From NCBI GenBank assembly GCA_963801165.1, contig CAWDDT010000004.1:96001-160000 (forward strand): DNA of 64,000 bases, given 5' to 3'. Under the pieces are notes generated by a model. That model did no database searches. It was not told the origin of the DNA and worked only from the letters and a program-made list of their open reading frames with translations. A program made the translations under genes and the position numbers. Position 1 is the stretch's first letter. Every line of letters begins with the position of its first letter. This document shows positions 1-64,000 of this stretch, one piece after another. This DNA is from an uncultured bacterium (lineage in GTDB: Bacteria > Actinomycetota > Acidimicrobiia > Spongiisociales > UBA5794).

Positions 1-613
1 CGAGTTCGGCGAGGAACTCAGGAAGCGGTGACATCTCTTCAGGGGCCAGGATGAGCATCTCGGCATCGAACTGCGACAGGGCGTAGCCCAGTGAGTGCAT
101 GGTGCGCATGCGATGATCGCCGACGGCCAGGATGGTCTTGCCGTCGACCGATCCCATCTCCTTGGTGATGGTGTAGAGGTCGGTGAGGATCTGAGTCGGG
201 TGCTCGCCCCAGCCGTCGCCACCATTGATGATCGGGATCGATGCCCATTTGGCCGCCTCGTGCGGGGCGCCTTGCTCGAAGTGACGCATGACGATGACGT
301 CGCCGTAGAACTCGAGCATGTGGACCGTGTCCTTGATGGACTCCTGATAGAAGTCGCCCGCCCGCGTCATCTTGGCATCTGAGAAACCTGTGACATGGCC
401 GCCGAGGCGGTGCATAGCGGCTTCATGGGCGAGACGGGTACGTGTGGACGGCTGATAGAAAGCCGTGACGAGAGTCTTGTGAGCGAGGAGGTCTGTGTTG
501 CGACGCTCCCGAGCGATCGGCTCGACCCGGTCGGCGATCTCGAAAAGATGCATGAATTCGTTGCGTTCGAAATCCTTCAGCGAAAGGATGTCGCGTCCCG
601 CAAAACTGCGCAT
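1..613 (-). CDS. Aspartate carbamoyltransferase-like transcarbamylase (3' end runs off the window)
   Basis: Manual translation MRSFAGRDILSLKDF...FYQPSTRTRLAHEAAMHRLGG...ESIKDT...MRH...INGGDGWGEHPTQ...GDHRMRTMHSL. Contains STRT and HPTQ carbamoyl-phosphate motifs; GAAGGAGG RBS upstream. Missing from the ORF track because there is no stop in the window. Confidence 0.85.
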   Translation of the reverse strand, partial: MRSFAGRDILSLKDFERNEFMHLFEIADRVEPIARERRNTDLLAHKTLVTAFYQPSTRTRLAHEAAMHRLGGHVTGFSDAKMTRAGDFYQESIKDTVHMLEFYGDVIVMRHFEQGAPHEAAKWASIPIINGGDGWGEHPTQILTDLYTITKEMGSVDGKTILAVGDHRMRTMHSLGYALSQFDAEMLILAPEEMSPLPEFLAEL

Positions 614-661
614 ATGTGTGCCCTCCTTCAAGAGCTCGTGGTTTGGGTCAGATTTCGACCC

Positions 662-702
662 TTGTCGAATTGGTCATACCATCGTACAATATGATCACAT
701 TA
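662..702 (+). promoter_or_regulatory. Sigma70-type promoter for gntR with a GntR-type operator
   Basis: TTGTCG(662-667)-17 nt-TACAAT(685-690); palindrome TGGT-cat-ACCA at 671-681 lies in the spacer, with a degenerate copy at 692-702. Confidence 0.55.
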
Positions 703-722
703 CCGGCTAGTCTAATTTCGAA

Positions 723-1451
723 ATGATCACCAGAAGCCCATCGCTAACTGAACAGGTGAAGGCCCACCTAAAAGAGCAGATTGTCAACGACGAGTTTGTC
801 GACGGCCGGATCCCACCCGAGGCCACACTCGCCGAAGAGCTCGGGGTCAGCCGCACCACTATCCGCGATGCGCTCGGCAAGCTCGAGCACGAAGGTGCCA
901 TCTACCGCAAGCAGGGCGCCGGCACCTTCGTCAACGAGGCCGGTCTCCAGATCAAGTCACGGCTCGAGGAGATCTGGTCTTACGAGCAGGTGCTACGTGA
1001 CCACGGATACACGCCTTCGGTCGAGGTCCTCTCCGCCGAGATCCTCCCCGTCAATGAGGACACCGCAGAGGCGCTCGGTCTCAGTGACGGTGATCGGGTG
1101 TTCGTCATCGAGAAGCTCTTTCTCGAGGATTCGACGCCCGTGGTCCTGGCGAGAAACCGGATCCCGGCGGGCCTGATCGACCTGGCGCCGCCCGGCAAGG
1201 TCGAGCTTCCGGTATATGAGTATCTGGAGGAGATCAGCAACCGCCGCCTCAGCTACTACCTCTCTGAGATCGTGCCGGTGGCATTCAATGCCGACCAGGC
1301 CGGGAAGCTCGGGGTTGCCCCGGGCACAGTGGGTCTCTCGTTTGTTGAGGTCGGCTTCGACCAGAACAACGAGCCGGTCGTGCATGCCACCTCGTATTTC
1401 CGCGACGATTTGCTCCGCTTCCGTCTGATCAGACGGAAGACCGGTGCATGA
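723..1451 (+). CDS. GntR family transcriptional regulator (HutC/UTRA type)
   Basis: N-terminal HTH IPPEATLAEELGVSRTTIRDAL...QGAGTFV; C-terminal UTRA-like domain. Confidence 0.92.
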   Translation: MITRSPSLTEQVKAHLKEQIVNDEFVDGRIPPEATLAEELGVSRTTIRDALGKLEHEGAIYRKQGAGTFVNEAGLQIKSRLEEIWSYEQVLRDHGYTPSVEVLSAEILPVNEDTAEALGLSDGDRVFVIEKLFLEDSTPVVLARNRIPAGLIDLAPPGKVELPVYEYLEEISNRRLSYYLSEIVPVAFNADQAGKLGVAPGTVGLSFVEVGFDQNNEPVVHATSYFRDDLLRFRLIRRKTGA

Positions 1452-1465
1452 AGAACAGAAGAGAA

Positions 1466-1506
1466 AACCCAGACATAGAACCCAGACATAGAACCCAGAC
1501 ATAGAA
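1466..1506. repeat. Tandem repeat, 3 x 13 bp AACCCAGACATAG
   Basis: Three exact units directly abutting the RBS (GAAGGAG) of the next gene. Confidence 0.9.
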
Positions 1507-1516
1507 GGAGCAGTTG

Positions 1517-2491
1517 ATGCAGACCCATCTGCACGGTCGCGACATGATCACGACCCAGGAGTGGACCAAGGACGAGCTGGACACGGTCCTCGACATCGCC
1601 CTCGACCTGAAGCGCCGTCGGGCCCTCGGTGAGCAGCACGCCCTCTTGGACAACAAGGTGCTGGCCATGTTGTTCTTCTTCTCCAGCACCAGGACCCGGG
1701 CCAGCTTCGAGGCGGGCATGGCCCAGCTCGGTGGGCACGCCATGTTCCTCGACAGCACGAGCACCCAGATCGGCCACGGCGACACGTGGAAGGAGATCGG
1801 TGAGATTCTCGGCCGCTACAACGACGGCATCGCAATCCGCCAGGTCGACTGGGGTATCGGCAACAAGTACATCCGTGCGGTAGCCGAGGCGAGCCGGGTG
1901 CCCGTGCTCAACATGCAGTGCGACGTGTACCACCCGCACCAGGCGCTGGCCGATCTGCTGACGATCATCGAGCAGAAGGGCGATCCCTCGAAGCTGACGG
2001 TCAACATGAGCTATGCGTATGCGGCCAGCTATCAGAAGCCGATAAGCGTGCCACAGAGCCTGATCCTGCTGATGACCCGCTACGGCGCCAACGTCCGTTT
2101 GACCCGGCCGCCCGAGTTCAAGCTCATGCCTGAGATCGTTGCCCAGGCCGAGGAGAACGCCAAGAAGGCGCACGGCAGCTTCGAGATCGTCGAGGATTTC
2201 GAGGAGGGCATGCGTGGCGCCGACGTCGTCTACGCCAAGGCGTGGGGCTCGATGCTGACCACGTCGGATCTCGAGGAGTCGGCGAAGATCTCGGCGCAGT
2301 ACAAGGACTGGATCGTCGACCCCCGCCGTATGGAGATGGCCGACGAGGACGCCATCTACATGCACCCGCTGCCCGCCGACCGCAACATCGAGGTTGCCGA
2401 CGAGGTCATCGACGGTCGCTGGAGCCGGGTCTTCGACCAGGCCGAGAACCGTCTCCACGCCCAGAAAGCTGTCATGGCGCTGACGATGTAG
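1517..2491 (+). CDS. Ornithine carbamoyltransferase-superfamily protein, YgeW/knotted-transcarbamylase-like
   Basis: SSTRTRASF, QIGHG, NMQCDVYHPHQ, SYAYAASYQKPISVPQS, VYAKAW and YMHPLPAD motifs; lacks the SMG motif of true OTCase. Confidence 0.85.
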   Translation: MQTHLHGRDMITTQEWTKDELDTVLDIALDLKRRRALGEQHALLDNKVLAMLFFFSSTRTRASFEAGMAQLGGHAMFLDSTSTQIGHGDTWKEIGEILGRYNDGIAIRQVDWGIGNKYIRAVAEASRVPVLNMQCDVYHPHQALADLLTIIEQKGDPSKLTVNMSYAYAASYQKPISVPQSLILLMTRYGANVRLTRPPEFKLMPEIVAQAEENAKKAHGSFEIVEDFEEGMRGADVVYAKAWGSMLTTSDLEESAKISAQYKDWIVDPRRMEMADEDAIYMHPLPADRNIEVADEVIDGRWSRVFDQAENRLHAQKAVMALTM

Positions 2492-2612
2492 CCGCTTTGG
2501 CGTCGCAAACCGGAACATGTTCCGGTTTGCGACGCTAGAAGCCTCTCCTCGCGTTGCGGCGGGTCCCCTTGACCCGCTGCGCAACTCCAGGCTCGCTGCC
2601 AGTATGAGGGCT

Positions 2613-3731
2613 ATGAGAACCTGCGACTTCCTCGTCATCGGAGGAGGCATAGCCGGGGCCTCGGCCGCCTACGAGCTGGCGGCATACGGCAAAACCGTCC
2701 TGGTCGAACGAGAGCGCATTGCCGGATACCACACCACTGGTCGCTCAGCCGCCCTGTTCACCGAGTCATGGGAGCACGGCATTGTCCGCAGCCTCACCAC
2801 CGCCAGCCGGTCCTTTCTAGAGGACCCGCCTGCGGGTTTCACCGACCACCCGCTACTTTCGCCGCTGCACTTCCTGGTGATCGGTCGCGAGGATCAGCGC
2901 GAGGCGGTTGCAGCGTTGGCGGACGACACGGTCGCCGCCGGCACGGTGCAGGTGCTGGACGGCAACGGTGCCGTATCGGTCTGTCCGGTCCTGCGGCCGG
3001 GCTATGTGGTGGCGGCGATCCTGGAACCCGGCTCGATGGAAATCGACGTCAACGAACTCCATCAAGGGTTCGTGCGGGGTCTGCGCCGGCGGGGAGGCGA
3101 GGTCCGGCTCAATGCAGAAGTCAGTGAGATCCGCCAGGTCGGGGATGGTTGGGTCGTAGCCGCCGGGGAGTCGACGATCTCTGCCGGCGTCGTCGTCAAC
3201 GCCGCAGGAGCGTGGGCGGACGCGGTTGCTGAGCTGGCAGGTGTCGGACCGATCGGGCTGGTGCCCTATCGGAGGACCGCATTCGTGTTCCCGGCGCCGA
3301 TCGATACCCATGGACTGCCGATGGTCGTCGATGTCGATCAGCAGTTTTACTTCAAGCCGGAGAGCGGTCGATTCATGGGCTCGCTGGCGGAGGAGACTCC
3401 GATGGAGCCACACGACGTGCGACCGGAGGAGATCGACGTTGCGCTGGCGATCGACCGGATCAAGGCCGCGACGACCCTGGATATCCGTCACGTTTCCCGG
3501 ACGTGGGCAGGGCTTCGTTCGTTCGTCGCCGATCGCCTTCCCGTCGTGGGCATGGAGCCCGACCATCCGGGTTTCTTCTGGCTGGCGGGTCAAGGCGGCT
3601 TCGGGATCATGACCTCGCCGGCAATGGCACGCCTCGCCGCCGGGCTCATCGCCGAGGGTCGGGCTTCGACCGAGCTGGTAGCGGCGGGAGTAGACCCATC
3701 CCAGCTCGGTCCGGGCCGGTTCCGGAGCTGA
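2613..3731 (+). CDS. FAD-dependent oxidoreductase (DAO family, D-arginine dehydrogenase DauA-like)
   Basis: GGGIAG dinucleotide motif, GYHTTGRSAA, VVNAAGAWAD, WAGLRSF, GQGGFGIMTSPA. Confidence 0.88.
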   Translation: MRTCDFLVIGGGIAGASAAYELAAYGKTVLVERERIAGYHTTGRSAALFTESWEHGIVRSLTTASRSFLEDPPAGFTDHPLLSPLHFLVIGREDQREAVAALADDTVAAGTVQVLDGNGAVSVCPVLRPGYVVAAILEPGSMEIDVNELHQGFVRGLRRRGGEVRLNAEVSEIRQVGDGWVVAAGESTISAGVVVNAAGAWADAVAELAGVGPIGLVPYRRTAFVFPAPIDTHGLPMVVDVDQQFYFKPESGRFMGSLAEETPMEPHDVRPEEIDVALAIDRIKAATTLDIRHVSRTWAGLRSFVADRLPVVGMEPDHPGFFWLAGQGGFGIMTSPAMARLAAGLIAEGRASTELVAAGVDPSQLGPGRFRS

Positions 3732-3798
3732 AGCTCTTAGGACGCGTCGCCGACCGGCGCCCTAGTCTCCCCGTGTCTGGATCAGGATCGGAGATGGG

Positions 3799-4749
3799 GT
3801 GGCGGGTCGCATGCACGTAGTCACTGGTGCCTTTGGTTACACGGGCAGATACATCGCACACGAACTGTTGCGCCGTGGCGAGCGGGTCCGCACGCTGAGC
3901 AACTCCGTTAGCAGGGGCAATCCGTTCGGTGATGCGATCGAGATCCACCCGCTCGACTTCAGCAAGCCCGAGACCCTCACCGAGTCGCTTCGCGGCGCCG
4001 ATGTGCTGCACAACACATACTGGGTTCGGTACGACTACAAGGACGGGTCTGCCGACTTCGGCTATGCACAGGCAGTCGCCAACACTCGCATCCTCTTTGA
4101 CTGTGCCCGTGCGGCCGGAGTGACAAGGATTGTCCACCTGAGCGTTGCCAATGCGAGCGAAGACTCGAGTTGGGGCTACTTCCGGGGCAAGGCCCAGCTC
4201 GAGCAGGATCTTGCCGCATCGGCAGTGTCGTACGCAATAGTCCGTCCCACCATCATCTACGGCCGCCCGGAGAACGTGCTGATAAACAACATCGCCTGGC
4301 TGCTGCGCAAGTTCCCGGTGCATGGGGTCTTCGGGAGAGGCGATGCCCGGGTCACGCCGGTCCACGTCGATGACGTTGCTCGGATCTGCGCAGACGCAGC
4401 CGATCGCAACGGGGGCGAAGTGCTGGATGCCGTCGGTCCCGAGACGTTCACTTACAAGGAAATGGTGCGGATGATGGCGAAAGCCATGGGTCTCCGCAGG
4501 CTCATAGTGCCTATGCCCGACCTCATGATTCTGGCCGCCGCAAGGGTCCTGGGGAGGTTTCTCGATGACATCGTGATCACCCGGCACGAGATCTCGGGTC
4601 TCCGCGACGAGACCATGTACACCGGCACCGAAGCTCTCGGGCGGATCCGCTTCACCGGGTGGCTTCACTCCGAGGCCGACACGCTCGGCCGCAGCTACGT
4701 GAACGACCTAGCGCGCCGGCGCGCTTCCACCGACGATGCAGGAGGATGA
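3799..4749 (+). CDS. NAD(P)-dependent epimerase/atypical SDR (NDUFA9-like)
   Basis: VTGAFGYTG, YFRGKAQLE, VRPTIIYG, PVHVDDVA. Confidence 0.85.
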   Translation: MAGRMHVVTGAFGYTGRYIAHELLRRGERVRTLSNSVSRGNPFGDAIEIHPLDFSKPETLTESLRGADVLHNTYWVRYDYKDGSADFGYAQAVANTRILFDCARAAGVTRIVHLSVANASEDSSWGYFRGKAQLEQDLAASAVSYAIVRPTIIYGRPENVLINNIAWLLRKFPVHGVFGRGDARVTPVHVDDVARICADAADRNGGEVLDAVGPETFTYKEMVRMMAKAMGLRRLIVPMPDLMILAAARVLGRFLDDIVITRHEISGLRDETMYTGTEALGRIRFTGWLHSEADTLGRSYVNDLARRRASTDDAGG

Positions 4750-4842
4750 GGCGATGTCATCACACGACGAGCTACGCGCGGCGACCGCCCAGGTCAGAGA
4801 GGATCTCGATCTCGATGGGCTGCTGGCGGAGATCGGTGAGCC

Positions 4843-6204
4843 TCATTCTCCGTCCGGCTGCTCGTAGGGGATGTGCTGCCACCACAGCTGCTCACCGGTG
4901 TTGGCGTCAAGTGCCACCACGGCGAGGGCAGTGGCCACGTAGGCGGTCGTGTCGTCGGCGGCCACCGCGAACGAGTAGCTGAGACCCACCGGTGCCGTCC
5001 AGACTCGATTGCCCGTTTGCGGGTCGAGCCGCGCCACGACGCCGGCGGCAGGGTCGAGAGCCCAGATCGCGTTTCCCGAAACGGTCACCGTGGACTGGTT
5101 GAGATCTCCGGAGACCCAAATGGACTCGCCGGTGTCCGGGTCGATCGCCGTCACCCGCAGCGGGCTCGCAACGATGATCGCCCCACCGGCATATCCGATC
5201 GGCGTGCCCAGCCCGCTCGGGCGTCGGAGAAGCTCTTCGCCGCCAGGCCCGAGCACAACGAGATCTGCTTGTTGACCGCCCACGACGACACGGTCCCCCG
5301 CAGCTATGGCACCGTCGAAGCCTTCGACCTGGTCGTCGATACCGTCGTCGATAGCCCGGCTCAGGACCAGGTCGCCGGTTGTGGCGTCGAGCAGCACCAG
5401 CTCAGAACCACCGTCAATGTCCGGGTCTCTGCCGATGATGGTGACTACGTCGCTACCGACGACGACCATCTCGCATGGCGTGTCGGCGGTCCATGCCTCG
5501 ACTCCGGTGGCGCCATCGAGGAATGCAACCGATTCAGCATCGGAACCGCGACACATCAACACGGCATCGTCACCCACCACTGCCTGTGCCCCTTCGTCAG
5601 ACCAGAGCTCATCGCCCGTGCTCGGATTGCGACCGACGGCGTGCCGTCCATCTGATGTGACCACAACATCACCGGTCACGCCGGCCAGGCTGTTCGGCCA
5701 GCTCTGCTCCTGCCAGCGAATCTCGCCTCCGGGATCGACGCCTGTGATCTGGTAGTCGCCCGCGACGACGACTCCGGCGCCGGGGGTTGCGGCTATCGCA
5801 GTGTTGGAGGACATCCATGGTTGCGGCTTGCGGGTCAGACAATCGTCGGTACCGCAGCCAACGAGTTGGCGATCTCCGAGTGGCTCGGCGAGGCCGACGT
5901 CAATCGTCTTGATGATTCCTTCATCGGTGCATCCGCTCGGAAAGCGCTTGCGCCATACCTGTGCCTTGACTTCGACTTGCTCAGGCGTCTCGTTGATCTC
6001 CCACCCTTCCCAGCGGGTGCAATCACTGGCCACTCCGCCGAACAAGGTTGTGATCAGGAGGTGTTGCTGATCAGGTGTGGTGCCGATGAGCGTCCATTCG
6101 TTTTGGCTCGTCGAACCACCAACGGCACCGCATCCGGTAGTGAGGGCGAGGGCTAGCACGGCGACGCCCGCGGTACGGATCCTCATCATCGATCGCCTCC
6201 CCAT
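4843..6204 (-). CDS. PQQ-like beta-propeller repeat lipoprotein
   Basis: Lipobox-like ALTTGC after a hydrophobic stretch; repeated (L/I)DxxTGxxxW motifs; true start may be about 6189. Confidence 0.75.
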   Translation of the reverse strand: MGRRSMMRIRTAGVAVLALALTTGCGAVGGSTSQNEWTLIGTTPDQQHLLITTLFGGVASDCTRWEGWEINETPEQVEVKAQVWRKRFPSGCTDEGIIKTIDVGLAEPLGDRQLVGCGTDDCLTRKPQPWMSSNTAIAATPGAGVVVAGDYQITGVDPGGEIRWQEQSWPNSLAGVTGDVVVTSDGRHAVGRNPSTGDELWSDEGAQAVVGDDAVLMCRGSDAESVAFLDGATGVEAWTADTPCEMVVVGSDVVTIIGRDPDIDGGSELVLLDATTGDLVLSRAIDDGIDDQVEGFDGAIAAGDRVVVGGQQADLVVLGPGGEELLRRPSGLGTPIGYAGGAIIVASPLRVTAIDPDTGESIWVSGDLNQSTVTVSGNAIWALDPAAGVVARLDPQTGNRVWTAPVGLSYSFAVAADDTTAYVATALAVVALDANTGEQLWWQHIPYEQPDGE

Positions 6205-6268
6205 GAGAGCACATCCACATTATGGACGCGGAGGAGATATACCGGTCCTCCGTCGGTGGTCGCGACCC

Positions 6269-7495
6269 CTACGGTCCTCGGGCCGGGTGGATGAATTCGT
6301 ATCCGCCGTTGGCGGTGCGTTTGATGTCCCATTTGGTGTTGTGGATGAGGGTGTGGTGGCGGCGGCAGAGGAGGATGAGGTTGTCGACATTGGTCTCGCC
6401 GAGCGATTCGATCCATCCGTCGATGTGGTGGATGTCGCACCATTGGGGCTTGCGGTTGCAGCCGGGGAAGCGGCAGTGGCGGTCTCTGACGGTGATGGCT
6501 TGTCGTTGTGCTTTGGTGGGGAAGCGGGCGGAGCGGCCCATGTCGAGGATCTCCGAGCCACCCGCCATGATGAAGCGGGTGAAGCGGGCGTCGCAGCACA
6601 TCTGGTCGAGGATGGTGCGGGTGACACCGCCGACACCCTCGATCTCGCAACGGGAGGTGGCCATCTGTGGTGTCTCGCCGAGCAGACTTGCCACGTCGAT
6701 GACTGTGCTGACATTGGGTGGGTTGCTGCCGGGCCGGCCGCGATTGATGTGCATATTGAAGATGTCGACCAGGGCATCGGCGCGCCGCTGCGAGAGAGTA
6801 CGGGGCCCATCGGGGGCGTCCTCAGGATCCGGTGGCGCGTTGTGGTCGAGGGCGCTGAGGAACTGAGCGCCAAAGACGGGATCGAGGTAGAAGTCCCCGT
6901 TGACCCACCCGTCGAGACCGACCGACGCATGCACGTGGCGACGCTCCCACTTCTCGGCATACTCCTCCTTGGCCAGCTCGTCGTCGGCGAGCGAAGCCCA
7001 GTGGTGCATGACTTTGGTGAAGTCTTCGACGGGGAGTTTGCTCGCCTGATCCACCAGGACCGGGGCATGCTCGCCCAGCAGTGGGAGGCGGTCGCCTGAC
7101 ATCACCCGGCCCATGGCCTCGACGTGTTGCGTTGTGATCTCGCCGTCAGCCAGACCTGTGGCCACGGGCTCGTGCTCGGCAACGATGCGGGCATTCCGTA
7201 CCAGACGCTGTGCTTCACCCCCTGCGAGGGGAGTGTTGCGGGTGAGCCAGGACCGCGGTGAGAGCGACCCGTCGATCTCCCAGGCGCGGTCCCGCTCCCA
7301 CTCGCCGGTGAGACGCAGGATCTCGGCGTCGAATCGCTCTCGGGTCTCCAGCAGCTCGGCCAGCCGCTCTGATTTCGAGGCTCCGGTCCAATACGAGCGA
7401 TCCTCGCCGGCCAGCACGGCGACACCCATCCGGATCTGGAGAACCGGATCGATGCTGCCAGGCGGCGGAGTTCGTGTCTCTCTTGTATCGAACAT
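6269..7495 (-). CDS. DUF222 domain / HNH endonuclease (13E12-repeat-like)
   Basis: RTLSQRRADAL; RDRHCRFPGC...CDIHH...TNVDNLILLCRRHH HNH domain; MFD start. Confidence 0.88.
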   Translation of the reverse strand: MFDTRETRTPPPGSIDPVLQIRMGVAVLAGEDRSYWTGASKSERLAELLETRERFDAEILRLTGEWERDRAWEIDGSLSPRSWLTRNTPLAGGEAQRLVRNARIVAEHEPVATGLADGEITTQHVEAMGRVMSGDRLPLLGEHAPVLVDQASKLPVEDFTKVMHHWASLADDELAKEEYAEKWERRHVHASVGLDGWVNGDFYLDPVFGAQFLSALDHNAPPDPEDAPDGPRTLSQRRADALVDIFNMHINRGRPGSNPPNVSTVIDVASLLGETPQMATSRCEIEGVGGVTRTILDQMCCDARFTRFIMAGGSEILDMGRSARFPTKAQRQAITVRDRHCRFPGCNRKPQWCDIHHIDGWIESLGETNVDNLILLCRRHHTLIHNTKWDIKRTANGGYEFIHPARGP

Positions 7496-7530
7496 ACGTT
7501 CGATACTACACGATGCTTAGGACAAGTCAA
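7485..7530 (-). promoter_or_regulatory. LexA (SOS) box overlapping the start codon, plus a leaderless promoter
   Basis: Perfect TCGAAC-ATAC-GTTCGA (7488-7503) within a 22-bp palindrome; minus strand TTGACT-16 nt-TAGTAT, 7 nt before ATG. Confidence 0.85.
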
Positions 7531-7606
7531 GAACCGTGAGCGGTCTGTGCGGGTTGACATGTCTCGGTGTCCGGAAGATCGGCGCGTAGCCGCAGGATAT
7601 ATGTCA

Positions 7607-7641
7607 TTGACACATGTGGATTACATATGTAAGTTACATCT
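7607..7641 (+). promoter_or_regulatory. Leaderless promoter and probable PadR operator
   Basis: TTGACA(7607-7612)-17 nt-TAAGTT(7630-7635), ATG 6 nt later; palindrome TTACATATGTAA at 7621-7632. Confidence 0.7.
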
Positions 7642-8061
7642 ATGACACGCGGACAACACCCTGGCCACCACGGACGACATGGCCCACGCTCACGGAATCG
7701 TTGGTATTCCGAGCGAACGGGCTGGCAGGTGCAAGCCCGGATCGAACGTTTTGTCGAGCCGGCGCTGCTGCTGCTGCTCTCCGAGGGCCCAACGCACGGG
7801 TACGACCTCGCCGATCGACTAGCGACGCTCATGGACGCCGAGCGAGTCGACTACGGCAACCTCTACCGGGCGTTGCGTGAGGCCGAGTCGGAGGGGATCG
7901 TTGCCTCACAGTGGAACGACACCCTTCCCGGCAGAACCAAGCGCACCTACGAGCTCACCCCCTCGGGCCGGGAGCTCCTCGAAGCCTGGGTGTTGTCGCT
8001 GCGAGCCGCAAGAGAATCGATCGACTCCTTCTTGGAGCGATACACCGAAAGGAACACCTGA
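7642..8061 (+). CDS. PadR family transcriptional regulator
   Basis: LLLLLSEGPTHGYDL...GNLYRALR...KRTYELTPSG. Confidence 0.9.
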   Translation: MTRGQHPGHHGRHGPRSRNRWYSERTGWQVQARIERFVEPALLLLLSEGPTHGYDLADRLATLMDAERVDYGNLYRALREAESEGIVASQWNDTLPGRTKRTYELTPSGRELLEAWVLSLRAARESIDSFLERYTERNT

Positions 8062-8062
8062 C

Positions 8063-8317
8063 ATGCATGGTGATCACCACCGCAACCGACGCCGGGTTGC
8101 CCGGCGCATGATGATGAAGCGTCACTTCGGGATGACGGCGGCCATGGGCCGCGGTCCCTGTTTTGACCATGACGACTACGACGAGGGCTGGGGGCCGACA
8201 GTGGAGCAGAAGGTCCGCTGGCTCGAGGAGTACCAAAGGGACCTCGAGCAGGAGACCGCCGACGTTGCGTCACGCATCGCCGACCTCCGCGCCACAGCCG
8301 GAAGCCCGACCGAGTAG
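8063..8317 (+). CDS. Small hypothetical protein (DUF5320-like: His/Arg-rich N-terminus, C-terminal coiled coil)
   Basis: AAAGGAA RBS; MHGDHHRNRRR...MGRGPCF...WLEEYQRDLEQETADVASRIADL. Confidence 0.65.
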   Translation: MHGDHHRNRRRVARRMMMKRHFGMTAAMGRGPCFDHDDYDEGWGPTVEQKVRWLEEYQRDLEQETADVASRIADLRATAGSPTE

Positions 8318-8361
8318 TAGCCCGATACCCACCTGCGATCCGCGATGGTCCGCCCGTCGCG

Positions 8362-8395
8362 GATCGTTGCGCGGTTGATCGTTGCGCGGTTGATC
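8362..8395. repeat. Tandem repeat, 2 x 15 bp GATCGTTGCGCGGTT
   Basis: Two exact units plus a partial third between convergent genes. Confidence 0.75.
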
Positions 8396-8447
8396 CCGGC
8401 ATCGGACTGGGGAGGTCACGCTGCCGGGATCTGTGTTCTCGGGAGCG

Positions 8448-8900
8448 TCAGAGTCCGAGAATGAGCGTGCCTAGTTCGGTGAATAACCAGAACGCCTTGG
8501 CACCCTGGCCAACCTCGGGGAACTGCAGATCTGTCGGGCAGGCATCGAGCGTGCCCATAGGCGCCTCATCGGTGGCCTCATCAGATTTGCTCACCTCGTC
8601 GCCGGGGGCGACGGTGACGCCGGCGCACTGCTGGAGGTGGCCGTAGGGCATCCCGTATTCGTCGATGATGCGTCTGCCGTAGGCCTTGGCCCAGTCGGGC
8701 ACGTGCGACGTGGTGTCACCGGGGGCGACGGTGTCGCCGGTGTCGTCGGTCTCGTCGGTCTCGTCGGTCACAGCGTTGTGGCCGTGGTTTCCGTGGTCGG
8801 CGGGCGGGCCGGGTACACCACCCGGTGCCGCGTACACCGGAGCGGCGCCGAACAGTACGAGCATGGCCGCTGCCAGTAGCAAGATCAGTCGTTTCCTCAT
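8448..8900 (-). CDS. Secreted hypothetical protein
   Basis: GAAAGGAA RBS; Sec signal MRKRLILLLAAAMLVLFGAAPVYA; acidic low-complexity linker. Confidence 0.7.
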   Translation of the reverse strand: MRKRLILLLAAAMLVLFGAAPVYAAPGGVPGPPADHGNHGHNAVTDETDETDDTGDTVAPGDTTSHVPDWAKAYGRRIIDEYGMPYGHLQQCAGVTVAPGDEVSKSDEATDEAPMGTLDACPTDLQFPEVGQGAKAFWLFTELGTLILGL

Positions 8901-8913
8901 GTGTTTCCTTTCG

Positions 8914-9804
8914 TCAATGGTCTTTCTTCTGTTGACCGGGCTTGGAATCGCTGTGACCGGGCGGGTTCGCAGGAACACCGTCGGGCGGTCCGTGGTCCTT
9001 GTTGGAGAGCCCGGGTGGCTCGGCCGGCTTGTCTGCCGGCGGGCCTGGGTCGTGGCCGGTGAGACCGGGCGGCTCGGCGGGGCTGTTGCCCGGCGTGTCG
9101 GACACGGTTGCTGTCGCCGGCGGTGTGGGCTTCCCGATCTCAGCTGCCAACTCGGCCACCTGTCTTCCATCGAGGTCGTCGATGTTGGCGGCGAGATAGC
9201 TGAGCAATGTGTCCACGCTGTCCCGGTTTGGTCCGGCGGAGTCCTCCATCCGCTTGGCCGCAGCCTCGAGAGCCGCCGCGGCCGCTGAGCCCGAGACATG
9301 TTCGTCGAGCGCCTCGGCGGCGTGTTGCAGGCCACGTTGGATCTCGCCCGCGTCGAGCAACGCCTCGGCCTCGCTGAGCCGCTCGTGCTGCGCCCCGGCG
9401 CCGATCCCTACGGTTTCCAGGGCGCGGTCGACACCGTAGAGGAGATCGCCGGGCTTGGCCCCGTCGGCAGCAAGAGCGAGACCACTCGTTCCCCCAACCA
9501 CAACCGCGACCGCGGTCGCAATTGCCGCGGCTCGGCGTTTGAGGGCGCCGAACGATGACCGTGAGATGGCCGGGGCGGGGGAATCGAGGGCGGCCGTGGA
9601 CCCCGCTACCGCTGCCGTGACAAAGCCAGCAATGGCCTCTTCTTCAAGCTCGTCTGCACAGTCGGTGCGAAGTGCGGCGAGGAGGTCGGCCAGGGGCGCG
9701 AGCTCGCCGCCGGTGGCGGACGACCCCGTCAGCAAACGCTCTATCTCGGCTTCGGTGATGCTCTCTCGACCCATGTCACCCTGGTAATCGCCGAGATCGC
9801 TCAT
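8914..9804 (-). CDS. Putative anti-sigma factor (DUF5667-like) with Pro/Gly-rich tail
   Basis: ATGA overlap with the sigma stop codon; one TM segment; PGDLLYGVDRALE motif; PPG repeats. Confidence 0.7.
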   Translation of the reverse strand: MSDLGDYQGDMGRESITEAEIERLLTGSSATGGELAPLADLLAALRTDCADELEEEAIAGFVTAAVAGSTAALDSPAPAISRSSFGALKRRAAAIATAVAVVVGGTSGLALAADGAKPGDLLYGVDRALETVGIGAGAQHERLSEAEALLDAGEIQRGLQHAAEALDEHVSGSAAAAALEAAAKRMEDSAGPNRDSVDTLLSYLAANIDDLDGRQVAELAAEIGKPTPPATATVSDTPGNSPAEPPGLTGHDPGPPADKPAEPPGLSNKDHGPPDGVPANPPGHSDSKPGQQKKDH

Positions 9805-10397
9805 TTGGATACGCCCGGGCGCTCGATTTCTTTGCGCAGGGCTGCGATGGCACGCCGCTGCAACGCTTTGACCGCGCCGATGCGCTTTCCCATGGCCCGT
9901 GCCGTCTCGTCCAGGGTCAGCCCGGCAACGACCCGCAACAAGATCACATCCCGCTGATCGTCGGTGAGGATCGAGAGCATCCGGGCGACTGCGGCGCTGC
10001 CCAGAGCTTCCATTGCTTCGTCTTCGGCGCTTGGTGCCGATAGCTCGGGTTCGGGCGGCGTGTCCATCGGGGTCTCCTCGGGGCGACGACGCAGTCGGCG
10101 CCACTCGTCGGACATACGCCGGTACGCGATGACGAACACCCACGATCTGAACGCCTTCTGATCACCCTCGAACGTGGTCAGGTTGCGCGCCAGATCGGCG
10201 AACACCTCACCGACCAGAGCTTCGGGATCGGGCAATCCACGGGTGCGGAAGAAGCGCAGCAGGCTCGGCCCGAGATGGCGGACGAGGATCTCCCACGCCC
10301 ACTCCGACCCCTCCCGAGCCGCGGCAAGAACAGTGTCGAAACCAGATATCTCCACCGGCAAGAACTCCTTGCACCGCGCGTCGATGGCATCGGCCAT
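9801..10397 (-). CDS. ECF RNA polymerase sigma-70 factor
   Basis: Region 2 AFRSWVFVIAYRRMSDEWR; region 4 LTDDQRDVILLR...ETARAMGKRIGAVKALQRRA. Confidence 0.9.
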   Translation of the reverse strand: MADAIDARCKEFLPVEISGFDTVLAAAREGSEWAWEILVRHLGPSLLRFFRTRGLPDPEALVGEVFADLARNLTTFEGDQKAFRSWVFVIAYRRMSDEWRRLRRRPEETPMDTPPEPELSAPSAEDEAMEALGSAAVARMLSILTDDQRDVILLRVVAGLTLDETARAMGKRIGAVKALQRRAIAALRKEIERPGVSK

Positions 10398-10476
10398 TGT
10401 GAAGCCAAGCTTGAGAACGCTGCGGTCTTGGCCGTGTTTTCAAGTCTCGCCAACGAGAACCCAGGGTTCCGGCTGC

Positions 10477-11976
10477 TCAATCGCCGGAAAGGGCGAACAG
10501 CCAGGTGCCGTCCTCGGCTATCCCGACGCGGAAGAGACCATACCCGCCGAAAACGTTCCAGGCGTCCTCCAGCTGCTGCGGGCTCAGCCCGTTGAGTAGA
10601 CCGAGGAGGCGCCTCTGCTCGTCTTCGAGCTGGGCCCAGTCTTCGACCTGAGCGGCGGCGGGCCATTCGTAGTAGGTGAGCGGGTTTCCCGATCCGTCGG
10701 TCGAGCTGACTACCGCCGGTTCGGTGGCGCTGAGGGCGATGACGAGCATGCGGAGGGCGCCATCCCGGTCGGCGGTCTGGAGGTTGGAAACGTCGCCGTT
10801 GGCACCCCACCAGAAACTGTCGTCCGGTTCGTCGGTCCCGATGAGATCGATCAGCCTGTCGTAGTCACAGTCGATGGCGGCCCGGATCAACTCGTCCCGG
10901 GCCTCGATTACGGCGTCCGGAAGGGCCACGGGGGCCAGATCACCGAGGAGGTCCTCAGCGTCACCGCCGAGATCGGTCGCCGAGCAGGTCACGTCCTCAT
11001 AACCCCGCTCACCCTGGAGGTACACGTCGGCGAGCGATTCCGGCCCGGTGTACCAGAGCCTGTTGTTGTAGCGATTCCACATCTGCCGCACCGCCTCGAG
11101 CGGGTTGTTGGTCGTCTCCCTGCGCATCACCAACTCGAGGGCATCAGCCATACCCTGCGGAACCGGATGGAGAAGCTGCCCGTCGGTATCGAAGACGAGC
11201 TCGGTGAGGTCGCCACGGGTGATGGTGGTCAGCCGGTCACCCGGCTGGAGCGAGGTGTAAAGGCTCTGGTATTCCTGCGAGTGGAGCTCGTCGGTCGCTT
11301 GCCAATCCTCGCGAGCCTTGACAGCCTCGACGTCCTCGACCCGAAGGACCGGGTTCTCGCAGCATCTGCCGATCTCGACGGCCGTCGCCTCGACAATCGC
11401 GTTGCTACTGAGGAGCGAGTTGAGAGCGTCGACGACACTGAAGTCTTCCCAACCCTCGAAGTCGCCGACGATGACGCCGTTCTCGGCTCGACCGCTGCCC
11501 GTTTCCGATTGCTCGTAGAGGTCGCCGTCCCACTCGAGCAGGACTTCGCCGGCGGTGCCGGCAACGAACTGAGCGTCGACGCCCAACCACTCCGGGCTGG
11601 TCGTCAGACGGCCATCCGTACATGCATAGCCGACCAGTTGGACCGTGTCGGAGCTTCGCCACGACGCTTGGTTGGCCGATTGAAACGTGATGGCCCAATG
11701 GATCAGTGCCGTCCCGCCACCCGGAGCATCCCCGCCGGATAGTTCTTGAAGAGAGACCCACTCGGTATCGACGAGATCACCACAGTCGACCACGGGCGGC
11801 ACGGGTGGCGCGTTGGTGGTAGTCGAGACGATTGTTGTTGTAGGGATCGCGTGTGAGGTGCCTCCCGTCCTCTGCACCAGGATGGTGCCGAGAATCACGA
11901 CAACGACCATCGCCGCACCGGCCATGAACGCCGAGACGCGATGCGTTCGCAATGTCTCGATCCCGCGCTTGTTCAC
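10477..11976 (-). CDS. Membrane-anchored hypothetical protein
   Basis: 499-aa ORF with an N-terminal TM, Thr/Pro linker and C-terminal ...FRVGIAEDGTWLF domain. Confidence 0.65.
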   Translation of the reverse strand: MNKRGIETLRTHRVSAFMAGAAMVVVVILGTILVQRTGGTSHAIPTTTIVSTTTNAPPVPPVVDCGDLVDTEWVSLQELSGGDAPGGGTALIHWAITFQSANQASWRSSDTVQLVGYACTDGRLTTSPEWLGVDAQFVAGTAGEVLLEWDGDLYEQSETGSGRAENGVIVGDFEGWEDFSVVDALNSLLSSNAIVEATAVEIGRCCENPVLRVEDVEAVKAREDWQATDELHSQEYQSLYTSLQPGDRLTTITRGDLTELVFDTDGQLLHPVPQGMADALELVMRRETTNNPLEAVRQMWNRYNNRLWYTGPESLADVYLQGERGYEDVTCSATDLGGDAEDLLGDLAPVALPDAVIEARDELIRAAIDCDYDRLIDLIGTDEPDDSFWWGANGDVSNLQTADRDGALRMLVIALSATEPAVVSSTDGSGNPLTYYEWPAAAQVEDWAQLEDEQRRLLGLLNGLSPQQLEDAWNVFGGYGLFRVGIAEDGTWLFALSGD

Positions 11977-12189
11977 GACGTCAGTCTGTCACACCTCGAT
12001 AGCAAGAATCCCTGAGCGACCGGCGAGACGCAGGCGACGTGCACCGTCACTTGCGGGCGAGGGTTCCTGTCGGCTTAGCGAAGACTTCGGTCATCACTCG
12101 GCGAATTCGGACGGCCTATCGAAGTTGGCGCGCTTGCCAGCGTCCAGGATCACCGTCTGCTCACCATTTCGCACCCGTGATGAGCATGT

Positions 12190-12465
12190 TCACTCATTAC
12201 CCCGTTCCTGGGTGTGTCGTGCCCGGCTCCGGGCGATGCCGCTGCCTACCGTCATACCCATAGCGAGGATCACGATCCACAGCACGAACGAGTCGGTCCA
12301 GATCCAAACGGCGTACCCCAGCAGCAGCCCGACGAGGAGTCCGGTCCAGCGTGCTCCGGCCATGGGATCCTGGCCGGCGGGTGTCCCTCGCCGAGCAGCG
12401 AGGACAACGACCGCGGCAGCCGCTGCGGAAGCGGCGGCTGCGAGAGCGGAGGTGGTAATCGTCAT
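12190..12465 (-). CDS. Small membrane protein
   Basis: Three hydrophobic segments; in an operon behind MarR. Confidence 0.55.
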   Translation of the reverse strand: MTITTSALAAAASAAAAAVVVLAARRGTPAGQDPMAGARWTGLLVGLLLGYAVWIWTDSFVLWIVILAMGMTVGSGIARSRARHTQERGNE

Positions 12466-12488
12466 GATGTGTCTCGTCTCGGTGGATG

Positions 12489-13313
12489 TCAGATGGGAGT
12501 CGTGATGGTTGGGCGGTCCGGTCGATGGCTTGTGCCGGGCTGCCTGACGCCGACAGCGGCGATAGCCGCGCCGGCCGCGGCGATCACGGCGAATCCGATG
12601 GGGAGGCTCGGGTCATCGAGCGATCCGTGGGCAGCCTGAACGATGAACAGCCCCATGATGCTGAGAGCCATGAGCACGCTGAATACCAGACAGCCAAATG
12701 TCACGGCACGTGCTCCGGGCGAACGCAGAGCGAGCATCACCGCGGCGACCACGAATACCGGCAGGACGAATGCCAGGTCGAGCGCATACACCGCACTCGT
12801 GGGCACCTGCAGCTCGGCTACCGACTTGGGTAGGTCGCCGGTGACGATCGCTTGACCGATCTGGCTCAGCCACATCCCGCCGAAGACGATGACTATCAGC
12901 GAGAGAAACCCGATCGACGTGCGGCGCGGCAGACCCTCACCAACCTGGTCCTCGTCGGTGCGGAGGTCGTGTGCCTGAAGTGCGAGGCTCCAGCAAGCCA
13001 GGCCAAGGATGCCGATGTGTGCCGGGGTGAGTGGGTTCACGACGACCTGGAATGCGTAAATCGCATAGGTGTAGACGAGGTAGCCGAGGCCGGCGGCGAC
13101 GGCTACTCGAGTAGTGGCCGATCCCAGCCGGATGCGCCTCAACGCGGTCGCGAGCAGGGGGACGGCTACGAACAGGGTTGCCAGATCAGTCCCGCGCGCC
13201 TGGTCCACCATGGCAGGAGCATCGCGGTAAGCGGAGGTAAGCAGGCCGGCGACACTTGCGCCGCCGGCGAGCGCCGTCGCCAGGCAAGCCAACACGTATG
13301 CAGGTCGTTTCAT
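12489..13313 (-). CDS. Polytopic membrane protein
   Basis: About 8 hydrophobic helices; QARGTDLATL and VYALDLAF motifs; GAAAGG RBS. Confidence 0.75.
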   Translation of the reverse strand: MKRPAYVLACLATALAGGASVAGLLTSAYRDAPAMVDQARGTDLATLFVAVPLLATALRRIRLGSATTRVAVAAGLGYLVYTYAIYAFQVVVNPLTPAHIGILGLACWSLALQAHDLRTDEDQVGEGLPRRTSIGFLSLIVIVFGGMWLSQIGQAIVTGDLPKSVAELQVPTSAVYALDLAFVLPVFVVAAVMLALRSPGARAVTFGCLVFSVLMALSIMGLFIVQAAHGSLDDPSLPIGFAVIAAAGAAIAAVGVRQPGTSHRPDRPTITTPI

Positions 13314-13317
13314 TGTT

Positions 13318-13809
13318 TCATACCTTTCGATCGTCTATGGGATTGCGGCGCCCGATATCGCCGGTCTCGGCAGCGAGCAACTGAACGACCAGGTCGCGTA
13401 GCATCTCGATCCCATCCGGGTCGAGAGCGCCGAACACCGCATCGAGCGTGTCTTGCTGTATCGCCCGCACCGCGGGCTCGTTGAAGGTCGCGATCTTCCC
13501 GGTGAGCTCGAGGCGGGTGGCCCGTCCGTCGGCATCGTCCGACACCAGGCGGAGGTAGCCGCGGCGCTGCAAGCCGAGCGCAATCTGCTTTACGTTCTGT
13601 CGTGATGACCCATACCGCAACGCGGCCTCGGTCAGAGTCGGGCCCCGGTCGGGAAACCAGCGCTCAATGACGGCCAGGAGCAGCCACTGGCGTGACGTCA
13701 GGCCAAGCGGTCCTAGGGCCTCGTCGAGCCGTCGCGAGATGTGCTGTACGAGCACGAGCAGCGATCCGAAGAGCTCGGGCCGGGGGTCTGTGTCATTAGA
13801 GGTGGTCAT
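13318..13809 (-). CDS. MarR family transcriptional regulator
   Basis: LTSRQWLLL...PTLTEAA...SSRQNVKQIALGLQRRGYL...DGRATRL. Confidence 0.9.
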   Translation of the reverse strand: MTTSNDTDPRPELFGSLLVLVQHISRRLDEALGPLGLTSRQWLLLAVIERWFPDRGPTLTEAALRYGSSRQNVKQIALGLQRRGYLRLVSDDADGRATRLELTGKIATFNEPAVRAIQQDTLDAVFGALDPDGIEMLRDLVVQLLAAETGDIGRRNPIDDRKV

Positions 13810-13831
13810 ATACGCAAGGTATTACGTATAT
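13808..13831. promoter_or_regulatory. Probable MarR operator at a leaderless start
   Basis: Imperfect palindrome ATATACGcAA-ggta-TTaCGTATAT; minus-strand TACCTT 6 nt before ATG. Confidence 0.6.
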
Positions 13832-13951
13832 CGTTCGGCGTGCACCGGCCGAAGGTCCCTTACCGCGTGGTCCAGACGTCCTCTCGCGATGTGCCCGGCC
13901 CGGGTACGCTGATGTAATCGGGCGGCATCGGACGCCGCCGGGAGGGACGTC

Positions 13952-15548
13952 ATGTGTGCACGGCTAGTCGCTGGTCTGGCAGCTGTTGTTCTGTTTGTTG
14001 GTGTGTTGGTGTCATCTGCTGTGGCTGAGTTGCCTCCTGGTGGCACGTTTCTTGATGATGACGGTTCGGTGTATGAGGGTGCGATCGAGGCGGTTGCTGC
14101 TGCGGGTTTCACGGTTGGTTGTGACGGGTTGGGGGAGCGGTTTTGCCCTGACCAGTCGGTGACTCGTGGGGAGATGGCGACGTTTTTGGTGCGGGCTACG
14201 GGTTTGTCGCCACGAGAGCCGGTGCGGTTTGTCGATGCTCAGGGGGTGCATCGGGGGAGTGTTGGTGCGGTGGAGGCTGCGGGGTGGTTCAAGGGTTGTA
14301 ATCCGCCGGACAATGATCTGTTTTGTCCTGATGTGGTGTTGACGCGGGGTGAGGCGGCTGCGGTGTTGGTGCGGGCGTTTGATTTGCCGGCCGTGTCTGG
14401 TGGTGGCTTTGTTGATGTTGGCGGTTCGGTGTTTGCGGATGACATAGGGTCGTTGGCTGCTGCCGGGGTGACCAAAGGTTGTGACCCGCCTGCCATTGAT
14501 CGGTACTGTCCTGACCGTCCGGTGTCTCGTGGCGAGATGGCCACCTTCCTCACCCGGCTGATGGGACTGACACCAACCACACCTGAGAAACCGCTTCGAA
14601 GGAAGGATCGTGCTCGGGCTGTTGGGTGGTCATCTCTACAACGGGGGCATTGCCACGATGGAGGGCGATCGTGATCCGCAAACCCTGGTCGACGCCACGG
14701 TGGGTCTTCCCGACCTTTCACCCGATGGACAGCTGGTCGTGTACCGGGACGAGGCGCGGGTTTGCCCCACGCCGACGTCAACGTGGTGGGAGTGCTACTA
14801 CCGGATCTTCACCATCCCCTTCACGGGCGGTGCAGAGAAACAGATGACCCCGAACGAGCTGCGGTACTCCGGGTTCGAGTGGATCCCCGAGTCCGAGTCG
14901 GTTGGGTTCGCGGCGAGCTGGGGGGACGGCGGTTCGGGAGACGACTGGTTTGTAGCCAAGGTCGATACGGAGACGCCGCTGGTCGTCGACGTCGTTGCCG
15001 ACTCCAGCAGCTACGCACTGTTGTCGGCCGACTGGTCGGTAACGGGGGAGATCGCCACGGCTGCCCACAAACCTGGTGGCAGAACTGTGCTCCTTGTTCT
15101 TGACGCCGACGGGAACGAGGAATCGGTGATCGCAGCCGCCGATGCGGACATCGGAGGTGCGTCCTGGTCTCCCGACGGAAAGCTGCTGGCGTATTTTGTC
15201 TATCGCGGCAACAACAGCGAGCTGGTTGTGAGCGCACCGGACGGAACCGACCGGCATCTCGTAGCTTCCGGCGATGACTTGTACCCGTATCGGTGGTCGC
15301 CTGACGGCAGTATGTTCGCCTATGAGAGCAGGTTTCCCTCGGTGCTGGTGGTCTGCGCCGGTGATGGCGCCGACTGCAGGACCATCGCCGAACTCGAGAA
15401 CCCTTTCGACCTGGCATGGTCGCCCGATGGATCCGTGCTGGCATATATCGACGCTCACCGGGCATGGGCGATTCCCGTCTCGGGCGGGGATGCCTGGCCG
15501 TTGACTCCGTCAGACGAATGGGTGGCTTCGCTTGATTGGGCTGCGTGA
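13952..15548 (+). CDS. S-layer homology (SLH) domain protein with C-terminal TolB/WD40-like propeller, split by a frameshift near 14594
   Basis: Signal peptide; three SLH repeats (FCPDQSVTRGEMA, FCPDVVLTRGEAA, YCPDRPVSRGEMA); continues in another frame as FEGRIVLG... with repeated WSPDG motifs. Confidence 0.8.
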
Positions 15549-15552
15549 ATAC

Positions 15553-15782
15553 GTGAGTGTGGCTCGACGCCTTGTCTTTCTGATTGTGGTTGCCGTGGGG
15601 CTCGCCCTGGCGACTCCTGCTGTTGCCGAGTTGCCGCCTGGTGGCACGTTCTTTGATGATGACGGTTCGGCGTGGACCGGGACCGGGCTTGGGCGGTACC
15701 GGCATCGGGAGGAGCCGCGTGGCCATTGACGCCGTCGGACTTGCAAATCGCCGAGCTCGACTGGGGCCCGACCCCGCCCTGA
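15553..15782 (+). pseudogene. Internally deleted tandem paralog of the SLH-TolB gene
   Basis: Retains signal peptide + AVAELPPGGTFFDDDGS, then jumps out of frame to RAWAVPASGGAAWPLTPSDLQIAELDW, homologous to the upstream gene's C-terminus. Confidence 0.8.
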
Positions 15783-15788
15783 ACGACG

Positions 15789-16538
15789 TCACGCCGGGAT
15801 CGTCTTGACCCGCTCCACATAGCGGGTGATCTCGTGTTCCAGCACACCGGCGGCCCCGATCTTGCCAAAGTGGGTCAGCCGTGCTCGCAGGTCGTCGCGG
15901 GCGATGTACCAGGCACCGGCGTCGGGATGGAAATCGCCGGATGGGGCGAAGTACATCCTGCGGCCGACGTGGCGATACCCCTGGACCAGGAGCGGTACCC
16001 GGGTGACGATGTCGATGGAGTTGATCACCCGGTAGGTGCTCGAACCGAGCCGTGAGTTGTATGCGGCGGCGAACGGCGCCAGACCGTTGCGCGGGCCGCC
16101 GTAGGTGTAGACATCGGCCACGGGGATCCCGCTCTCGGCCAGCCTGGCGGCAGCCAGCACCGCAAGCCCGGCGCCGAGGCTGTGGCCGGTCAGTACCAGC
16201 TTTCGATCCGTTTGCGACGCCAACGGCACGACATCGTCCCAGACCTCGTCGAGCGCCCTCCGGAAACCCGAATGCACCTTGGTGCCGAACACACCGGGCA
16301 CCGGTCGGAACTCGGCGTCCCGGATCCAATCGGTGGCGTTGGTCGACTCGGTGCCTCGAAACACGAGGAACCGTCGCTGCTCGTCTTCGGCCAGGAACGC
16401 CTGGGTGCTGGCCCCCGAGAACGGGCGAGAGCCACCCAGGACGAGCATGCCCAGATCGTGTTCCACCTGGGCAAGAGGGTGGTACGCAATGCGGGAGAGT
16501 TGTACCGTCGTGAGTGCCAGTTGTGCGTCGAAAGCCAT
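15789..16538 (-). CDS. Lipase class 3 family protein
   Basis: VFRGTE, VHSGF, LTGHSLGA nucleophile elbow, YTYGGPR, DIVTRVP. Confidence 0.9.
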   Translation of the reverse strand: MAFDAQLALTTVQLSRIAYHPLAQVEHDLGMLVLGGSRPFSGASTQAFLAEDEQRRFLVFRGTESTNATDWIRDAEFRPVPGVFGTKVHSGFRRALDEVWDDVVPLASQTDRKLVLTGHSLGAGLAVLAAARLAESGIPVADVYTYGGPRNGLAPFAAAYNSRLGSSTYRVINSIDIVTRVPLLVQGYRHVGRRMYFAPSGDFHPDAGAWYIARDDLRARLTHFGKIGAAGVLEHEITRYVERVKTIPA

Positions 16539-16603
16539 GAGAGTCCTCCTCGTGTTCTACACGACGCGCGGCCGATTCGGGTGATACGCGAAAAACCGCC
16601 GAT

Positions 16604-17596
16604 TCAGGATTGAACCCGGGCGCGGCTCGGCTTGGGAGCAGACCGGCGTAGACCGGTTATGTCGATCGTCGCCACCGATGCCCCGCGAGGTGTCGAGCGG
16701 GATCCGCCCACCACCCGGCCGATGAGCGCTCCCGCCTCGGTGCGTTGCTTGCCCCGGTACATGAGATCGTCGGCCACATGCACCATCTCCTCGACGGAAT
16801 CGGGTGGTGTGAGAAACGTTACGTACCCCGCGGTCGCCGTCACCATGGGGATGTCGGTGCGCATGGCGATGCGGTGGCGGATGCGCTGGAGAACGGCGTG
16901 CGCCGCAAACTGGTCGGTGTTGGGCAGGACGATCGTGAACTCGTCGCCGCCCACCCTGCCCACGACATCGACGCTGCGCACTGAGTGGGCGAGGATCTGG
17001 CCGAACGCGGTCAGCACCGCATCACCGACGACGTGGCCGTGGCCGTCGTTTATCTGCTTGAACTGGTCCAGGTCGAGGAACGCTATCGAGATGGGCTCGC
17101 CGGTGCGGGTAGCTCGCGCCCGCTCCCGCTCGGCGACCTCCTGGAACGCTCTCGTGTTGAGTAAGCCTGTCAGTGAGTCCCGGCTGGCGTCCTCAATCAT
17201 CTGGAGGACGAGCAGGCGGAACATCCGCGTCAGCACGATCCCGATCGTGAGGAGGACAACGCCGGAGATGAGTCCCACAACCGCTTGCGCCGTCAGTCGG
17301 CCCGCGGGAGCGCTCGTGCCGAGAATCGCACGTGCTGCCAGCAAGACTTCGGCGGTGAGCATTGCGGCCACTGTGTGTCCGGTCCAAGTGATCGCGGCGG
17401 TGATCACGAAGAAGCCCAACAGCACGTGGGCATCCGAGTTGATCAAACGATCGACCAGCAGCAGTGACCCGCCGGCCAACCCGGCGAGTGGCAGCACGAG
17501 CCACCGGGGCGCTCTCATAACTCTTATCAGCAGCTCCCACGCCGGCACGACGTTGTAGTCGACCGGGGAAGAGCGACCGTCCCATCTCGCAGACAT
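16604..17596 (-). CDS. Membrane GGDEF diguanylate cyclase
   Basis: DSLTGLLN, DLDQFKQINDGHGHVVGD, RSVD I-site, GRVGGDEF. Confidence 0.9.
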   Translation of the reverse strand: MSARWDGRSSPVDYNVVPAWELLIRVMRAPRWLVLPLAGLAGGSLLLVDRLINSDAHVLLGFFVITAAITWTGHTVAAMLTAEVLLAARAILGTSAPAGRLTAQAVVGLISGVVLLTIGIVLTRMFRLLVLQMIEDASRDSLTGLLNTRAFQEVAERERARATRTGEPISIAFLDLDQFKQINDGHGHVVGDAVLTAFGQILAHSVRSVDVVGRVGGDEFTIVLPNTDQFAAHAVLQRIRHRIAMRTDIPMVTATAGYVTFLTPPDSVEEMVHVADDLMYRGKQRTEAGALIGRVVGGSRSTPRGASVATIDITGLRRSAPKPSRARVQS

Positions 17597-17687
17597 GTGT
17601 GAAACATCGGATCGTCGGCACCACGACTAAACGTTTTTCCGAGCGAAATCCCGCTCCGTTAACCTACGAACGAATCGGAGGACGGCT

Positions 17688-18449
17688 ATGGATATCACTG
17701 GAGCCTCGGCGATCGTCACCGGAGGGGCGTCGGGGCTGGGCGCGGCGGTGGCGCGGCGGCTCGCCGGAGACGGGGCGCATGTCGTCCTTGTCGATCTCCA
17801 GGCGGACCGTGGCGCTGAGATTGCAGACGAGATCGGGGGTGTTTGTGTTCCCGCCGACGTCACCGACGCCGAGCAGGTCGCGACGGCGGTTGCCGCGGCC
17901 GGCGATATGGGACCGCTGCGGGTCCTCGTCACCTGTGCCGGGATCCTCATCCCGGCGCGCACGCTGAATCGGGACGGGCGACCGGTAGACCTCCACCTGT
18001 TTGAGAAGAGCATCTCGATCAACCTCGTCGGGACGTTCAACTGCATCCGTCTCGCCGCAGCGGCGATAGCCAGAACGGATCCCCTCGACCACGGGGAGCG
18101 AGGAGCCATCGTCACGACGGCATCGGTTGCCGCGTTCGAGGGTCAGATCGGTCAGGCAGGCTACTCGGCGTCGAAGGGCGGGATCGTCGGGATGACGCTT
18201 CCCGTGGCTCGTGACCTGTCGGTGATCGGCGTCCGGGTGAACGCCATTGCTCCCGGGATCATGGACACACCCATGCTCGCCGGTCTGTCCGAGGATGCCA
18301 GGACGTCGCTGGGTGCCCAGGTTCTCTTCCCGAAGCGGCTGGGCACGCCTGAGGAATTCGCCGCGCTGGCGCATTTTCTCATCACGCACTCCTATATGAA
18401 CGGCGAGACGATCCGCATGGACGGCGGTATCCGGATGGGACCGAAGTAG
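17688..18449 (+). CDS. SDR oxidoreductase (3-hydroxyacyl-CoA dehydrogenase type II-like)
   Basis: TGGASGLG, TASVAAFEGQIGQAGYSASKGG, MNGETIRMDG. Confidence 0.92.
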   Translation: MDITGASAIVTGGASGLGAAVARRLAGDGAHVVLVDLQADRGAEIADEIGGVCVPADVTDAEQVATAVAAAGDMGPLRVLVTCAGILIPARTLNRDGRPVDLHLFEKSISINLVGTFNCIRLAAAAIARTDPLDHGERGAIVTTASVAAFEGQIGQAGYSASKGGIVGMTLPVARDLSVIGVRVNAIAPGIMDTPMLAGLSEDARTSLGAQVLFPKRLGTPEEFAALAHFLITHSYMNGETIRMDGGIRMGPK

Positions 18450-18578
18450 GCCGGGCGAATCCCGCATGATGGGCCACTCCATGAATTGGAAGCCCGCACG
18501 CAAGCCCATTTCTCCTAGAGTCTCGACGATGTTGTGTCGGAACCTCAACAACCGACACGAGCTGCCGACAGGTCGGGT

Positions 18579-19364
18579 ATGAAGCCGGTAATTGCAGTAT
18601 CAGCGCAAACCGCCGTTGCCAACAATGAGTTCTACGGCGAGCAGAGGCTGACCAGCCTCTACGAGTTGTATGTGCGTGCCCTCGAGTCCGCGGGTGTGCT
18701 CCCGGTGGTGCTGGCTCACTGCGACCCCGCCGACGTCCCCGAGCTGCTCGACCGGTTCGATGGCCTGCTGATCCCCGGCGGTGGTGACGTCGATCCGACG
18801 GCATACGGCGAGGAGCCTGCGACGGAGACGCTGTACGGGGTCCATCCCCACGCAGACGCCTTCGAGATCGCCCTGGTTCTCGAAGCAGCCAGACGGCACC
18901 TGCCCGTGCTCGGTATCTGCCGCGGTCTCCAGATCGTCAACGTGGCCTTTGGCGGAACGCTGCATCAGGATCTGCCCGAGCATCCCAGGGATCTTATGGG
19001 CCGGGCATTCGCCGGCCACTACCGGACCAACGTCGTCCCCGGAACCCGTCTTCACCGGGTGGTCGACCGTGAGGAGATCGTGGTCAACTCCCTGCATCAC
19101 CAGGGTGTCAAGGAGCTGGGCGACGGGCTGCGGATCGCGGCGACGGCGGGTGACGGCGTCGTCGAGTCGATCGAGGCTTCCGATCCGAACTGGGACATGG
19201 TTGCGGTCCAATGGCACCCCGAATGTCTCCGCAAGGACGACGCCAGGGCACTGTTCGACTGGCTGGGTGACGCGGCCGCGCTCCGGATGACCCGGGTCGA
19301 TGTCCGGCTGCTCACCGAGAGCGTCGAGGCCACCGCGATGAAGCAGTCCGCTGCCGCATCCTGA
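18579..19364 (+). CDS. Peptidase C26 / gamma-glutamyl-gamma-aminobutyrate hydrolase family
   Basis: PGGGDVDP, LGICRG, VNSLHHQ, VQWHPE catalytic triad motifs. Confidence 0.88.
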   Translation: MKPVIAVSAQTAVANNEFYGEQRLTSLYELYVRALESAGVLPVVLAHCDPADVPELLDRFDGLLIPGGGDVDPTAYGEEPATETLYGVHPHADAFEIALVLEAARRHLPVLGICRGLQIVNVAFGGTLHQDLPEHPRDLMGRAFAGHYRTNVVPGTRLHRVVDREEIVVNSLHHQGVKELGDGLRIAATAGDGVVESIEASDPNWDMVAVQWHPECLRKDDARALFDWLGDAAALRMTRVDVRLLTESVEATAMKQSAAAS

Positions 19365-19388
19365 GCCGTAGCCGCTAACTTGATCGAG

Positions 19389-20756
19389 ATGAGCACTCTC
19401 TTGATCAAGCATGCGCACGTTGTGGCAACGATGGACGGCGACCGGCAGGAGATCGCCGATGGGGGGATGCTGATCGTCGACGGTGTGATTACCGCCGTCG
19501 CTCCTACCGCCGATCTACCCGGTGACGCCGACGAGGTTCTCGATCTGAGCGGGCACGTCGTCCTGCCCGGCTTCATCAACACCCACCACCACTTCTACCA
19601 GACGCTGACCCGTGCGGTCCCCGGGGCCCAGGACGTCGGGTTGTTCGACTGGCTGCGCACCCTTTACCCGATCTGGGCGCGGATGACTGCAGAGCACATC
19701 GAGGTGTCCACCAAACTGGCGCTGGCCGAGCTGGCATTGTCGGGATGCACCACCGCATTCGACCATCTCTATCTGTTCCCCAACGACTCGCGTCTCGACG
19801 ACGAGATCGAGGCGGCGGCCGGGGTGGGGCTCCGGCTTCATGCGTCGCGGGGATCTATGTCGCTGGGAGAGAGCGACGGCGGCCTCCCGCCAGATTCCGT
19901 GGTGGAGACCGACACGGCGATCCTGGCGGACACGCAACGGCTGATCGAGACCTACCACGACGCCAGTCCCGTCGCGATGACACGCATCGTCGTCGCTCCC
20001 TGCTCGCCGTTCAGCGTCACCACCGACATCATGCGCGAGTCTGCGGCGCTGGCTCGTTCGTTCGGCGTGACGATGCACACCCACCTCGCAGAAACCATGG
20101 ACGAGGAGGATTTCTGCGTCTCGACCTACGGGCGCCGTCCCGTCGAGCTGATGGAGGATCTCGACTGGATGGGCGACGACGTCTGGTTTGCCCACAGCGT
20201 GTTCATCAACGACGACGAGATAGGCAGGATGGCAGCGGCGCAAACCGGTGTGGCTCATTGCCCCTCGTCGAACATGCGCCTCGCCTCGGGGATCGCTCCG
20301 CTGCGCAAGTACCTCGCCGCCGGGGTTCCGACCGGTCTCGGTGTCGACGGTTCGGCCAGCAACGACGGCAGCCACCTCCTCGGTGAGGCCCGGCAGGCAA
20401 TGCTGCTGGCCAGGCTCGATGCCGCCCCGAATCAATCAGGGGGCAGCTTGCTGTCTGCCCGAACCGCTCTCGAGCTGGCCACCAGGGGAGGCGCCTCCGT
20501 GCTGCGGCGTCCCGAACTCGGGTCGCTCGAGCCCGGCAAGGCGGGCGACTTCATCGCCATCGACCTGAACCGCCTCGAGTATGCCGGGGCCCTCCACGAT
20601 CCAGTCGCCGCCGTGATGCTGGCGGCTCCGGTGAACGTGGATTTCAACTATGTGGGCGGCAAGCCGGTCGTCCAGAAGGGCAACCTGGTGACCCTCGAAC
20701 TCGAGCCGCTGATCGAACGGCACAACCGCCTCGCCGGCGAACTGTTCCAGCCGTAA
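19389..20756 (+). CDS. 8-oxoguanine deaminase (amidohydrolase)
   Basis: NTHHHFYQ, APCSPFS, HTHLAET, GVDGSASNDG. Confidence 0.88.
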   Translation: MSTLLIKHAHVVATMDGDRQEIADGGMLIVDGVITAVAPTADLPGDADEVLDLSGHVVLPGFINTHHHFYQTLTRAVPGAQDVGLFDWLRTLYPIWARMTAEHIEVSTKLALAELALSGCTTAFDHLYLFPNDSRLDDEIEAAAGVGLRLHASRGSMSLGESDGGLPPDSVVETDTAILADTQRLIETYHDASPVAMTRIVVAPCSPFSVTTDIMRESAALARSFGVTMHTHLAETMDEEDFCVSTYGRRPVELMEDLDWMGDDVWFAHSVFINDDEIGRMAAAQTGVAHCPSSNMRLASGIAPLRKYLAAGVPTGLGVDGSASNDGSHLLGEARQAMLLARLDAAPNQSGGSLLSARTALELATRGGASVLRRPELGSLEPGKAGDFIAIDLNRLEYAGALHDPVAAVMLAAPVNVDFNYVGGKPVVQKGNLVTLELEPLIERHNRLAGELFQP

Positions 20757-20819
20757 GGAATCGCGAGCGCTTGCGGCCTGACAGAATGAGCGACAAATCG
20801 CGACCAACCCGGAGCCACC

Positions 20820-21308
20820 ATGACTACGCAGCAGCATCACATCCTGCCTCACCCTCTGCACCTGTATCACGGTGCGTTTGGGTCGGACACCTTCGGTCGG
20901 CGCGCCGAGTCGTTCGCCCGCATGTTCGGCACGCCGCGATTTCTGATCGTGCAGACCATCCTGGTTGCAGGCTGGATCGCACTCAACGTGTCCGTCCTTG
21001 CCCTCCGTTGGGATCCCTATCCGTTCATCCTCCTCAACCTGGCGTTCTCGCTGCAAGCTGCCTATGCGGCACCCCTGATCCTGCTGGCGCAGACTCGACA
21101 GGCGGATCGCGACAAGGCGATGAACGACGCCGACACCCAGCACAGGGAGGCCCTGTCCGCACGAACCCTCGACCTGCTCGAGCTGACCAAGCGACAGGGC
21201 GACGCCATCAGTGCGCTGCTCGATCACAACACCAAGCTCACCGAGGAGCTGGGTCGGTTGACCAGGGACATCCACGAGGCCGTTGCGGGCGACATACCGC
21301 GATCCTGA
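20820..21308 (+). CDS. DUF1003 membrane protein
   Basis: WDPYPFILLNLAFSLQAAYAAPLILLAQTRQADRD. Confidence 0.88.
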   Translation: MTTQQHHILPHPLHLYHGAFGSDTFGRRAESFARMFGTPRFLIVQTILVAGWIALNVSVLALRWDPYPFILLNLAFSLQAAYAAPLILLAQTRQADRDKAMNDADTQHREALSARTLDLLELTKRQGDAISALLDHNTKLTEELGRLTRDIHEAVAGDIPRS

Positions 21309-21325
21309 ATCGCACCGCCGTGTGC

Positions 21326-21344
21326 GGTTTACAATCTGTAAACC
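21326..21344. promoter_or_regulatory. Palindromic operator overlapping the -10 of the xdh operon
   Basis: GGTTTACA-ATC-TGTAAACC perfect 8-bp inverted repeat containing TACAAT, immediately before the AGGAGG RBS. Confidence 0.65.
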
Positions 21345-21356
21345 AGGAGGTGTCGG

Positions 21357-22163
21357 TTGGAGATCATCCGTCCCACAAGTCTCAATGAAGCTCTCGATGC
21401 CCGTGCCGACGGCCCGGGATCAGACCTCCTCGCCGGTGGCACCGACCTCATGGTGGAGGTCAACTTCGGGCACAAGAAGCCCGAGCAGGTGATCGCCTTG
21501 CGCAGGATCGGTGAGCTGGCCGAGATCGAGTCGAACCGGATCGGGGCGGGGGTGACGTGGGCGCGGCTGGAGACCAGCGAGCACCGTGCCCTGGCGCAGC
21601 TGGCCCGTACCGTCGGGTCGCCGCAGATCCGGGCGGCGGGGACGCTGGGTGGCAACATCGGCACGTCGAGCCCCGCCGGGGATGGTCTGCCATGGCTGGC
21701 GGCGATGAACGCCGACATCGAAGTCGCTTCGCGCGACCGGGGCACGCGACGGATTCCCTGGAACGAGTTCTTCACCGGCGTAAAGAGAAACGCTCTCCAG
21801 CCCGACGAGGTCATCGTCGCCGCCGTTCTCCCCGACTACGTGCCCTCTAACCAGCATTTCGCCAAGATCGGACAGCGCAGTGCCATGGTCATCTCGACGG
21901 TGGCCGCCTGCGTTGCTCGGGACGACGACGGCCTGGTGCGGGTGGCCCTGGGCTCAGTGGCGCCGACCCCGATGCGAGCCACCAGGGCCGAGGCGCTCAT
22001 CGCCGATAACCCGCAGCCGTCGCAGAGGGTGCTCGAAGAGTTCGCCAGGACCGTCTCCGAGGAGGTCCGGCCGATAACCGACCACAGGTCGACAGAGGCC
22101 TACCGGCGCTACGCCGCCGGGGTGCTTGCCCGCCGTCTGCTTGAAAGGTGCCTCGCCTCATGA
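21357..22163 (+). CDS. xdhB: Xanthine dehydrogenase family FAD-binding subunit
   Basis: LAGGTDL, VGSPQIRAAGTLGGN, DHRSTEAYRR; TTG start with RBS. Confidence 0.85.
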   Translation: MEIIRPTSLNEALDARADGPGSDLLAGGTDLMVEVNFGHKKPEQVIALRRIGELAEIESNRIGAGVTWARLETSEHRALAQLARTVGSPQIRAAGTLGGNIGTSSPAGDGLPWLAAMNADIEVASRDRGTRRIPWNEFFTGVKRNALQPDEVIVAAVLPDYVPSNQHFAKIGQRSAMVISTVAACVARDDDGLVRVALGSVAPTPMRATRAEALIADNPQPSQRVLEEFARTVSEEVRPITDHRSTEAYRRYAAGVLARRLLERCLAS

Positions 22164-22621
22164 TCATCAAGTTCACCGTGAACGGAACGGACCAGGTCGC
22201 CAACGTCGCCGGGTCGGAGAGCCTGCTCACCGTCCTGCGTGAGGAGCTCGACCTGCCCGGGTCGAAGAACGCCTGCGAGCAGGGCGAATGCGGTTCGTGC
22301 TCGGTAATCCTCGACGGCTCGCTGGTGACCTCATGTCTGGTCATGGCGGCCGACTGCGAAGGGTCGGACGTCACAACCGTGGAGGGGATCGGCAGCGAGC
22401 GCGAGCTTCACGCCGTCCAGCAGGCTCTCCTCGACCACGGTGCCGTCCAGTGCGGCTTCTGCACCCCCGGGTTCGTGGTCGCCGCCACCCATCTGCTCGA
22501 GCACGACCCGCATCCCTCCGAGGACGAGATCAAGGAAGCCCTCTCGGGGAACATCTGCCGGTGCACCGGGTACGGCGCCATTCTCAGAGCAATGGTCGAC
22601 CTGACCGAGGAGACGGCATGA
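22160..22621 (+). CDS. xdhC: Xanthine dehydrogenase family 2Fe-2S subunit
   Basis: CEQGECGSC...C; QCGFCTPG...NICRCTGY. Confidence 0.9.
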   Translation: MIIKFTVNGTDQVANVAGSESLLTVLREELDLPGSKNACEQGECGSCSVILDGSLVTSCLVMAADCEGSDVTTVEGIGSERELHAVQQALLDHGAVQCGFCTPGFVVAATHLLEHDPHPSEDEIKEALSGNICRCTGYGAILRAMVDLTEETA

Positions 22622-24846
22622 CCACCGCTGCTCCCATCACCAGAACACGGATTCGCGGCGGAGTCGGGGAGTCGCCGCAGCGGGTCGACGGCATCCCCAA
22701 AGTCATGGGCAACTTCACCTATGCGTCCGATCTGCACGCCGACGGGATGCTGTGGGCGGCCACGCTGCGCAGCCCGCACCCCCACGCCCGGATCACCAAC
22801 CTCGACACCTCGCCCGCGCTCGCCGTCGGTGGGGTGGTGGCGGTGCTCACCGCCGAAGACGTCCCGGGGCGCATCGGATTCGGGATGCACGCTCCGGACC
22901 AGCCGGTATTTGCGCGAGGCGAGACCAACTACTACGGCGAGCCCGTCGCCGTGGTGGTCGCGAGCGATCTGCCGACCGCCAAGCTCGGAGTGGCCGCCAT
23001 CGACGTCGCATACGACATCCTCGAGCCGATCAGCGACATGGAAGAGGCTGATGCGGCGGGCTCGGTGTTTCGGCGGATGACGGTATATCGCGGGGACCGT
23101 GACGTCTCCGGCGATGTTGTTGTCGCGGGCTACTACGAGGTAGGGCAGCAGGACCAGGCCCCGCTCGGGAATGAGGCAGGCGTCGCCATCCCCGACGGCG
23201 AAGGGGGTGTCGATCTGTATGCCGTCTCGCAGTGGGTGCACAGCGATCACATGCAGATCTATCCCTGTCTCGACCTGGCGCCGGAGCAGGTCCGGTGCCA
23301 TCCCGTCGGTATGGGCGGTGCCTTCGGTGCCCGTGAGGACGTCAGCATGCACATCCATCTCTGTATGGCGGCCCTGCGCACCGGCCGGCCTGTCAAGATG
23401 ATTTACGACCGCGCAGAGTCTTTCGTCGGCCACGTGCATCGCCACCCGGCGCGGCTGTGGTACCGCCACGAGGCCGACCGCTCCGGCAAGCTCGTGAAGG
23501 TGGAGGGGCGGATCATCCTCGACGGGGGAGCGTACGAGTCGTCGTCGATGGCCGTCATCGCCAACGCCGCCTATTTCGCGGTCGGGCCCTACAACTGCGA
23601 CAACGTGTTTGTCGATGCGGTGGCGGTCAGGACCAACAACCCACCGGCGGGAGCGATGCGCGGGTTCGGCGGGGTGCAGACCGCATACGGTCACGAGGCG
23701 CAGATGGATCTGCTCGCCGCCGAGCTGGGCATCGACCCGCTCGAGGTGCGGCGTATCAACGCGCTCGGTCAAGGAGACCGGATGTGCACTTCGGGCCAGC
23801 TCATCGAGGGGTCGCTGCCCACGGCCGAGCTGATCGACGAGCTGGCGCAGATGCCGATAGTCGATCCGAGCGACAGTGACGACCCCCGGCATCTGCCCGG
23901 CGGGACCGGGCTCACCACCAGCCCCGAGCACGTTCGCCGCGGGGTCGGCTACGGGGTGACCCTCAAGAACCTTGCCTTCTCCGAAGGCTTCGACGACTAC
24001 TCCGACGTTCGGATCGTGCTCAGCCCGCTCGGGGTCGAGGTGCACACCGCGGCTGCCGAAGTGGGGCAGGGTCTGGTGACGGTTCTCCAGCAGCTCACCA
24101 GAGAAGTGCTCCAGATCGAACAGGTCGCCGTGGTGTGGGACGACACCGGGCAGATCGGATCGGCCGGGTCGACATCGGCGTCCCGGCAGACGCAGATGAC
24201 CGGGGGTGCCACTTACCAGTGTGCCGTCGAGCTGCGAGACGAGATCCTCACGGAGTTCCTGGGCGACGACCTCAGCGAAGACGGAGTGTGGCGCGACGGT
24301 CAGCTGATTGTCACCCTCGACGAGGTGTGTGCCCTGCGACCGCGGGAGCACTCCATCCGGTATCGCCACCCGGAGACATACGCGACCGACGAGAACGGGC
24401 AGGGAAACCCGCACCCGGCGTTTGCCGTGGCCGCGCATCGTGCGGTCGTTGATGTTGATCCCGAGCTCGGGCTGGTCCGGGTAGTACAGATCGATGCGGT
24501 CCACGACGTCGGCAAGTTGCTCAACCCGGTCGCCGCCATCGGCCAGATCGAAGGTGGCACGGCACAGGGTGTTGGTCTGGCGACCCTCGAGGAGCTGGTC
24601 GTCGACAAGGGCGTCATCAAGAACGGCAACTTCACCGATTACCTGTTGCCGACCTTTCTCGACACCCCGCACGTCGAGGTCCGCTGGGTGGAGGAGCCGG
24701 AGCGGTGGGGTCCACTCGGGGCCAAGGGCATCGGCGAACCACCGACGATCTCCTCGGGTCCGGCGGTGGCGGCGGCGATCCGGGACGCCATCGGCAGGCA
24801 CCTCTACCGGGTACCGATTCTCCCGCAAGACATCGTGGGGTTGTGA
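22618..24846 (+). CDS. xdhA: Xanthine dehydrogenase family molybdopterin-binding subunit (PucD-like)
   Basis: GGAFGARE, AMRGFG, GSTSASRQTQMTGGA, GQIEGG, GAKGIGEPP (catalytic Glu). Confidence 0.88.
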   Translation: MTTAAPITRTRIRGGVGESPQRVDGIPKVMGNFTYASDLHADGMLWAATLRSPHPHARITNLDTSPALAVGGVVAVLTAEDVPGRIGFGMHAPDQPVFARGETNYYGEPVAVVVASDLPTAKLGVAAIDVAYDILEPISDMEEADAAGSVFRRMTVYRGDRDVSGDVVVAGYYEVGQQDQAPLGNEAGVAIPDGEGGVDLYAVSQWVHSDHMQIYPCLDLAPEQVRCHPVGMGGAFGAREDVSMHIHLCMAALRTGRPVKMIYDRAESFVGHVHRHPARLWYRHEADRSGKLVKVEGRIILDGGAYESSSMAVIANAAYFAVGPYNCDNVFVDAVAVRTNNPPAGAMRGFGGVQTAYGHEAQMDLLAAELGIDPLEVRRINALGQGDRMCTSGQLIEGSLPTAELIDELAQMPIVDPSDSDDPRHLPGGTGLTTSPEHVRRGVGYGVTLKNLAFSEGFDDYSDVRIVLSPLGVEVHTAAAEVGQGLVTVLQQLTREVLQIEQVAVVWDDTGQIGSAGSTSASRQTQMTGGATYQCAVELRDEILTEFLGDDLSEDGVWRDGQLIVTLDEVCALRPREHSIRYRHPETYATDENGQGNPHPAFAVAAHRAVVDVDPELGLVRVVQIDAVHDVGKLLNPVAAIGQIEGGTAQGVGLATLEELVVDKGVIKNGNFTDYLLPTFLDTPHVEVRWVEEPERWGPLGAKGIGEPPTISSGPAVAAAIRDAIGRHLYRVPILPQDIVGL

Positions 24847-24992
24847 GAGCGTCGACCAGCGCATTCGGGTGTGAAAGTCTTGGTCCCATTCGGCTCCGCG
24901 GGGCGTAGTGTTTTTCTCTTGGGGGGAAGGAAGACGGTCCCGTTGCGATGTACACCACGTCGCAATCTCGCTTTTCGAGAGATGGAGGCAAT

Positions 24993-25997
24993 ATGGCCAC
25001 CAAGAGCTCAAGCGGAAGCAGACGCACCGCAAGGACGCCATCGTTTGAGACGATCGTTCCCGAGTCCCTGACTCGCAAGGGTTTCAAGATCCGCGGTCTC
25101 GGTTCACTACCCGAGAAGTTCGACCCCCTGGAGGCGACCGCCCGGCAGATTGCGGCATACCGGCTACCGCGCCGGCCGGATGTCGAAAAGGAGCCGGAGC
25201 TGCGCGCCTTGTGGGACCGGACAATGTCCCGCACGCAACTGTGGATAACCCCCGAGTTCGAGCACCACGATCAAATTACGCATGGTCGGGCACGCACCGC
25301 TGCGGGTCGTGCCGTCAGTGCTCGGCTGTCGTCGGGAGGGGTCGCCAACGCAACGTCGAGCAACTGGTCGGGTGCCGCACACTTCTCGCCTGCCGGCAAG
25401 CCATACGGCTTCGTGGGCGGGCAGTGGACGGTACCCAGCCCGAACTCCACGCCCGACGGTGCCTACTACGCCTCGGAGTGGGTCGGCATCGATGGGTGGG
25501 GTTCGAGTGACGTCCTTCAGGCAGGCACCGAGACCCAGATAACGAAGGTCTGGTTCATCACGGCGAAGCAGGTGTATGCGTGGTGGGAGTGGTTCCCGTC
25601 GGGGGAGGTCAAGATCAGCAACCTCCCGGTTTCGGCTGGTGACATCATGTACTGCCTCATCTGCGCCGACTCGGATACCCACGCGACCTTCTATTACAGC
25701 AATCAGTCCCAGGGGGTGGGCACCCGCTTCGACGTCACTGCGCCGGGCTCGACCAAGCTGATGGGGAACGTCGCCGAGTGGATCGTCGAGCGCCCCACCG
25801 TCGGTGGTTCGGTCGCAAACCTCACCGATTACGGTGCGTGCTACTTCGACGAGTGCATCGCCGGAGGGTCGGGGAGCGTCGACAACCTCGGTGGCAGCTC
25901 GCTGATCACGATGACCGGTACCGGGGGTGCGTCGCTGTCCGAGCCGGTGCAGGAGAACGATCGCGTCCTCAAGGTCAACTGGCGCAAGTCGAGCTGA
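24993..25997 (+). CDS. G1 family glutamic endopeptidase (eqolisin-like) with propeptide
   Basis: SSNWSG, WVGIDG, VLQAG (catalytic Q), WWEWFP, AEWIVERP (catalytic E); GGAGG RBS. Confidence 0.85.
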   Translation: MATKSSSGSRRTARTPSFETIVPESLTRKGFKIRGLGSLPEKFDPLEATARQIAAYRLPRRPDVEKEPELRALWDRTMSRTQLWITPEFEHHDQITHGRARTAAGRAVSARLSSGGVANATSSNWSGAAHFSPAGKPYGFVGGQWTVPSPNSTPDGAYYASEWVGIDGWGSSDVLQAGTETQITKVWFITAKQVYAWWEWFPSGEVKISNLPVSAGDIMYCLICADSDTHATFYYSNQSQGVGTRFDVTAPGSTKLMGNVAEWIVERPTVGGSVANLTDYGACYFDECIAGGSGSVDNLGGSSLITMTGTGGASLSEPVQENDRVLKVNWRKSS

Positions 25998-26018
25998 ATC
26001 GAGGCGGGCAGAAATGGA

Positions 26019-26045
26019 GAGAGGACGGGCTTGGCCCGTCCTCTC
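26019..26045 (+). terminator. Stem-loop terminator
   Basis: GAGAGGACGGGC-TTG-GCCCGTCCTCTC 12-bp stem followed by GTTT. Confidence 0.7.
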
Positions 26046-26258
26046 GTTTCCCTGTGGGAATGCAGTGGTTTCCCGAGATCTTGCCTAAGCGACTCGGCGG
26101 TGCCAACGGCCAGGTGTCACATCCACCAGGGCCGATATGCCTGGCGGTGCATCCGCCAGGATCCGGGTGAGTGATCGGTTGCGGTCAATCGCCATGTTGT
26201 CCTGGTCATCTCGGGCTCTTTCTCGTCTACCGATATCGTCGGCATTCGCGGCGAGCGC

Positions 26259-26873
26259 TTAACCCGCAATGCAGGAGGTGGCCACGGCGAGGCGGGCGCG
26301 GCCGGCGAAGTCCATGGTGGGCTCGAGCATCCAAAGGAACGCGAGCCCGCTGAGTGTGGCGAGGACGATCTCCGCGTGCGCCCTGGCCTCGTCGTTTGGA
26401 AGCTCGGGATGCTCGCGGGCGATGGCATCCGAGAACCGGGCCACCCGGCGCTCGTGGTGACGGCGCACACTCGCTTCGAGCCCCCCGTTGGTTGCCCCGG
26501 AGATGGCGATCTTTAGATAGACCCTGGCGACGTCCGGCTGGACGAGGATGAAGGCGATGTATGCCTCCACCAACTCACCGAGAGAATCGGGCACGTCTTT
26601 GGCGGGATGGGGGTCGACCGCCCGGATGGCGTCCTTGACCACCCGCAGCACGGCATCGTCCTTGGAGTCGAACAGGTTGTAGAAGCTACCGGAGCGCACC
26701 TCGGCGCGGTCGCAGATCGCCTTGAGGGTGGTGCCTTCCAGACCCACCTCCCCGAGCAACTCGCGGGTGGCCTCGATGATTCGTCTTTCGGTGCGGATGC
26801 CCGCCTGGTAGCGCGCCACATCTCCCTTTCCATAGCCGACACTAGCCGATCCAAACAAACTTAGAGCGTTCAC
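26259..26873 (-). CDS. TetR family transcriptional regulator
   Basis: IIEATRELL...TTLKAICDRAEVRSGSFYNLFDSKDD; start uncertain. Confidence 0.88.
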   Translation of the reverse strand: MNALSLFGSASVGYGKGDVARYQAGIRTERRIIEATRELLGEVGLEGTTLKAICDRAEVRSGSFYNLFDSKDDAVLRVVKDAIRAVDPHPAKDVPDSLGELVEAYIAFILVQPDVARVYLKIAISGATNGGLEASVRRHHERRVARFSDAIAREHPELPNDEARAHAEIVLATLSGLAFLWMLEPTMDFAGRARLAVATSCIAG

Positions 26874-26897
26874 TCAAAATAGAGTGTATAGTCAAAA
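26862..26897. promoter_or_regulatory. Tandem imperfect operators between divergent tetR and acyl-CoA dehydrogenase
   Basis: TAGAGCGTTCACTCAAAA and TAGAGTGTATAGTCAAAA, 18-bp units. Confidence 0.55.
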
Positions 26898-26930
26898 TCC
26901 GGGTAGATAAGGCCAGACACGAGGTGATCC

Positions 26931-28736
26931 ATGAGTCACTACAAGACCAACCTGAGGGACGTCTTCTTCAATCTCTTCGAGGTTTACAACACCCAGGAAT
27001 ACATGGGTGAGAAGCCTTTCGAGGACATGGACCAGGAGACCGCCGAGCACATGCTCAGCGAGATAGAGCGCTTTGCGGTCGATGAGTTTGCCGCCAGCTT
27101 TGTGGATGCAGACCGCAATCCACCCAAGCTCGAGAACGGCGAGATCAAGCTTCCACAGAGTCTCAAGGACGTGATGCGGGCATACAAAGAAGCGGGCTGG
27201 GACAACCTGTTCCGCCCACCGGAGCTCGGTGGGGTGGCAGCGCCGATGTCGCTGCGGTGGGCGGCTCAGGAGTTGCTGATCGGCGCCAATCCGACGGCTT
27301 TCCTGTTCAACGGAACCCTCATGCCCGTTGTCCTCAATGCGATCGGTACCCCCGAGCAGATCGAGCGGTTTGTCAAGCCGGCGCTCGAGCACAACTGGGG
27401 CGGCACGATGGTGCTGACCGAGCCCGACGCCGGGTCGGATGTCGGCGCCGGGGTGACCAGGGCCACGCCCGTCGACGAGGAGAACGGGGTCTATCACCTC
27501 GAAGGCGTCAAGCGGTTCATCACCTCGGGCGAGCATGACGGCGCCGAGAACATCATCCATCTCGTCCTGGCACGGCCGCTCGGCGCCGGGCCGGGCACCA
27601 AGGGCTTGTCGCTGTTCGTCGTTCCGAAGTACATGGTGAACGATGACGGATCGCTCGGTGAGCGCAACGGTGTGTTTGCCACCAACCTCGAGAAGAAGAT
27701 GGGCATCAAGGCCTCCACGACCTGCGAGCTCAGCTTTGGTGTCGACAAACCCTGTGTCGGCTACCTGGTGGGCAACGTGCACGACGGTATCCGTCAGATG
27801 TTCATGGTGATCGAGCGGGCCAGGATGCTGATCGGCACCAAGTCGACGGCGACGCTGTCGACGGCCTATCTCAACTCGCTCGAATACGCCAAGGAACGAG
27901 TGCAGGGACCCGACATCACCCAGATCGGCGACAAGAACGCACCAAAGGTCGAGATCATCCGCCATCCCGACGTGCGCAGGATGCTGATGCTGCAGAAGTC
28001 CCACTCCGAGGGTCTGCGCGCTCTGCTCTACTACACCGGCTGGGTTCAGGACCAGCAGATGCGTCATCCCGACGACGAAGCATGGGCGAAGCTCGGCGAC
28101 TTCCTGCTGCCACTGGTCAAGGGTTACTCGTCGGAGAAGGCCTACGAATTGCTGGCGACGTCGCTGCAGATCTTCGGCGGTTCCGGGTTCACCCAGGACT
28201 ACCCGATCGAGCAGTACATCCGCGACACCAAGATCGACACTCTGTACGAGGGCACGACCGGCATCCAGGCGCTCGACCTGTTCTTCAGGAAGATCGTCCG
28301 TGACCAGGGTCAGACGCTGACCAGGCTGGCCGGCGAGGTGCTGGAGATGGTCAAGGGCGGTCCCGAGGAACTGGCTGGCGAGCGGGAGATGCTCGGCAAG
28401 GCTCTCGACGACACCCAGGCCCACCTCGGGGTGATGGTCGGTCATCTCATGGGTGCTCAGCAGGACCCCGCCGGGATATACAAGCTCGGTCTGCACGCCA
28501 ACGACTTGCTGGAGAGCATCGCCGAGGTGACCATCGGATGGTTGCTGCTCCGGCACGCCGAGGTGGCGCTGCGGGCCCTTCCCGAAGCGTCGGGCGGGGG
28601 CCGGGCGTTCTACGAGGGGAAGATCGCGGCGGCTCGCTTCTTTGCCCGACACGCCCTGCCCAAGACACGCGTTCGCCGGAAGGCGGCCGAGCATGAAGAC
28701 GGTGCCCTCATGGAGTTGCCGGACGAGGCGTTCTAG
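26931..28736 (+). CDS. Acyl-CoA dehydrogenase (FadE5-like)
   Basis: TMVLTEPDAGSDVG, GVKRFIT, KKMGIKASTTCEL, KIDTLYEGTTGIQALD. Confidence 0.93.
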   Translation: MSHYKTNLRDVFFNLFEVYNTQEYMGEKPFEDMDQETAEHMLSEIERFAVDEFAASFVDADRNPPKLENGEIKLPQSLKDVMRAYKEAGWDNLFRPPELGGVAAPMSLRWAAQELLIGANPTAFLFNGTLMPVVLNAIGTPEQIERFVKPALEHNWGGTMVLTEPDAGSDVGAGVTRATPVDEENGVYHLEGVKRFITSGEHDGAENIIHLVLARPLGAGPGTKGLSLFVVPKYMVNDDGSLGERNGVFATNLEKKMGIKASTTCELSFGVDKPCVGYLVGNVHDGIRQMFMVIERARMLIGTKSTATLSTAYLNSLEYAKERVQGPDITQIGDKNAPKVEIIRHPDVRRMLMLQKSHSEGLRALLYYTGWVQDQQMRHPDDEAWAKLGDFLLPLVKGYSSEKAYELLATSLQIFGGSGFTQDYPIEQYIRDTKIDTLYEGTTGIQALDLFFRKIVRDQGQTLTRLAGEVLEMVKGGPEELAGEREMLGKALDDTQAHLGVMVGHLMGAQQDPAGIYKLGLHANDLLESIAEVTIGWLLLRHAEVALRALPEASGGGRAFYEGKIAAARFFARHALPKTRVRRKAAEHEDGALMELPDEAF

Positions 28737-29089
28737 CCCTCCAGCGCCTGTCTGGCAGCGGTGCGCAACTCGTCGGGTCGAAACGGCATTCTGACGACGC
28801 TGTCGACGCCTGCATCCAGGATCTCCTGGATCGAGCGGTCCCGGGTGTCGGTTGTGATTGCCACGATTCCTGGCGGGTTGGTGCGGCTGCGGAGACGTCT
28901 GACTATCGCCAGCCCGGTGGTGAACGGCTGGTAGACGCCGATCACGACCAGGTCGGCTTCCGGAAAGCCGCCGAGACGTTGTGCGCTATGGGGAAGCCGC
29001 TGGGCATCGAATTCGGCATTGAAATCACGGAAACAGGTCTCGATGAGACGGCGCAGCACAGCCGAATCTTCGATTATCAGCACACGCAT
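28733..29089 (-). CDS. Stand-alone atypical receiver-domain protein
   Basis: MRVLIIEDS...LVVIGV...AITT...AGVDSVVRMPF: CheY fold with the phosphoacceptor Asp replaced by Gly and the conserved Lys by Met. Confidence 0.7.
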   Translation of the reverse strand: MRVLIIEDSAVLRRLIETCFRDFNAEFDAQRLPHSAQRLGGFPEADLVVIGVYQPFTTGLAIVRRLRSRTNPPGIVAITTDTRDRSIQEILDAGVDSVVRMPFRPDELRTAARQALEG

Positions 29090-29298
29090 CTGATAGTCCA
29101 TCCGTGGTATCTGGGTATTCGTCAATGGTATGACGGACTCAACCAAGCACATCTCTCCCTGTCGGCCATAATCGAGAATCGGTTCTTTGCCTCGAAAGCA
29201 GCCAATATGCACTTATACGCAGGTCATTTTGCCACGACCTGGCGATTCCGGTCGCACACTAGTACCCCCGGCAGGCCCGCACCTTGTAGCGTTGCTCT

Positions 29299-29796
29299 AT
29301 GGCAAATAGCAGCTACGACTTCGTGATCGGACTCCGGGCGATCCGGGAGTACACCGACAAGCCGCTTGCGGCCGAGCACCTCGCCGCCATCCTCGAGGCG
29401 GCCCGGTGGACGGGTTCTGCCAAGAACCGTCAGGACTGGTCGTTCATCGTCATCGAGGACGGCTCGCAGCTGGCGAAGGTTGCCGAGTGCGGCGATCACA
29501 CCGATCCGCTGCGGCACTCTGCGGCGACCATCGTCATCGTTGCCGAGCCGGGGGGCTACGAGTTCGACACGGGCCGGTTGGCGCAGAACATCATGCTGGC
29601 CGCCGCGGCTATCGGGGTCGCCTCGTGCCCCATCACCCTCCACCGCGGCGAGGATGCGGCACGTGTCCTCGGTGTCGGCGAGGGTCGCAAGTGCCGGTTT
29701 GCCGTTGCCCTCGGGTATCCGGCGGAGCACGCCGCTCCCGCCCGGTTTGGTGGTCGCAAGCCGCTCGATGACCTTGTCCACCGGGAACGCTACTGA
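29299..29796 (+). CDS. Nitroreductase family protein
   Basis: LRAIREY, AARWTGSAKNRQDW, DTGRLAQNIMLAA, ALGYP. Confidence 0.88.
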   Translation: MANSSYDFVIGLRAIREYTDKPLAAEHLAAILEAARWTGSAKNRQDWSFIVIEDGSQLAKVAECGDHTDPLRHSAATIVIVAEPGGYEFDTGRLAQNIMLAAAAIGVASCPITLHRGEDAARVLGVGEGRKCRFAVALGYPAEHAAPARFGGRKPLDDLVHRERY

Positions 29797-29849
29797 GCGT
29801 GGTCTGAAACCTGCACCTTGTGGCTGATGGTTAGTCATGCCATATCCAT

Positions 29850-29890
29850 TTGCACACACACTGAGCAGTATCTAGCGTTATATAATAACG
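29850..29890 (+). promoter_or_regulatory. Putative tad operon promoter with palindrome
   Basis: TTGCAC-17 nt-TAGCGT; palindrome CGTTAT-ATA-ATAACG (29876-29890) containing TATAAT. Confidence 0.45.
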
Positions 29891-29983
29891 AACAGACCGT
29901 TGTAGCGGCTCGAATGGTGTAGACCCCCGGCTGGCGATCGCAACCAGCCGTTGGTAGCGTCTCGGGCGGGACTGGTGGGAGCG

Positions 29984-30709
29984 ATGACCGAACTAGATAG
30001 TTCTATAGACACCTCATACCCGGCCGCATCGCCGGGTCGTCGGAGTCTGCTGAGTCGGGTCAGGCTCGGCCACGTTGTAATGATCACGGCGGCGATCCTC
30101 GCGTTGGTGTTCAACCTCGCGGTGCTCCGCAGCCGGGATGCGATGATCGATGTCGCGGTCGCCAATGCCGACATCCCCGCCGGGACCACCCTGACTATGT
30201 TGCATTTCTCGACGGCTGCGGTGCCTGCAGACGATCTGCTCACCTCGCGCTTTGTCACCGCCGACCAGGTCGAGTCGATCGTCGGTGAGCTCACCACGAG
30301 GGCGATCGCAAACGGCGACCCCATCCTCAACTCGGATCTACTCGTCGTCCAGAACCGTCAGGGGTTGCGAGCGATGAGCGTGCCGCTCGACCAAACACAG
30401 GCCGTCGATGGGCGGCTGTCGGCGGGAGACTCCGTCGATGTCATCCTCGTCAAGGACGGTGTGGCCACCTACATCGCCACAGGGGTGGAAGTGCTCGACG
30501 TACCCGGCTCGGACACCAACGCCCTCGGGGCCCGCATCGGCTACGCCCCCACGCTTGCGGTGGATGCCACCCAGGCATTGCGGATCGCCTCGGCGCTCGA
30601 CATCGGCGAGGTGCACATTATCCGATCAACCGGGTCGGCGTTACCCGAGTTGGAGCAGGCGACGGCAATCGAGGAGCCGGCGGATTCAGGGGAAGGCGGG
30701 TCCGGATGA
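29984..30709 (+). CDS. cpaB: Flp pilus assembly CpaB/RcpC-like SAF-domain protein
   Basis: TM segment, VAVANADIPAGT SAF domain, RAMSVPL...LSAGDSVDVI. Confidence 0.8.
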   Translation: MTELDSSIDTSYPAASPGRRSLLSRVRLGHVVMITAAILALVFNLAVLRSRDAMIDVAVANADIPAGTTLTMLHFSTAAVPADDLLTSRFVTADQVESIVGELTTRAIANGDPILNSDLLVVQNRQGLRAMSVPLDQTQAVDGRLSAGDSVDVILVKDGVATYIATGVEVLDVPGSDTNALGARIGYAPTLAVDATQALRIASALDIGEVHIIRSTGSALPELEQATAIEEPADSGEGGSG

Positions 30710-31935
30710 CATCGCGTTCGGCGCGACAGAGCGAGCCTGCCGTCGCCGTCGGGTCCTCGCAACGCACCTGGGTGGCCGAACTGATGAGCTATGCCCAGGA
30801 CCACGCCGGGGTGCGTGTCGTCGGGACGGTGCTCTCAGCTCGTGAGGCGGTGGAGAACGACTACGACGTGCTTCTCATCGACGACTCCACCTCGTACCTG
30901 ACCAAGCGTCTCATCGACCGGGTCCAGGCGCTGCGCCGCATCGTCATCGGCGTGTATGAGTCGACCCGGGGCGACGTCGGCAAGGACAAGCTGCTCGAGC
31001 TCGGTGCCGATGCTGTCATCGACGCCGAATCGTCGCCGAAGGAGTTTCTCGCTCGTATCCGCTACGTGACCGAGCAGCGGCTCGTCGACCGGGACTTCGT
31101 CGAGATGCTGGCGATGGAGTCGCTCGAGGAGCCGGAGCCCGACAGCCCCGTCGCCGCACCGGAGCACAGCGGTGGTTCGTCGCGGTCCCTGATCGTTGTC
31201 AGCGGAGCTGGGGGGGTTACCGAGGTCGTCGTCGGCATCGCCGCCGAGTTAACCCGACGCAAGCAGCCCGTGGTCGTCGTGGACTTCGACACCCTCGAGC
31301 CGACGATTGCCCAGCGTCTCGACGTGGCGCTTTCGCCAAACGTGCTCACCGCCATCGAGTCGCTTCGCCACGCCGGCAACATCAACGGAGCGGTGGCCAC
31401 CCACCCGGCCGGGATGAAGGTGGTCCCCGGTCTGCCGAGCCCCAGGGAGTGGGAAGCCTGTGGTGTCGACGATTCCGCCGACCTGGCCTCGTTGCTCTGC
31501 GAGCGTCACATGAACGTGGTTGTCAAGGTCAACCGGCACCTGGAGGATCTGTCACCGTTCGGTGGACGCACCGGCCGGTTCGGAGTCGCCCGCAAGTTCG
31601 TCGCCGACGCCGACCACCTCGTAGTGGTCGGCGATCCATCGCCAACCGGGGTCACGGGGGTGTTGGCCTGGATCGGTGACGCCCGAGCGTTGAGCAGCGC
31701 CCCGATACACGTCGTCCTCAACCACGCAGGCAAGAGCCTCTACCAGCAGGGCGAGGTGAAGGAGGAGATCCGTCGGACGTTCCGTTCCGCCTCCGTCGTC
31801 TTTGCCCCGGAAGATCACCGGGTGCGCAAGGCAGCCTGGCAGGGCGAGCTGCCTCCGGAGGGCAGATTCACTCGTGCTCTCGAACCGGTTGCCTCGCGGG
31901 TGGCCGCGGTGCCGGCTGCAATGGGAGGCTCGTGA
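30706..31935 (+). CDS. CpaE/TadZ-like protein (receiver-like + MinD-like, degenerate P-loop)
   Basis: Operon position; VVVVDFD; the P-loop region reads VSGAGGVTE with no Lys. Confidence 0.7.
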   Translation: MTSRSARQSEPAVAVGSSQRTWVAELMSYAQDHAGVRVVGTVLSAREAVENDYDVLLIDDSTSYLTKRLIDRVQALRRIVIGVYESTRGDVGKDKLLELGADAVIDAESSPKEFLARIRYVTEQRLVDRDFVEMLAMESLEEPEPDSPVAAPEHSGGSSRSLIVVSGAGGVTEVVVGIAAELTRRKQPVVVVDFDTLEPTIAQRLDVALSPNVLTAIESLRHAGNINGAVATHPAGMKVVPGLPSPREWEACGVDDSADLASLLCERHMNVVVKVNRHLEDLSPFGGRTGRFGVARKFVADADHLVVVGDPSPTGVTGVLAWIGDARALSSAPIHVVLNHAGKSLYQQGEVKEEIRRTFRSASVVFAPEDHRVRKAAWQGELPPEGRFTRALEPVASRVAAVPAAMGGS

Positions 31936-33233
31936 TGACGGGTCGGTTCAGCGCCTACGAGAAGCTGCGAGCCCGTGCCGCCGAACGGATCGAAGACCGC
32001 AAATTCGACGCAGACACCAATCCAGACGGCGTCCGTCAGGTGATCGCTGAGGTCGTGGACGAGTACAAGGCGACCGCTCACCGTGGGATCAACGAGCCGC
32101 TCCGTGACCCGCATGATATGGAGCGGCGTATCTGGCAAGCCGTTGCCGGATACGGTCCGCTCACCGAGCTATTCGAGAACCGCAGTGTCGAGGAGATCTT
32201 CATCGAGGGTCCCCGGATCTCCTACATCGACGACTCCGGTCGTCTCCAGTCGCACGTGGTGTCCACGACCGAGGCGGAGCTCCGGCAGGTGATCGACCGG
32301 CTGCTCGCCGGCACCAACCGCCGTCTTGACAGCGCCAATGCCATCGAGCAGGCTCACGTTCTCGGTGGGACTGCTCGCCTCACCGCGGTGGTGCCCCCGG
32401 TCTCGGCCCGGCTCTCGGCGACGATCCGCAAGTACACGGTGGCCGACGAGACGCTGGGGTCGATGGTCCGCCTCGGTGCGGTCAGCTCGCCAGCCGCCGC
32501 ATTCTTGTGGGCCACTGCCCAGGCCAAGACCTCGGTTCTGTATTCGGGTGCGACCGGTGCCGGCAAGACGACCCTGATGAGCGCCTGGTTGCGTGCCGTT
32601 CCCAACGATCAGTGCATCCGCATCGTCGAGGAGGTTCGCGAGCTGCACATCCCACTGCCGCCGCATTCGAGCTACTACGAGGCCTCGCCGGCCACCATGC
32701 AGGGCGACCGACGTTTCGATCTGCGCGATCTGGTCAAGGTCTGTCTGGCACAGCGGGTCGATCTGCTCTGCGTGGGTGAGGTGAGGGGGGCCGAGTCGTT
32801 CGAGCTGACGAGGGCCGTCAACGCCGGCTGCGGCTTCACCTGCACGGTCCACTCGAACTCGGCCCGGGATGCCCTGGCGGCGATTGTCAACGCCGCCATC
32901 ATGGCCGGCGAGAACGTCACCGAGCAGATCGTGCGACGAGTATTCGCCAGCTCGATCGACTTCGTGGTCCATCTCGATCGTGACACGCGACCCCGCGATG
33001 ACGCCACGGACGGGATACGCCGACAGGTGCGGGAGGTCCTTGCCGTCACCCCATCGCTGGCTTCGGACGATTTCACCACCGAGCCCATCTTCGTGAGACC
33101 GAACCTCGGTGAGCCGATGCGCTGGACGGGCAGTTACCCACCCGAGGAGGTTGTTGAGCGGATCGACCGGGCGTTGCCCCGGGACGCGTCGGTGAAGCGC
33201 ATCCTCCACGGTGACTGGAGCCCTGATCTATGA
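31932..33233 (+). CDS. tadA: CpaF/TadA pilus assembly ATPase
   Basis: Walker A GATGAGKT, IVEEVREL, LCVGEVRG, TVHSNS. Confidence 0.92.
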   Translation: MMTGRFSAYEKLRARAAERIEDRKFDADTNPDGVRQVIAEVVDEYKATAHRGINEPLRDPHDMERRIWQAVAGYGPLTELFENRSVEEIFIEGPRISYIDDSGRLQSHVVSTTEAELRQVIDRLLAGTNRRLDSANAIEQAHVLGGTARLTAVVPPVSARLSATIRKYTVADETLGSMVRLGAVSSPAAAFLWATAQAKTSVLYSGATGAGKTTLMSAWLRAVPNDQCIRIVEEVRELHIPLPPHSSYYEASPATMQGDRRFDLRDLVKVCLAQRVDLLCVGEVRGAESFELTRAVNAGCGFTCTVHSNSARDALAAIVNAAIMAGENVTEQIVRRVFASSIDFVVHLDRDTRPRDDATDGIRRQVREVLAVTPSLASDDFTTEPIFVRPNLGEPMRWTGSYPPEEVVERIDRALPRDASVKRILHGDWSPDL

Positions 33234-34120
33234 GGCTGCTGGGTGCGCTGATGACGGCTGTGTTCATCTATCTACTGGTGGGCTTTGTCACCGGCAATGC
33301 GCCTGAGATCGGCACCAGAGTGAAGACAAAGCCGAAGACGTCGCGCCGGCAGTCGTGGCTGATCCAGGCTGGGTCCGATCTGAGCCCACGCCAATTCTGG
33401 GCGGGCTCGGCGCTCACCGGTTTGGTCGGGTTGCTGCTGCTGTGGTCGATCGCAGGCAGCTGGTGGGTTGCGCTCATTCCGTCGATGGCCATCGCCTCGC
33501 TGCCCTACGGGTACTTCTCCCGGCAGCGGACAAACCGCCTGGCGGCCGTGCAGAAGGCGTGGCCGGATGGGCTGCGGGAGGTGCTCGCCCACGTGAACTC
33601 CGGGGCGACGCTGGGGGCGGCCATCGAGGCGCTGGCGAAACGCGGGCCGGCCGCTCTCCGTGAAGCGTTTGCTCGCTTTCCGTCCCAGGCGAGGATGTTC
33701 GGGGTCGTCCCCGCGCTGGAGATCGTCAAGGAGGAGCTGTCCGATCCGGCCTCGGACAAGGTCGTCGAGGTGCTGATCCTCGCACACCAGTTTGGCGGCG
33801 ACAGCCTCCAGATCGTCCTACGAGACCTGATCGATACGATGACCGCCGATGAGCTGACCGCCGAGCAGATCCGCACTGCCGGGTTCGAGCAGCGTCTCGA
33901 GGGCTTAGTCGTCGCCATTGCTCCGTGGGTGATCCTGCTCTTTCTCGCCACCGTGCCGCCGACCTATCGCGAGTTCTACCGCAGCCCCACCGGGCGGTTC
34001 GTTGTCATCATCGCCGGCATCTGGGCTGTATTCGGTTGGGTGCTGATGAGGATCGTCTCGAGAACCCCGCAAGAGGTTCGGGTCTTTGGTGGTGGCTCCA
34101 CCGGGGGAGGCCCACAATGA
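33230..34120 (+). CDS. tadB: TadB-like T2SSF membrane platform protein
   Basis: WPDGLREVLAHVNSGATL; TM segments; follows tadA. Confidence 0.85.
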   Translation: MRLLGALMTAVFIYLLVGFVTGNAPEIGTRVKTKPKTSRRQSWLIQAGSDLSPRQFWAGSALTGLVGLLLLWSIAGSWWVALIPSMAIASLPYGYFSRQRTNRLAAVQKAWPDGLREVLAHVNSGATLGAAIEALAKRGPAALREAFARFPSQARMFGVVPALEIVKEELSDPASDKVVEVLILAHQFGGDSLQIVLRDLIDTMTADELTAEQIRTAGFEQRLEGLVVAIAPWVILLFLATVPPTYREFYRSPTGRFVVIIAGIWAVFGWVLMRIVSRTPQEVRVFGGGSTGGGPQ

Positions 34121-35076
34121 GGCTGTCGTTTGTCGAGCTCGTCGCCCTCGGCTCATCGATAGCGTTCGCTGTCGCGGTGGCCTGGGCAGTCGTGCGCCCC
34201 TATCGAAGTCTGGCGGGTCGGGTGCGTCCGTATGCGACGGTGGCCAGAGTGCGGCTGACCAGAGCGGCCGATGTCGGGGGGCTGGCGCAGTCGGGCCCCA
34301 CCTTCGGTGATGCCACCATCAAGCGCCTCTTCGGACCGATCCTCGACCGTATCGTCGATGTCTTCGGCAGGCTCGTCGCCACCTCCGGCACCGAGCGGCT
34401 TGCGGTTCGGCTCCGTCAGGGTGGTCTCTACCCGGATCTGCCCGGGCCGCAGCGGGTACAAGAATTCCGGGTTCGCTCGCTGGTGTGGTCGTTGGGCTGG
34501 GCAGCCGGTCTCGGGGCGCTCGGTCTGGTGCTGTCGGGTCCGCTGTTCATGGTTGTGTTCGCTGTGCTCGGTTTTGTGTATGGCGTGCTCAGCTCCCGGG
34601 CCCGGATCGACAAGGCGGTCACCGAGCGCAGCGAGCGTCTCCGCGGTGAGTTGTACACGATCAACCAGCTCATCGCGATGCGAACCCGGGTCGGGGGCGG
34701 TGTTGTGGATGCGATCCGGCACGTCGTCATCAGAGGCAGCGGTGCGCTCATCGACGAGCTGGCGGAGGTGCTCCGGCTCCACGAGAGCGGCGTGTCGTTG
34801 GCAGATGCCCTGAACCGGGCGGCCGAGCTCACCCCGGAGCCGGAAGCGGCCCGCACCTACGCGGTGCTGGCCACCGCCCAGGAACGAGGTGCCGACCTGG
34901 GGGAGGCATTGCTCGATCTGAGCAAGGACCTGCGTGCGGCACGGCGGGAGGAGCTGCAGCGCAACGCCTCGAAGCGGCGCCTGCTGATGGTGATACCGAT
35001 CGTCGTCGTCCTGGCGCCGATCGTCCTGTTGTTTATTGCCGGTCCGATACCGCAAATCATCTTTGGTGGAAAGTGA
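34117..35076 (+). CDS. tadC: TadC-like T2SSF membrane platform protein
   Basis: AQERGADLGEALLDLSKDLR...LMVIPIV. Confidence 0.85.
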   Translation: MRLSFVELVALGSSIAFAVAVAWAVVRPYRSLAGRVRPYATVARVRLTRAADVGGLAQSGPTFGDATIKRLFGPILDRIVDVFGRLVATSGTERLAVRLRQGGLYPDLPGPQRVQEFRVRSLVWSLGWAAGLGALGLVLSGPLFMVVFAVLGFVYGVLSSRARIDKAVTERSERLRGELYTINQLIAMRTRVGGGVVDAIRHVVIRGSGALIDELAEVLRLHESGVSLADALNRAAELTPEPEAARTYAVLATAQERGADLGEALLDLSKDLRAARREELQRNASKRRLLMVIPIVVVLAPIVLLFIAGPIPQIIFGGK

Positions 35077-35098
35077 AACCTGAAAAGGGGAGGAAGGA

Positions 35099-35290
35099 AT
35101 GAGCATGTTGTGGATGTACCTGCGGGGTGCCGTCGGAGAGCTACGCGGTGATGAGACCGGTGCGGTCGAGAGCGCGCAGATCTTCGCCTGGATCGTCGTC
35201 ACCGTCATCGCCATCATGGCGCTGGGGGCGATGATGCAGGCGTTGGGCGTCGACGTCATCAACTGGGTCCGCGACCAGATCGGCATCTAG
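35099..35290 (+). CDS. flp: Flp-type pilin
   Basis: 63 aa; DETG|AVES cleavage-like site followed by a hydrophobic helix; strong RBS. Confidence 0.75.
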   Translation: MSMLWMYLRGAVGELRGDETGAVESAQIFAWIVVTVIAIMALGAMMQALGVDVINWVRDQIGI

Positions 35291-35298
35291 GGACCGCC

Positions 35299-35697
35299 AT
35301 GTTCCGGGGAGCGCTGGTTCGGCTGCGGAGCGATGAGCATGGTCTGACTTCGGTCGGCATCCTGCTTGCGGTCTCGTTCACCCTCATCGTCGCCGTCATC
35401 GTGGTCAACCTCTACCTCTACCTGTACGGGCAGGGGGCCGCCCGCGCCGCGATCGACGAGGGGGTCAGGGCGGGGTCGCGAGTGGCCGCCGGTGTCGATG
35501 CCTGTCAGGACCGCGCCGCCGAGGTGCTCAACAGCCTCATGCCGGGTCCGCTCGGTGATGGGGTCGTCGTTTCGTGTGCGGGTGCGGGTGACCAACTGGT
35601 GGCGGTGGCGAACGTGACTCTCGACAGCCCGCTCCCAGGTGTCCCGTCGTGGTCGTTCCGCATGGAAGCTCGGGCCGTCCAGGAGACGGGCGAATGA
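35299..35697 (+). CDS. TadE-like pseudopilin
   Basis: RSDEHG| + hydrophobic helix + AARAAIDEGVRAG. Confidence 0.78.
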   Translation: MFRGALVRLRSDEHGLTSVGILLAVSFTLIVAVIVVNLYLYLYGQGAARAAIDEGVRAGSRVAAGVDACQDRAAEVLNSLMPGPLGDGVVVSCAGAGDQLVAVANVTLDSPLPGVPSWSFRMEARAVQETGE

Positions 35698-36143
35698 AAC
35701 GTCTTCTCGCACGGCTCCGCACCGAGCAGACCGGTGCCGCCTACGCCGCTATCGAGATGGTGCTGGTGCTCGGGATCATCCTCTTGCCGTTGCTGGCCGG
35801 CCTCGCCCAGCTGCCCAGGTGGGTGGATGCCAGGTCGACGGCCGATCTGGCTGCCCAGGAAGCGGCCCGGGAGATGGTGCTCGCCGACAGCTACGAGGAG
35901 GGGTTCGCCGCCGCCGAGACGGTGGCGGCAACGATCGTCGGCAACCGGGGGTTGGATGTCGGGGCAATCGTGGGCCTCCAATTCGAGGGTGTGCTGGCTC
36001 GCGGTGAGACGGTAACTGCGACGGTGACCCTTCGGGTGCCACCGGTGATCCTTCCGGGCGTGGGAGCGGTGGGTGGCGATATCAGCGTCTCTCGCTCGGC
36101 GACCGAGCGTGTCGACGACTACCGGCAGTTCGGCGCTCCGTAG
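35694..36143 (+). CDS. TadE/TadF-like pseudopilin
   Basis: EQTG|AAYAAIE + hydrophobic helix + AAQEAARE; C-terminal VDDYR. Confidence 0.78.
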   Translation: MKRLLARLRTEQTGAAYAAIEMVLVLGIILLPLLAGLAQLPRWVDARSTADLAAQEAAREMVLADSYEEGFAAAETVAATIVGNRGLDVGAIVGLQFEGVLARGETVTATVTLRVPPVILPGVGAVGGDISVSRSATERVDDYRQFGAP

Positions 36144-36179
36144 AGCGCTGTCACCGTCCGGTAGCCGCCGCAGCCCTAT

Positions 36180-37763
36180 TCAGTTGTTGGGGATGTTGCG
36201 TTCGCGGAACCCGACGAATGCCGCAGCCAGCAGTGCGCAGGCAATCACCGTCATGACGGCCAGCGACATGGCAGGCACGGTGCCGACGGGTGGGTTGCCA
36301 ACGTGGGTCGTCGGGGACAGATCGAGAACCCAGTGCGACAGCTTGAGACCGGGACCGAGGAAAGCGATGAAGGTCGCCACCGCGTAGTACCCCCACGAGA
36401 CTGCGAACAGCCGCGGGAACATCCCGAACAGCATCAGCGCTAGACCGGCGAAGATCAACTCGGCGGGGAGATAGGCGATGCCGGCACGTAGCAGCGTTGC
36501 CACCTGCCCCGAATCGCCCATCGAGATCGCCGAGGCGAGGCCGAACGAGACGGACGAGACGACAACGATGATGACCAGACCCGAGAGGATCACTGCGGCG
36601 TGCGCCGCCAGCCATTGAACCCGGGACAGGGTGCCCGCGAGTCTCGACTCGAGACGTTGTTCACTCTCCTCACGGCTCAGAATCCCTATAGCTTGAACCA
36701 CGTAGCCCATGGCGGTGATGGCGAGATATACCTGGACGATGGCGATGAACCCGTCAGCGAGATTGCCACCACCGGCGCCCATGGCGTCTGCCATCCCCGG
36801 GTTGCCCTGCAGGGCGTCAATCACCTGCTGCGACAGGGCGCCCATCATCACCCCGAGCACGACGGACCCGGCGAGCCAGCCGAGCATCGACGTCCGGTGC
36901 AGCCAGACGGCGAAGCCGAGAGGGCTACGGAGCCGTTGCGACGCTCGTGGTGATCCCGCACCGGCGCTGATCATCGCACTGCCGAGGTCACGACGACCGG
37001 CGAGATGAACGGCAAGCGCGGCGAGGGCTCCGCCAACAACGAGCGGGATGAGCAACACCCACCAGCGCTGGTCGCCCGTCGGCGCGGTTTTCTCCTGCCA
37101 ACCGAGCGGGGACAGCCAGGTGAGCCAGGTCCCGGTGGCATCGCCGATGCCCCGGATCACGTACGAGACCAGCAACACGCCGAATCCACCGAAGTAGACC
37201 CCGCGTGAGTGCAGGGTTATCTGGGCAATGAGGGCTGAGATCCCGACGAAGACGAACGCCAGGCCTCCCAGCGAAGCGGCATAGAGGATCGACGCGGCAA
37301 CCGGGACCCCGGATGCGGCAACCGATGCGGCAAATGCAACGACCAGCACCGCGATGACGCCGGTGGCGATGAGCAGCGCCGACACCAGGGGGGACCGCCG
37401 TCCGATGCGGCCCGACAGCAGCAACTCGAGACGCCCCGCTTCTTCCTCACGTCGAGTGGAGCGGGCGATCAGAGAGATGCCGAGCAGTGGGAGCAGGAAC
37501 GCCGCCAGGAAGGCGAACTCGTCCTGGATGATCCCACCGAGGCTGTCGATGCCTTCCACCTTGCCGTTGATCGCATAGAGCGATCCACCGGAGACGGCGG
37601 CGCCGTACGAGTGGATCTTGGCGGGCGTGTTGTACAGCGGCACGATCGCCGCCGCGGTTGACGCCAGCGACGCCACCAATGCCACTACCCAGGTGATGAG
37701 ACCCTTCCAGCGGGTTTTCCACTGGATTCCCATCATGGTGTTTAGACCATCGGCACTCATCAT
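36180..37763 (-). CDS. ABC-2 exporter permease (TnrB3-like)
   Basis: TRREEEAGRLELL, WLSPLGW, GRRDLGS; about 12 TM segments. Confidence 0.88.
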   Translation of the reverse strand: MMSADGLNTMMGIQWKTRWKGLITWVVALVASLASTAAAIVPLYNTPAKIHSYGAAVSGGSLYAINGKVEGIDSLGGIIQDEFAFLAAFLLPLLGISLIARSTRREEEAGRLELLLSGRIGRRSPLVSALLIATGVIAVLVVAFAASVAASGVPVAASILYAASLGGLAFVFVGISALIAQITLHSRGVYFGGFGVLLVSYVIRGIGDATGTWLTWLSPLGWQEKTAPTGDQRWWVLLIPLVVGGALAALAVHLAGRRDLGSAMISAGAGSPRASQRLRSPLGFAVWLHRTSMLGWLAGSVVLGVMMGALSQQVIDALQGNPGMADAMGAGGGNLADGFIAIVQVYLAITAMGYVVQAIGILSREESEQRLESRLAGTLSRVQWLAAHAAVILSGLVIIVVVSSVSFGLASAISMGDSGQVATLLRAGIAYLPAELIFAGLALMLFGMFPRLFAVSWGYYAVATFIAFLGPGLKLSHWVLDLSPTTHVGNPPVGTVPAMSLAVMTVIACALLAAAFVGFRERNIPNN

Positions 37764-38726
37764 TGCCGCCTCGCTGTGGCCGGTTCCCCGGCGTTGGCCG
37801 CCGCGGTCTCCAGCTGCTGGACATCCTCGTCGTAGCTACGCAGGAACAACGTATCGAGGCTCGGTGGATTGACCGTAAGGGTGTGGATGCTCGCTGCGTG
37901 CAGACGGCCGACGACATCGTCGAGGTGATCGGGGTCGACGGTGAAGCGGGAATCCACGATCCCGTCGAGCCGCGTCGCGGTGTAGTCGACGACTCCCGGA
38001 GCGTCGGCCAATACCCGCCGGCTCTTCGACCGTGACCGCGTGGACCGAAGTCCGCGTGTGGCGACGTAGCTCGGCCAGGGTGCCGGTCTGGATCCGTCTT
38101 CCCTTGCGGATGATGGTCACCCGATCGGCGAGGGCTTCTACTTCTCCGAGGATGTGGCTGGAGAGAAGCACCGTGATGCCTTCCTTGCGCCGCTCTCTGA
38201 CGACCTCCTGGAACGCCTGTTCCATCAGCGGGTCGAGGCCGCTCGTGGGCTCGTCGAGAACGAGCAGGTCGACATCTGTCGACAGCCCCGCCACGAGCGC
38301 GACCTTCTGCCTGTTGCCCTTCGAGTAGTCACGCGACCGTTTCGTCGGGTCGAGATCGAATCGCTCGATGAGCTCAGCACGGCGTTGTTCGTTGGCCCCA
38401 CCGTGGGTGGCGGTGAATATGTCCAGACACTGCCCGCCGGTGAGCCCTGGCCACAGCGCCACGTCGCCGGGAACATATGCGAGGCGTTTGTGTAGGTGGG
38501 CCGCCGCCTGCCAGGGATCGTCTCCGAACAGCTCGATCCGGCCGGCGTCGGCCTTCATCAAACCGAGCAGAACCCGGATGGTGGTCGACTTCCCGGCACC
38601 GTTTGGTCCCAGGAACCCGTGGACCTCGCCGGGGTTCACCTCGAGTTCGAATCCGTCGAGGGCCCGCACGGGGCCGAAGGTCTTCACCAGACCTTCTACT
38701 TCGATGATGGTCTTCGTCTCGCTCAT
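37760..38726 (-). CDS. ABC exporter ATP-binding protein, frameshift near 38010
   Basis: GPNGAGKST, YSKGNRQK, LDEPTSGLD, SSH; the C-terminus (...PPSLDTLFLRSY) continues in another frame. Confidence 0.85.
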
Positions 38727-39367
38727 TCTTGCTCCTCATTCATTTGCATGGGGACTTGGAAAGTCCCCTCGGTGTACATGAGAACGGCCTCGTTGACGTA
38801 CGCAACCGCGCCTTCCTTCGAGAGGGGGTCGAGTCCGGTGACCTCCTCGAGGTAGGGGCGAAGCATGATGAGGCCGAGGTCGTTCGAAAGCAGGATCGCG
38901 GCTCGAACCGCCGGGTTGGCGCCGGGCCTGGCGACGCCGGCGGCTATCAATTCGTCCATGACGGCGACACTGTCGGCATACCAGCGTTGGAACAGATCGC
39001 GAGCCGCCTGGTCTCCGGTCAGCAGGAGACGTCGGAGGTATGCCGGTAGCGGCGAGTCCGGAGGAAACCCGGCGGCGAGGGCTTCGACGAGGCTGGTCGA
39101 TCCAGCGTCGGTCACAGACTCGCTCAGCTCGTCGGCGAGTACGTCGAGCATCGCCTCGAAGATGCCGGCGACCTGAGCATCGATCGCCTCCCGCAGCCCG
39201 TCCTTGCTCCCGAAGTGGTGAAGGATGAGCGCGGGTGAGACGTCGGCGGCGGCGGCGATCTCTCTCACGGTGACCGCATCGGGCCCCGATTCGGCAAACA
39301 GTCGTAGGGCGGCGTCGCGTATCGCCGCCTTGCCGCTTGGATCCGCTTCTTTGTTGACTGAACGCAT
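38723..39367 (-). CDS. TetR family regulator
   Basis: IRDAALRLFA...TVREIAAAADVSPALILHHFGSKDGL. Confidence 0.9.
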   Translation of the reverse strand: MRSVNKEADPSGKAAIRDAALRLFAESGPDAVTVREIAAAADVSPALILHHFGSKDGLREAIDAQVAGIFEAMLDVLADELSESVTDAGSTSLVEALAAGFPPDSPLPAYLRRLLLTGDQAARDLFQRWYADSVAVMDELIAAGVARPGANPAVRAAILLSNDLGLIMLRPYLEEVTGLDPLSKEGAVAYVNEAVLMYTEGTFQVPMQMNEEQE

Positions 39368-39403
39368 GTTCAGCACACTAAACGCGCGTTCAGCAAACGT
39401 CAA
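39358..39403 (-). promoter_or_regulatory. Leaderless promoter with two tandem palindromic TetR operators
   Basis: CTGAAC-GCAT-GTTCAG (39358-39373) and CTAAAC-GCGC-GTTCAG (39378-39393); minus-strand TTGACG-17 nt-TAGTGT. Confidence 0.7.
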
Positions 39404-39522
39404 GTAGGCATTTCCCGCTCGAAGCTCATAGGTTGTGTACGGTGTCGATCGTGGAGGACGGAGATGGCAGATGACAGGACGGATTCGCCGAGTTTGCTCG
39501 ACATGATGCGAAAGGTGTCCGC

Positions 39523-39921
39523 ATGACGGCGCCGGTGCTCTACCTGACCTTCCCCGGCAACGCCCGCGAGGCGCTCGAGTTCTATGCCGGCATCTTCGGC
39601 GGCGACCTTCAGCTCAACACCTATGCGGAGTTCTCCCGAACCGACGGTCCGGCCGATGCGATCGCTCACGGCGTGCTCAGCGGGGGACCGGTGGCGCTGT
39701 TCGGGTCGGACGCTGCTCCCGGCGAGGTACCGGTGCGTATCGAGGGGGCGATGTTGTCGCTGCTCGGGACCGCCGAGCCCGCCGTGCTTCATACATGGTT
39801 CGATCGGCTGGCCGTGGGCGGCACGATTGTCGACCCGCTGGCGCCCAAGCCGTGGGGAGCCTCAGACGGCCAGGTCGTCGACAAATACGGTCTGCACTGG
39901 CTAGTCGGCTACGAGCCCTGA
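39523..39921 (+). CDS. VOC family (PhnB-like) protein
   Basis: YLTFPGNAREALEFY...WGASDGQVVDKYGLHWLV. Confidence 0.88.
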   Translation: MTAPVLYLTFPGNAREALEFYAGIFGGDLQLNTYAEFSRTDGPADAIAHGVLSGGPVALFGSDAAPGEVPVRIEGAMLSLLGTAEPAVLHTWFDRLAVGGTIVDPLAPKPWGASDGQVVDKYGLHWLVGYEP

Positions 39922-39998
39922 CGGGATTGTCACACCCGGGTGTGAACATGACCAGGCGCGGTTCCTCCGGAGGATCCAGGAGGTGTACGGTGTCTGAC

Positions 39999-40294
39999 AT
40001 GGCAGCGACGACGATGCGACCGGGGGATCGGTTCCCGATGTCATGGGATGAGTAGTGGTTGAGATTCTGTCATCGGATCCCGCCCGCGACATCATCCGCA
40101 AGGCCGCCAAGTATGCGGCGGCCGGGGTGTCCCGGTATTGGATCATCGATCCGGATGGTCCGGAGGTCATCGTCTATGAGCTTGGTGGCGGGGTATTCGT
40201 CGAGCGAGGCCGCCACCGGTCGGGCACCACGGTCACCCTCGACGTCGGTCCGGCCGCGGTCACAGTCGATCCGGGCGATCTGGTGCGAGCGTAG
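39999..40294 (+). pseudogene. Uma2 family endonuclease with internal deletion
   Basis: MAATT..PMSWDE is joined directly to VVEILS...KYAAAGVSRYWIIDP; the middle part present in the paralog at 48 kb is missing. Confidence 0.8.
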
Positions 40295-40574
40295 GAGCTC
40301 ACCGCCAACTCAGTCGACCCACGGGCTGAGCAGCTACTTCCACTCCTCGATCGATGCGATCTGCGGCAAGCCGAGGTGAGCCACGGGTCGACGGGAGAGA
40401 CGGTCCCGGACAGTCGCCTTCGGCGCCGGGCAGGACGACAAATACGGTCCCACTCAGACAATCTATGACAAGCCGGGGCTATCGGTGGACTCGTTGCAGA
40501 ATCGAGATCCCAACCCGGTGCTGATGATTCCGCTCGATCGTTCCCAGCCCCACCTCTTGTAGCCTGAATCCGGC

Positions 40575-41824
40575 GTGGGAGCAATTGTGACGCATTCTCT
40601 TGGCAGAACCTCCTATTACGTGGTAGGCCTTGCGCTACTCACGATGATTACGAGCTGCACAGGGCACGCTCCAAGTGGGGAGAAGCCAGCCGATGCGGAC
40701 CTTCAGCCCGGCGACCTCGTATGGTCCACTGATTCGGATTGGCCCGGCGGCATTGCCGATCCTTCGCTTGTCACAGCATTGGCAACGACGGGTAGCCGGG
40801 CGGTTGTTGCTTTGGTCGGCCGATCAGGCGAGATGCGGGCGGCGGAGTCAAATGACGCCGGGTCCACCTGGGATGAAGTAGACATCGAGGCGGCGTGGAC
40901 GGGGCCCGTTGCCCGCGGCTTCTCATCGGACGGCGTTGCGTTCCTCGCCGGTCGCATTGGAAGCCGCGCTGCGCTGGTTGTTGTTCAGAATGCCGACCGC
41001 AATTGGGCGATCAGTTACCCCGACGGTCTGAGGCTCGAGCAGTCTGTGGCCCGGACAGCGTTTGCTGTGCGGGAGTCGTTTCTCGTCGCTGGGACGACGC
41101 GGAGGAGAGGGAGAAGAGCGGCCCGTTGTGTGGCGTTCCGAAGATAGTGGCGGGGCCTGGCACGCAACAGAACTCCCGATCGAGGACGGCTCAATCGCTC
41201 AAGTCAGGGCAGTCGCAGTCAACGAGCACGTCACCGTCGTGGGCGGCTCTATCGCGCATCCGGACGCCGCCTTATACGAAGACGGCACCGTTAGGAAGCC
41301 AGTTGTCTGGATCTCAGCCGACGACGGGGCGCATTGGAAGGAGGTTCACCTGGATTCTCTCGATGCTCCCGATGCCAGCGTTACCGCGATTGCGGTGGGC
41401 GACAATACGTTTCACGCTATTGGAGTGCTCACCGATCGTGCCTGGGGACTCGGTGGACAAGGCCTTGATAACTCTCAGGATCTAGCAGAGTGGAGACCAT
41501 CGCCAGGTGATGTCTTAGCTGGACTGTTTCGACGCCACGGAGCCTGGCGCTCAGACCCCTTACGCGATGGTGGCCAATACCTCGAACGTCTACGTTGTTG
41601 GTACCAGTAGCGAGGAATCAGCTGGGTATCGCCGTCCGGTGGTCTGGGAAAGCGATGACACTGGTCTGGTACGCCGAAAGGAGTTCTCTTCGCTCGAAGG
41701 AGATGTCTCAGGCATTGCAGGAGCAGTGCGCATCGGTGATCGATGGCTTGTGGCCGGGACGTGGTATCTGGGTGGCGACGTAGTGAGCGGGCGGGCAAAC
41801 TGGCTCCTCATTGGACAGGGGTAG
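40575..41824 (+). pseudogene. Lipoprotein with Asp-box/BNR-like repeats, frameshifted (near 41100 and 41570)
   Basis: Lipobox ITSC; ESNDAGSTW, WRSEDSGGAW, WISADDGAHW, WESDD spread over three frames. Confidence 0.65.
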
Positions 41825-42086
41825 GGAAGGATTGTTGGGGTGCTGATCTGTGAAGCAGAGCATTGACCTATTGTTCCTGACCGGGCAAGCGATCGACCGG
41901 CTGACCGACGCAATAGTTGACGTGACATTGACTGTCAGGGGAGCTGGTGGCACGATCGCCCAGGTACAGAAGCAGGCAGTAAGCTGAGAGCTATCAGCGA
42001 TCGTCGCTATCGGTGACCTTGACGATCCACCGACACCGGGCGATTTGCGGGTCTGGAGTACGGTAGGATTGTTCTTGGAAAGGTAA

Positions 42087-42554
42087 TTGCTCAGATTCCA
42101 GACGGCCTTCGATAGGGCTAGCGCTGTGCTTAGATTTCGCAGTTTCGCTGTTGCGATTCTGTGCGGTGTTGTCCAAGCTGGGTTAGCGGTGTACTCCATC
42201 GAGCTCGGACCCGATAACGCGTATGGTCCTGGTGGCGCCTGGCTGATTCTGTCGGGGATGGTGTGTACGCTCGTCGCTGCGGAATGGGTAGTACTTGCCG
42301 TCGTCGGCGCTCTCATCTCCTATCGGTATCGATCCGGTCCAGCGTGGTTGCGGAACACCGCAGTAGCTGCGGCTTCGGTTCTATTGGCGTTGCCCGGGAT
42401 CAACGTTGCGGTAGCGTACGTTGAAGCGCCGCTCTGGGCTGTGTTGGCCGGGGCGATGTCATTTGCGATGTGGGCGTGGGCAACTCTCCGATCCGGGCGG
42501 CTGTCACATGACTTCACATTGCTTCCGAACAGGAGCGGCATCTCTACTCCATGA
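42087..42554 (+). CDS. Hypothetical membrane protein
   Basis: Four hydrophobic segments; atypical codon usage. Confidence 0.5.
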   Translation: MLRFQTAFDRASAVLRFRSFAVAILCGVVQAGLAVYSIELGPDNAYGPGGAWLILSGMVCTLVAAEWVVLAVVGALISYRYRSGPAWLRNTAVAAASVLLALPGINVAVAYVEAPLWAVLAGAMSFAMWAWATLRSGRLSHDFTLLPNRSGISTP

Positions 42555-43315
42555 GTCTGCCACAAAATAGGAGGCTGGTTCCCCGATCGAAGTGAATTGT
42601 GCCGGCGGACGCTGTCGCAGCTCGCCCGACGGGGCTGGAGGCTTGTTCGCGATCCACGCTCGTGTTGCGGCAAAGCCCGCTAGCGCCTCCGCCGAGGAGA
42701 AGGATTTCTTCTCTGTCCTGGCTCGGTATCTCGGATGTGGTTTTGGGACTATTGACGTGATGACAGCAGCTGGACGGTTTCGCACGGATGCTCATCCCGG
42801 TAGCTAGTCTCCTCGATCGCCTCGATTGCAGCGACTGGTCGACCGTGACTGTGGCGCTCCTGAAGCGCGACACCAAACCGAGCCGCGTCGCGATCAGCCA
42901 GTGTTGGGGGCGGACACCGGCTAGGTCCCAAGAGGTAGAACAGGAGCGGCCACCCCATTGTGGGTCAACTCAGACTCCGTCGTCCGTTCTACACGGCGGC
43001 GACGTCGACGTTGAGTAGGGCGGTCAGGATGTTGTGGTGTTCCGGGGCGATTGGGACACCCAGGGCCACCGTTGACATCGGGATTCGGACGGCTACCACA
43101 GACGAAGTTGGACCGATTGGGCACAATCTCTCGGGCTCGACTGACTCCGGCTCGGTCGAAGTTGTTGGCCCGGGGATGGAGGCTATGTTGAGAGTGGAGC
43201 CAAGGTCGATGGATCGGGGTGGAACGGTTTTGGCGTGTCTCTGAGTGCGCCGGGTGTCCACGTGCGGCTTTCTGCTTCATGGGATGTTCGGGACCTCAGA
43301 TTCTGGAAGTGAGGT

Positions 43316-43528
43316 ATGGGTTCTATCGCCGGAGGGTTTGTGCTGCTCGCAGGTGCTATCGTGGCAAGGTTAGACCTCGCTCGTCTCGATAGGTGGGCGG
43401 CACGCCTGTCGCGAGATGGCGCCAGCGCTCAGAGAGCGAAGCGGTTTAATAGAGCCGCAATAGCCGTGCTCACGCTGATGGGGGTCGCTCTCATTGTTGC
43501 GGGGCTTGTGAGCACCGTGGCCAACTGA
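43316..43528 (+). CDS. Small two-TM hypothetical protein
   Basis: GAGG RBS, two hydrophobic helices. Confidence 0.45.
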   Translation: MGSIAGGFVLLAGAIVARLDLARLDRWAARLSRDGASAQRAKRFNRAAIAVLTLMGVALIVAGLVSTVAN

Positions 43529-43909
43529 CGGACCCGACCTCGAGCTGTGGAGTGATGAGAACCTGGCCGTCCTCACCGTCGCCTACCCGCCGACAACGAC
43601 GAGAGCATCGGACAGGGACGGGAGGCAGTGACGATACCATCTGGCCCAGACCGCTAGACAGCGTCCGCGGGCCCGCCCGCGACTGATCATCCGCGAGACC
43701 GTCCAAGATGCGGTTAGCAACGTACCCGCCAGCACCGGTTGTAGCTAGCCTCGCTGCGCCTGTCGCACAATCGACCGTCTGAATGTCGGCGCATGCTCCG
43801 ACCGTGAACGGTACCGAGGTCACAACGTTCACGGCCGTCGTGGCACCAGCAAGCAGCTTGGAGGTATCTTTGATCGGTCTAGTTAATCAATGATCCCCGA
43901 GGTTCTCGA

Positions 43910-44092
43910 ATGAGCTTCAGCCAAGCACTAGGTCTGTGTGTGTCCGTTGGCGGCATCGCCTTCGCCCTGATGCTGCGCTCGGACAAGAAAAAGGGGTACC
44001 GCGATTTGCTCAGGATGGAGCTTATGTGGCCGCTGATTCTCCTTGTTAGCAGCGGTTGCCTCGTATGGGAGCTATGGGCGTTGGCGCGATGA
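43910..44092 (+). CDS. Small two-TM hypothetical protein
   Basis: GAGG RBS, two hydrophobic helices, 60 aa. Confidence 0.45.
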   Translation: MSFSQALGLCVSVGGIAFALMLRSDKKKGYRDLLRMELMWPLILLVSSGCLVWELWALAR

Positions 44093-44510
44093 CAGCTGAC
44101 AAGGCTCGCGGGTGAATCGCCCGCATCGTGACGCTAGCGCTGTTCGCCGAATTCCACAGACTGGCTGGCGGTGTCACCGGGGAATGGCCAACTTGGGCGG
44201 AGAGGAGATCCTCGACTGTGTCAGCGGCGGCACCTGTCTAGCACTATCAATGGATGAGACGGGCTGGGATCTCGCCGGAGGTGCATCTTTCGGCAAGACT
44301 GGCAATCTCTTGGGCCATCACACCGCGTGGACGCTCGGCTACGAGGAGGTAACGACGACTCTCTCAAGAGTTGCCAAACACCCCGCTCTAGGGCCTAAGT
44401 TGGCGCTTGAGACTTGCTTGGTACAAGCGTGGGCACGTGCCGAGATCGCCCTATTGGACGCATTGATGAACACGGCACAGAGTGTCACGGGCAACCGAGG
44501 ACCTTGAGCA

Positions 44511-45221
44511 GTGAGCAGTCGCATCGATACCCGACCTGGTGTGACAGTCCCCGCGCTCGGTTTCATTACGCTCGGCGTGGCCTTCTTGGCGGTCGCGACG
44601 ATCGCGAACGCAGCTCGCGGCGAGTATGGCCAGGCGATTGCGTTTGGGGTGATGACCTTGCTCGGAGGCGTCCTTTTTGTCGTTCCTCGTCGTGCATTTT
44701 CAATCCTCGTCTCTTCGGAGGGTGTGAGCCTGTGGCCCGATTCGTTGTCGAGGTACTTCAGGTCGAAGTGGCTGCCTTGGTCTGAGGTCATTGGGTACGA
44801 ACTCAAGGGCCGACGCTCCTCAGAAACACCCGTAGGCTCACAAATCGTGGCCAGGACGGTGCGGGGCGACACGGCTGTGGTGTGCCAGATACCGACCTGG
44901 TTGCTAGACAGTGCGAGGTGGTTCGGCCAGGCGGTGGAGCGTATGCTCCGCGTGCTCGAAGAAGAGCGGCACACCGGCCTCGAGACAGTGGGCAATCGTG
45001 CGGTGGCACTGCGTAGCAACGTTCTGTTTCGATGGGCAGAGCGCGGCGGTGAAAGAGGACCAAAACACCAAGATCCTGAGTATGGCCCTTGCCGTGGGAT
45101 CGTGGTGAACCCACTCGTGAGCGTGGTCACCGAACTCCGCGATGTTCAGCGGTTCGTTCCGTATCCCGCCGTTGAACGAATCGATCCGCAGGTTCTCCCT
45201 GGGGAGCCGAGTTCGATGTAG
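44511..45221 (+). CDS. Membrane protein with bacterial PH-like domain (3' part overlaps the IS remnant)
   Basis: Two TMs then ILVSSEGVSL...WLPWSEV. Confidence 0.5.
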   Translation: MSSRIDTRPGVTVPALGFITLGVAFLAVATIANAARGEYGQAIAFGVMTLLGGVLFVVPRRAFSILVSSEGVSLWPDSLSRYFRSKWLPWSEVIGYELKGRRSSETPVGSQIVARTVRGDTAVVCQIPTWLLDSARWFGQAVERMLRVLEEERHTGLETVGNRAVALRSNVLFRWAERGGERGPKHQDPEYGPCRGIVVNPLVSVVTELRDVQRFVPYPAVERIDPQVLPGEPSSM

Positions 45222-45250
45222 AAGGTGCCGAGCCGTGTGAGGTCGCATTA
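45055..45250 (-). mobile_element. Degenerate IS3-family transposase fragment
   Basis: GTFYIELGSP.ENLRIDSFNGGIRNEPLNIAEFG...RPYSG resembles the IS3 integrase core YIEPGSPWEN..ESFNGRLRDE.LN...RPHS. Confidence 0.65.
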
Positions 45251-45467
45251 GTCCGCCAGCGTGTTGACGATCATATTCGAGGCTTTGACGAGGCCAGGAA
45301 CGAGCGGAGACAGCTAAAGCGTCTTGGCCGAAACGACATCCCGGTCGCCCGCTGATATCGGCCGGCCAGGGCGAGGTGCGTCCACGTTACATAGTGATTG
45401 TGCCGGCGGACGTGGGCTTGACCGCGGACCTATTCTCTTGGTTTGGAAGGTCGGTGAAGGTACGTCA

Positions 45468-45908
45468 ATGATGGAGTTCGACAGGCGCGGACTAGTGCGG
45501 ATGATCGCAATCGGATTGGGTTTGACAACGGTCTGCGCGTGGGTGGCGGCCGCGGGCGTTACGACGAGCGTGTGGCCGTTTACGAGTTCAACCGTAATGA
45601 GAGCGCTTGGCGCCGTAGGTGCGTCCGCTTCACTAGCTCAGACAGTGCCCTTCCTGGGCATGCTGGCACGCCGACACAACCCGGCCATCGAGGGCAACAA
45701 CTCCTTCGTGACGATCCGAGCGGTTTCCGGGAAATCGCGTGTCATCGAATGGACAGATATCGAACGCGTCGAGTTGAGGCGCAACGCAGTCGACCTTCGA
45801 CTTCGGTCAGGCGGACGCGTCCGCGCATATGGCCAGGTCATTGCTGCGCGACACAAGAAGGCGATGGCAGAGGTTGCCGAGTTCTTCGCGAAGAGGGTTG
45901 CTCATTGA
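45468..45908 (+). CDS. Membrane protein with PH-like domain
   Basis: Two TMs then RVIEWTDIERVEL...LRLRSG. Confidence 0.5.
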   Translation: MMEFDRRGLVRMIAIGLGLTTVCAWVAAAGVTTSVWPFTSSTVMRALGAVGASASLAQTVPFLGMLARRHNPAIEGNNSFVTIRAVSGKSRVIEWTDIERVELRRNAVDLRLRSGGRVRAYGQVIAARHKKAMAEVAEFFAKRVAH

Positions 45909-46010
45909 GCCGCTACCGGGGGTCAAATGGGGGACGAGGCGAGAATTTGACCCTGGGCGCTTGCGCCGCCCACGGTTCCAACGATCCGAAGGACGATATA
46001 GCTGGTGCGT

Positions 46011-46634
46011 CTAGGGCGCCAAGCCCAGCCGTTCCTCTGCCTCGAGGATGATGCCTCTGATGTGTGCCGTCGACAGGCCCAGAGCGGTGCCGGCCTTGTG
46101 GATCTGGGTGAGTTCGTGGTCGTCGATGGAGCCGTCGGCGGCGGCGATCTCCAGACAGGCTGCCAGCAGCGATTCCTTGCCCTGGTCGTTGAGCGACCCG
46201 GCAACACCCTCCAACCGTCGCGCCAGGTCACCGTGTTTCAGGTCTTTGAGGTCGTCTTCGAGATGCTGCATCGTGTACGGGGTATCGGCGTACCGCTGCA
46301 TCACCTCGAAGCCCTTCTCCTTCTCGGCGTCGGTGACGACACCGTCTGCGGTAATCAGGGACACGACTGCCTGGCGCACAGCGTTGGCCAGGTTATCCAT
46401 CATGTCGGCGGCGGTCGGCATCGAGAGCACGCTGACGTTGTAGGTCGACCCGCACGAGCTGCACTCGATGAACTCGCCGAGCACCTTGAGCGGGACGACC
46501 GGTATGAAGAACAGGGCGAACCATCTCCGGGCCTGGCGCCTCCGGTAGCTGCGATCACCGCCATCGTGCGGGCAGTAGAACCTGCCCTCGCTGAGCGTCC
46601 GGTAGCGAACCCTGATTCCAAAGATGATCAGCAC
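46011..46634 (-). CDS. Zinc-ribbon + TerB family protein
   Basis: IIFG..FYCPHDG...WFALFFIPVVP...ECSSC; ADGVVTDAE and AADGSIDDHE TerB motifs; GTG start with AAGGA RBS. Confidence 0.85.
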   Translation of the reverse strand: MLIIFGIRVRYRTLSEGRFYCPHDGGDRSYRRRQARRWFALFFIPVVPLKVLGEFIECSSCGSTYNVSVLSMPTAADMMDNLANAVRQAVVSLITADGVVTDAEKEKGFEVMQRYADTPYTMQHLEDDLKDLKHGDLARRLEGVAGSLNDQGKESLLAACLEIAAADGSIDDHELTQIHKAGTALGLSTAHIRGIILEAEERLGLAP

Positions 46635-46705
46635 GGAGTGTTCCTTCTTTGCTTGGTGCGGCGGTTCTGATGCTACCGGCGGTGGCCGTGTAGCTCTGCG
46701 CCCCT

Positions 46706-46936
46706 GTGTTCCACACGATCTATACGCTGTCACGGCAAACGAAGGCGGCGCTCGCAGCACGTGCCGCTCTCAGCGGTCGCTCGTTACACGACTACCTGCG
46801 CTCGTTTCTGATCGACCTTGCTGCAAAGCCGAGCATCGACGAGCTGATGGATCGTATCGCGGCTCGGAAGCGTGTAACCCGGATCGAGCTGCCGGCTGAG
46901 ACGATCCTCGATCACCTGAGGGCCGACCGAGCCTGA
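46706..46936 (+). CDS. FitA-like ribbon-helix-helix antitoxin (orphan, N-terminus possibly damaged)
   Basis: LAARAALSGRSLHDYLR...ILDHLRADR. Confidence 0.6.
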   Translation: MFHTIYTLSRQTKAALAARAALSGRSLHDYLRSFLIDLAAKPSIDELMDRIAARKRVTRIELPAETILDHLRADRA

Positions 46937-46967
46937 CGTGTCAAGCCATGGCTGTCGGCTGGCAAGG

Positions 46968-47142
46968 CCCTCACCGCCTTCCGTGCCGGCTTCGCCGGCA
47001 CGTCGGCACCTCTCCCAGGGGGAGAGGAAAGGAGAGTGTCGTGTCTGACGGTGGATTGGCGTTTGGAGCGGGTGATGCCTCGCGGTGCTGAGACGAGGAC
47101 GGCTTCGCCGGCACGTCGGCACCTGTCCCAGAGGGAAGGGAA
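46968..47142. repeat. REP-like palindromic repeats
   Basis: 25-bp direct repeat CGGCTTCGCCGGCACGTCGGCACCT (46987-47011, 47100-47124); hairpins CGTGCCGGC-TTC-GCCGGCACG and CCTCTCCC..GGGAGAGG. Confidence 0.75.
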
Positions 47143-47199
47143 CGTCCTGTCTGTGGGCGAGTTTCCTACCATGAAGCTACCGAAACCAGGAGGTCTTCT

Positions 47200-48040
47200 G
47201 TGGAGCGTGTCGTTGTAACCGGGGGAAGCGGGAAAGCAGGTCGGGCGGTGGTCGCCGACCTGACGGAGCACGGGTTCGACGTGCTCAACGTCGATGTGGC
47301 CGCCTCGTTGCATCCCGACGATCCGACCCGGGTCGCCGATCTCACCGACCTCGCACACACGATCGAGTCGCTGCGGGGTGCCGATGCCGTTGTACACCTG
47401 GCCGCCATCCCGGCCCCGAACATCGTCCCGAACGGCGAGACGTTCCGCATCAACATGATGTCGACGTACAACGTGTTCTCGGCCGCGGAGCAACTGGGGC
47501 TGGAGCGGGTGGTCTACGCCTCGTCGGAGACTCTCATCGGGCTGCCGTTCCATCGGGAGCAACCCAGCTATGCACCGATCGACGAGAAGCACCCGCGGCT
47601 TCCGGAGTCCCATTACGCCCTCGCCAAGCTGGCGGGGGAGGTCATTGCCGAGCAGTTCAACCGCTGGTCGGGGATCCCGTTCCTCGGTCTGCGTATCTCC
47701 AACATCATGGAGGAGCACGACTACCAGCGGTTCCCCGGCTTCTGGGACGATCCGACTATCCGCGCCTGGAACCTGTGGGGCTACGTCGACGCCCGCGACG
47801 TCGCCCAGGCGGCCCGGCTCGCCCTCACCGAAGACGTCACCGGCAGCCGAGGCGTTCCTGGTGGCGGCCGCCGACACGTGTATGACCACCGAGAGCTCGG
47901 AGCTGTTGGCCCGGGTGTACCCGGACGTTCCCATCGCCGGGGACATCTCCGGCTACACGACGCTGCTGGCAATCGGCAAGGCAAGATCGGTGCTGGGATA
48001 CGAGCCGCAGCACTCCTGGCGCGACCACGTCACGGTGTAG
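47200..48040 (+). CDS. NAD-dependent epimerase/dehydratase, frameshift near 47845
   Basis: TGGSGKAG, HLAAIP, YALAK, YVDARDVA; the C-terminus KARSVLGYEPQHSW is in another frame. Confidence 0.85.
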
Positions 48041-48044
48041 CCGG

Positions 48045-48574
48045 TTACCTCGACAGTTCCTCTAGCGAGACACGGACCGTCGCCGGGCCGATGTCGATTT
48101 CGATCGAGTCGAAGCGTCGCCGTGGCCCGTCTCGCAAAACACGCCGTCGACCAGCGTGTACGCCGTCAGCTCGAGGTCCTGCGGGTCGATGATCCAGTAG
48201 CGAGGCAAGCCGGCCCCGGCGTATTTGTGGAACTTGCGGATGAGATCCCGACCCCGATCGTCGGACAGGATCTCGACCACGAGATGCGGGGTGTGCGTGT
48301 AGCGCACGACTTCACCGTGGTCCGCAAAGACGATCACGTCGGGAATGAACTCGTCGTCACCTGGCTTCCAACCCCACTCCGTCGCCACGCGGGTTCCGGC
48401 GGGTAGCACCCCCTCGATCGCGTTGGCGAGGCGACGAGCGATGGTCTGGTGCGGGAGCGTCGGGGACGGGCTCACGATGAGGTGCCCATCGATGTACTCG
48501 CCCCGGGTGTCCTCGCCCAGTGCGAGATACTCGTCCCAGGACATAGGGACACGGTCGCCGGTCGTTGCTGCCAT
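48045..48574 (-). CDS. Uma2 family (PD-(D/E)xK) endonuclease, probable frameshift near the C-terminus
   Basis: EYIDG..VSPSP..HQ, IPDV, LVVEILS, KYAGAGLPRYWIIDP; the paralog-like tail IDIGPATVRV lies in an alternative frame ending at 48045. Confidence 0.85.
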
Positions 48575-48722
48575 GGTGACATCCACAGTACTCCCTTGGG
48601 TATTGGCGATGTCCCCAAGGTATCGGTGGTGAATGACAGATTCTCGCTCTGGCCAACCGTCCGGGTCTGTGGGGTCGCTCGGCCCTTCGCCAAACCGCCC
48701 CGGGGCTGTAGGTTTGACCGTC

Positions 48723-50990
48723 ATGGGCAGTGAGATCACATCGATCGTGCGCCGGCGGCTTCGGGTCACCGGGGTCGTCCAGGGCGTCGGCTTCCGGCCG
48801 ACCGTGTACCAGCTCGCCACGTCCCTGGGGCTGGCGGGCTGTGTCGGCAACGATAGTGCTGGTGTGTTCATCGAGCTCGAGGGCGAGCCGGCGCTCATCG
48901 ACCAGTTCGTGCTCAGGCTGCGAGCCGACCCGCCCCCCCTGGCCCACATCGACACGATCGAGGGGCGTGACATCGAGCCGCGCAACGAAACCCAGTTCGT
49001 GATCGTGGAGAGCCGGCGCGACAGCGACGCGTCCACGCTGGTGTCGCCCGACCTCGAGGTTTGCGCCGACTGTCTCACCGAGCTGTACGACCCGGCGAAC
49101 CGGCGATACCGCTACCCGTTCATCAACTGCACCAATTGCGGGCCGCGCTTCACTATCACCAAGGCCACGCCATACGACCGGCCGATGACCACGATGGCGT
49201 CGTTTGTAATGTGCGACGACTGCCAGGCCGAGTACGACGACCCGGGCAATCGGCGCTTCCATGCCCAACCCAACGCCTGCGCCGAATGCGGTCCCCGTAT
49301 TTGGCTGGAGCGTGATCGGGAGCTGGTGAGCGACGACGTGATTGCCACGGCCCGGGAGCTGATCGCCGCCGGGGAGATCGTGGCGATCAAGGGTATCGGC
49401 GGTTTCCACCTCGCCTGCGACGCCCGTAACGCCGCTGCCGTGGCCACGTTGCGGGAACGCAAGCACCGCACCGCCAAGCCGTTTGCGGTGATGGCGGCCG
49501 ACATTGCCACGGTCGAGAAGATCGCCAACCTCGCCAGCGCCGAGCGCGACCTGCTCAAATCGCGGGAGCGCCCCATCGTGCTCGTCGAGGAATCGGCGGC
49601 AAGCGACCTGGTCGGCGGGATCGCCCCCGGCAACAGCCGGATTGGCGTGATGCTGCCCTACACACCGTTACACCACCTGCTGCTGGAACCGGGTGACGTG
49701 TGGGTGATGACGTCAGGCAACTATGCCTCGGAGCCCATCGTCAAGGACAACGACGAGGCCAGGGCCAAGCTGCTAGATCTGGCCGACACGCTGCTGCTCC
49801 ACGACAGGGAGATCCACGTCCACTGTGACGATTCCGTGCTACGCATCGCCGCCGGCAAGGAGCTCCCGGTCCGGCGCAGCCGTGGCTTCGCCCCCTTCCC
49901 GGTTCGGCTCCCGATCGCAGTGCCGCCGATGCTTGCCGTCGGCGGTGAGCTGAAGGCGACTTTCTGTCTCGCCGACGGCACCAACGCCTTCATGAGCCAG
50001 CACATCGGCGACATGGAGAACATCGAGACCCTCGACGCCTTCACCGCCGCGGTCGAGCACATGAGCGGGTTGTTTCGCATCGTCCCCGAGCGAGTCGTTG
50101 CCGACATGCATCCCCGTTACCTGTCGACCAGGTGGGCCCAGGAGCACCATGCCGACAGGCTGGTTCTGGTGCAGCACCACCACGCCCACATCGGGTCGGT
50201 CATGGCTGAGAACGCCCGCACCGATCCCGTCATCGGGTTCAGCTTCGACGGCACCGGGTACGGCACAGACGGCACCATCTGGGGCGGCGAGATTCTCGTC
50301 GGCGACCTGGGCGTGCTGTACCGGGCCGGGCATCTCGGTGTTGCCCAACTCGTCGGCGGCGACGCCGCGGTGAAGCGGCCCTACCGGATGGCGCTGTCGC
50401 ATCTCTGGGCGGCGGGCATCGGGTGGGACGGCCGCATCCCGGCGGTGGCCCACGCCAGCGACGAGGAGCGGCGCATCATCCGCCAGCAGCTCGTGACCGG
50501 GCTCAACAGCATCGAGACCACCTCGATGGGCAGGCTCTTCGATGCGGTCGCCTCGATCGCGGGGGTGTGCCAGGAAATCTCGTATGAGGGTCAGGCGGCC
50601 ATAGAGCTCGAGGCGCTCGGCACCCCGGATGCGGAGGGCCGGTACCGCTTCGATCTCATCAACAATGAGGGTGCCCTGATCATCGATCCCGGTGCAGTGG
50701 TGGCCGCCGTCGCCGGAGACGTGGTCGCCGGAGTGCCCGCCCCGGCCATCAGCACCAGGTTCCATCGAGCCCTGGCAGCGGTGATCGTCGCCGCCGCCGA
50801 GCAGATGCGACGGCAGTACCATATTGAAACGGCGGCCTTGAGCGGCGGCGTGTTCCAGAACGTAACGCTGCTCGAAGCGGCCAAGCGAGGATTGGAAGGG
50901 GCGGGTTTCACCGTTCTCACCCATCGGCTGGTGCCCCCAAACGACGGTGGGCTCGCCCTCGGACAAATCGCTCTCGCAGGAAAGAGGTAA
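48723..50990 (+). CDS. hypF: Hydrogenase maturation carbamoyltransferase HypF
   Basis: GVVQGVGFRP, zinc fingers CADC/CTNCGP/CDDC/CAECGP, QHHHAH, NDGGLALGQ. Confidence 0.96.
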   Translation: MGSEITSIVRRRLRVTGVVQGVGFRPTVYQLATSLGLAGCVGNDSAGVFIELEGEPALIDQFVLRLRADPPPLAHIDTIEGRDIEPRNETQFVIVESRRDSDASTLVSPDLEVCADCLTELYDPANRRYRYPFINCTNCGPRFTITKATPYDRPMTTMASFVMCDDCQAEYDDPGNRRFHAQPNACAECGPRIWLERDRELVSDDVIATARELIAAGEIVAIKGIGGFHLACDARNAAAVATLRERKHRTAKPFAVMAADIATVEKIANLASAERDLLKSRERPIVLVEESAASDLVGGIAPGNSRIGVMLPYTPLHHLLLEPGDVWVMTSGNYASEPIVKDNDEARAKLLDLADTLLLHDREIHVHCDDSVLRIAAGKELPVRRSRGFAPFPVRLPIAVPPMLAVGGELKATFCLADGTNAFMSQHIGDMENIETLDAFTAAVEHMSGLFRIVPERVVADMHPRYLSTRWAQEHHADRLVLVQHHHAHIGSVMAENARTDPVIGFSFDGTGYGTDGTIWGGEILVGDLGVLYRAGHLGVAQLVGGDAAVKRPYRMALSHLWAAGIGWDGRIPAVAHASDEERRIIRQQLVTGLNSIETTSMGRLFDAVASIAGVCQEISYEGQAAIELEALGTPDAEGRYRFDLINNEGALIIDPGAVVAAVAGDVVAGVPAPAISTRFHRALAAVIVAAAEQMRRQYHIETAALSGGVFQNVTLLEAAKRGLEGAGFTVLTHRLVPPNDGGLALGQIALAGKR

Positions 50991-50994
50991 CACC

Positions 50995-51291
50995 ATGTGT
51001 CTCGGGATTCCCGGCAAGATCGTCGAGGTCTACGAACAAGACGGCACCCGGATGGGCAAGGTCGACTTCGACGGCATCGTCAAGGAGATCTGCCTCTCGT
51101 TCGTGCCCGAAGCCGAGGTGGGCGACTACACCATCGTTCATGTCGGCTTCGGTATCACCAAGGTCGACGAGGAGAGCGCACATGAGACGCTCGCCCTGAT
51201 GAGCGAAATGGGTGTGCTCGCCGGAGAGCTGGACGCGGGTGCCGCTCTCGCCCGGGAGCAGGCTCTTGCTGGTGGCGAGGAAGGGCCGTGA
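50995..51291 (+). CDS. hypC: Hydrogenase maturation chaperone HypC
   Basis: MCLGIPG...[10 protein letters not shown]. Confidence 0.96.
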
Positions 51292-52397
51292 AGTACCTCG
51301 ACGAATACCGCGACCCGGCGCTCGCCAGGAAGCTGTTCGACGAGATCGACCGTCTCGCAACCCAGCACTGGGTGCTGATGGAGGTGTGCGGCGGTCAAAC
51401 CCACTCGATCATCCGTAACGGCATCGACAAGCTGCTCAACGACCACATCGAGCTGGTGCACGGGCCGGGCTGCCCGGTATGCGTCACGCCGCTCGACACG
51501 ATCGACAAGGCCCTGGCGATCGCCGCCAAGGGCGACGTCATCTTCTGCTCGTTCGGTGACATGCTGCGGGTGCCCGGCAGCGAGCGCGATCTGTTCCAGG
51601 TGAAAGGCGAGGGCGGCGACGTCAGGATCGTCTACTCGCCACTCGACGCGGTGAACATCGCCAGGGACAACCCCGGCAAAGAGGTCGTCTTCTTCGGGAT
51701 CGGCTTCGAGACGACCGCCCCCGCCAACGCCATGTCGGTCTACCAGGCCAAGCAGCTCGGGCTGAAGAACTTCTCGATGCTGGTTTCCCACGTGCTGGTG
51801 CCGCCTGCGATCAGGGCCGTGCTCAGCTCGCCGGTCAACCGGGTGCAGGGTTTCCTCGCCGCCGGGCACGTGTGCTCGGTGATGGGATATTCCGAGTACG
51901 TGCCCATCGTCGAGGAGTACCACGTGCCGATCGTTGTCACCGGCTTTGAGCCGCTCGACGTTCTCGAGGGCATCCGCAAGACCGTTGCCCAGCTGGAGGC
52001 CGGTGAGGCCCGGGTCGACAACGCCTACGCCCGTGCCGTCAGCTTCGAAGGCAACAAGGCCGCCCAGCAGCTCATCGCCGACGTGTTCAAGACCACGGAT
52101 CGCAACTGGCGCGGCATCGGCATGATCCCCGGCAGCGGGTGGGAGCTGTCCGACAAGTACGCGGACTTCGATGCGGCCCTTCGCTTCGAGGTGGGCCACA
52201 TCGACACCAAGGAGCCGGAGATCTGCCGATCCGGTGAGGTCCTTCAGGGTTTGATCAAGCCAAACGAATGCGAGGCGTTCGGCAAGCAATGCACCCCGCG
52301 CAAGCCGCTCGGAGCGACCATGGTCTCCAGCGAGGGCGCCTGCGCCGCCTATTACCAGTACGGGCGGTTCATCGAGATAGAGGGGGTCAAGGCATGA
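51288..52397 (+). CDS. hypD: Hydrogenase formation protein HypD
   Basis: [29 protein letters not shown]. Confidence 0.96.
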
Positions 52398-53455
52398 GCG
52401 ACGCGGGAGCAACCATCGACGGCTGGGTGTGCCCGATGCCGCTTCGCGACCAACCCAACATCGTCATGGGGCACGGCGGTGGGGGCAAGCTCTCGTCGGA
52501 GCTGATCGAGCATGTCTTTCTGCCCGCTTTCAGCAACGAGTTCCTCGACGGGCTCGGCGACGCCGCCGTCATGGATCTGCCCGCCGGTCGGATCGCCATG
52601 TCCACAGACAGCTTTGTGGTCCGCCCCCGTATCTTCCCGGGCGGCAACATCGGCGAGCTGGCCGTAAACGGCACGGTCAACGACGTTGCCATGACCGGAG
52701 CCGATCCGAAGTACATCAGCGTCGCCATGATCCTCGAGGAGGGGATGCCGATCGACGAGCTGGCCTGGCTGGTGCAGGCGATGGCCAAGGCCGCCGAGAC
52801 GGCGGGGGTCCAGCTGGTTACCGGCGACACCAAGGTCGTCGACAAGGGGCACGGCGACGGTATCTACATCAACACGACGGGGATCGGGGTGCTGCCCGAG
52901 GGCATCGACATCCATCCCCGCAACATCCAGCCGGGCGACGCGGTACTGGTCAACGGCACGATCGGCGACCATGGCATGGCCATCATGAGCGTGCGCGAAG
53001 GGTTGGAGTTCGAGTCGACCATCAGATCGGACACCGCCGCATTGAACCATCTGGTTGCGGCGCTGCTCGACGCCGGGATCGCGGTCCGGGCAATGCGGGA
53101 CCCCACCCGGGGCGGTCTCGCCGCCACCCTCAACGAGTTCGCCGCCGCAGCCCGTGTCGGGGTCGTTGTCGACGAGCTGAGCCTGCCGGTGGATCGGGCT
53201 GTCGCTTCGGCGTGCGAGCTGCTCGGCATGGACCCGTTCTACGTGGCCAACGAAGGCAAGGTCGTTGTCGTCGTGCCGCCTGATGAGGCAGATCGGGCCC
53301 TCGAGGTCATGCACGGTAACGAGCTTGGCGAGCATGCGACCCGGATCGCGGAGATAGTGGATGGTCATCCGGGTGTCGTGGTCGCCACGACGGCTCTCGG
53401 ATCTACCCGTGTAGTCGATACTCAGGTGGGGGAGCAGCTCCCCCGTATATGCTGA
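52394..53455 (+). CDS. hypE: Hydrogenase maturation protein HypE
   Basis: HGGGG, GDTKVV, RDPTRGG, ANEGK, C-terminal PRIC. Confidence 0.96.
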
Positions 53456-53537
53456 CGCGACCGACGAGGTTCAGTCCGGGCCTGCCCGGACCGATGAAAC
53501 TGGGTGTATCTTCGCGACGGTCGCTACAAGGAAGGGC

Positions 53538-55152
53538 GTGACGGCGGTGGATGAAGCCATTGACCTGCGTGGCGACGATCGGACGGTCCCGGCGCATCGC
53601 GCCGTGGATGCTCGCTCGCGGTTCCTGGTAAATACCAGCCAGGAGATCCGGAGCCGTGTCAACGAGATCGTGAGTCACACCGGATCGGTTCTCGACACGA
53701 CCCTCACCCTCGAGCAACGTGGCGCTCTCACGGATGTGCAGCAGTCCGCCGAGGATCTGCTCACCCTCGTCAACGATCTGTACGACGTGTCCCGTCTCGA
53801 GGAGGGCGACTTCACCCTCGAAGACATACCGTTCTTGCTGCGGCGTACCGTCGATCACCTCATCAAGGTGATGGCGCCCGCCGCGGTCGAGAAGGGTCTG
53901 CAGCTCACCCACGAGTTCCAGGCCGGGCTGCCCGACTGGCTGCGGGGTGACCCGGGCCGGTTCCGGCAGATGATCGCCAACCTCATCGACAACGCCATCA
54001 AGTTCACCAGCGTTGGCGGCGTGCGTGTCGCTATCACCGGCGAGCCCAACGGCAGCGAAGGCCTCGATCTGCGGATCTCGGTGTCGGACAGCGGAATTGG
54101 GATCCCTACGGAAGCGCAGGACCGTGTCTTCGAGTGGTTCGCCCAGGGGAACGCGGCAACGTCGCGCAACTTTGGTGGCATCGGGCTCGGTTTGCCGATC
54201 GCCGCCAAGCTGGCAGAAAAGATGGGTGGTCGCATCTGGATGGAGAGCAAAACCGGGGTCGGAACGACGGTCCACTGTGCGGTCACCGTCCAGCTCGGCG
54301 ATGCGCCCGACGGGACACAGAAGATCATGGATGCGTTCCGGGCGGTTCCCGACGAGTTCCCGGTTCTAGTCATCTCGGACCTCGAGGAAGAGCGACGCAG
54401 GCTCGTCTCGGTTCTGGGAGAAGGCAACATGTCACCGATTGCGGTGGCTCATATCGAGCCAGCCTTCAGCGCCATTCAGCGTGCCGCCGAGCGGGGCAGC
54501 CCGGTCAAGGCGGTCGTTTTCGCCGTCGGCGAGGACCCGTTCAACCTCTATGCCAGGTTCCGGTCGGCATTTGTCGAGCGAATTCCCGCCGTCGTTACGG
54601 TCCCGTCCGGCAGGACGGGGCGATGCCAACCTCTGTCGTGAGCTCGGGATCGCCGGATACCTGGCAGGTTCCTATGAGCAGAACGACGTCGCCGACATGG
54701 TGCGGGCGGTCGTCGAGTTGGGGAGACGTGGTGACGCGTCCCTGGTGACCAGACACCGGCTGCGTGAAGGCCGGAGCAGTCTGCGCATCCTGATTGCCGA
54801 CGACAGCCCGACCAATGTCAAGCTGACGACACGCATGCTGGAGAACCGCGACCACACGGTCACGGCGGTGGAGAACGGGCGTCTGGCTCTCGAGGCGCTA
54901 CGGCTCGGGGACTTCGATGTCATCCTCATGGACGTGCAGATGCCGGTGATGGACGGGATCCAGGCAACGAAGGCCATCCGGGAGGAAGAGGGGACCAGGG
55001 GCAAGCGGATCCCCATCATTGGGCTCACGGCATACGACGACAGGCAGGTATGCCTCGACGCCGGCATGGACGAGCATCTCACTAAGCCCTACCGTCCCCA
55101 GGATCTGTTCACCGTTGTCGAGGACCTGGCGTCACCTCGCATCGAGGGCTGA
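53538..55152 (+). CDS. Hybrid histidine-kinase-like protein with two receiver modules, lacking the phosphoacceptor His; frameshift near 54615
   Basis: H-box reads FLVNTSQEIRS; N box NLIDNAIKFT and G boxes DSGIG/GIGLGL intact; terminal receiver ADD..MDVQMP..LTA..KP intact. Confidence 0.8.
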
Positions 55153-55262
55153 AACCAGCGTTTGCTGCTGGGGCTGCCGTCATCGGGGCGGCCGGCGATG
55201 ACGCTTGCCTCGCATGACGTTACCTGCACGCCGATGCCTGACCAGGGCGGGGTTCGGCAACC

Positions 55263-56252
55263 GTGAAGCGAAGTACGATCACACCGATGACCTCCGCAGG
55301 GGTTGCCCCCGATAGTCGCATTCGCCTTCTGGCGTGGTCCGCACTGTGGCTGACGATTGCCGTCGTCGCCGGCGGTGCGCTCGTCCGCGCCACGGACTCG
55401 GGTGCAGGCTGTGGTGCGTCGTGGCCGATCTGCGGTGGCAAGGTGGTGCCCCACATCGGTACCTACCACACCGCCATCGAGTTCAGCCATCGCATGGCAA
55501 CCGGTCTGCTCGGGATCGTGCTGGTCACGCTGTTGGTGCTGGTGCGACGCCGTTACCCGAAAGGCCACCATCTCCGGGGCGCGGTATACGCCGCAGGTAC
55601 GTTCCTGGTGGTCGAGTCGCTGCTCGGCGCCTCCCTGGTCCTGTTCGGCTGGGTCGAGTACGACGCATCTATCGCCCGGCTCATCGTGGTGCCGGTTCAC
55701 CTGATCAACACGTTCCTGCTGATCGGGTCGATGGCGCTCATTGCCTACTTTGCCAGCGGTGGTGGCACGTTCCGGGTCGACTGGAGCCGTCCGCGAGACA
55801 AGCTTCTCACCGGCTCGCTCGGGATCATCCTCTTCATCGGTGCCAGCGGTGCGCTCGATGCGCTCGCCGATACCCTGATCTTCTCCGGCCACCTCCGCGT
55901 TGCCGCACCGGGTGAGCTGCTGGTGACCGAACCGGTGCTCCGTCAGATCAGGACGATCCATCCCTTTGTCGCCATCGCCGGTGGTCTGGCCGTCTACATG
56001 CTGGTCCGGTATCTGACCGACGATGCTGAGCCCGGTGTGCGCCGTCTCGGTTTCGGGGTCCAGCTGGTCATCTGGTTCCAGTTCATCCTCGGCATGATGA
56101 ACATCGCGTTGGAGGTGCCGCTCGAGATCCAGCTCGTCCACCTCTTTGTCGCCGACGTGCTCTGGGTGCTCACCCTGTTGATCGCGTTCAACCTGTTGCG
56201 GGCGAGATCCGGCGTGCCGGACGCCGCACCTACCCCTGCCGGGGCGCTATGA
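55263..56252 (+). CDS. ctaA: Heme A synthase (COX15/CtaA)
   Basis: DSGAGCGASWPIC, IEFSHR, conserved TM His residues. Confidence 0.88.
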   Translation: MKRSTITPMTSAGVAPDSRIRLLAWSALWLTIAVVAGGALVRATDSGAGCGASWPICGGKVVPHIGTYHTAIEFSHRMATGLLGIVLVTLLVLVRRRYPKGHHLRGAVYAAGTFLVVESLLGASLVLFGWVEYDASIARLIVVPVHLINTFLLIGSMALIAYFASGGGTFRVDWSRPRDKLLTGSLGIILFIGASGALDALADTLIFSGHLRVAAPGELLVTEPVLRQIRTIHPFVAIAGGLAVYMLVRYLTDDAEPGVRRLGFGVQLVIWFQFILGMMNIALEVPLEIQLVHLFVADVLWVLTLLIAFNLLRARSGVPDAAPTPAGAL

Positions 56253-57148
56253 CGAGTCCTTCGGTTCGCATCACAAACCCGCGTACAGACGTGTCGGTGG
56301 TGAAGACCTACGTCGAGTTGATGAAGCTGCGCATCGTCGAGTTGCTGTTGATCACGACGCTGCCCGCGATGGTTGCGGCCGCCCGGGGATGGCCCGGCTG
56401 GTGGCTGGCCTTTGCCACGCTTGTCGGGGGCACCCTGTCCTCGGCGGGCGCCAACGCCATCAACCAGGCCATCGACATCGACATCGATCGGGTAATGAGC
56501 CGCACCCGCCGTCGGCCGCTGCCCACCGACCGTGTCTCGCGCAGGGCCGTAGTTGTTTTCGGCTCTGCCCTGGGTGGTGCCGGGTTCGCCTGGTTATGGG
56601 CGACCACGAACCTTCTGGCGGCGACGCTGTCGCTAACCGGTCTGCTCCTCTACGTGTTCGTGTACTCGCTGTTGCTCAAACGGACGACCACCCAGAACAT
56701 CGTGATCGGTGGCGCGGCGGGCGCCATGCCCGCTCTGGTCGGATGGGCGGCGGTGACCAACTCGGTGGCGTTACCGGCCTGGGTGATGTTCGCCATCGTG
56801 TTCTTCTGGACGCCGCCCCACTTTTGGGCACTGGCGGTGCGGTACCGCAAGGACTACGAACGGGCCGGCGTCCCGATGCTTCCCGTCGTAGTCGGGGAGC
56901 GGAGGGCGATGGACCACATGGTCGCCTACACGGTCACGCTCATCGGCATGACCCTGCTGCTCTACGCAACGGGGGCGGTCGGTTGGCTCTACCTCGTCGC
57001 GGCGGCAACTGCCGGAATCGCCTTCCTCGCCGGCACCTGGTCGTTGCGAGATCATCCCGAGGCGGCAATGCGCTACTTCACATATTCGAACGTGTATTTG
57101 AGCGTGGTCTTCATCGCCATTGCGGTCGATGTGCTGGTGCTGGGATGA
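56249..57148 (+). CDS. ctaB: Heme O synthase (protoheme IX farnesyltransferase)
   Basis: DIDRVMSRTRRRP, LKRTTTQNIVIGG, FFWTPPHFWAL, AGVPMLP. Confidence 0.93.
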   Translation: MTSPSVRITNPRTDVSVVKTYVELMKLRIVELLLITTLPAMVAAARGWPGWWLAFATLVGGTLSSAGANAINQAIDIDIDRVMSRTRRRPLPTDRVSRRAVVVFGSALGGAGFAWLWATTNLLAATLSLTGLLLYVFVYSLLLKRTTTQNIVIGGAAGAMPALVGWAAVTNSVALPAWVMFAIVFFWTPPHFWALAVRYRKDYERAGVPMLPVVVGERRAMDHMVAYTVTLIGMTLLLYATGAVGWLYLVAAATAGIAFLAGTWSLRDHPEAAMRYFTYSNVYLSVVFIAIAVDVLVLG

Positions 57149-57327
57149 GGGGCACCGTGCTGGTTGTCGGGACTGTCCTGACCGGGCTGGGTCTGGCGAT
57201 GATCCTGTGGCGCGAGCTCTCCGGTGCCCGGGAGCGTCGGCGGGTCGGGGCGGTGCGTGACGTTGTCGAAGTCCTGTTGCCCCTGGTGGCGGCGGTGGTG
57301 CTCGTTGTGTGGGTGTGGGTCTCCTAG
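57145..57327 (+). CDS. Small two-TM membrane protein
   Basis: ATGA overlap with ctaB; MRGTVLVVG...LVVWVWVS. Confidence 0.55.
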   Translation: MRGTVLVVGTVLTGLGLAMILWRELSGARERRRVGAVRDVVEVLLPLVAAVVLVVWVWVS

Positions 57328-57427
57328 CACCGGGAGGCCTACGTGTGGCGTAGGCCCGTCGACAGGTGGCGGGAAATTCCGAGGAGCGCACTGAGCGGCC
57401 GGGGCAAAACGTACCCCGGGGTCGCCC

Positions 57428-58072
57428 TCAATCAGGCAGAATGATCGAATAGCGCTCCGGAACTGCCGGGGTCCGATCCGGACGGAAACCGACCCTGGCG
57501 TAGTACTTTTCCTGCTCGGGATTAGCGACCCGGGTCCAGGCGCAGCGGCAATTGGCTTCGGTGAAGAGACCGGACTGCTTCGAGTACAGCCAGTGCGCCA
57601 GCCTGAAGTCGCGGTACTGGGGGATCACGTAGTCGAACAAGATCTCGATCGATGAGTCACCGTGCACGTTGGCGATGACGAGCCCGGCGGGGACCAGATC
57701 ACGCAGCAGAAGGATGGCCAGGGTCTTGGGGCCCGGCTCGTAGACGAACCGGCTGTTGTGGCCGGCGGCAATGTCGGTGCCATAGAACTCGAGGAAGTAC
57801 TGGATGTAGCGGGAGTCCGGGCTAACGGTGAGGATCCGGAATACCTCGTTTTTCTTCCGCACCAGCCTGCGCAGGTGGTACAGGTGGATACCGGCGGCGG
57901 TGACATTGACGACCGCGATCGGGTAGGCACCGATGGCGACGCTGTAGCCAAGGAACGTTGCCGATGCCACGACGCCGATGGTGCGCAGCCGCAGGATGGA
58001 TTTCTGCAGCAGCGACAGAATGACAAGCGCCGACCCGACGTAACCGACGACCTGAATCCAGAATCCACTCAC
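57428..58072 (-). CDS. YgjV-like membrane protein with C-terminal GNAT-like domain
   Basis: GYVGSALVILSL..SILRLR; RDLVPAG...DYVIPQYRDF...YYARVGF. Confidence 0.7.
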   Translation of the reverse strand: MSGFWIQVVGYVGSALVILSLLQKSILRLRTIGVVASATFLGYSVAIGAYPIAVVNVTAAGIHLYHLRRLVRKKNEVFRILTVSPDSRYIQYFLEFYGTDIAAGHNSRFVYEPGPKTLAILLLRDLVPAGLVIANVHGDSSIEILFDYVIPQYRDFRLAHWLYSKQSGLFTEANCRCAWTRVANPEQEKYYARVGFRPDRTPAVPERYSIILPD

Positions 58073-58110
58073 ATCGCGGCAGAGTAGCGGCGGCGGCGGC
58101 CGGCGGTTCG

Positions 58111-61100
58111 CTACCCGTCGACTACCCGGCCCACGATCATGAACAGGCGGGCCGACCCGTCCGTGATGGGATAGGTGGCGGCTCCACCGAGGCTGACGTC
58201 CTGCTTGTAGGACGTGCCGACGACGACGACGGCGTCCGTCCCGACGGCAGGAGTCGTGGTCCACCACCAGCCGTCGGTCCGGCCGAACAGCACGATGTCC
58301 TCGACCTCGCTCCAAACGTTGCCGTCGGCGGACAGATAGACCGCAGCCGGTTGCCCCCGGGTGCTGTCGAAGCCGAACGCGGCCAGGCCGAGCGGACCAA
58401 CAGAGATGTCACTCGCCGCCACGATACGGTCGTCGGCCGTGTGCAACTGTCGCCACACGGTTCCGTCATCGGATGTCCAGACACTGAGCCCGTAGTCACA
58501 TTCGGCGCCGGCACTCTCATCCGCGCAGTTCAGCTCCAGGCTCTGCCCGACGACAAAGTAGCGGTCGCGGTCGCGCAGCGCGTTCCCGGAGAAGGCCACG
58601 TTGTCGAGGGCCACGGACTCGGTGACGAGGGTCCAGATCTGACCATCGCGGGTCGACCACATCGACGTCGCACCGGTCGCCGGGTCGTTTACGAAGGCGA
58701 CAAAGCCATCGTCGGTCGCCTCGAATTGCACGCCCGCTTCGATGGTCAGGGGCGGTGGTGTCACCCCAACAGTCACGTGGAAATCCGGGTCGATCATGTA
58801 GAGAGCAGTCGAGCCTCCGGCTTCGTACCGGTTGAAGGTCGCCACGAAGACGAGTATCCGGTCATTGCCGGCGACGCTGCTGAACGCAGAGTTTGCAGGA
58901 TCTTGGGCGGGAATGTCGATGTGTGTCCACTGATCGCCGTCGAAGTACACCATGCCCAGACCCGCTTCGGTCCACTGGTTGGCGACGATCCCATCCTGGA
59001 ACGCACTAACGCCCCACATGTTCCCTACCTCGCCGGGCAACGGCGGCTGCTCCCAATCAACGCCGTCGCCCGAGGTGAACAGAATTGGGTCGGACGCACC
59101 GTTCGTCGTGGTGGTGTAGCCGCTGAGGACAAAACCGAGCTTCGACCAAACGACCGACGGCTGTGTCACCGTGTCGAATCCGTCGGGTTCGAGCCAGCTC
59201 CACTCCATATCCCCGAGTACCGTTGGGACGGTCGCAGTCTCGCCCGGTTGGAGCAGGCGGTCGAGATAATGCCGGGCGGCGTCGAGGTGTTGCTGCGCCG
59301 ATGCCGCGGTGAAAGCGACCCCACCCTCAATCTGTGGCCCAAAGGCTTCCCACATCGCCACCGACGGGTCGACATCGACCGTCGCGCTACTCAGCACGCC
59401 ATCGCGGATCACGGCCCGCAGTCCACCCTGACCATCGCTGCCTGAAAACAAGCTCAGCAGATCGGAGTTCACCGTGTAAGCACAGGACACGTCGACATGA
59501 TCCGACGAACCGAGCGATACCGCGGTCGTGCACCCGTCGACCGCAATCGACGCGTTGGTGCCCGCCAGATAGTCGATCGTCCCTGCAACGCGGTCGGTGA
59601 CCAGGTTGCCCTGATCGTCCCACCAACCCTGGTCCTCGTGTGCCAGGGAGGGAACCTCGAAGGGCGCATGTGGTGGCGAGACCTGTCCTGGAAGCAAATC
59701 CACGAGCGCGCCGGCATCGTGCCCGGACAGGGCTTCGAGGTACGCACGAACCTGATCCTCGGCTGCTGCCGCCGTCGGGTCCGTGTCCCATCGGCCGCGC
59801 CACGTCCCGGTCTCGGCCCCCGACGCTGTTGCCACCAGCGCATCACCGTGGGTGTCGATCGCAAACGAATCGGGGTACGTGCCCCGCAGTGTCTTTCGGC
59901 TCCAATTCACGCCTCCGTCGTCGGTGAGCCAGAGCTCGGTCGCGGCCGTTCCTCCGGTGCTGCCGATGATCGCCATCCTGGCGCCCTCGGCGGCGATTCG
60001 GGAGGGGAGGAACATACCCCGCACGATCACCGACTCATCGATCCCGACGTACATGTCGGCTCGGGGGTCGCCCTCGATCTCTATGCCGCTGGAGGAGATG
60101 CTGTCAACCTTGAAGGTGCCGACGTCGGTCTCAATGGTGGTTCCCACCGTCACCTGTTCCGGGGTGTTGTTGACCGCCAGAACGGCGCTCGGGTTGTCGC
60201 CGGGGTTGGTCGTGGTAACCGAGAACGAGACGCTGGTCTCGTCGAGGTGGGGCTCCCGATCACCAAGACGGCTCCAGTTGGCACCGTCGGTGGATTCCCA
60301 GAGCGCCGGCTCGAGCGGCGCATCCTGTGTGGTGGTCTTGCCGAGCGCCACCAGCCGGTCACCGTCCACCACGAGATCGTCGATGGCATCGACTGCGTCA
60401 TCGATGCCGACCAACTGCCAGTCCATCCCGTCCGTGGAGCGGTAGATGGCGCCGTGGGTCAAGCCTGCGGTCGTTGTCGCCCCGTAGGCGTAGTAGGCGG
60501 TCCCGTCGGTGGCCAGCCCTAGTAGCAGCGCGGTGTCGAGGCCGGTGAGCGTGTCGTGACGGCTCCACTCCACGCCGTCGGCAGAGGTCCATCCGATCCA
60601 CCCGGCGCCGTCGCCGGTGATCGTCAACAGCTGCGGTCCGGCTACGAGACCGATGGCGTTCTGCGGGTCCGGCCCGAGCAAACCTCGGTAGTGCCAGGCT
60701 TCTGCGGGCCGTTGCGATGTCCAGATACCGACGCTGTCCTCGACGCTGCCGAGGGCCACCATGTCGCCGTCCCAGCTGACGATATGGTCGATGCTTGACT
60801 TTCCGACCGGTCTCACGGTGGGGACCTTCTGCCACGTCGTCGCCGAACCGGCCCACCACACCTGCGCCCCTCTCGGCACCGAACCGCCGGCGACGTAGAT
60901 GCCTCCCGCCCGCTCCAGGTCGCGTATCTGCGCCGCGTCGTCGACGGGTGCCGACTCCCACTCGAGCATGTCGTCCGTCGCGGTGCGTAGATCCAGGTTC
61001 CTCGCGTCGAGTGCTGCGATGGGTGGCACCCGGGTGGTAGTCGGCGCGGCGGTCGTGGCTGTGGGGCGGGTCACCACGACGAACACGGCGAGTAGCCCGA

Positions 61101-61263
61101 GCAGGACCGTCACCGGTAGTAGCCAGCGAGGGCGAGGATTGAGATTGGGTGGCGGAGCGGTGGCGTTGTCGTTGGCAGGGAGAACGCGGATAGCCGGTTC
61201 GCTCTCATGACGAGCCAAGCTATTCCCTCCGTTTCTGCGCCGTTTGTTCGAACTCTCCGGCAT
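58111..61263 (-). CDS. Large membrane-anchored protein with Asp-box/BNR-like repeats
   Basis: About 1050 aa; one TM; eight WxSxDGxxW-type repeats in two blocks around a central domain. Confidence 0.75.
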   Translation of the reverse strand: MPESSNKRRRNGGNSLARHESEPAIRVLPANDNATAPPPNLNPRPRWLLPVTVLLGLLAVFVVVTRPTATTAAPTTTRVPPIAALDARNLDLRTATDDMLEWESAPVDDAAQIRDLERAGGIYVAGGSVPRGAQVWWAGSATTWQKVPTVRPVGKSSIDHIVSWDGDMVALGSVEDSVGIWTSQRPAEAWHYRGLLGPDPQNAIGLVAGPQLLTITGDGAGWIGWTSADGVEWSRHDTLTGLDTALLLGLATDGTAYYAYGATTTAGLTHGAIYRSTDGMDWQLVGIDDAVDAIDDLVVDGDRLVALGKTTTQDAPLEPALWESTDGANWSRLGDREPHLDETSVSFSVTTTNPGDNPSAVLAVNNTPEQVTVGTTIETDVGTFKVDSISSSGIEIEGDPRADMYVGIDESVIVRGMFLPSRIAAEGARMAIIGSTGGTAATELWLTDDGGVNWSRKTLRGTYPDSFAIDTHGDALVATASGAETGTWRGRWDTDPTAAAAEDQVRAYLEALSGHDAGALVDLLPGQVSPPHAPFEVPSLAHEDQGWWDDQGNLVTDRVAGTIDYLAGTNASIAVDGCTTAVSLGSSDHVDVSCAYTVNSDLLSLFSGSDGQGGLRAVIRDGVLSSATVDVDPSVAMWEAFGPQIEGGVAFTAASAQQHLDAARHYLDRLLQPGETATVPTVLGDMEWSWLEPDGFDTVTQPSVVWSKLGFVLSGYTTTTNGASDPILFTSGDGVDWEQPPLPGEVGNMWGVSAFQDGIVANQWTEAGLGMVYFDGDQWTHIDIPAQDPANSAFSSVAGNDRILVFVATFNRYEAGGSTALYMIDPDFHVTVGVTPPPLTIEAGVQFEATDDGFVAFVNDPATGATSMWSTRDGQIWTLVTESVALDNVAFSGNALRDRDRYFVVGQSLELNCADESAGAECDYGLSVWTSDDGTVWRQLHTADDRIVAASDISVGPLGLAAFGFDSTRGQPAAVYLSADGNVWSEVEDIVLFGRTDGWWWTTTPAVGTDAVVVVGTSYKQDVSLGGAATYPITDGSARLFMIVGRVVDG

Positions 61264-61305
61264 ACTCCCAACGTTACGCAATGGACACCCGTTCCGGTTC
61301 CGCGC

Positions 61306-61342
61306 TTGCCCGGCCGCGGCACCAGCGTTATCGTGGCCCGCA
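61306..61342 (+). promoter_or_regulatory. Promoter for the leader peptide (near-leaderless)
   Basis: TTGCCC(61306-61311)-17 nt-TATCGT(61329-61334); ATG 8 nt downstream with no SD. Confidence 0.55.
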
Positions 61343-61414
61343 ATGAAGCAGACCTCCTTCTATTTCGTGTATTTCTTTGCCGGGCCCTCGGCCCGGGCAG
61401 AGGGTGCGCGCTAG
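61343..61414 (+). CDS. Phe/Tyr attenuator leader peptide (23 aa, MKQTSFYFVYFFAGPSARAEGAR)
   Basis: 4 Phe + 2 Tyr within 7 consecutive codons, directly upstream of a terminator and an aromatic-pathway gene. Confidence 0.88.
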   Translation: MKQTSFYFVYFFAGPSARAEGAR

Positions 61415-61438
61415 AAGCGAGGCAACGCCAACCCACAG

Positions 61439-61468
61439 CCCGAAGCCGAGAGAGGCTTCGGGTTTTTT
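61439..61468 (+). terminator. Attenuator intrinsic terminator
   Basis: CCCGAAGCC-GAGAGA-GGCTTCGGG-TTTTTT; its 5' arm can alternatively pair with 61394-61405. Confidence 0.9.
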
Positions 61469-61500
61469 CGTGCCTGGAGCCACCGGCACAGGAGACGATC

Positions 61501-62562
61501 ATGACCGACAGACCCATTCTCAAGAGCCACCGGCGACCCGAGGTCGAGACCAGCATCATCTCGGTCGGCAACGTCAGGTTCGGTGACGGCTCGTATCCGG
61601 TCATCGCCGGCCCTACCGCCGTCGAGAGCGAGGAACAGATCGTCGCCACCGCCGTGTCGCTCGCCGAGTCCGGCGCATCGATGCTGCGTTCGGGGACCTT
61701 CCGAGCCGAGCATTCGCCGTACACCTTCAAAGGCATGGGTCGGGAGGGCCTGTGGCTTCTGGAGAAGGCCGGCCACGCCGCCGGCCTGCCAACGGTCACA
61801 GAAGTGATCGAGCCGGGTCACGTCGAGCTAGTCGCGGATCACGCCGACATGCTCGAGATCGGTCCCGACAACATGCAGAACTTCGTGCTGCTACGGGACG
61901 CGGGGAAGACGAACCGGCCTGTGCTGTTGCATCGCGGGGCTTCGGCGACGGTCGACGAGTGGCTGATGGCCGCCGAATACATCCTCGCCGAGGGCAACGA
62001 CAACGTTGTTCTGTGCGAGCGGGGGAGCCGTGGTTTCGACCCGCGCACCTCCGATACGATCGACATCTCGGTCGTTCCCGTGGTCCAGCGTCTTTCCCAC
62101 CTGCCGGTCGTCATTGATCCTGCGCCCGCCACGGGCGGGGCCGACCTCCTCGCCCCCCTGGCCCTGGCCGGGCGGTCGGTGGGAGCCGATGGGCTGGTCA
62201 TCGCCTCGCACCTGAACCCCGGCGCATCGCTGGCGGGCAACGGTAGCCAGCTCGATCTCGGCGAGTTCGCCAAGCTGATGGATCAGCTGGGGATCCCATC
62301 TTTGCGGGACGAGATCGACCGGGTGGACCGGCAGTTGATCAAGCTGATTGCTCGCCGGCTGCACAGCTCGGTCGAGATCGCCAAGATCAAGGCGTCCAAG
62401 GGTCTCGACATGCGGTCTCCGGACAGGGAAGCGGAGCTCATCGAGGAGGCGGTGCATGACGGCGAGGCGTTCGGAGTCGGCCGCGAGTACATCGAGGCGC
62501 TGATGACGATCGTCCTCGACCACAGCCGTGCCGCCCAGCAGCGTGCGGTGGATTCGCGGTGA
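61501..62562 (+). CDS. Degenerate type I-beta DAHP synthase domain fused to a C-terminal AroQ chorismate mutase
   Basis: CAGGAG RBS; DAHPS scaffold (IAGP.AVES, SPY.F.G.G, NMQN, EWLMAAEYI, LCERG) with active-site substitutions; AroQ LRDEIDRVD...ARR...KIK...DRE...S...Q. Confidence 0.88.
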   Translation: MTDRPILKSHRRPEVETSIISVGNVRFGDGSYPVIAGPTAVESEEQIVATAVSLAESGASMLRSGTFRAEHSPYTFKGMGREGLWLLEKAGHAAGLPTVTEVIEPGHVELVADHADMLEIGPDNMQNFVLLRDAGKTNRPVLLHRGASATVDEWLMAAEYILAEGNDNVVLCERGSRGFDPRTSDTIDISVVPVVQRLSHLPVVIDPAPATGGADLLAPLALAGRSVGADGLVIASHLNPGASLAGNGSQLDLGEFAKLMDQLGIPSLRDEIDRVDRQLIKLIARRLHSSVEIAKIKASKGLDMRSPDREAELIEEAVHDGEAFGVGREYIEALMTIVLDHSRAAQQRAVDSR

Positions 62563-63161
62563 CCCTTGATGTTGTAATCGGTGACGACGAGCTGCCCCGC
62601 TGCTGGTGGGGAGACAGCCCGGATATCTATCGCATCTACCACGACGATGAGTGGGGGCGTCCGGTCGACGACGACCACACGCTGTTCGAGAAGCTGTGTC
62701 TGGAAGGGTTCCAGGCCGGGCTGAGCTGGCTGACGATCTTGAAGCGAAGGGAAGGGTTCCGGGCCGCCTTTCACGGCTTCGACATCGACCGTGTCGCTGC
62801 GATGACCGAGCGTGACGTTGCCCGGCTGGTCCAGGACACCGGAATCATCCGGCACCGGGGCAAGATCGAGTCGACCATCAACAATGCGCAACGCGCCCAG
62901 GAGGTGCGTGACGAACTCGGCTCGCTCGGGGCGTTGGTGTGGTCGTATGAGCCGGTTGGCCCGACCACGGTGCGTGAGTCGGTGACGCCCGAGTCGAATG
63001 CGCTGGCCAGGGATCTCAAGAAGCGCGGCTTCACCTTTGTCGGCCCCACAACGGTCTACGCGTTCATGCAAGCCATGGGCGTCGTCAACGACCACCTCGC
63101 CGGCTGCCACGCTCGGGAGACGGTCGATGAGGCCCGGGCAGGGTTCGTGCGGCCGGCGTAG
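62559..63161 (+). CDS. tag: DNA-3-methyladenine glycosylase I
   Basis: RCWW..YHDDEWG, LEGFQAGLSW, IIRHRGKI, FVGPTT, NDH..C. Confidence 0.94.
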   Translation: MTLDVVIGDDELPRCWWGDSPDIYRIYHDDEWGRPVDDDHTLFEKLCLEGFQAGLSWLTILKRREGFRAAFHGFDIDRVAAMTERDVARLVQDTGIIRHRGKIESTINNAQRAQEVRDELGSLGALVWSYEPVGPTTVRESVTPESNALARDLKKRGFTFVGPTTVYAFMQAMGVVNDHLAGCHARETVDEARAGFVRPA

Positions 63162-63242
63162 CGCCCGCTTCTTGCGTAGAGCAGAACGGCTATCCGGCAC
63201 GGTCTACGCCCGAACACGAATAGCCGCGGCCGATGGCCTCAC

Positions 63243-64000
63243 TCAACCTATTCCGTGCATCTCCGGCTTTGCTTCGCGGCTCATCAGGTTGGAGACCGCC
63301 TCGGCGGGGCTGGCACCCTCGTAGAGCACGCGGGCCACCTGGGTGGCGATCGGCATTTCGATGCTGTGGCGATCGGCCAGCGCCAGGATCCCCGGCGTGG
63401 ACTTGACGCCTTCTGCAACCTGGTTCATCTCGGCGATGATCTCGTCGAGTTTCTTGCCCTGGCCCAGCCCGTAGCCGACGGTGTGGTTGCGGCTCTTTGA
63501 GCTCATGCAGGTGGCAATGAGGTCGCCCATCCCGGCCAGACCGGCGAACGTGAGCGGGCGACCACCCATGGCGATCCCGAGCCTGGTCAGCTCGGCGAGC
63601 GCCCTCGTGATGAGAGTGGCCATGGTGTTGTCTCCGAAGCCGAGCCCGTGGGCCATTCCGGCTGCTATCGCCATTACGTTCTTGAGGGCTCCCGCAGATT
63701 CGCTCCCGATGACATCGTCATTTGTGTAGACGCGGAACCTCGAGTTCATGAACGCTTGTTGCAGGCTCTGCGCCGACTCCTGGTCTGTCATCGCGATCAC
63801 GGTTGCCGCAGGCTGCCCGGCGACGATCTCCCTGGCCAGGTTCGGTCCGGTGAGCACCCCGATCCGGTCATGCCGGTGCCCGGGCAGGACGTCCCCCGTC
63901 ACCTCGGTCATGCGCATCAGCGTGCCCTGCTCCACGCCTTTGGCCAGGCTGAGGATCGGGGTCTCGGGGGCGATGTGACCTCGCGCCAGCTCGAGGACTG
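63243..64000 (-). CDS. gpsA: NAD(P)H-dependent glycerol-3-phosphate dehydrogenase (5' end outside the window)
   Basis: GPNLA.E, GALKNV.AIA.G, GLAGMGDLIATC.S..SRN, AEGV. Confidence 0.95.
   Translation of the reverse strand, partial: VLELARGHIAPETPILSLAKGVEQGTLMRMTEVTGDVLPGHRHDRIGVLTGPNLAREIVAGQPAATVIAMTDQESAQSLQQAFMNSRFRVYTNDDVIGSESAGALKNVMAIAAGMAHGLGFGDNTMATLITRALAELTRLGIAMGGRPLTFAGLAGMGDLIATCMSSKSRNHTVGYGLGQGKKLDEIIAEMNQVAEGVKSTPGILALADRHSIEMPIATQVARVLYEGASPAEAVSNLMSREAKPEMHGIG

Follow-up and report, generated by a model that had tools for sequence, protein, structure and literature searches.

The aroF gene of Corynebacterium glutamicum encodes a DAHP synthase of the I-alpha class, and the poly-Cys leaderless uORFs of mycobacteria are regulatory elements that are not known to have a canonical terminator. 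The attenuator upstream of aroF was reportedly described as the aroR-aroF attenuator by Neshat et al. in 2014 in J Biotechnol 190:55. In the excerpted text of a review (PMC11802643) and of Mentz et al. 2013 (PMC4046766), the aroR leader peptide carries Phe-Tyr-Phe ahead of the aroF DAHP synthase, and its attenuation is relieved by Phe limitation; in the excerpts of the review, Tyr availability has no effect on aroR transcription (PMC11802643). The same excerpts cite the pheL-pheA and pheM-pheST attenuators of E. coli as Phe-codon leaders (PMC11802643). Translation of the ilvB leader of C. glutamicum takes place in the absence of a ribosome-binding site (Morbach et al. 2000, as referenced in the excerpted part of PMC4046766), and the abstract of the comparative-genomic survey by Seliverstov et al. 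(2005) gives actinobacterial attenuators for trp, trpS, leuS, ilvB and cys (PMC1262725).

We analysed an element lying between 61306 and 61500 of a 64,000-nucleotide stretch of DNA from an uncultured bacterium (GCA_963801165.1, CAWDDT010000004.1:96001-160000), hereafter the window, from whose first letter all positions are counted. The element is very probably a leader-peptide transcription attenuator, in which translation of the leader is predicted to decide whether transcription stops ahead of a gene for a DAHP synthase fused to chorismate mutase (DAHPS-CM). The features of a classical attenuator are all present in the sequence, namely a cluster of control codons, a terminator, a mutually exclusive antiterminator, a suitably placed stop codon and a pathway gene downstream. 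They are arranged as follows.

61306..61311, + strand: predicted -35 hexamer TTGCCC, read from the sequence, 17 nt before the -10 box
61329..61334, + strand: predicted -10 box TATCGT (TANNNT), 8 nt ahead of the leader ATG
61343..61414, + strand: leader ORF of 23 codons plus TAG, read from the window sequence, product MKQTSFYFVYFFAGPSARAEGAR
61353..61386, + strand: segment 1, the 5' arm of the extended 1:2 helix seen in MFE structures, holding the control codons and CCGGGCC (61380-61386)
61358..61378, + strand: control codons TTC TAT TTC GTG TAT TTC TTT, that is F Y F V Y F F (codons 6-12)
61390..61422, + strand: segment 2, the 3' arm of the 1:2 helix, from the sequence and the MFE fold
61431..61442, + strand: segment 3, the 3' strand of the antiterminator, ACCCACAGCCCG, overlapping the 5' arm of the terminator
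61437..61468, + strand: intrinsic terminator (3:4), stem 61437/61439-61447 with 61454-61462/61464, loop GAGAGA, T6
61473..61481, + strand: segment 5, CCTGGAGCC, which nearly duplicates the 5' arm of the terminator and lies just after the T-tract
61490..61494, + strand: Shine-Dalgarno sequence AGGAG of the DAHPS-CM gene
61501..62562, + strand: DAHPS-CM gene (353 aa), a type I-beta DAHP synthase carrying chorismate mutase at its C-terminus

Like aroR-aroF as the excerpts present it, the element joins an actinobacterial leader peptide that reads Phe-Tyr-Phe to an attenuator upstream of a DAHP synthase; however, it has six or more aromatic codons as against the three of aroR in that text, its leader start looks leaderless, its target is a I-beta enzyme fused to chorismate mutase, and its lineage is different. 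The likeness drawn here is a functional one, set by the description of aroR in the excerpts. With the pheL-pheA and pheM-pheST systems the element shares the run of Phe codons, the 1:2, 2:3 and 3:4 pairing logic and the control of a chorismate mutase enzyme and of pheS, and its genome parallels the pheL/pheM pair in having one copy before DAHPS-CM and another before pheS. Unlike those E. coli leaders, which have a Shine-Dalgarno (SD) sequence and use Phe only, it mixes in Tyr and is predicted to control a DAHP synthase as well and to be leaderless. The leaderless actinobacterial leaders (ilvB, poly-Cys) are short regulatory ORFs at the 5' end, without an SD sequence, before amino-acid biosynthesis genes, a layout that is predicted for the element too, but concern other amino acids and target genes. 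The catalogue of Seliverstov et al. (2005) likewise comprises, in its abstract, predicted leader peptides with terminators in Actinobacteria, and that abstract mentions neither a Phe/Tyr or DAHP synthase element nor the Acidimicrobiia (PMC1262725).

Our literature search found no report joining Acidimicrobiia with a leader peptide; in the excerpts that it returned, aroR-aroF is the one DAHP synthase leader peptide, and those on leader-peptide attenuation of DAHP synthases and tyrosine point to aroR or to pheL/trpL of E. coli. Precedents exist for each feature of the element, that is for leader-peptide attenuation, for an aromatic leader before a DAHP synthase and for leaderless actinobacterial leader ORFs. 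What is new is the lineage and the enzyme architecture, together with an RNA family that is uncatalogued, and the novelty is modest. A preliminary description of the locus had overrated it because its list of known actinobacterial attenuators (Trp, Ile/Leu/Val and Cys) was incomplete and missed aroR-aroF. The understanding of attenuation itself is unchanged by the element, whose proposed mechanism is the textbook one; its interest lies in what the sequence tells about the possible control of aromatic amino-acid synthesis in an actinobacterial order that is large and for the most part uncultured.

The leader ORF and its transcript

The leader ORF, a small ORF of the kind that gene callers miss, starts with the ATG at 61343, stops with the TAG at 61412-61414, base for base where the preliminary description had placed it, and ends 86 nt before the start of the DAHPS-CM gene. 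Six Phe or Tyr codons fall within seven of its codons. We took a census of all short ORFs (8-45 aa, every ATG or GTG start, both strands) in the 4.55-Mb genome, which has a G+C content of 64%. Among the 101,208 ORFs so defined, the highest count of Phe and Tyr in any seven codons is 0-2 for 100,352; five is attained by four entries besides the leader, and six by the leader ORF alone. As the cluster is unique in this census and also conserved in the order, it is not a product of chance. In an alignment of 54 copies the ORF is present in all 53 that are readable, the remaining row being truncated, and the distance from start to hairpin is fixed, with the conserved Phe at codon 11 or 12 in 53/53 leaders.

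Upstream of the uORF a TANNNT box recurs at a distance of 6-10 nt (mode 8) in all 28 orthologous loci that we aligned, and 23 of these have a TTG within the -35 window. An SD-like 4-mer at positions -18 to -4 precedes none of the 28 uORFs, as opposed to 27 of the 28 main genes. This pattern suggests that the leader transcript is likely leaderless or nearly so, with its 5' end at or next to the AUG, and it agrees with the "probably leaderless" peptide of the preliminary description. A strict sigma-70 scan of the window region returned no promoter, because of which the promoter given above is a prediction, resting on the looser actinobacterial TANNNT pattern.

It is conceivable, though highly improbable, that the region is instead a structured non-coding leader, riboswitch-like or bound by a protein, and that the ORF is a by-product of the U-rich helix arm. 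The 3' half of the ORF is indeed clearly conserved as RNA and not as peptide, because the motif CCCGGGYNGAGG of segment 2 is retained in three leaders in which the reading frame differs (L017, L022, L028). The enrichment in aromatic codons, however, is specific to one frame: Phe and Tyr make up 61.6% of the eight codons ending at the conserved Phe in frame 0, versus 2.4% and 19.1% in the other two frames of the 53 leaders. Moreover, the start codon stands at a fixed distance after the -10 box in 28/28 loci, the eight control codons are free of in-frame stops in 53/53 leaders, and an in-frame stop codon is found ahead of the terminator, in or just after segment 2, in 52/53; the exception, L027, has one base fewer, and its frame runs on with no stop codon before the terminator. 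A further point against a non-coding leader comes from Rfam: a scan of 60800-62000 with E up to 10 gave only two chance-level matches, both on the opposite strand (mir-1292 and CC3552), and none of the families, including the proteobacterial Phe leader that Rfam names Phe_leader, matched the element at that threshold.

RNA structures and the predicted switch

Just after the control codons the preliminary description had noted a hairpin, and this is found at 61380-61396 as CCGGGCC (61380-61386), a CTC loop and GGCCCGG (61390-61396). It makes up just the tip of a far more extended 1:2 helix, in which the Phe/Tyr codons (61353-61386) pair with 61390-61422. Segment 2 accordingly contains the 3' arm of the tip hairpin, the antiterminator strand CGGGCAGAGGGT and the stop codon. 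The antiterminator joins this strand (61394-61405) to segment 3 (61431-61442) and is present at the positions first proposed, but the 12 positions form 10 standard pairs with two A.A mismatches, so that the earlier statement that the two strands pair was slightly generous. Positions 61437-61442 belong both to it and to the terminator, and 61394-61396 both to it and to the tip hairpin; as had been stated, it has CCCG in common with the terminator. The latter consists of the previously described 9-bp stem, formed by CCCGAAGCC (61439-61447) and GGCTTCGGG (61454-61462) around the loop GAGAGA, followed by T6 at 61463-61468; a terminator scan lengthens this stem, giving 11 pairs (61437-61464). The terminator ends 33 nt ahead of the DAHPS-CM gene. 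As for a role in ending the neighbouring upstream ORF (58111-61281), this was ruled out, since that ORF is encoded by the other strand and runs away from the leader.

The 135-nt leader folds with -65.3 kcal/mol (z = -5.0), and 0/200 shuffled sequences are as stable. Across the orthologs the 1:2 helices are 78.8-86.9% paired, versus 30-51% when the partners are slid. Taken together, the 1:2 helix and the terminator are 78.7% paired in a MAFFT alignment of 28 sequences (32-47% slid) and 87.1% paired (30-51% slid) in the 54-sequence alignment, which was fitted to a covariance model and by construction leans towards this structure. In that same model-fitted alignment 19 pairs of the two structures show double-sided changes, as opposed to 10.0 in shuffles, none of 500 of which reaches 19. 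The terminator cells are paired in 94.4% of cases with 28 sequences and 95.7% with 54, and one terminator pair is compensatory (GC 14, AU 13 in the smaller set; GC 37, AU 16 in the larger). The tip hairpin and the terminator also emerge, independently, from an RNAalifold prediction. The CGGG:CCCG core of the antiterminator is invariant, and the pair adjoining it covaries, being CG in 19, UA in 6, UG in 2 and another combination in 1 of the 28 sequences, and CG in 24, UA in 12, UG in 2 and others in 16 of the 54. Away from this 5-bp core, conservation of the antiterminator in a fixed register is poor (69.9-72.2% paired). By eye, and uncounted, the 16 failures of the core pair are mostly leaders with a CCGGG:CCCGG core shifted by one base. 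The predicted terminator, 1:2 helix and antiterminator core all covary.

We then folded the 28 sequences (27 for the mask at the stop codon) with the ribosome footprint masked, one of the checks proposed in the preliminary description. The free, untranslated full-length RNA forms the terminator in 28/28. With the mask at the last Phe codon and the transcript cut before segment 4, the 5' arm of the terminator is paired upstream in 28/28; with the mask at the stop codon such upstream pairing (4 or more nt) is seen in 7/27 and is weak (0 to -6 kcal/mol), and the full-length fold forms the terminator in 27/27. This is the switch expected of an attenuator, and together with the conservation in 28/28 orthologs it backs the attenuator architecture that had been proposed from the single sequence. 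In full-length thermodynamic folds under the stalled-ribosome mask the terminator still wins in 21/28, which means that the model needs kinetic, co-transcriptional folding, as textbook attenuators do. In cut transcripts that are untranslated, the 5' arm of the terminator is already paired upstream in 19/28.

We propose the following course of events. The transcript would begin at the AUG or no more than a few bases from it, and a ribosome would bind its 5' end. When charged tRNA-Phe and tRNA-Tyr are plentiful, the ribosome would reach the UAG and cover segment 2, leaving 3:4 to pair and transcription to terminate; if the leader is untranslated, the 1:2 helix would form and termination would likewise follow. 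When Phe-tRNA, and probably Tyr-tRNA too, is scarce, the ribosome would stall on codons 6-12 and open the 1:2 helix, and segment 2, thus freed, would capture segment 3 before segment 4 is made, so that the polymerase enters the gene. The modelled attenuator is thus predicted to respond to Phe scarcity, with a read-through that depends on translation of the leader.

The fused enzyme and segment 5

The product of the downstream gene has a DAHP synthase domain (Pfam PF00793, residues 24-259, E 1.2e-56) and an AroQ-type chorismate mutase domain (PF01817 CM_2, residues 268-347, E 3.1e-18), and it scores 304.6 bits against the NCBIfam model of the bifunctional DAHP synthase/chorismate mutase (NF009239), above the cut-off of 279. 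The preliminary description had placed the control at the chorismate mutase branch point. The chorismate mutase domain is confirmed, but as it is fused to the DAHP synthase, control of this gene would act on the pathway entry and the branch point together and not on the branch point alone.

Segment 5 can pair with the 3' arm of the terminator, as do 88.9% of its cells in the 28-sequence and 91.0% in the 54-sequence alignment, versus 30-56% with slid partners, and its changes are mostly one-sided G-U. It is transcribed after the termination decision and hence cannot affect that decision. Its conservation might be taken to mean that the uORF and the hairpins act mainly on translation or mRNA stability, for instance by refolding around segment 5 and the SD sequence, a reading that we regard as improbable. 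Among 24 orthologs folded with segment 4 free, predicted SD accessibility rises by more than 0.1 in 8, which would suit it, but falls in 4 and is unchanged in 12, and in the window itself goes from 0.36 to 0.46; given this mixed outcome we do not adopt a dual transcription/translation switch through segment 5. T-tracts are imperfect in many orthologs, a further point in favour of an effect on translation or stability; against it, a GC-rich stem with a T-run immediately 3' is conserved in 28/28 orthologs, and the T6 of the window is perfect. Transcription attenuation is the reading that we retain for the element.

Distribution, sister copies and codon content

Relatives that match the DAHPS-CM protein over its full length, with 44-100% identity, occur at 28 loci spread over 12 families of its order, one of these loci (L026) being broken into pieces. 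Upstream of all 28 lie a uORF rich in Phe and Tyr, the ACCGGGC...GCCCGGG hairpin and a terminator; this is the conservation of uORFs and covarying stems that the preliminary description had put forward as a check, and it extends to the 54 model-aligned copies. The best two relatives without a chorismate mutase domain (L029, L030) have coding sequence upstream and no leader. A covariance model, R1, built from the 28 orthologous leaders matches 100 of 151 genomes drawn from the order; among those of high quality the figure is 66 of 110. The matches per family amount to 18/18 genomes in f10, 8/8 in f8, 16/18 in each of f6 and f12, 6/7 in each of f5 and f7, 10/14 in f11, 10/19 in f1, 6/19 in f3, 3/18 in f9 and 0/2 in each of f2 and f4. 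The uncatalogued RNA family, with its 54 aligned members and a working covariance model, could enter annotation pipelines.

In a sample at the level of the class 18/151 genomes match R1, 16 of them within the order; the two outside were read as a terminator after a tRNA-like gene (L048) and a bare terminator without a leader (L046). Of seven matches at the level of the phylum, six were read, L133 from a genome flagged unpublished being set aside. L131 and L135 are real aromatic leaders; L130 and L134 were read as terminators after tRNA-like genes, and L132 and L136 are without a leader or a relevant gene. Of the matches listed, a MAG with the label Actinomycetes (75% identity) and one with the label Acidimicrobiia (53%) are the nearest named relatives, and each has the element. 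A protein-alignment scan of contigs gave at least 79 loci, mostly of distant DAHP synthases, and among the 79 listed the RNA motif was found at two (L051, L052), along with one weak match of 21 bits. The predicted device is conserved across one order of Acidimicrobiia-like actinobacteria.

The genome itself contains a second copy of the element (G000:C6:171884-172023, 44 bits, E 2e-7), which precedes pheS (TIGR00468, 313 bits) and has the leader MTSIARRRFAFTGPGARARGAS. Second copies fetched from relatives stand before pheS-like genes, as judged by reading of the N-termini, in 9/9 cases, and the pheS leaders contain Phe in 10/10 and Tyr in 3/10. Trp is found in the leaders of DAHP synthases that lack the chorismate mutase domain: L047, with the leader MNIAWFSADYFFGPSGSK, precedes a I-alpha DAHP synthase (TIGR00034), as does the similar L050, and L131 and L135, found elsewhere in the phylum, have the leaders MQRDFGFWFAYFGPGPG and MERTYRYWFFYFGPGPA, upstream of I-beta enzymes that bear an N-terminal domain. 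We saw no aromatic leader ahead of three further genes of the window's own genome, namely tyrS, the one for prephenate dehydratase and a second DAHP synthase gene (C9:488976-490013), which adjoins a tyrA-like gene.

In the DAHPS-CM leaders, Phe accounts for 27.5% and Tyr for 15.4% of 612 codons, compared with 3.1% and 2.2% in 1,236 long ORFs of the window's own genome; Trp is absent from these 612 codons. The rarer codon of each pair is over-used, TTT making up 45% of Phe codons as against 16% in the long ORFs, and TAT 43% of Tyr codons as against 24%. Tyr codons are present in 52/53 leaders, with two or more in 36. That Trp is absent from the CM-fused leaders but present in the CM-less ones argues that the codon content has been selected. 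The codon mix fits the enzyme, the fused DAHPS-CM feeding the Phe/Tyr branch and its leader having Phe and Tyr, never Trp.

The label "dual Phe/Tyr" of the preliminary description is in line with these counts, and sensing of Tyr by the DAHPS-CM leader is likely on the evidence of codon content. We state this as an inference because Tyr supply has no effect on aroR of C. glutamicum in the excerpts cited above. Those excerpts, in which aroR transcription rises under Phe limitation (PMC11802643), also make it possible, if on balance unlikely, that the same attenuator responds to Phe only, with Tyr codons that either are tolerated, UAY being compatible with the U-rich 5' arm of the 1:2 helix, or are too few or too well supplied to stall a ribosome. 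In the DAHPS-CM leaders Phe codons outnumber Tyr codons (means of 3.2 and 1.8 per leader), one ortholog, L021, has no Tyr at all, and most leaders have Phe (TTT/TTC) as the codon adjoining the hairpin, though several rows have Tyr (TAC/TAT) there. Against a response to Phe alone, Tyr is found in nearly all DAHPS-CM leaders but in only 3/10 of the pheS leaders, which are built on the same RNA chassis; the rarer Tyr codon TAT is over-used; and Trp, as noted, is missing from the CM-fused leaders and present in those of CM-less DAHP synthases. Furthermore, masks placed two and four codons before the last Phe still give the antiterminated state, the 5' arm of the terminator being paired upstream in 28/28 and 27/28 nascent folds, where the position masked is Tyr in the window's own leader and other residues elsewhere. 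We continue to favour a leader that would sense Phe and probably also Tyr.

The paired copies before pheS and DAHPS-CM, with the Trp-containing CM-less variants, offer a natural comparison for whether leader codons are tuned to the branch that is served. They also raise a broader and more speculative proposal, which we consider rather doubtful, that one leaderless chassis has been reused across the order with its codons tuned per enzyme and with the fifth segment as a second layer of control. If so, the tuning would run to Phe only before pheS, to Phe and Tyr but never Trp before DAHPS-CM, and to Trp, Phe and Tyr before stand-alone DAHP synthases. Segment 5 would then act on transcripts that have read through, for instance by fixing them in the anti-terminated fold or by gating translation, and such a layer would be a feature absent from textbook attenuators.

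Two further leaders were observed in the same genome, a Cys6 leader of the leaderless uORF design and a Met leader.

Segment 5 and the genes around the predicted attenuator

Just 3' of the T-tract of the predicted Phe/Tyr attenuator that precedes the DAHP synthase-chorismate mutase (DAHPS-CM) gene lies a near-repeat of the 5' arm of the terminator (segment 5), which is kept throughout the order and has a possible pairing partner in the terminator 3' arm; the test of Shine-Dalgarno gating by this segment had a mixed outcome. The attenuator and the DAHPS-CM gene are flanked by a methyladenine glycosylase gene and a divergent ORF.

Window 61473-61481, +: segment 5, CCTGGAGCC
Window 62559-63161, +: methyladenine glycosylase gene (PF03352, E 2.2e-69)
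Window 58111-61281, -: divergent ORF of 1056 aa upstream of the leader, without a Pfam match

The GTG start of the glycosylase gene overlaps the DAHPS-CM stop codon by 4 nt. The two genes are probably co-transcribed, which would place the glycosylase under the same predicted attenuator. The predicted leader promoter adjoins the 5' end of the divergent ORF.

In one ortholog (L027, from genome G030) segment 2 of the leader is one base shorter than in the others, because of which no stop codon precedes the terminator, and the leader ORF continues up to where the structural gene begins. Either genuine variation or a fault in the assembly may account for this.

Related leaders before pheS and other DAHP synthases

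The source genome (G000) carries a second copy of the RNA chassis before pheS, and the same holds for all nine relatives fetched.

G000:C6:171884-172023, +: pheS chassis copy, outside the window

Its leader, MTSIARRRFAFTGPGARARGAS, contains only Phe among the aromatics and starts with a GTG codon 8 nt downstream of TACCGT. At four loci, two in family f12 of the order (L047, L050) and two elsewhere in the phylum (L131, L135), the aromatic leader also contains Trp (W-F...Y-F-F; F-G-F-W-F-A-Y-F; Y-R-Y-W-F-F-Y-F). All four leaders lie before DAHP synthases without a chorismate mutase domain, which are of type I-alpha, or of type I-beta with an N-terminal domain. The source genome itself encodes one more DAHP synthase, which is 345 aa long, is extended at its N-terminus and is followed directly by a prephenate-dehydrogenase-like gene; no aromatic leader was found upstream of this synthase.

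G000:C9:488976-491045, +: second DAHP synthase and prephenate-dehydrogenase-like gene, outside the window

Other leader peptides in the source genome

The source organism appears to make wide use of leaderless leader-peptide attenuation, with three further leaders lying outside the window.

G000:C5:39527-39595, +: MKYALAAAACCCCCCDSTMPRG, six Cys codons in a row
G000:C11:110129-110167, -: short leader MTSTLYWWCSQR
G000:C11:28770-28838, +: short leader MNNVTSTRMMCMASNEPCGFVM

The Cys leader is leaderless-looking, has a strong terminator and lies upstream of a cysteine-synthase-like gene. A TANNNT box is present at both short leaders, as is a terminator. The gene after MTSTLYWWCSQR matches tryptophan-tRNA ligase at its N-terminus, and the gene after MNNVTSTRMMCMASNEPCGFVM is O-acetylhomoserine sulfhydrylase-like.

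Follow-up and report, generated by a model that had tools for sequence, protein, structure and literature searches.

Why would a chorismate mutase (CM) carry at its N terminus a DAHP-synthase barrel that appears unable to make DAHP? The question is raised by a fusion gene in a 64,000-nucleotide window (the whole stretch of DNA that was analysed) from an uncultured bacterium of the Acidimicrobiia. The gene occupies positions 61501..62562 of the forward strand and encodes 353 amino acids plus a stop, with an I-beta DAHP-synthase barrel, predicted to be dead, followed by an AroQ CM. On balance we think that the barrel has been kept as a non-catalytic partner of the CM, acting on it structurally or allosterically.

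Gene model and domain architecture

Pfam places DAHP_synth_1 at residues 24–259 (61570..62277, forward strand; 1.2e-56, 192 bits), and alignments, the AF2 model and Foldseek give the same assignment. The CM_2 domain covers residues 268–347 (62302..62541, forward strand; 3.1e-18, 66.2 bits against a cut-off of 27) and is also identified by alignment to the E. coli CM 1ecm. A GGAG ribosome-binding site, read from the sequence, lies at 61491..61494 on the same strand, 6 nt 5′ of the ATG at 61501, and the fusion orthologs share an aligned start Met at this position. A longer ORF from 61207 (451 aa) was rejected as the gene because it crosses the leader ORF and terminator described below, and because the orthologs all align from Met 61501. 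RNA-library contigs identical to the stretch were found in two libraries (X12 at 61317–61499 and 62194–62382, X18 at 61566–61812). Such contigs do not prove transcription, and these exact matches are a weak hint of expression.

Loss of the catalytic site in the barrel

The barrel was aligned residue by residue to the solved I-beta DAHP synthases 1vs1, 5j6f and 4grs, and residue roles were taken from the available text on a characterised I-beta enzyme (PMC6362186, whose numbering is that of P0001 minus 3). None of the eight key catalytic positions is retained in these alignments. With roles assigned according to that text, all four metal ligands are gone (C39>T, H209>P, E235>A, D246>G), the PEP site retains R63 and R174 and has changed at K68>R, A/S122>P, R123>D and K144>H, and the E4P site has changed at R70>E, T71>H and D246>G (PMC6362186).

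The motif changes listed in a preliminary description of this DNA were all seen in the alignments (GPCSVES>GPTAVES, FKPRTS>FRAEHS, IGARN>IGPDN, LLKRG>LLHRG, DPSH>DPAP, VEVH>IASH and SDG>GNG), as was the reported charge reversal of two phosphate-binding Arg, which are now Glu (R70E) and Asp (R123D). Two of the listed replacements needed correction. The metal Glu is indeed lost, but Ala stands in its place and Ser is the next residue; the metal Asp is lost too, but its column holds G246, with N247 adjoining. The statement that nearly all catalytic motifs are replaced holds in the main, but PEP-binding R63 and R174 persist, as do the SPY and NMQN stretches in the alignments to solved I-beta enzymes. 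R177 also remains in the pocket. With no metal ligand left and most substrate-binding residues replaced, the barrel is predicted to have no catalytic activity.

The protein nevertheless lies above the curated equivalog cut-offs for DAHP synthase (TIGR01361, 292.1 bits against 267.75; NF009239, 304.6 against 279), which is why pipelines name it DAHP synthase. This would suit a barrel that is still an enzyme, making DAHP via an unconventional site or having gained a new activity, and the new conserved polar residues E70, D123, H144, S176, D185 and N247 could in principle form such a site. However, these residues are not common to other dead lineages or to the g39 genomes described below, and a canonical DAHP synthase is present in the genome. 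Together with the loss of every metal ligand and of the E4P-binding residues and the two charge reversals, this makes a surviving or new activity very unlikely.

The barrel fold is predicted to be intact, and structure prediction agrees here with the preliminary description. The AF2 model has a mean pLDDT of 89 that dips only in the former active-site loops, and Foldseek matches it to 1vs1 with a target TM of 0.92, an rmsd of 1.9 Å and 50% identity. Sixty-six barrel positions are at least 90% conserved both in canonical sequences (n = 32) and in the pseudoenzyme sequences of f1, the family of the host (n = 152).

Conservation and selection

The replacements are shared by relatives. Among the 120 closest protein clusters (at least 69% identity), K68>R is conserved in 118, R70>E in 114, R123>D in 119, K144>H in 119, I176>S in 119 and D246>G in 118. 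Seven positions that are invariant in canonical enzymes have been re-specified with a new residue at least 90% conserved (R123D, K144H, I176S, E180D, T181P, D246G and G247N), and twelve more at 60–90%, K68R, R70E and N185D among them. Where the metal ligands used to be, small or hydrophobic residues now stand (V/I/A/T at C39, P at H209, A/S/L at E235). Within-genus dN/dS (Nei–Gojobori, medians of 36 pairs) was 0.068 for the barrel, 0.084 for the CM domain and 0.034 for the barrel of the canonical paralog, values that are only approximate because dS was saturated (>1) in most pairs. Dead barrels of other families gave 0.05–0.15, similar to the 0.10–0.21 of live fused barrels. The barrel is under strong purifying selection, and to judge from the aligned sequences the substitutions are neither chance nor strain-specific decay. 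Orthologs keep them (114–119 of the 120 clusters) at a dN/dS far below 1, which bears out the earlier view of a conserved pseudoenzyme domain as opposed to a remnant in decay.

The reading frame is intact at 64/64 fusion loci, with identity down to 44%; this set omits locus L029 of genome G005, which belongs to the same genus and has the fusion gene split into four out-of-frame pieces. This broken copy, and the barrel-less CMs of the same family, could be taken to mean that the barrel is a functionless remnant heading for deletion. Such a reading is hard to hold against a barrel dN/dS of about 0.07, as low as that of the CM domain, the 66 conserved scaffold positions and the uniformly open frame, and we give it hardly any credence.

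Chorismate mutase domain and the rest of the pathway

The CM domain is modelled by AF2 as three helices (268–300, 307–323 and 328–351). R269, R286, K297, R309, E310, S342 and Q346 align to Arg11, Arg28, Lys39, Arg51, Glu52, Ser84 and Gln88 of 1ecm, which we take to be the catalytic residues of E. coli CM. The AroQ catalytic set had been described as kept, and all seven residues are present and invariant in 64/64 orthologs; the CM domain looks active by these residues. The fusion is the sole CM_2 match in the genome, which is 98% complete and in which no AroH CM was found, and the fusion gene is the only CM detected there.

A second, intact DAHP synthase, envisaged in the preliminary description, is encoded in the genome. 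It combines a ferredoxin-like regulatory domain (DAHP_snth_FXD) with DAHP_synth_1, has canonical motifs and adjoins tyrA on contig 9, a contig other than that of the fusion. No type II DAHP synthase was found in the host genome. Prephenate dehydrogenase and prephenate dehydratase are both encoded. In the arrangement that we propose, DAHP synthesis would be left to the canonical paralog, and the fusion would supply prephenate for Phe and Tyr.

Leader and probable attenuator

Attenuators of the pheA/trp type in amino-acid operons combine a short ORF, in which the regulatory codons form a run, with a hairpin and a terminator that ends in a U-run. The region upstream of the fusion shares these elements and has a Phe/Tyr-branch gene downstream; it differs in being absent from Rfam and in having an antiterminator pairing that we can only infer. 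The leader ORF (MKQTSFYFVYFFAGPSARAEGAR; 61343..61414, forward strand) consists of 23 codons plus a stop, and Phe or Tyr occupies 6/8 consecutive residues of its peptide. Directly 3′ of the aromatic codons lies a conserved hairpin, hairpin A (CCGGGCC-CTC-GGCCCGG; 61380..61396, forward strand), which appears in the RNAalifold consensus of 25 leaders (columns 82–98) and in the fold of the window, and may correspond to attenuator segments 1:2. An intrinsic terminator hairpin with a T-run is located at 61437..61470 on the forward strand (stem 61437–61464, 11 pairs, 7 of them G-C), 30 nt 5′ of the start codon. The terminator is conserved in the 25-sequence alignment with compensatory changes in 2/9 pairs, and the z-score of the leader fold is −4.6. 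Read by eye, an antiterminator could form between the 5′ arm of the terminator and the 3′ arm of hairpin A, the consensus offering 8 bp and one bulge and the window 3+4 bp; when the window leader was folded by constrained MFE, the terminator persisted and this pairing was not chosen.

Comparable leader ORFs, defined as 12–30 aa with at least four aromatics in eight residues, were found at 52/64 fusion loci versus 0/64 on the reverse strand and 2/64 shuffles. An Rfam search of 61000–61700 gave only a chance microRNA match (E 0.27), so the leader belongs to no riboswitch or leader family known there, and our literature searches found no such attenuator in Acidimicrobiia. As far as sequence and predicted folding go, the leader is in its anatomy a classical Phe/Tyr leader-peptide attenuator with a putative antiterminator pairing, and it would tune expression of the fusion. 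The preliminary description had suggested that attenuator and dead barrel may form one new control system. This proposal was not upheld: the anatomy is classical and the same leader ORF and terminator also stand 5′ of catalytically intact fusions in sister families, so the attenuator is not tied to the dead barrel.

Live, dead and barrel-less relatives

Relatives of the gene include working fusions, dead-barrel fusions and barrel-less CMs. The survey of family f1 covered 63 genomes at least 90% complete, 42 of which have a full-length fusion plus at least one further match; this match is a barrel-only paralog with 43–47% identity in the 10 genomes listed. Another 20 have no second I-beta match, and 19 of these encode a type II DAHP synthase. 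Among the 20, the barrel is deleted in 14 (g6, g8 and g37) and strongly diverged in six (g39). Stand-alone CMs of about 100 aa occur in 14 genomes of the family, which means that the barrel is not indispensable and counts against a helper role for it. No PF00793 was found by Pfam in 4/4 CM-only genomes tested. The only DAHP synthase of the g39 genomes is a type II enzyme, and they lack an I-beta DAHP synthase altogether. They keep the dead barrel under selection (dN/dS about 0.07), with a stem branch of 0.86 and loss of the f1 pocket residues R68, E70, D123, N124 and Q126.

This distribution invites the idea that the dead barrel is a regulatory subunit, co-assembling through ancestral barrel–barrel interfaces with the live I-beta DAHP synthase that has the ferredoxin-like domain. 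CM and the sensing of prephenate or chorismate would be brought into one complex with the live enzyme, functionally like the non-covalent complex of CM and type II DAHP synthase in Mycobacterium. The co-occurrence of the fusion and a further match in 42/63 genomes, the deletion or divergence of the barrel in the 20 genomes without a second match and the lack of PF00793 in the CM-only genomes are all in line with it. However, g39 maintains its barrel with no I-beta partner, which argues against an obligatory scaffold role, and the fusion, an I-beta paralog and a type II enzyme coexist in four genomes. The genera without I-beta are also probably one lineage, since the stand-alone CMs are nearer to the g39 CM domain (53–57% vs 44–47% identity), and the correlation between barrel and I-beta enzyme may therefore rest on one event. 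We regard a regulatory subunit as unlikely. Inverted roles of the two domains had been put forward in the preliminary description, with the barrel perhaps acting as a scaffold for an active DAHP synthase or as a sensor of aromatic amino acids.

The remodelled pocket could instead bind a metabolite, for example an aromatic amino acid, and signal to the CM domain. The positions re-specified at 90% or more and at 60–90%, and the small or hydrophobic residues at the former metal ligands, are what a ligand sensor might present, and the remaining R63, R174 and R177 would add Arg to an acid and a hydrophobic patch, a combination that may suit an amino-acid site. But other dead lineages fill the pocket differently, as with C39R/K68E/K144E in f10, a pattern that resembles charge compensation more than a ligand site held in common, and in g39 the f1 pocket set is lost while the barrel stays. 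A ligand sensor thus appears decidedly improbable to us. On the reading that we favour, the acidic residues in place of phosphate-binding Arg/Lys probably serve to neutralise a pocket in which anionic substrates are no longer bound.

The loss of the f1 pocket residues in g39 is easier to reconcile with a pocket function that depends on the I-beta context than with a role that is structural alone. A broader and still tentative reading, towards which we do not lean, makes the dead barrel a re-purposed regulatory module that senses a metabolite, docks the live I-beta DAHP synthase or does both. As parts of this reading, R68, E70, D123, H144, S176, D185 and N247 might form a new conserved site around the now hydrophobic ex-metal site, the pseudoenzyme might couple the enzyme at the entry to aromatic synthesis with the one at its branch point, and a swap from I-beta to type II might have led to the discarding of the site, then the attenuator and finally the whole barrel.

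As to the origin of the dead state, the free tree requires two state changes between dead and live, and in an AU test with the catalytic columns masked, a tree uniting the 55 degenerate barrels in one clade was not rejected (p-AU 0.60). We therefore do not claim repeated independent inactivation. A search of representative sequences gave mostly canonical DAHP synthases of other architectures; among nine that were inspected only P0123 and P0217, both fragments, are of the dead type.

Comparison with known systems

The same order of barrel, short linker and AroQ CM, at similar length, is found in the C-terminal CM-linked I-beta DAH7PS of Prevotella nigrescens and Porphyromonas gingivalis. In the available text on these enzymes the barrels have DAH7P synthase activity, which prephenate inhibits (PMC8408635, PMC12202928), whereas the barrel here retains 0/8 key catalytic positions; its active site appears to be destroyed, so that the two domains would not both be catalytic. 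Among Bacteroidota-like representatives the nearest to the fusion, P0136, shares only 36% identity with it. The P. gingivalis CM domain alone has a Km for chorismate of 207 µM versus 19 µM in the full enzyme, about tenfold (PMC12202928, in the part available), and the CM activity of P. nigrescens is described as coupled to its DAH7PS domain (PMC8408635, likewise). This dependence of CM on the barrel gives a reason for keeping the barrel here, and, by analogy with the P. gingivalis enzyme, its retention may reflect a need of the CM domain for it.

The same portion of PMC8408635 reports that an extended inter-helix CM loop mediates domain cross-talk in the Prevotella enzyme. That loop is absent from our AF2 model, in which the H2–H3 loop has about four residues (about 324–327) and the Prevotella-type loop has no counterpart, a point against a helper role of the kind proposed here. 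A substrate-mimic idea, in which Glu and Asp in place of the phosphate-binding Arg lock a CM-activating state, was rated low because active-site occupancy alone does not activate the Prevotella CM (PMC8408635, same portion). Since selection still conserves a barrel that is predicted to be dead, the barrel is likely a non-catalytic helper domain, and support of the CM, structural or allosteric, is its most likely role as far as comparison of sequences can indicate.

In Mycobacterium tuberculosis a small AroQ CM relies on a non-covalent type II DAH7PS partner for full activity (PMC7762937, available part). The barrel-less relatives found here are similar in that their genomes encode both a CM of about 100 aa and a type II DAHP synthase; the host genome differs in lacking a type II enzyme and in having its CM covalently tied to a dead I-beta barrel. 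For a CM with a dead I-beta barrel, the only precedent that we found is one sentence in the available text of Song et al. 2005 (PMC1173090), where an aroQ-pheA fused to an "aroA I-beta pseudogene" in Shewanella oneidensis is called "bizarre". That protein likewise contains a CM and a non-functional I-beta DAHP-synthase domain, but its order is CM, prephenate dehydratase and then a C-terminal dead barrel, and it belongs to another phylum; the text available goes into neither its selection nor its distribution nor its function (PMC1173090). In literature searches, whose coverage stopped short of subscription journals, we found no description of this family, no paper that brings together DAH7PS, chorismate mutase and pseudoenzyme, and nothing linking DAHP synthase and chorismate mutase with Acidimicrobiia, and the sole overlap of DAHP synthase with pseudoenzyme concerned glyceollin. 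The fusion has been called specific to periodontal pathogens in the available part of PMC12202928; in our survey it extends across an order of Acidimicrobiia.

Implications

Sources name this protein 3-deoxy-7-phosphoheptulonate synthase, which is an annotation error. In metabolic reconstructions of the abundant Acidimicrobiia of sediment and soil, this name would add a DAHP synthase that probably does not exist, and the fusion gene may be overlooked as the only CM. For the literature on pseudoenzyme domains the fusion offers a bacterial metabolic example with a clear evolutionary path. The DAH7PS–CM field gains from it a natural experiment, since fusions with working barrels, many dead barrels under selection and barrel-less CMs all occur within a single bacterial order. 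With these three forms, natural proteins can be used to test what a fused barrel contributes to CM other than catalysis.

Domain organization and active site of the fusion

The fusion gene (61501-62562, + strand; window G+C about 65%) encodes 353 aa, with a DAHP_synth_1 domain at residues 24-259 (Pfam, 1.2e-56) and a CM_2 domain at residues 268-347 (Pfam, 3.1e-18). A GGAG site, located after a terminator, precedes the ATG at 61501. A longer frame from 61207 was rejected as spurious because it traverses the leader ORF and the terminator, and the orthologs all align from the Met at 61501. The preliminary description of this gene as a chorismate mutase (CM) fused to an apparently dead DAHP synthase barrel was confirmed, and all the motif substitutions that it listed were recovered when the barrel was aligned to the solved type I-beta DAHP synthases 1vs1, 5j6f and 4grs. 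Residue roles follow those given for a characterised I-beta enzyme, whose numbering is that of the fusion minus 3 (PMC6362186). By these roles, the metal ligands are replaced (C39T, H209P, E235A and D246G), and so are the E4P site (R70E, T71H) and most of the PEP site (K68R, Pro at 122, R123D and K144H, with R63 and R174 retained). None of the eight key catalytic positions is canonical, compared with 8/8 in the other DAHP synthase of the genome. In the pocket, about six basic residues are missing and three acidic ones are new. The active site of the barrel is gone, and the DAHP-synthase half is predicted to be dead. The protein exceeds the NCBIfam equivalog cut-offs for both DAHP synthase and bifunctional DAHP synthase/CM. 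The DAH7PS part of this DAH7PS-CM fusion is a predicted pseudoenzyme that has been conserved.

The AroQ catalytic set had been described as intact, and this holds: R269, R286, K297, R309, E310, S342 and Q346 are all retained relative to E. coli CM (1ecm) and are invariant in 64/64 fusion orthologs. The genome (4.55 Mb, 13 contigs, 98% complete, 5.6% contamination) has one additional DAHP_synth_1 gene, on contig 9. Its 345-aa product has canonical motifs and a ferredoxin-like regulatory domain (PF18152), and is the second intact enzyme for which a search had been suggested. The gene is directly followed by a prephenate dehydrogenase gene with an ACT domain, and a prephenate dehydratase gene lies on contig 11. 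No type II DAHP synthase, second AroQ CM or AroH CM was found in this 98% complete genome. The fusion therefore carries the sole detectable CM, and there is another candidate enzyme for DAHP synthesis.

Scaffold and selection

The AF2 model of the fusion, built on 53 sequences, has a mean pLDDT of 89, and confidence dips solely at residues 71-80, 171-190 and 211-220, the former active-site loops. Foldseek aligned the modelled barrel to the Aeropyrum DAHP synthase 1vs1 with a target TM of 0.92 and an rmsd of 1.9 A, so the scaffold is intact in the model. Median within-genus dN/dS (Nei-Gojobori, 9 genomes, 36 pairs) was 0.068 for the barrel, 0.084 for the CM and 0.034 for the barrel of the intact paralog, values that are only approximate because dS is >1. 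The barrel is under purifying selection. The structure prediction and the ortholog comparison, both proposed earlier as checks, thus support a maintained barrel, and the 120 closest protein clusters share the replacement pattern, for example R123D in 119/120.

Comparison of 32 canonical sequences with 152 pseudoenzyme sequences from f1, the family of the window's genome, found 66 barrel positions at least 90% conserved in both groups alike. Seven positions are re-specified in f1 with the new residue at least 90% conserved (R123D, K144H, I176S, E180D, T181P, D246G and G247N), twelve further ones at 60-90% (including K68R, P69A, R70E, R184S, N185D, S208A and H209P), and nine, among them the metal Cys, have become variable. 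Because other dead lineages reach the same result with other residues, the most plausible reading of the acidic replacements in f1 is charge compensation where anionic substrates are no longer bound. In one genome of the same genus (L029, G005:C5:14359-17883), the fusion gene is split across four fragments that occupy different frames (57-90% identity), which is either a real pseudogene or the result of indel errors in a 10-contig assembly.

Leader and neighbouring genes

A leader ORF of 23 codons (61343-61414, + strand), 158 nt upstream of the start codon, encodes MKQTSFYFVYFFAGPSARAEGAR. A conserved hairpin (61380-61396) follows its aromatic codons, and after that comes a terminator (61437-61470) made up of an 11-bp hairpin and a T-run. 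A comparable aromatic-rich ORF occurs at 52/64 fusion loci (controls: reverse strand 0/64, shuffles 2/64). In an alignment of 25 leaders both hairpins form the consensus structure, with compensatory changes in 3/16 pairs. On our reading of the sequences, the first hairpin's 3' arm could pair with the terminator's 5' arm; constrained folding of the window leader did not select this pairing, and Rfam gave no match for the leader. Judged from these elements, the leader is built like a classical Phe/Tyr leader-peptide attenuator, which fits a gene feeding the Phe/Tyr branch. The preliminary description suggested that attenuator and dead barrel may together be an undescribed control system. This is not supported, since the leader ORF also precedes catalytically intact fusions and the attenuator is not confined to fusions with a dead barrel. 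A 183-nt metatranscriptome contig (library X12) matches 61317-61499 exactly, spanning the leader alone from 26 nt before its ORF to 2 nt before the fusion ATG. As contigs cannot show transcript ends, it is only a hint.

A DNA-3-methyladenine glycosylase I (Tag) gene (62559-63161, + strand; PF03352, 2.2e-69) begins 4 nt before the fusion stop codon, the two genes overlapping at GTGA. Of the 18 f1 loci examined, 16 have a Tag homolog no more than about 1.3 kb downstream of the fusion, in three f1 loci on the opposite strand, compared with 0/9 loci of other families. Divergent from the leader is a 1056-aa ORF (58111-61281, - strand) for which Pfam gave no match at E <= 0.001. Near its N-terminus it has a hydrophobic segment, and it contains many repeats of W-x-S/T-x-D-G-x-x-W flavour.

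Evolution of the barrel

We compared 64 full-length fusion genes (44-100% identity), all drawn from the same order. Nine, from families f6, f8 and f9, have 8/8 canonical catalytic positions; 26, all f1, have 0/8; and 29 from non-f1 families have 1-6/8 with differing replacement residues (in f10, C39R, K68E and K144E). The barrel tree groups the fusions in one clade (SH-aLRT 98) apart from the paralogs with a ferredoxin-like domain, and the catalytic fusions are basal. When the catalytic columns were masked, 2 state changes were required on the free tree, and a topology uniting all 55 degenerate barrels in a single clade was not rejected by the AU test (p 0.60). Our claim is therefore limited to one to a few probable inactivations followed by lineage-specific remodelling. 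The paralogs also occur in genomes with catalytic fusions, so the DAHP synthase redundancy is old. Two f3 loci (L032 in G037, L033 in G026) have canonical barrels in 696- and 853-aa open frames with a weak CM-like match upstream in the same region, and may encode larger multi-domain aromatic-pathway proteins. Two database representatives (P0121, 423 aa; P0124, 465 aa) resemble DAHP synthases in which the barrel is partially duplicated in tandem, which may be assembly artefacts.

We surveyed 63 f1 genomes at least 90% complete, including that of the window. The fusion and at least one further match are present in 42, with a barrel-only paralog in the 10 listed and a type II enzyme additionally in four. 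G117, G122, G123 and G151 carry dead-barrel fusion, I-beta paralog and type II enzyme together, the last scoring about 610 bits, lower than the approximately 695 of barrel-less lineages. In genus g39 (6/63) the fusion is the only I-beta-like sequence and a type II enzyme is present (Pfam-confirmed in 3/3 tested). Genera g6, g8 and g37 (14/63) carry just a stand-alone CM (about 100 aa), with a type II enzyme in 13/14; PF00793 was absent from 4/4 such genomes tested. In one genome (G007) only the paralog was detected. The stand-alone CMs are nearest the g39 CM domain (53-57% identity, versus 44-47% to the window's). The aromatic leader ORF and terminator are missing upstream of the CM gene in lineages where a type II enzyme has replaced the I-beta DAHP synthase: 3/3 g39 loci (L054-L056) and 2/2 stand-alone CM loci (L086, L087; g6, g8). 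The g39 barrels, on a long stem branch (0.86), have a dN/dS of about 0.07 and lack the f1-specific pocket residues. Two observations leave some room for other roles: barrel conservation co-varies with whether the I-beta paralog is present, and g39 has lost the f1 pocket residues. Assembly of the fusion with the live I-beta enzyme into a heteromer seems unlikely, and a ligand-sensing pocket in the dead barrel more doubtful still.

Role of the dead barrel

Among characterised proteins, the nearest are the C-terminal CM-linked DAH7PS of Prevotella and Porphyromonas, which share this architecture but are catalytic in both domains. For Shewanella, one sentence of Song et al. 2005 (PMC1173090) mentions the fusion of an 'aroA I-beta pseudogene' to aroQ-pheA. 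Our literature search found no description of a dead-barrel CM fusion family in Acidimicrobiia. Such a fusion is relevant to enzymologists and annotators. In the P. gingivalis fusion, the chorismate Km is 19 uM with the barrel and 207 uM once the barrel is removed (PMC12202928), and the two domains of the Prevotella enzyme are allosterically coupled (PMC8408635). We propose that the fusion serves as the chorismate mutase of the cell, and that the barrel has probably been retained because CM function depends on it.
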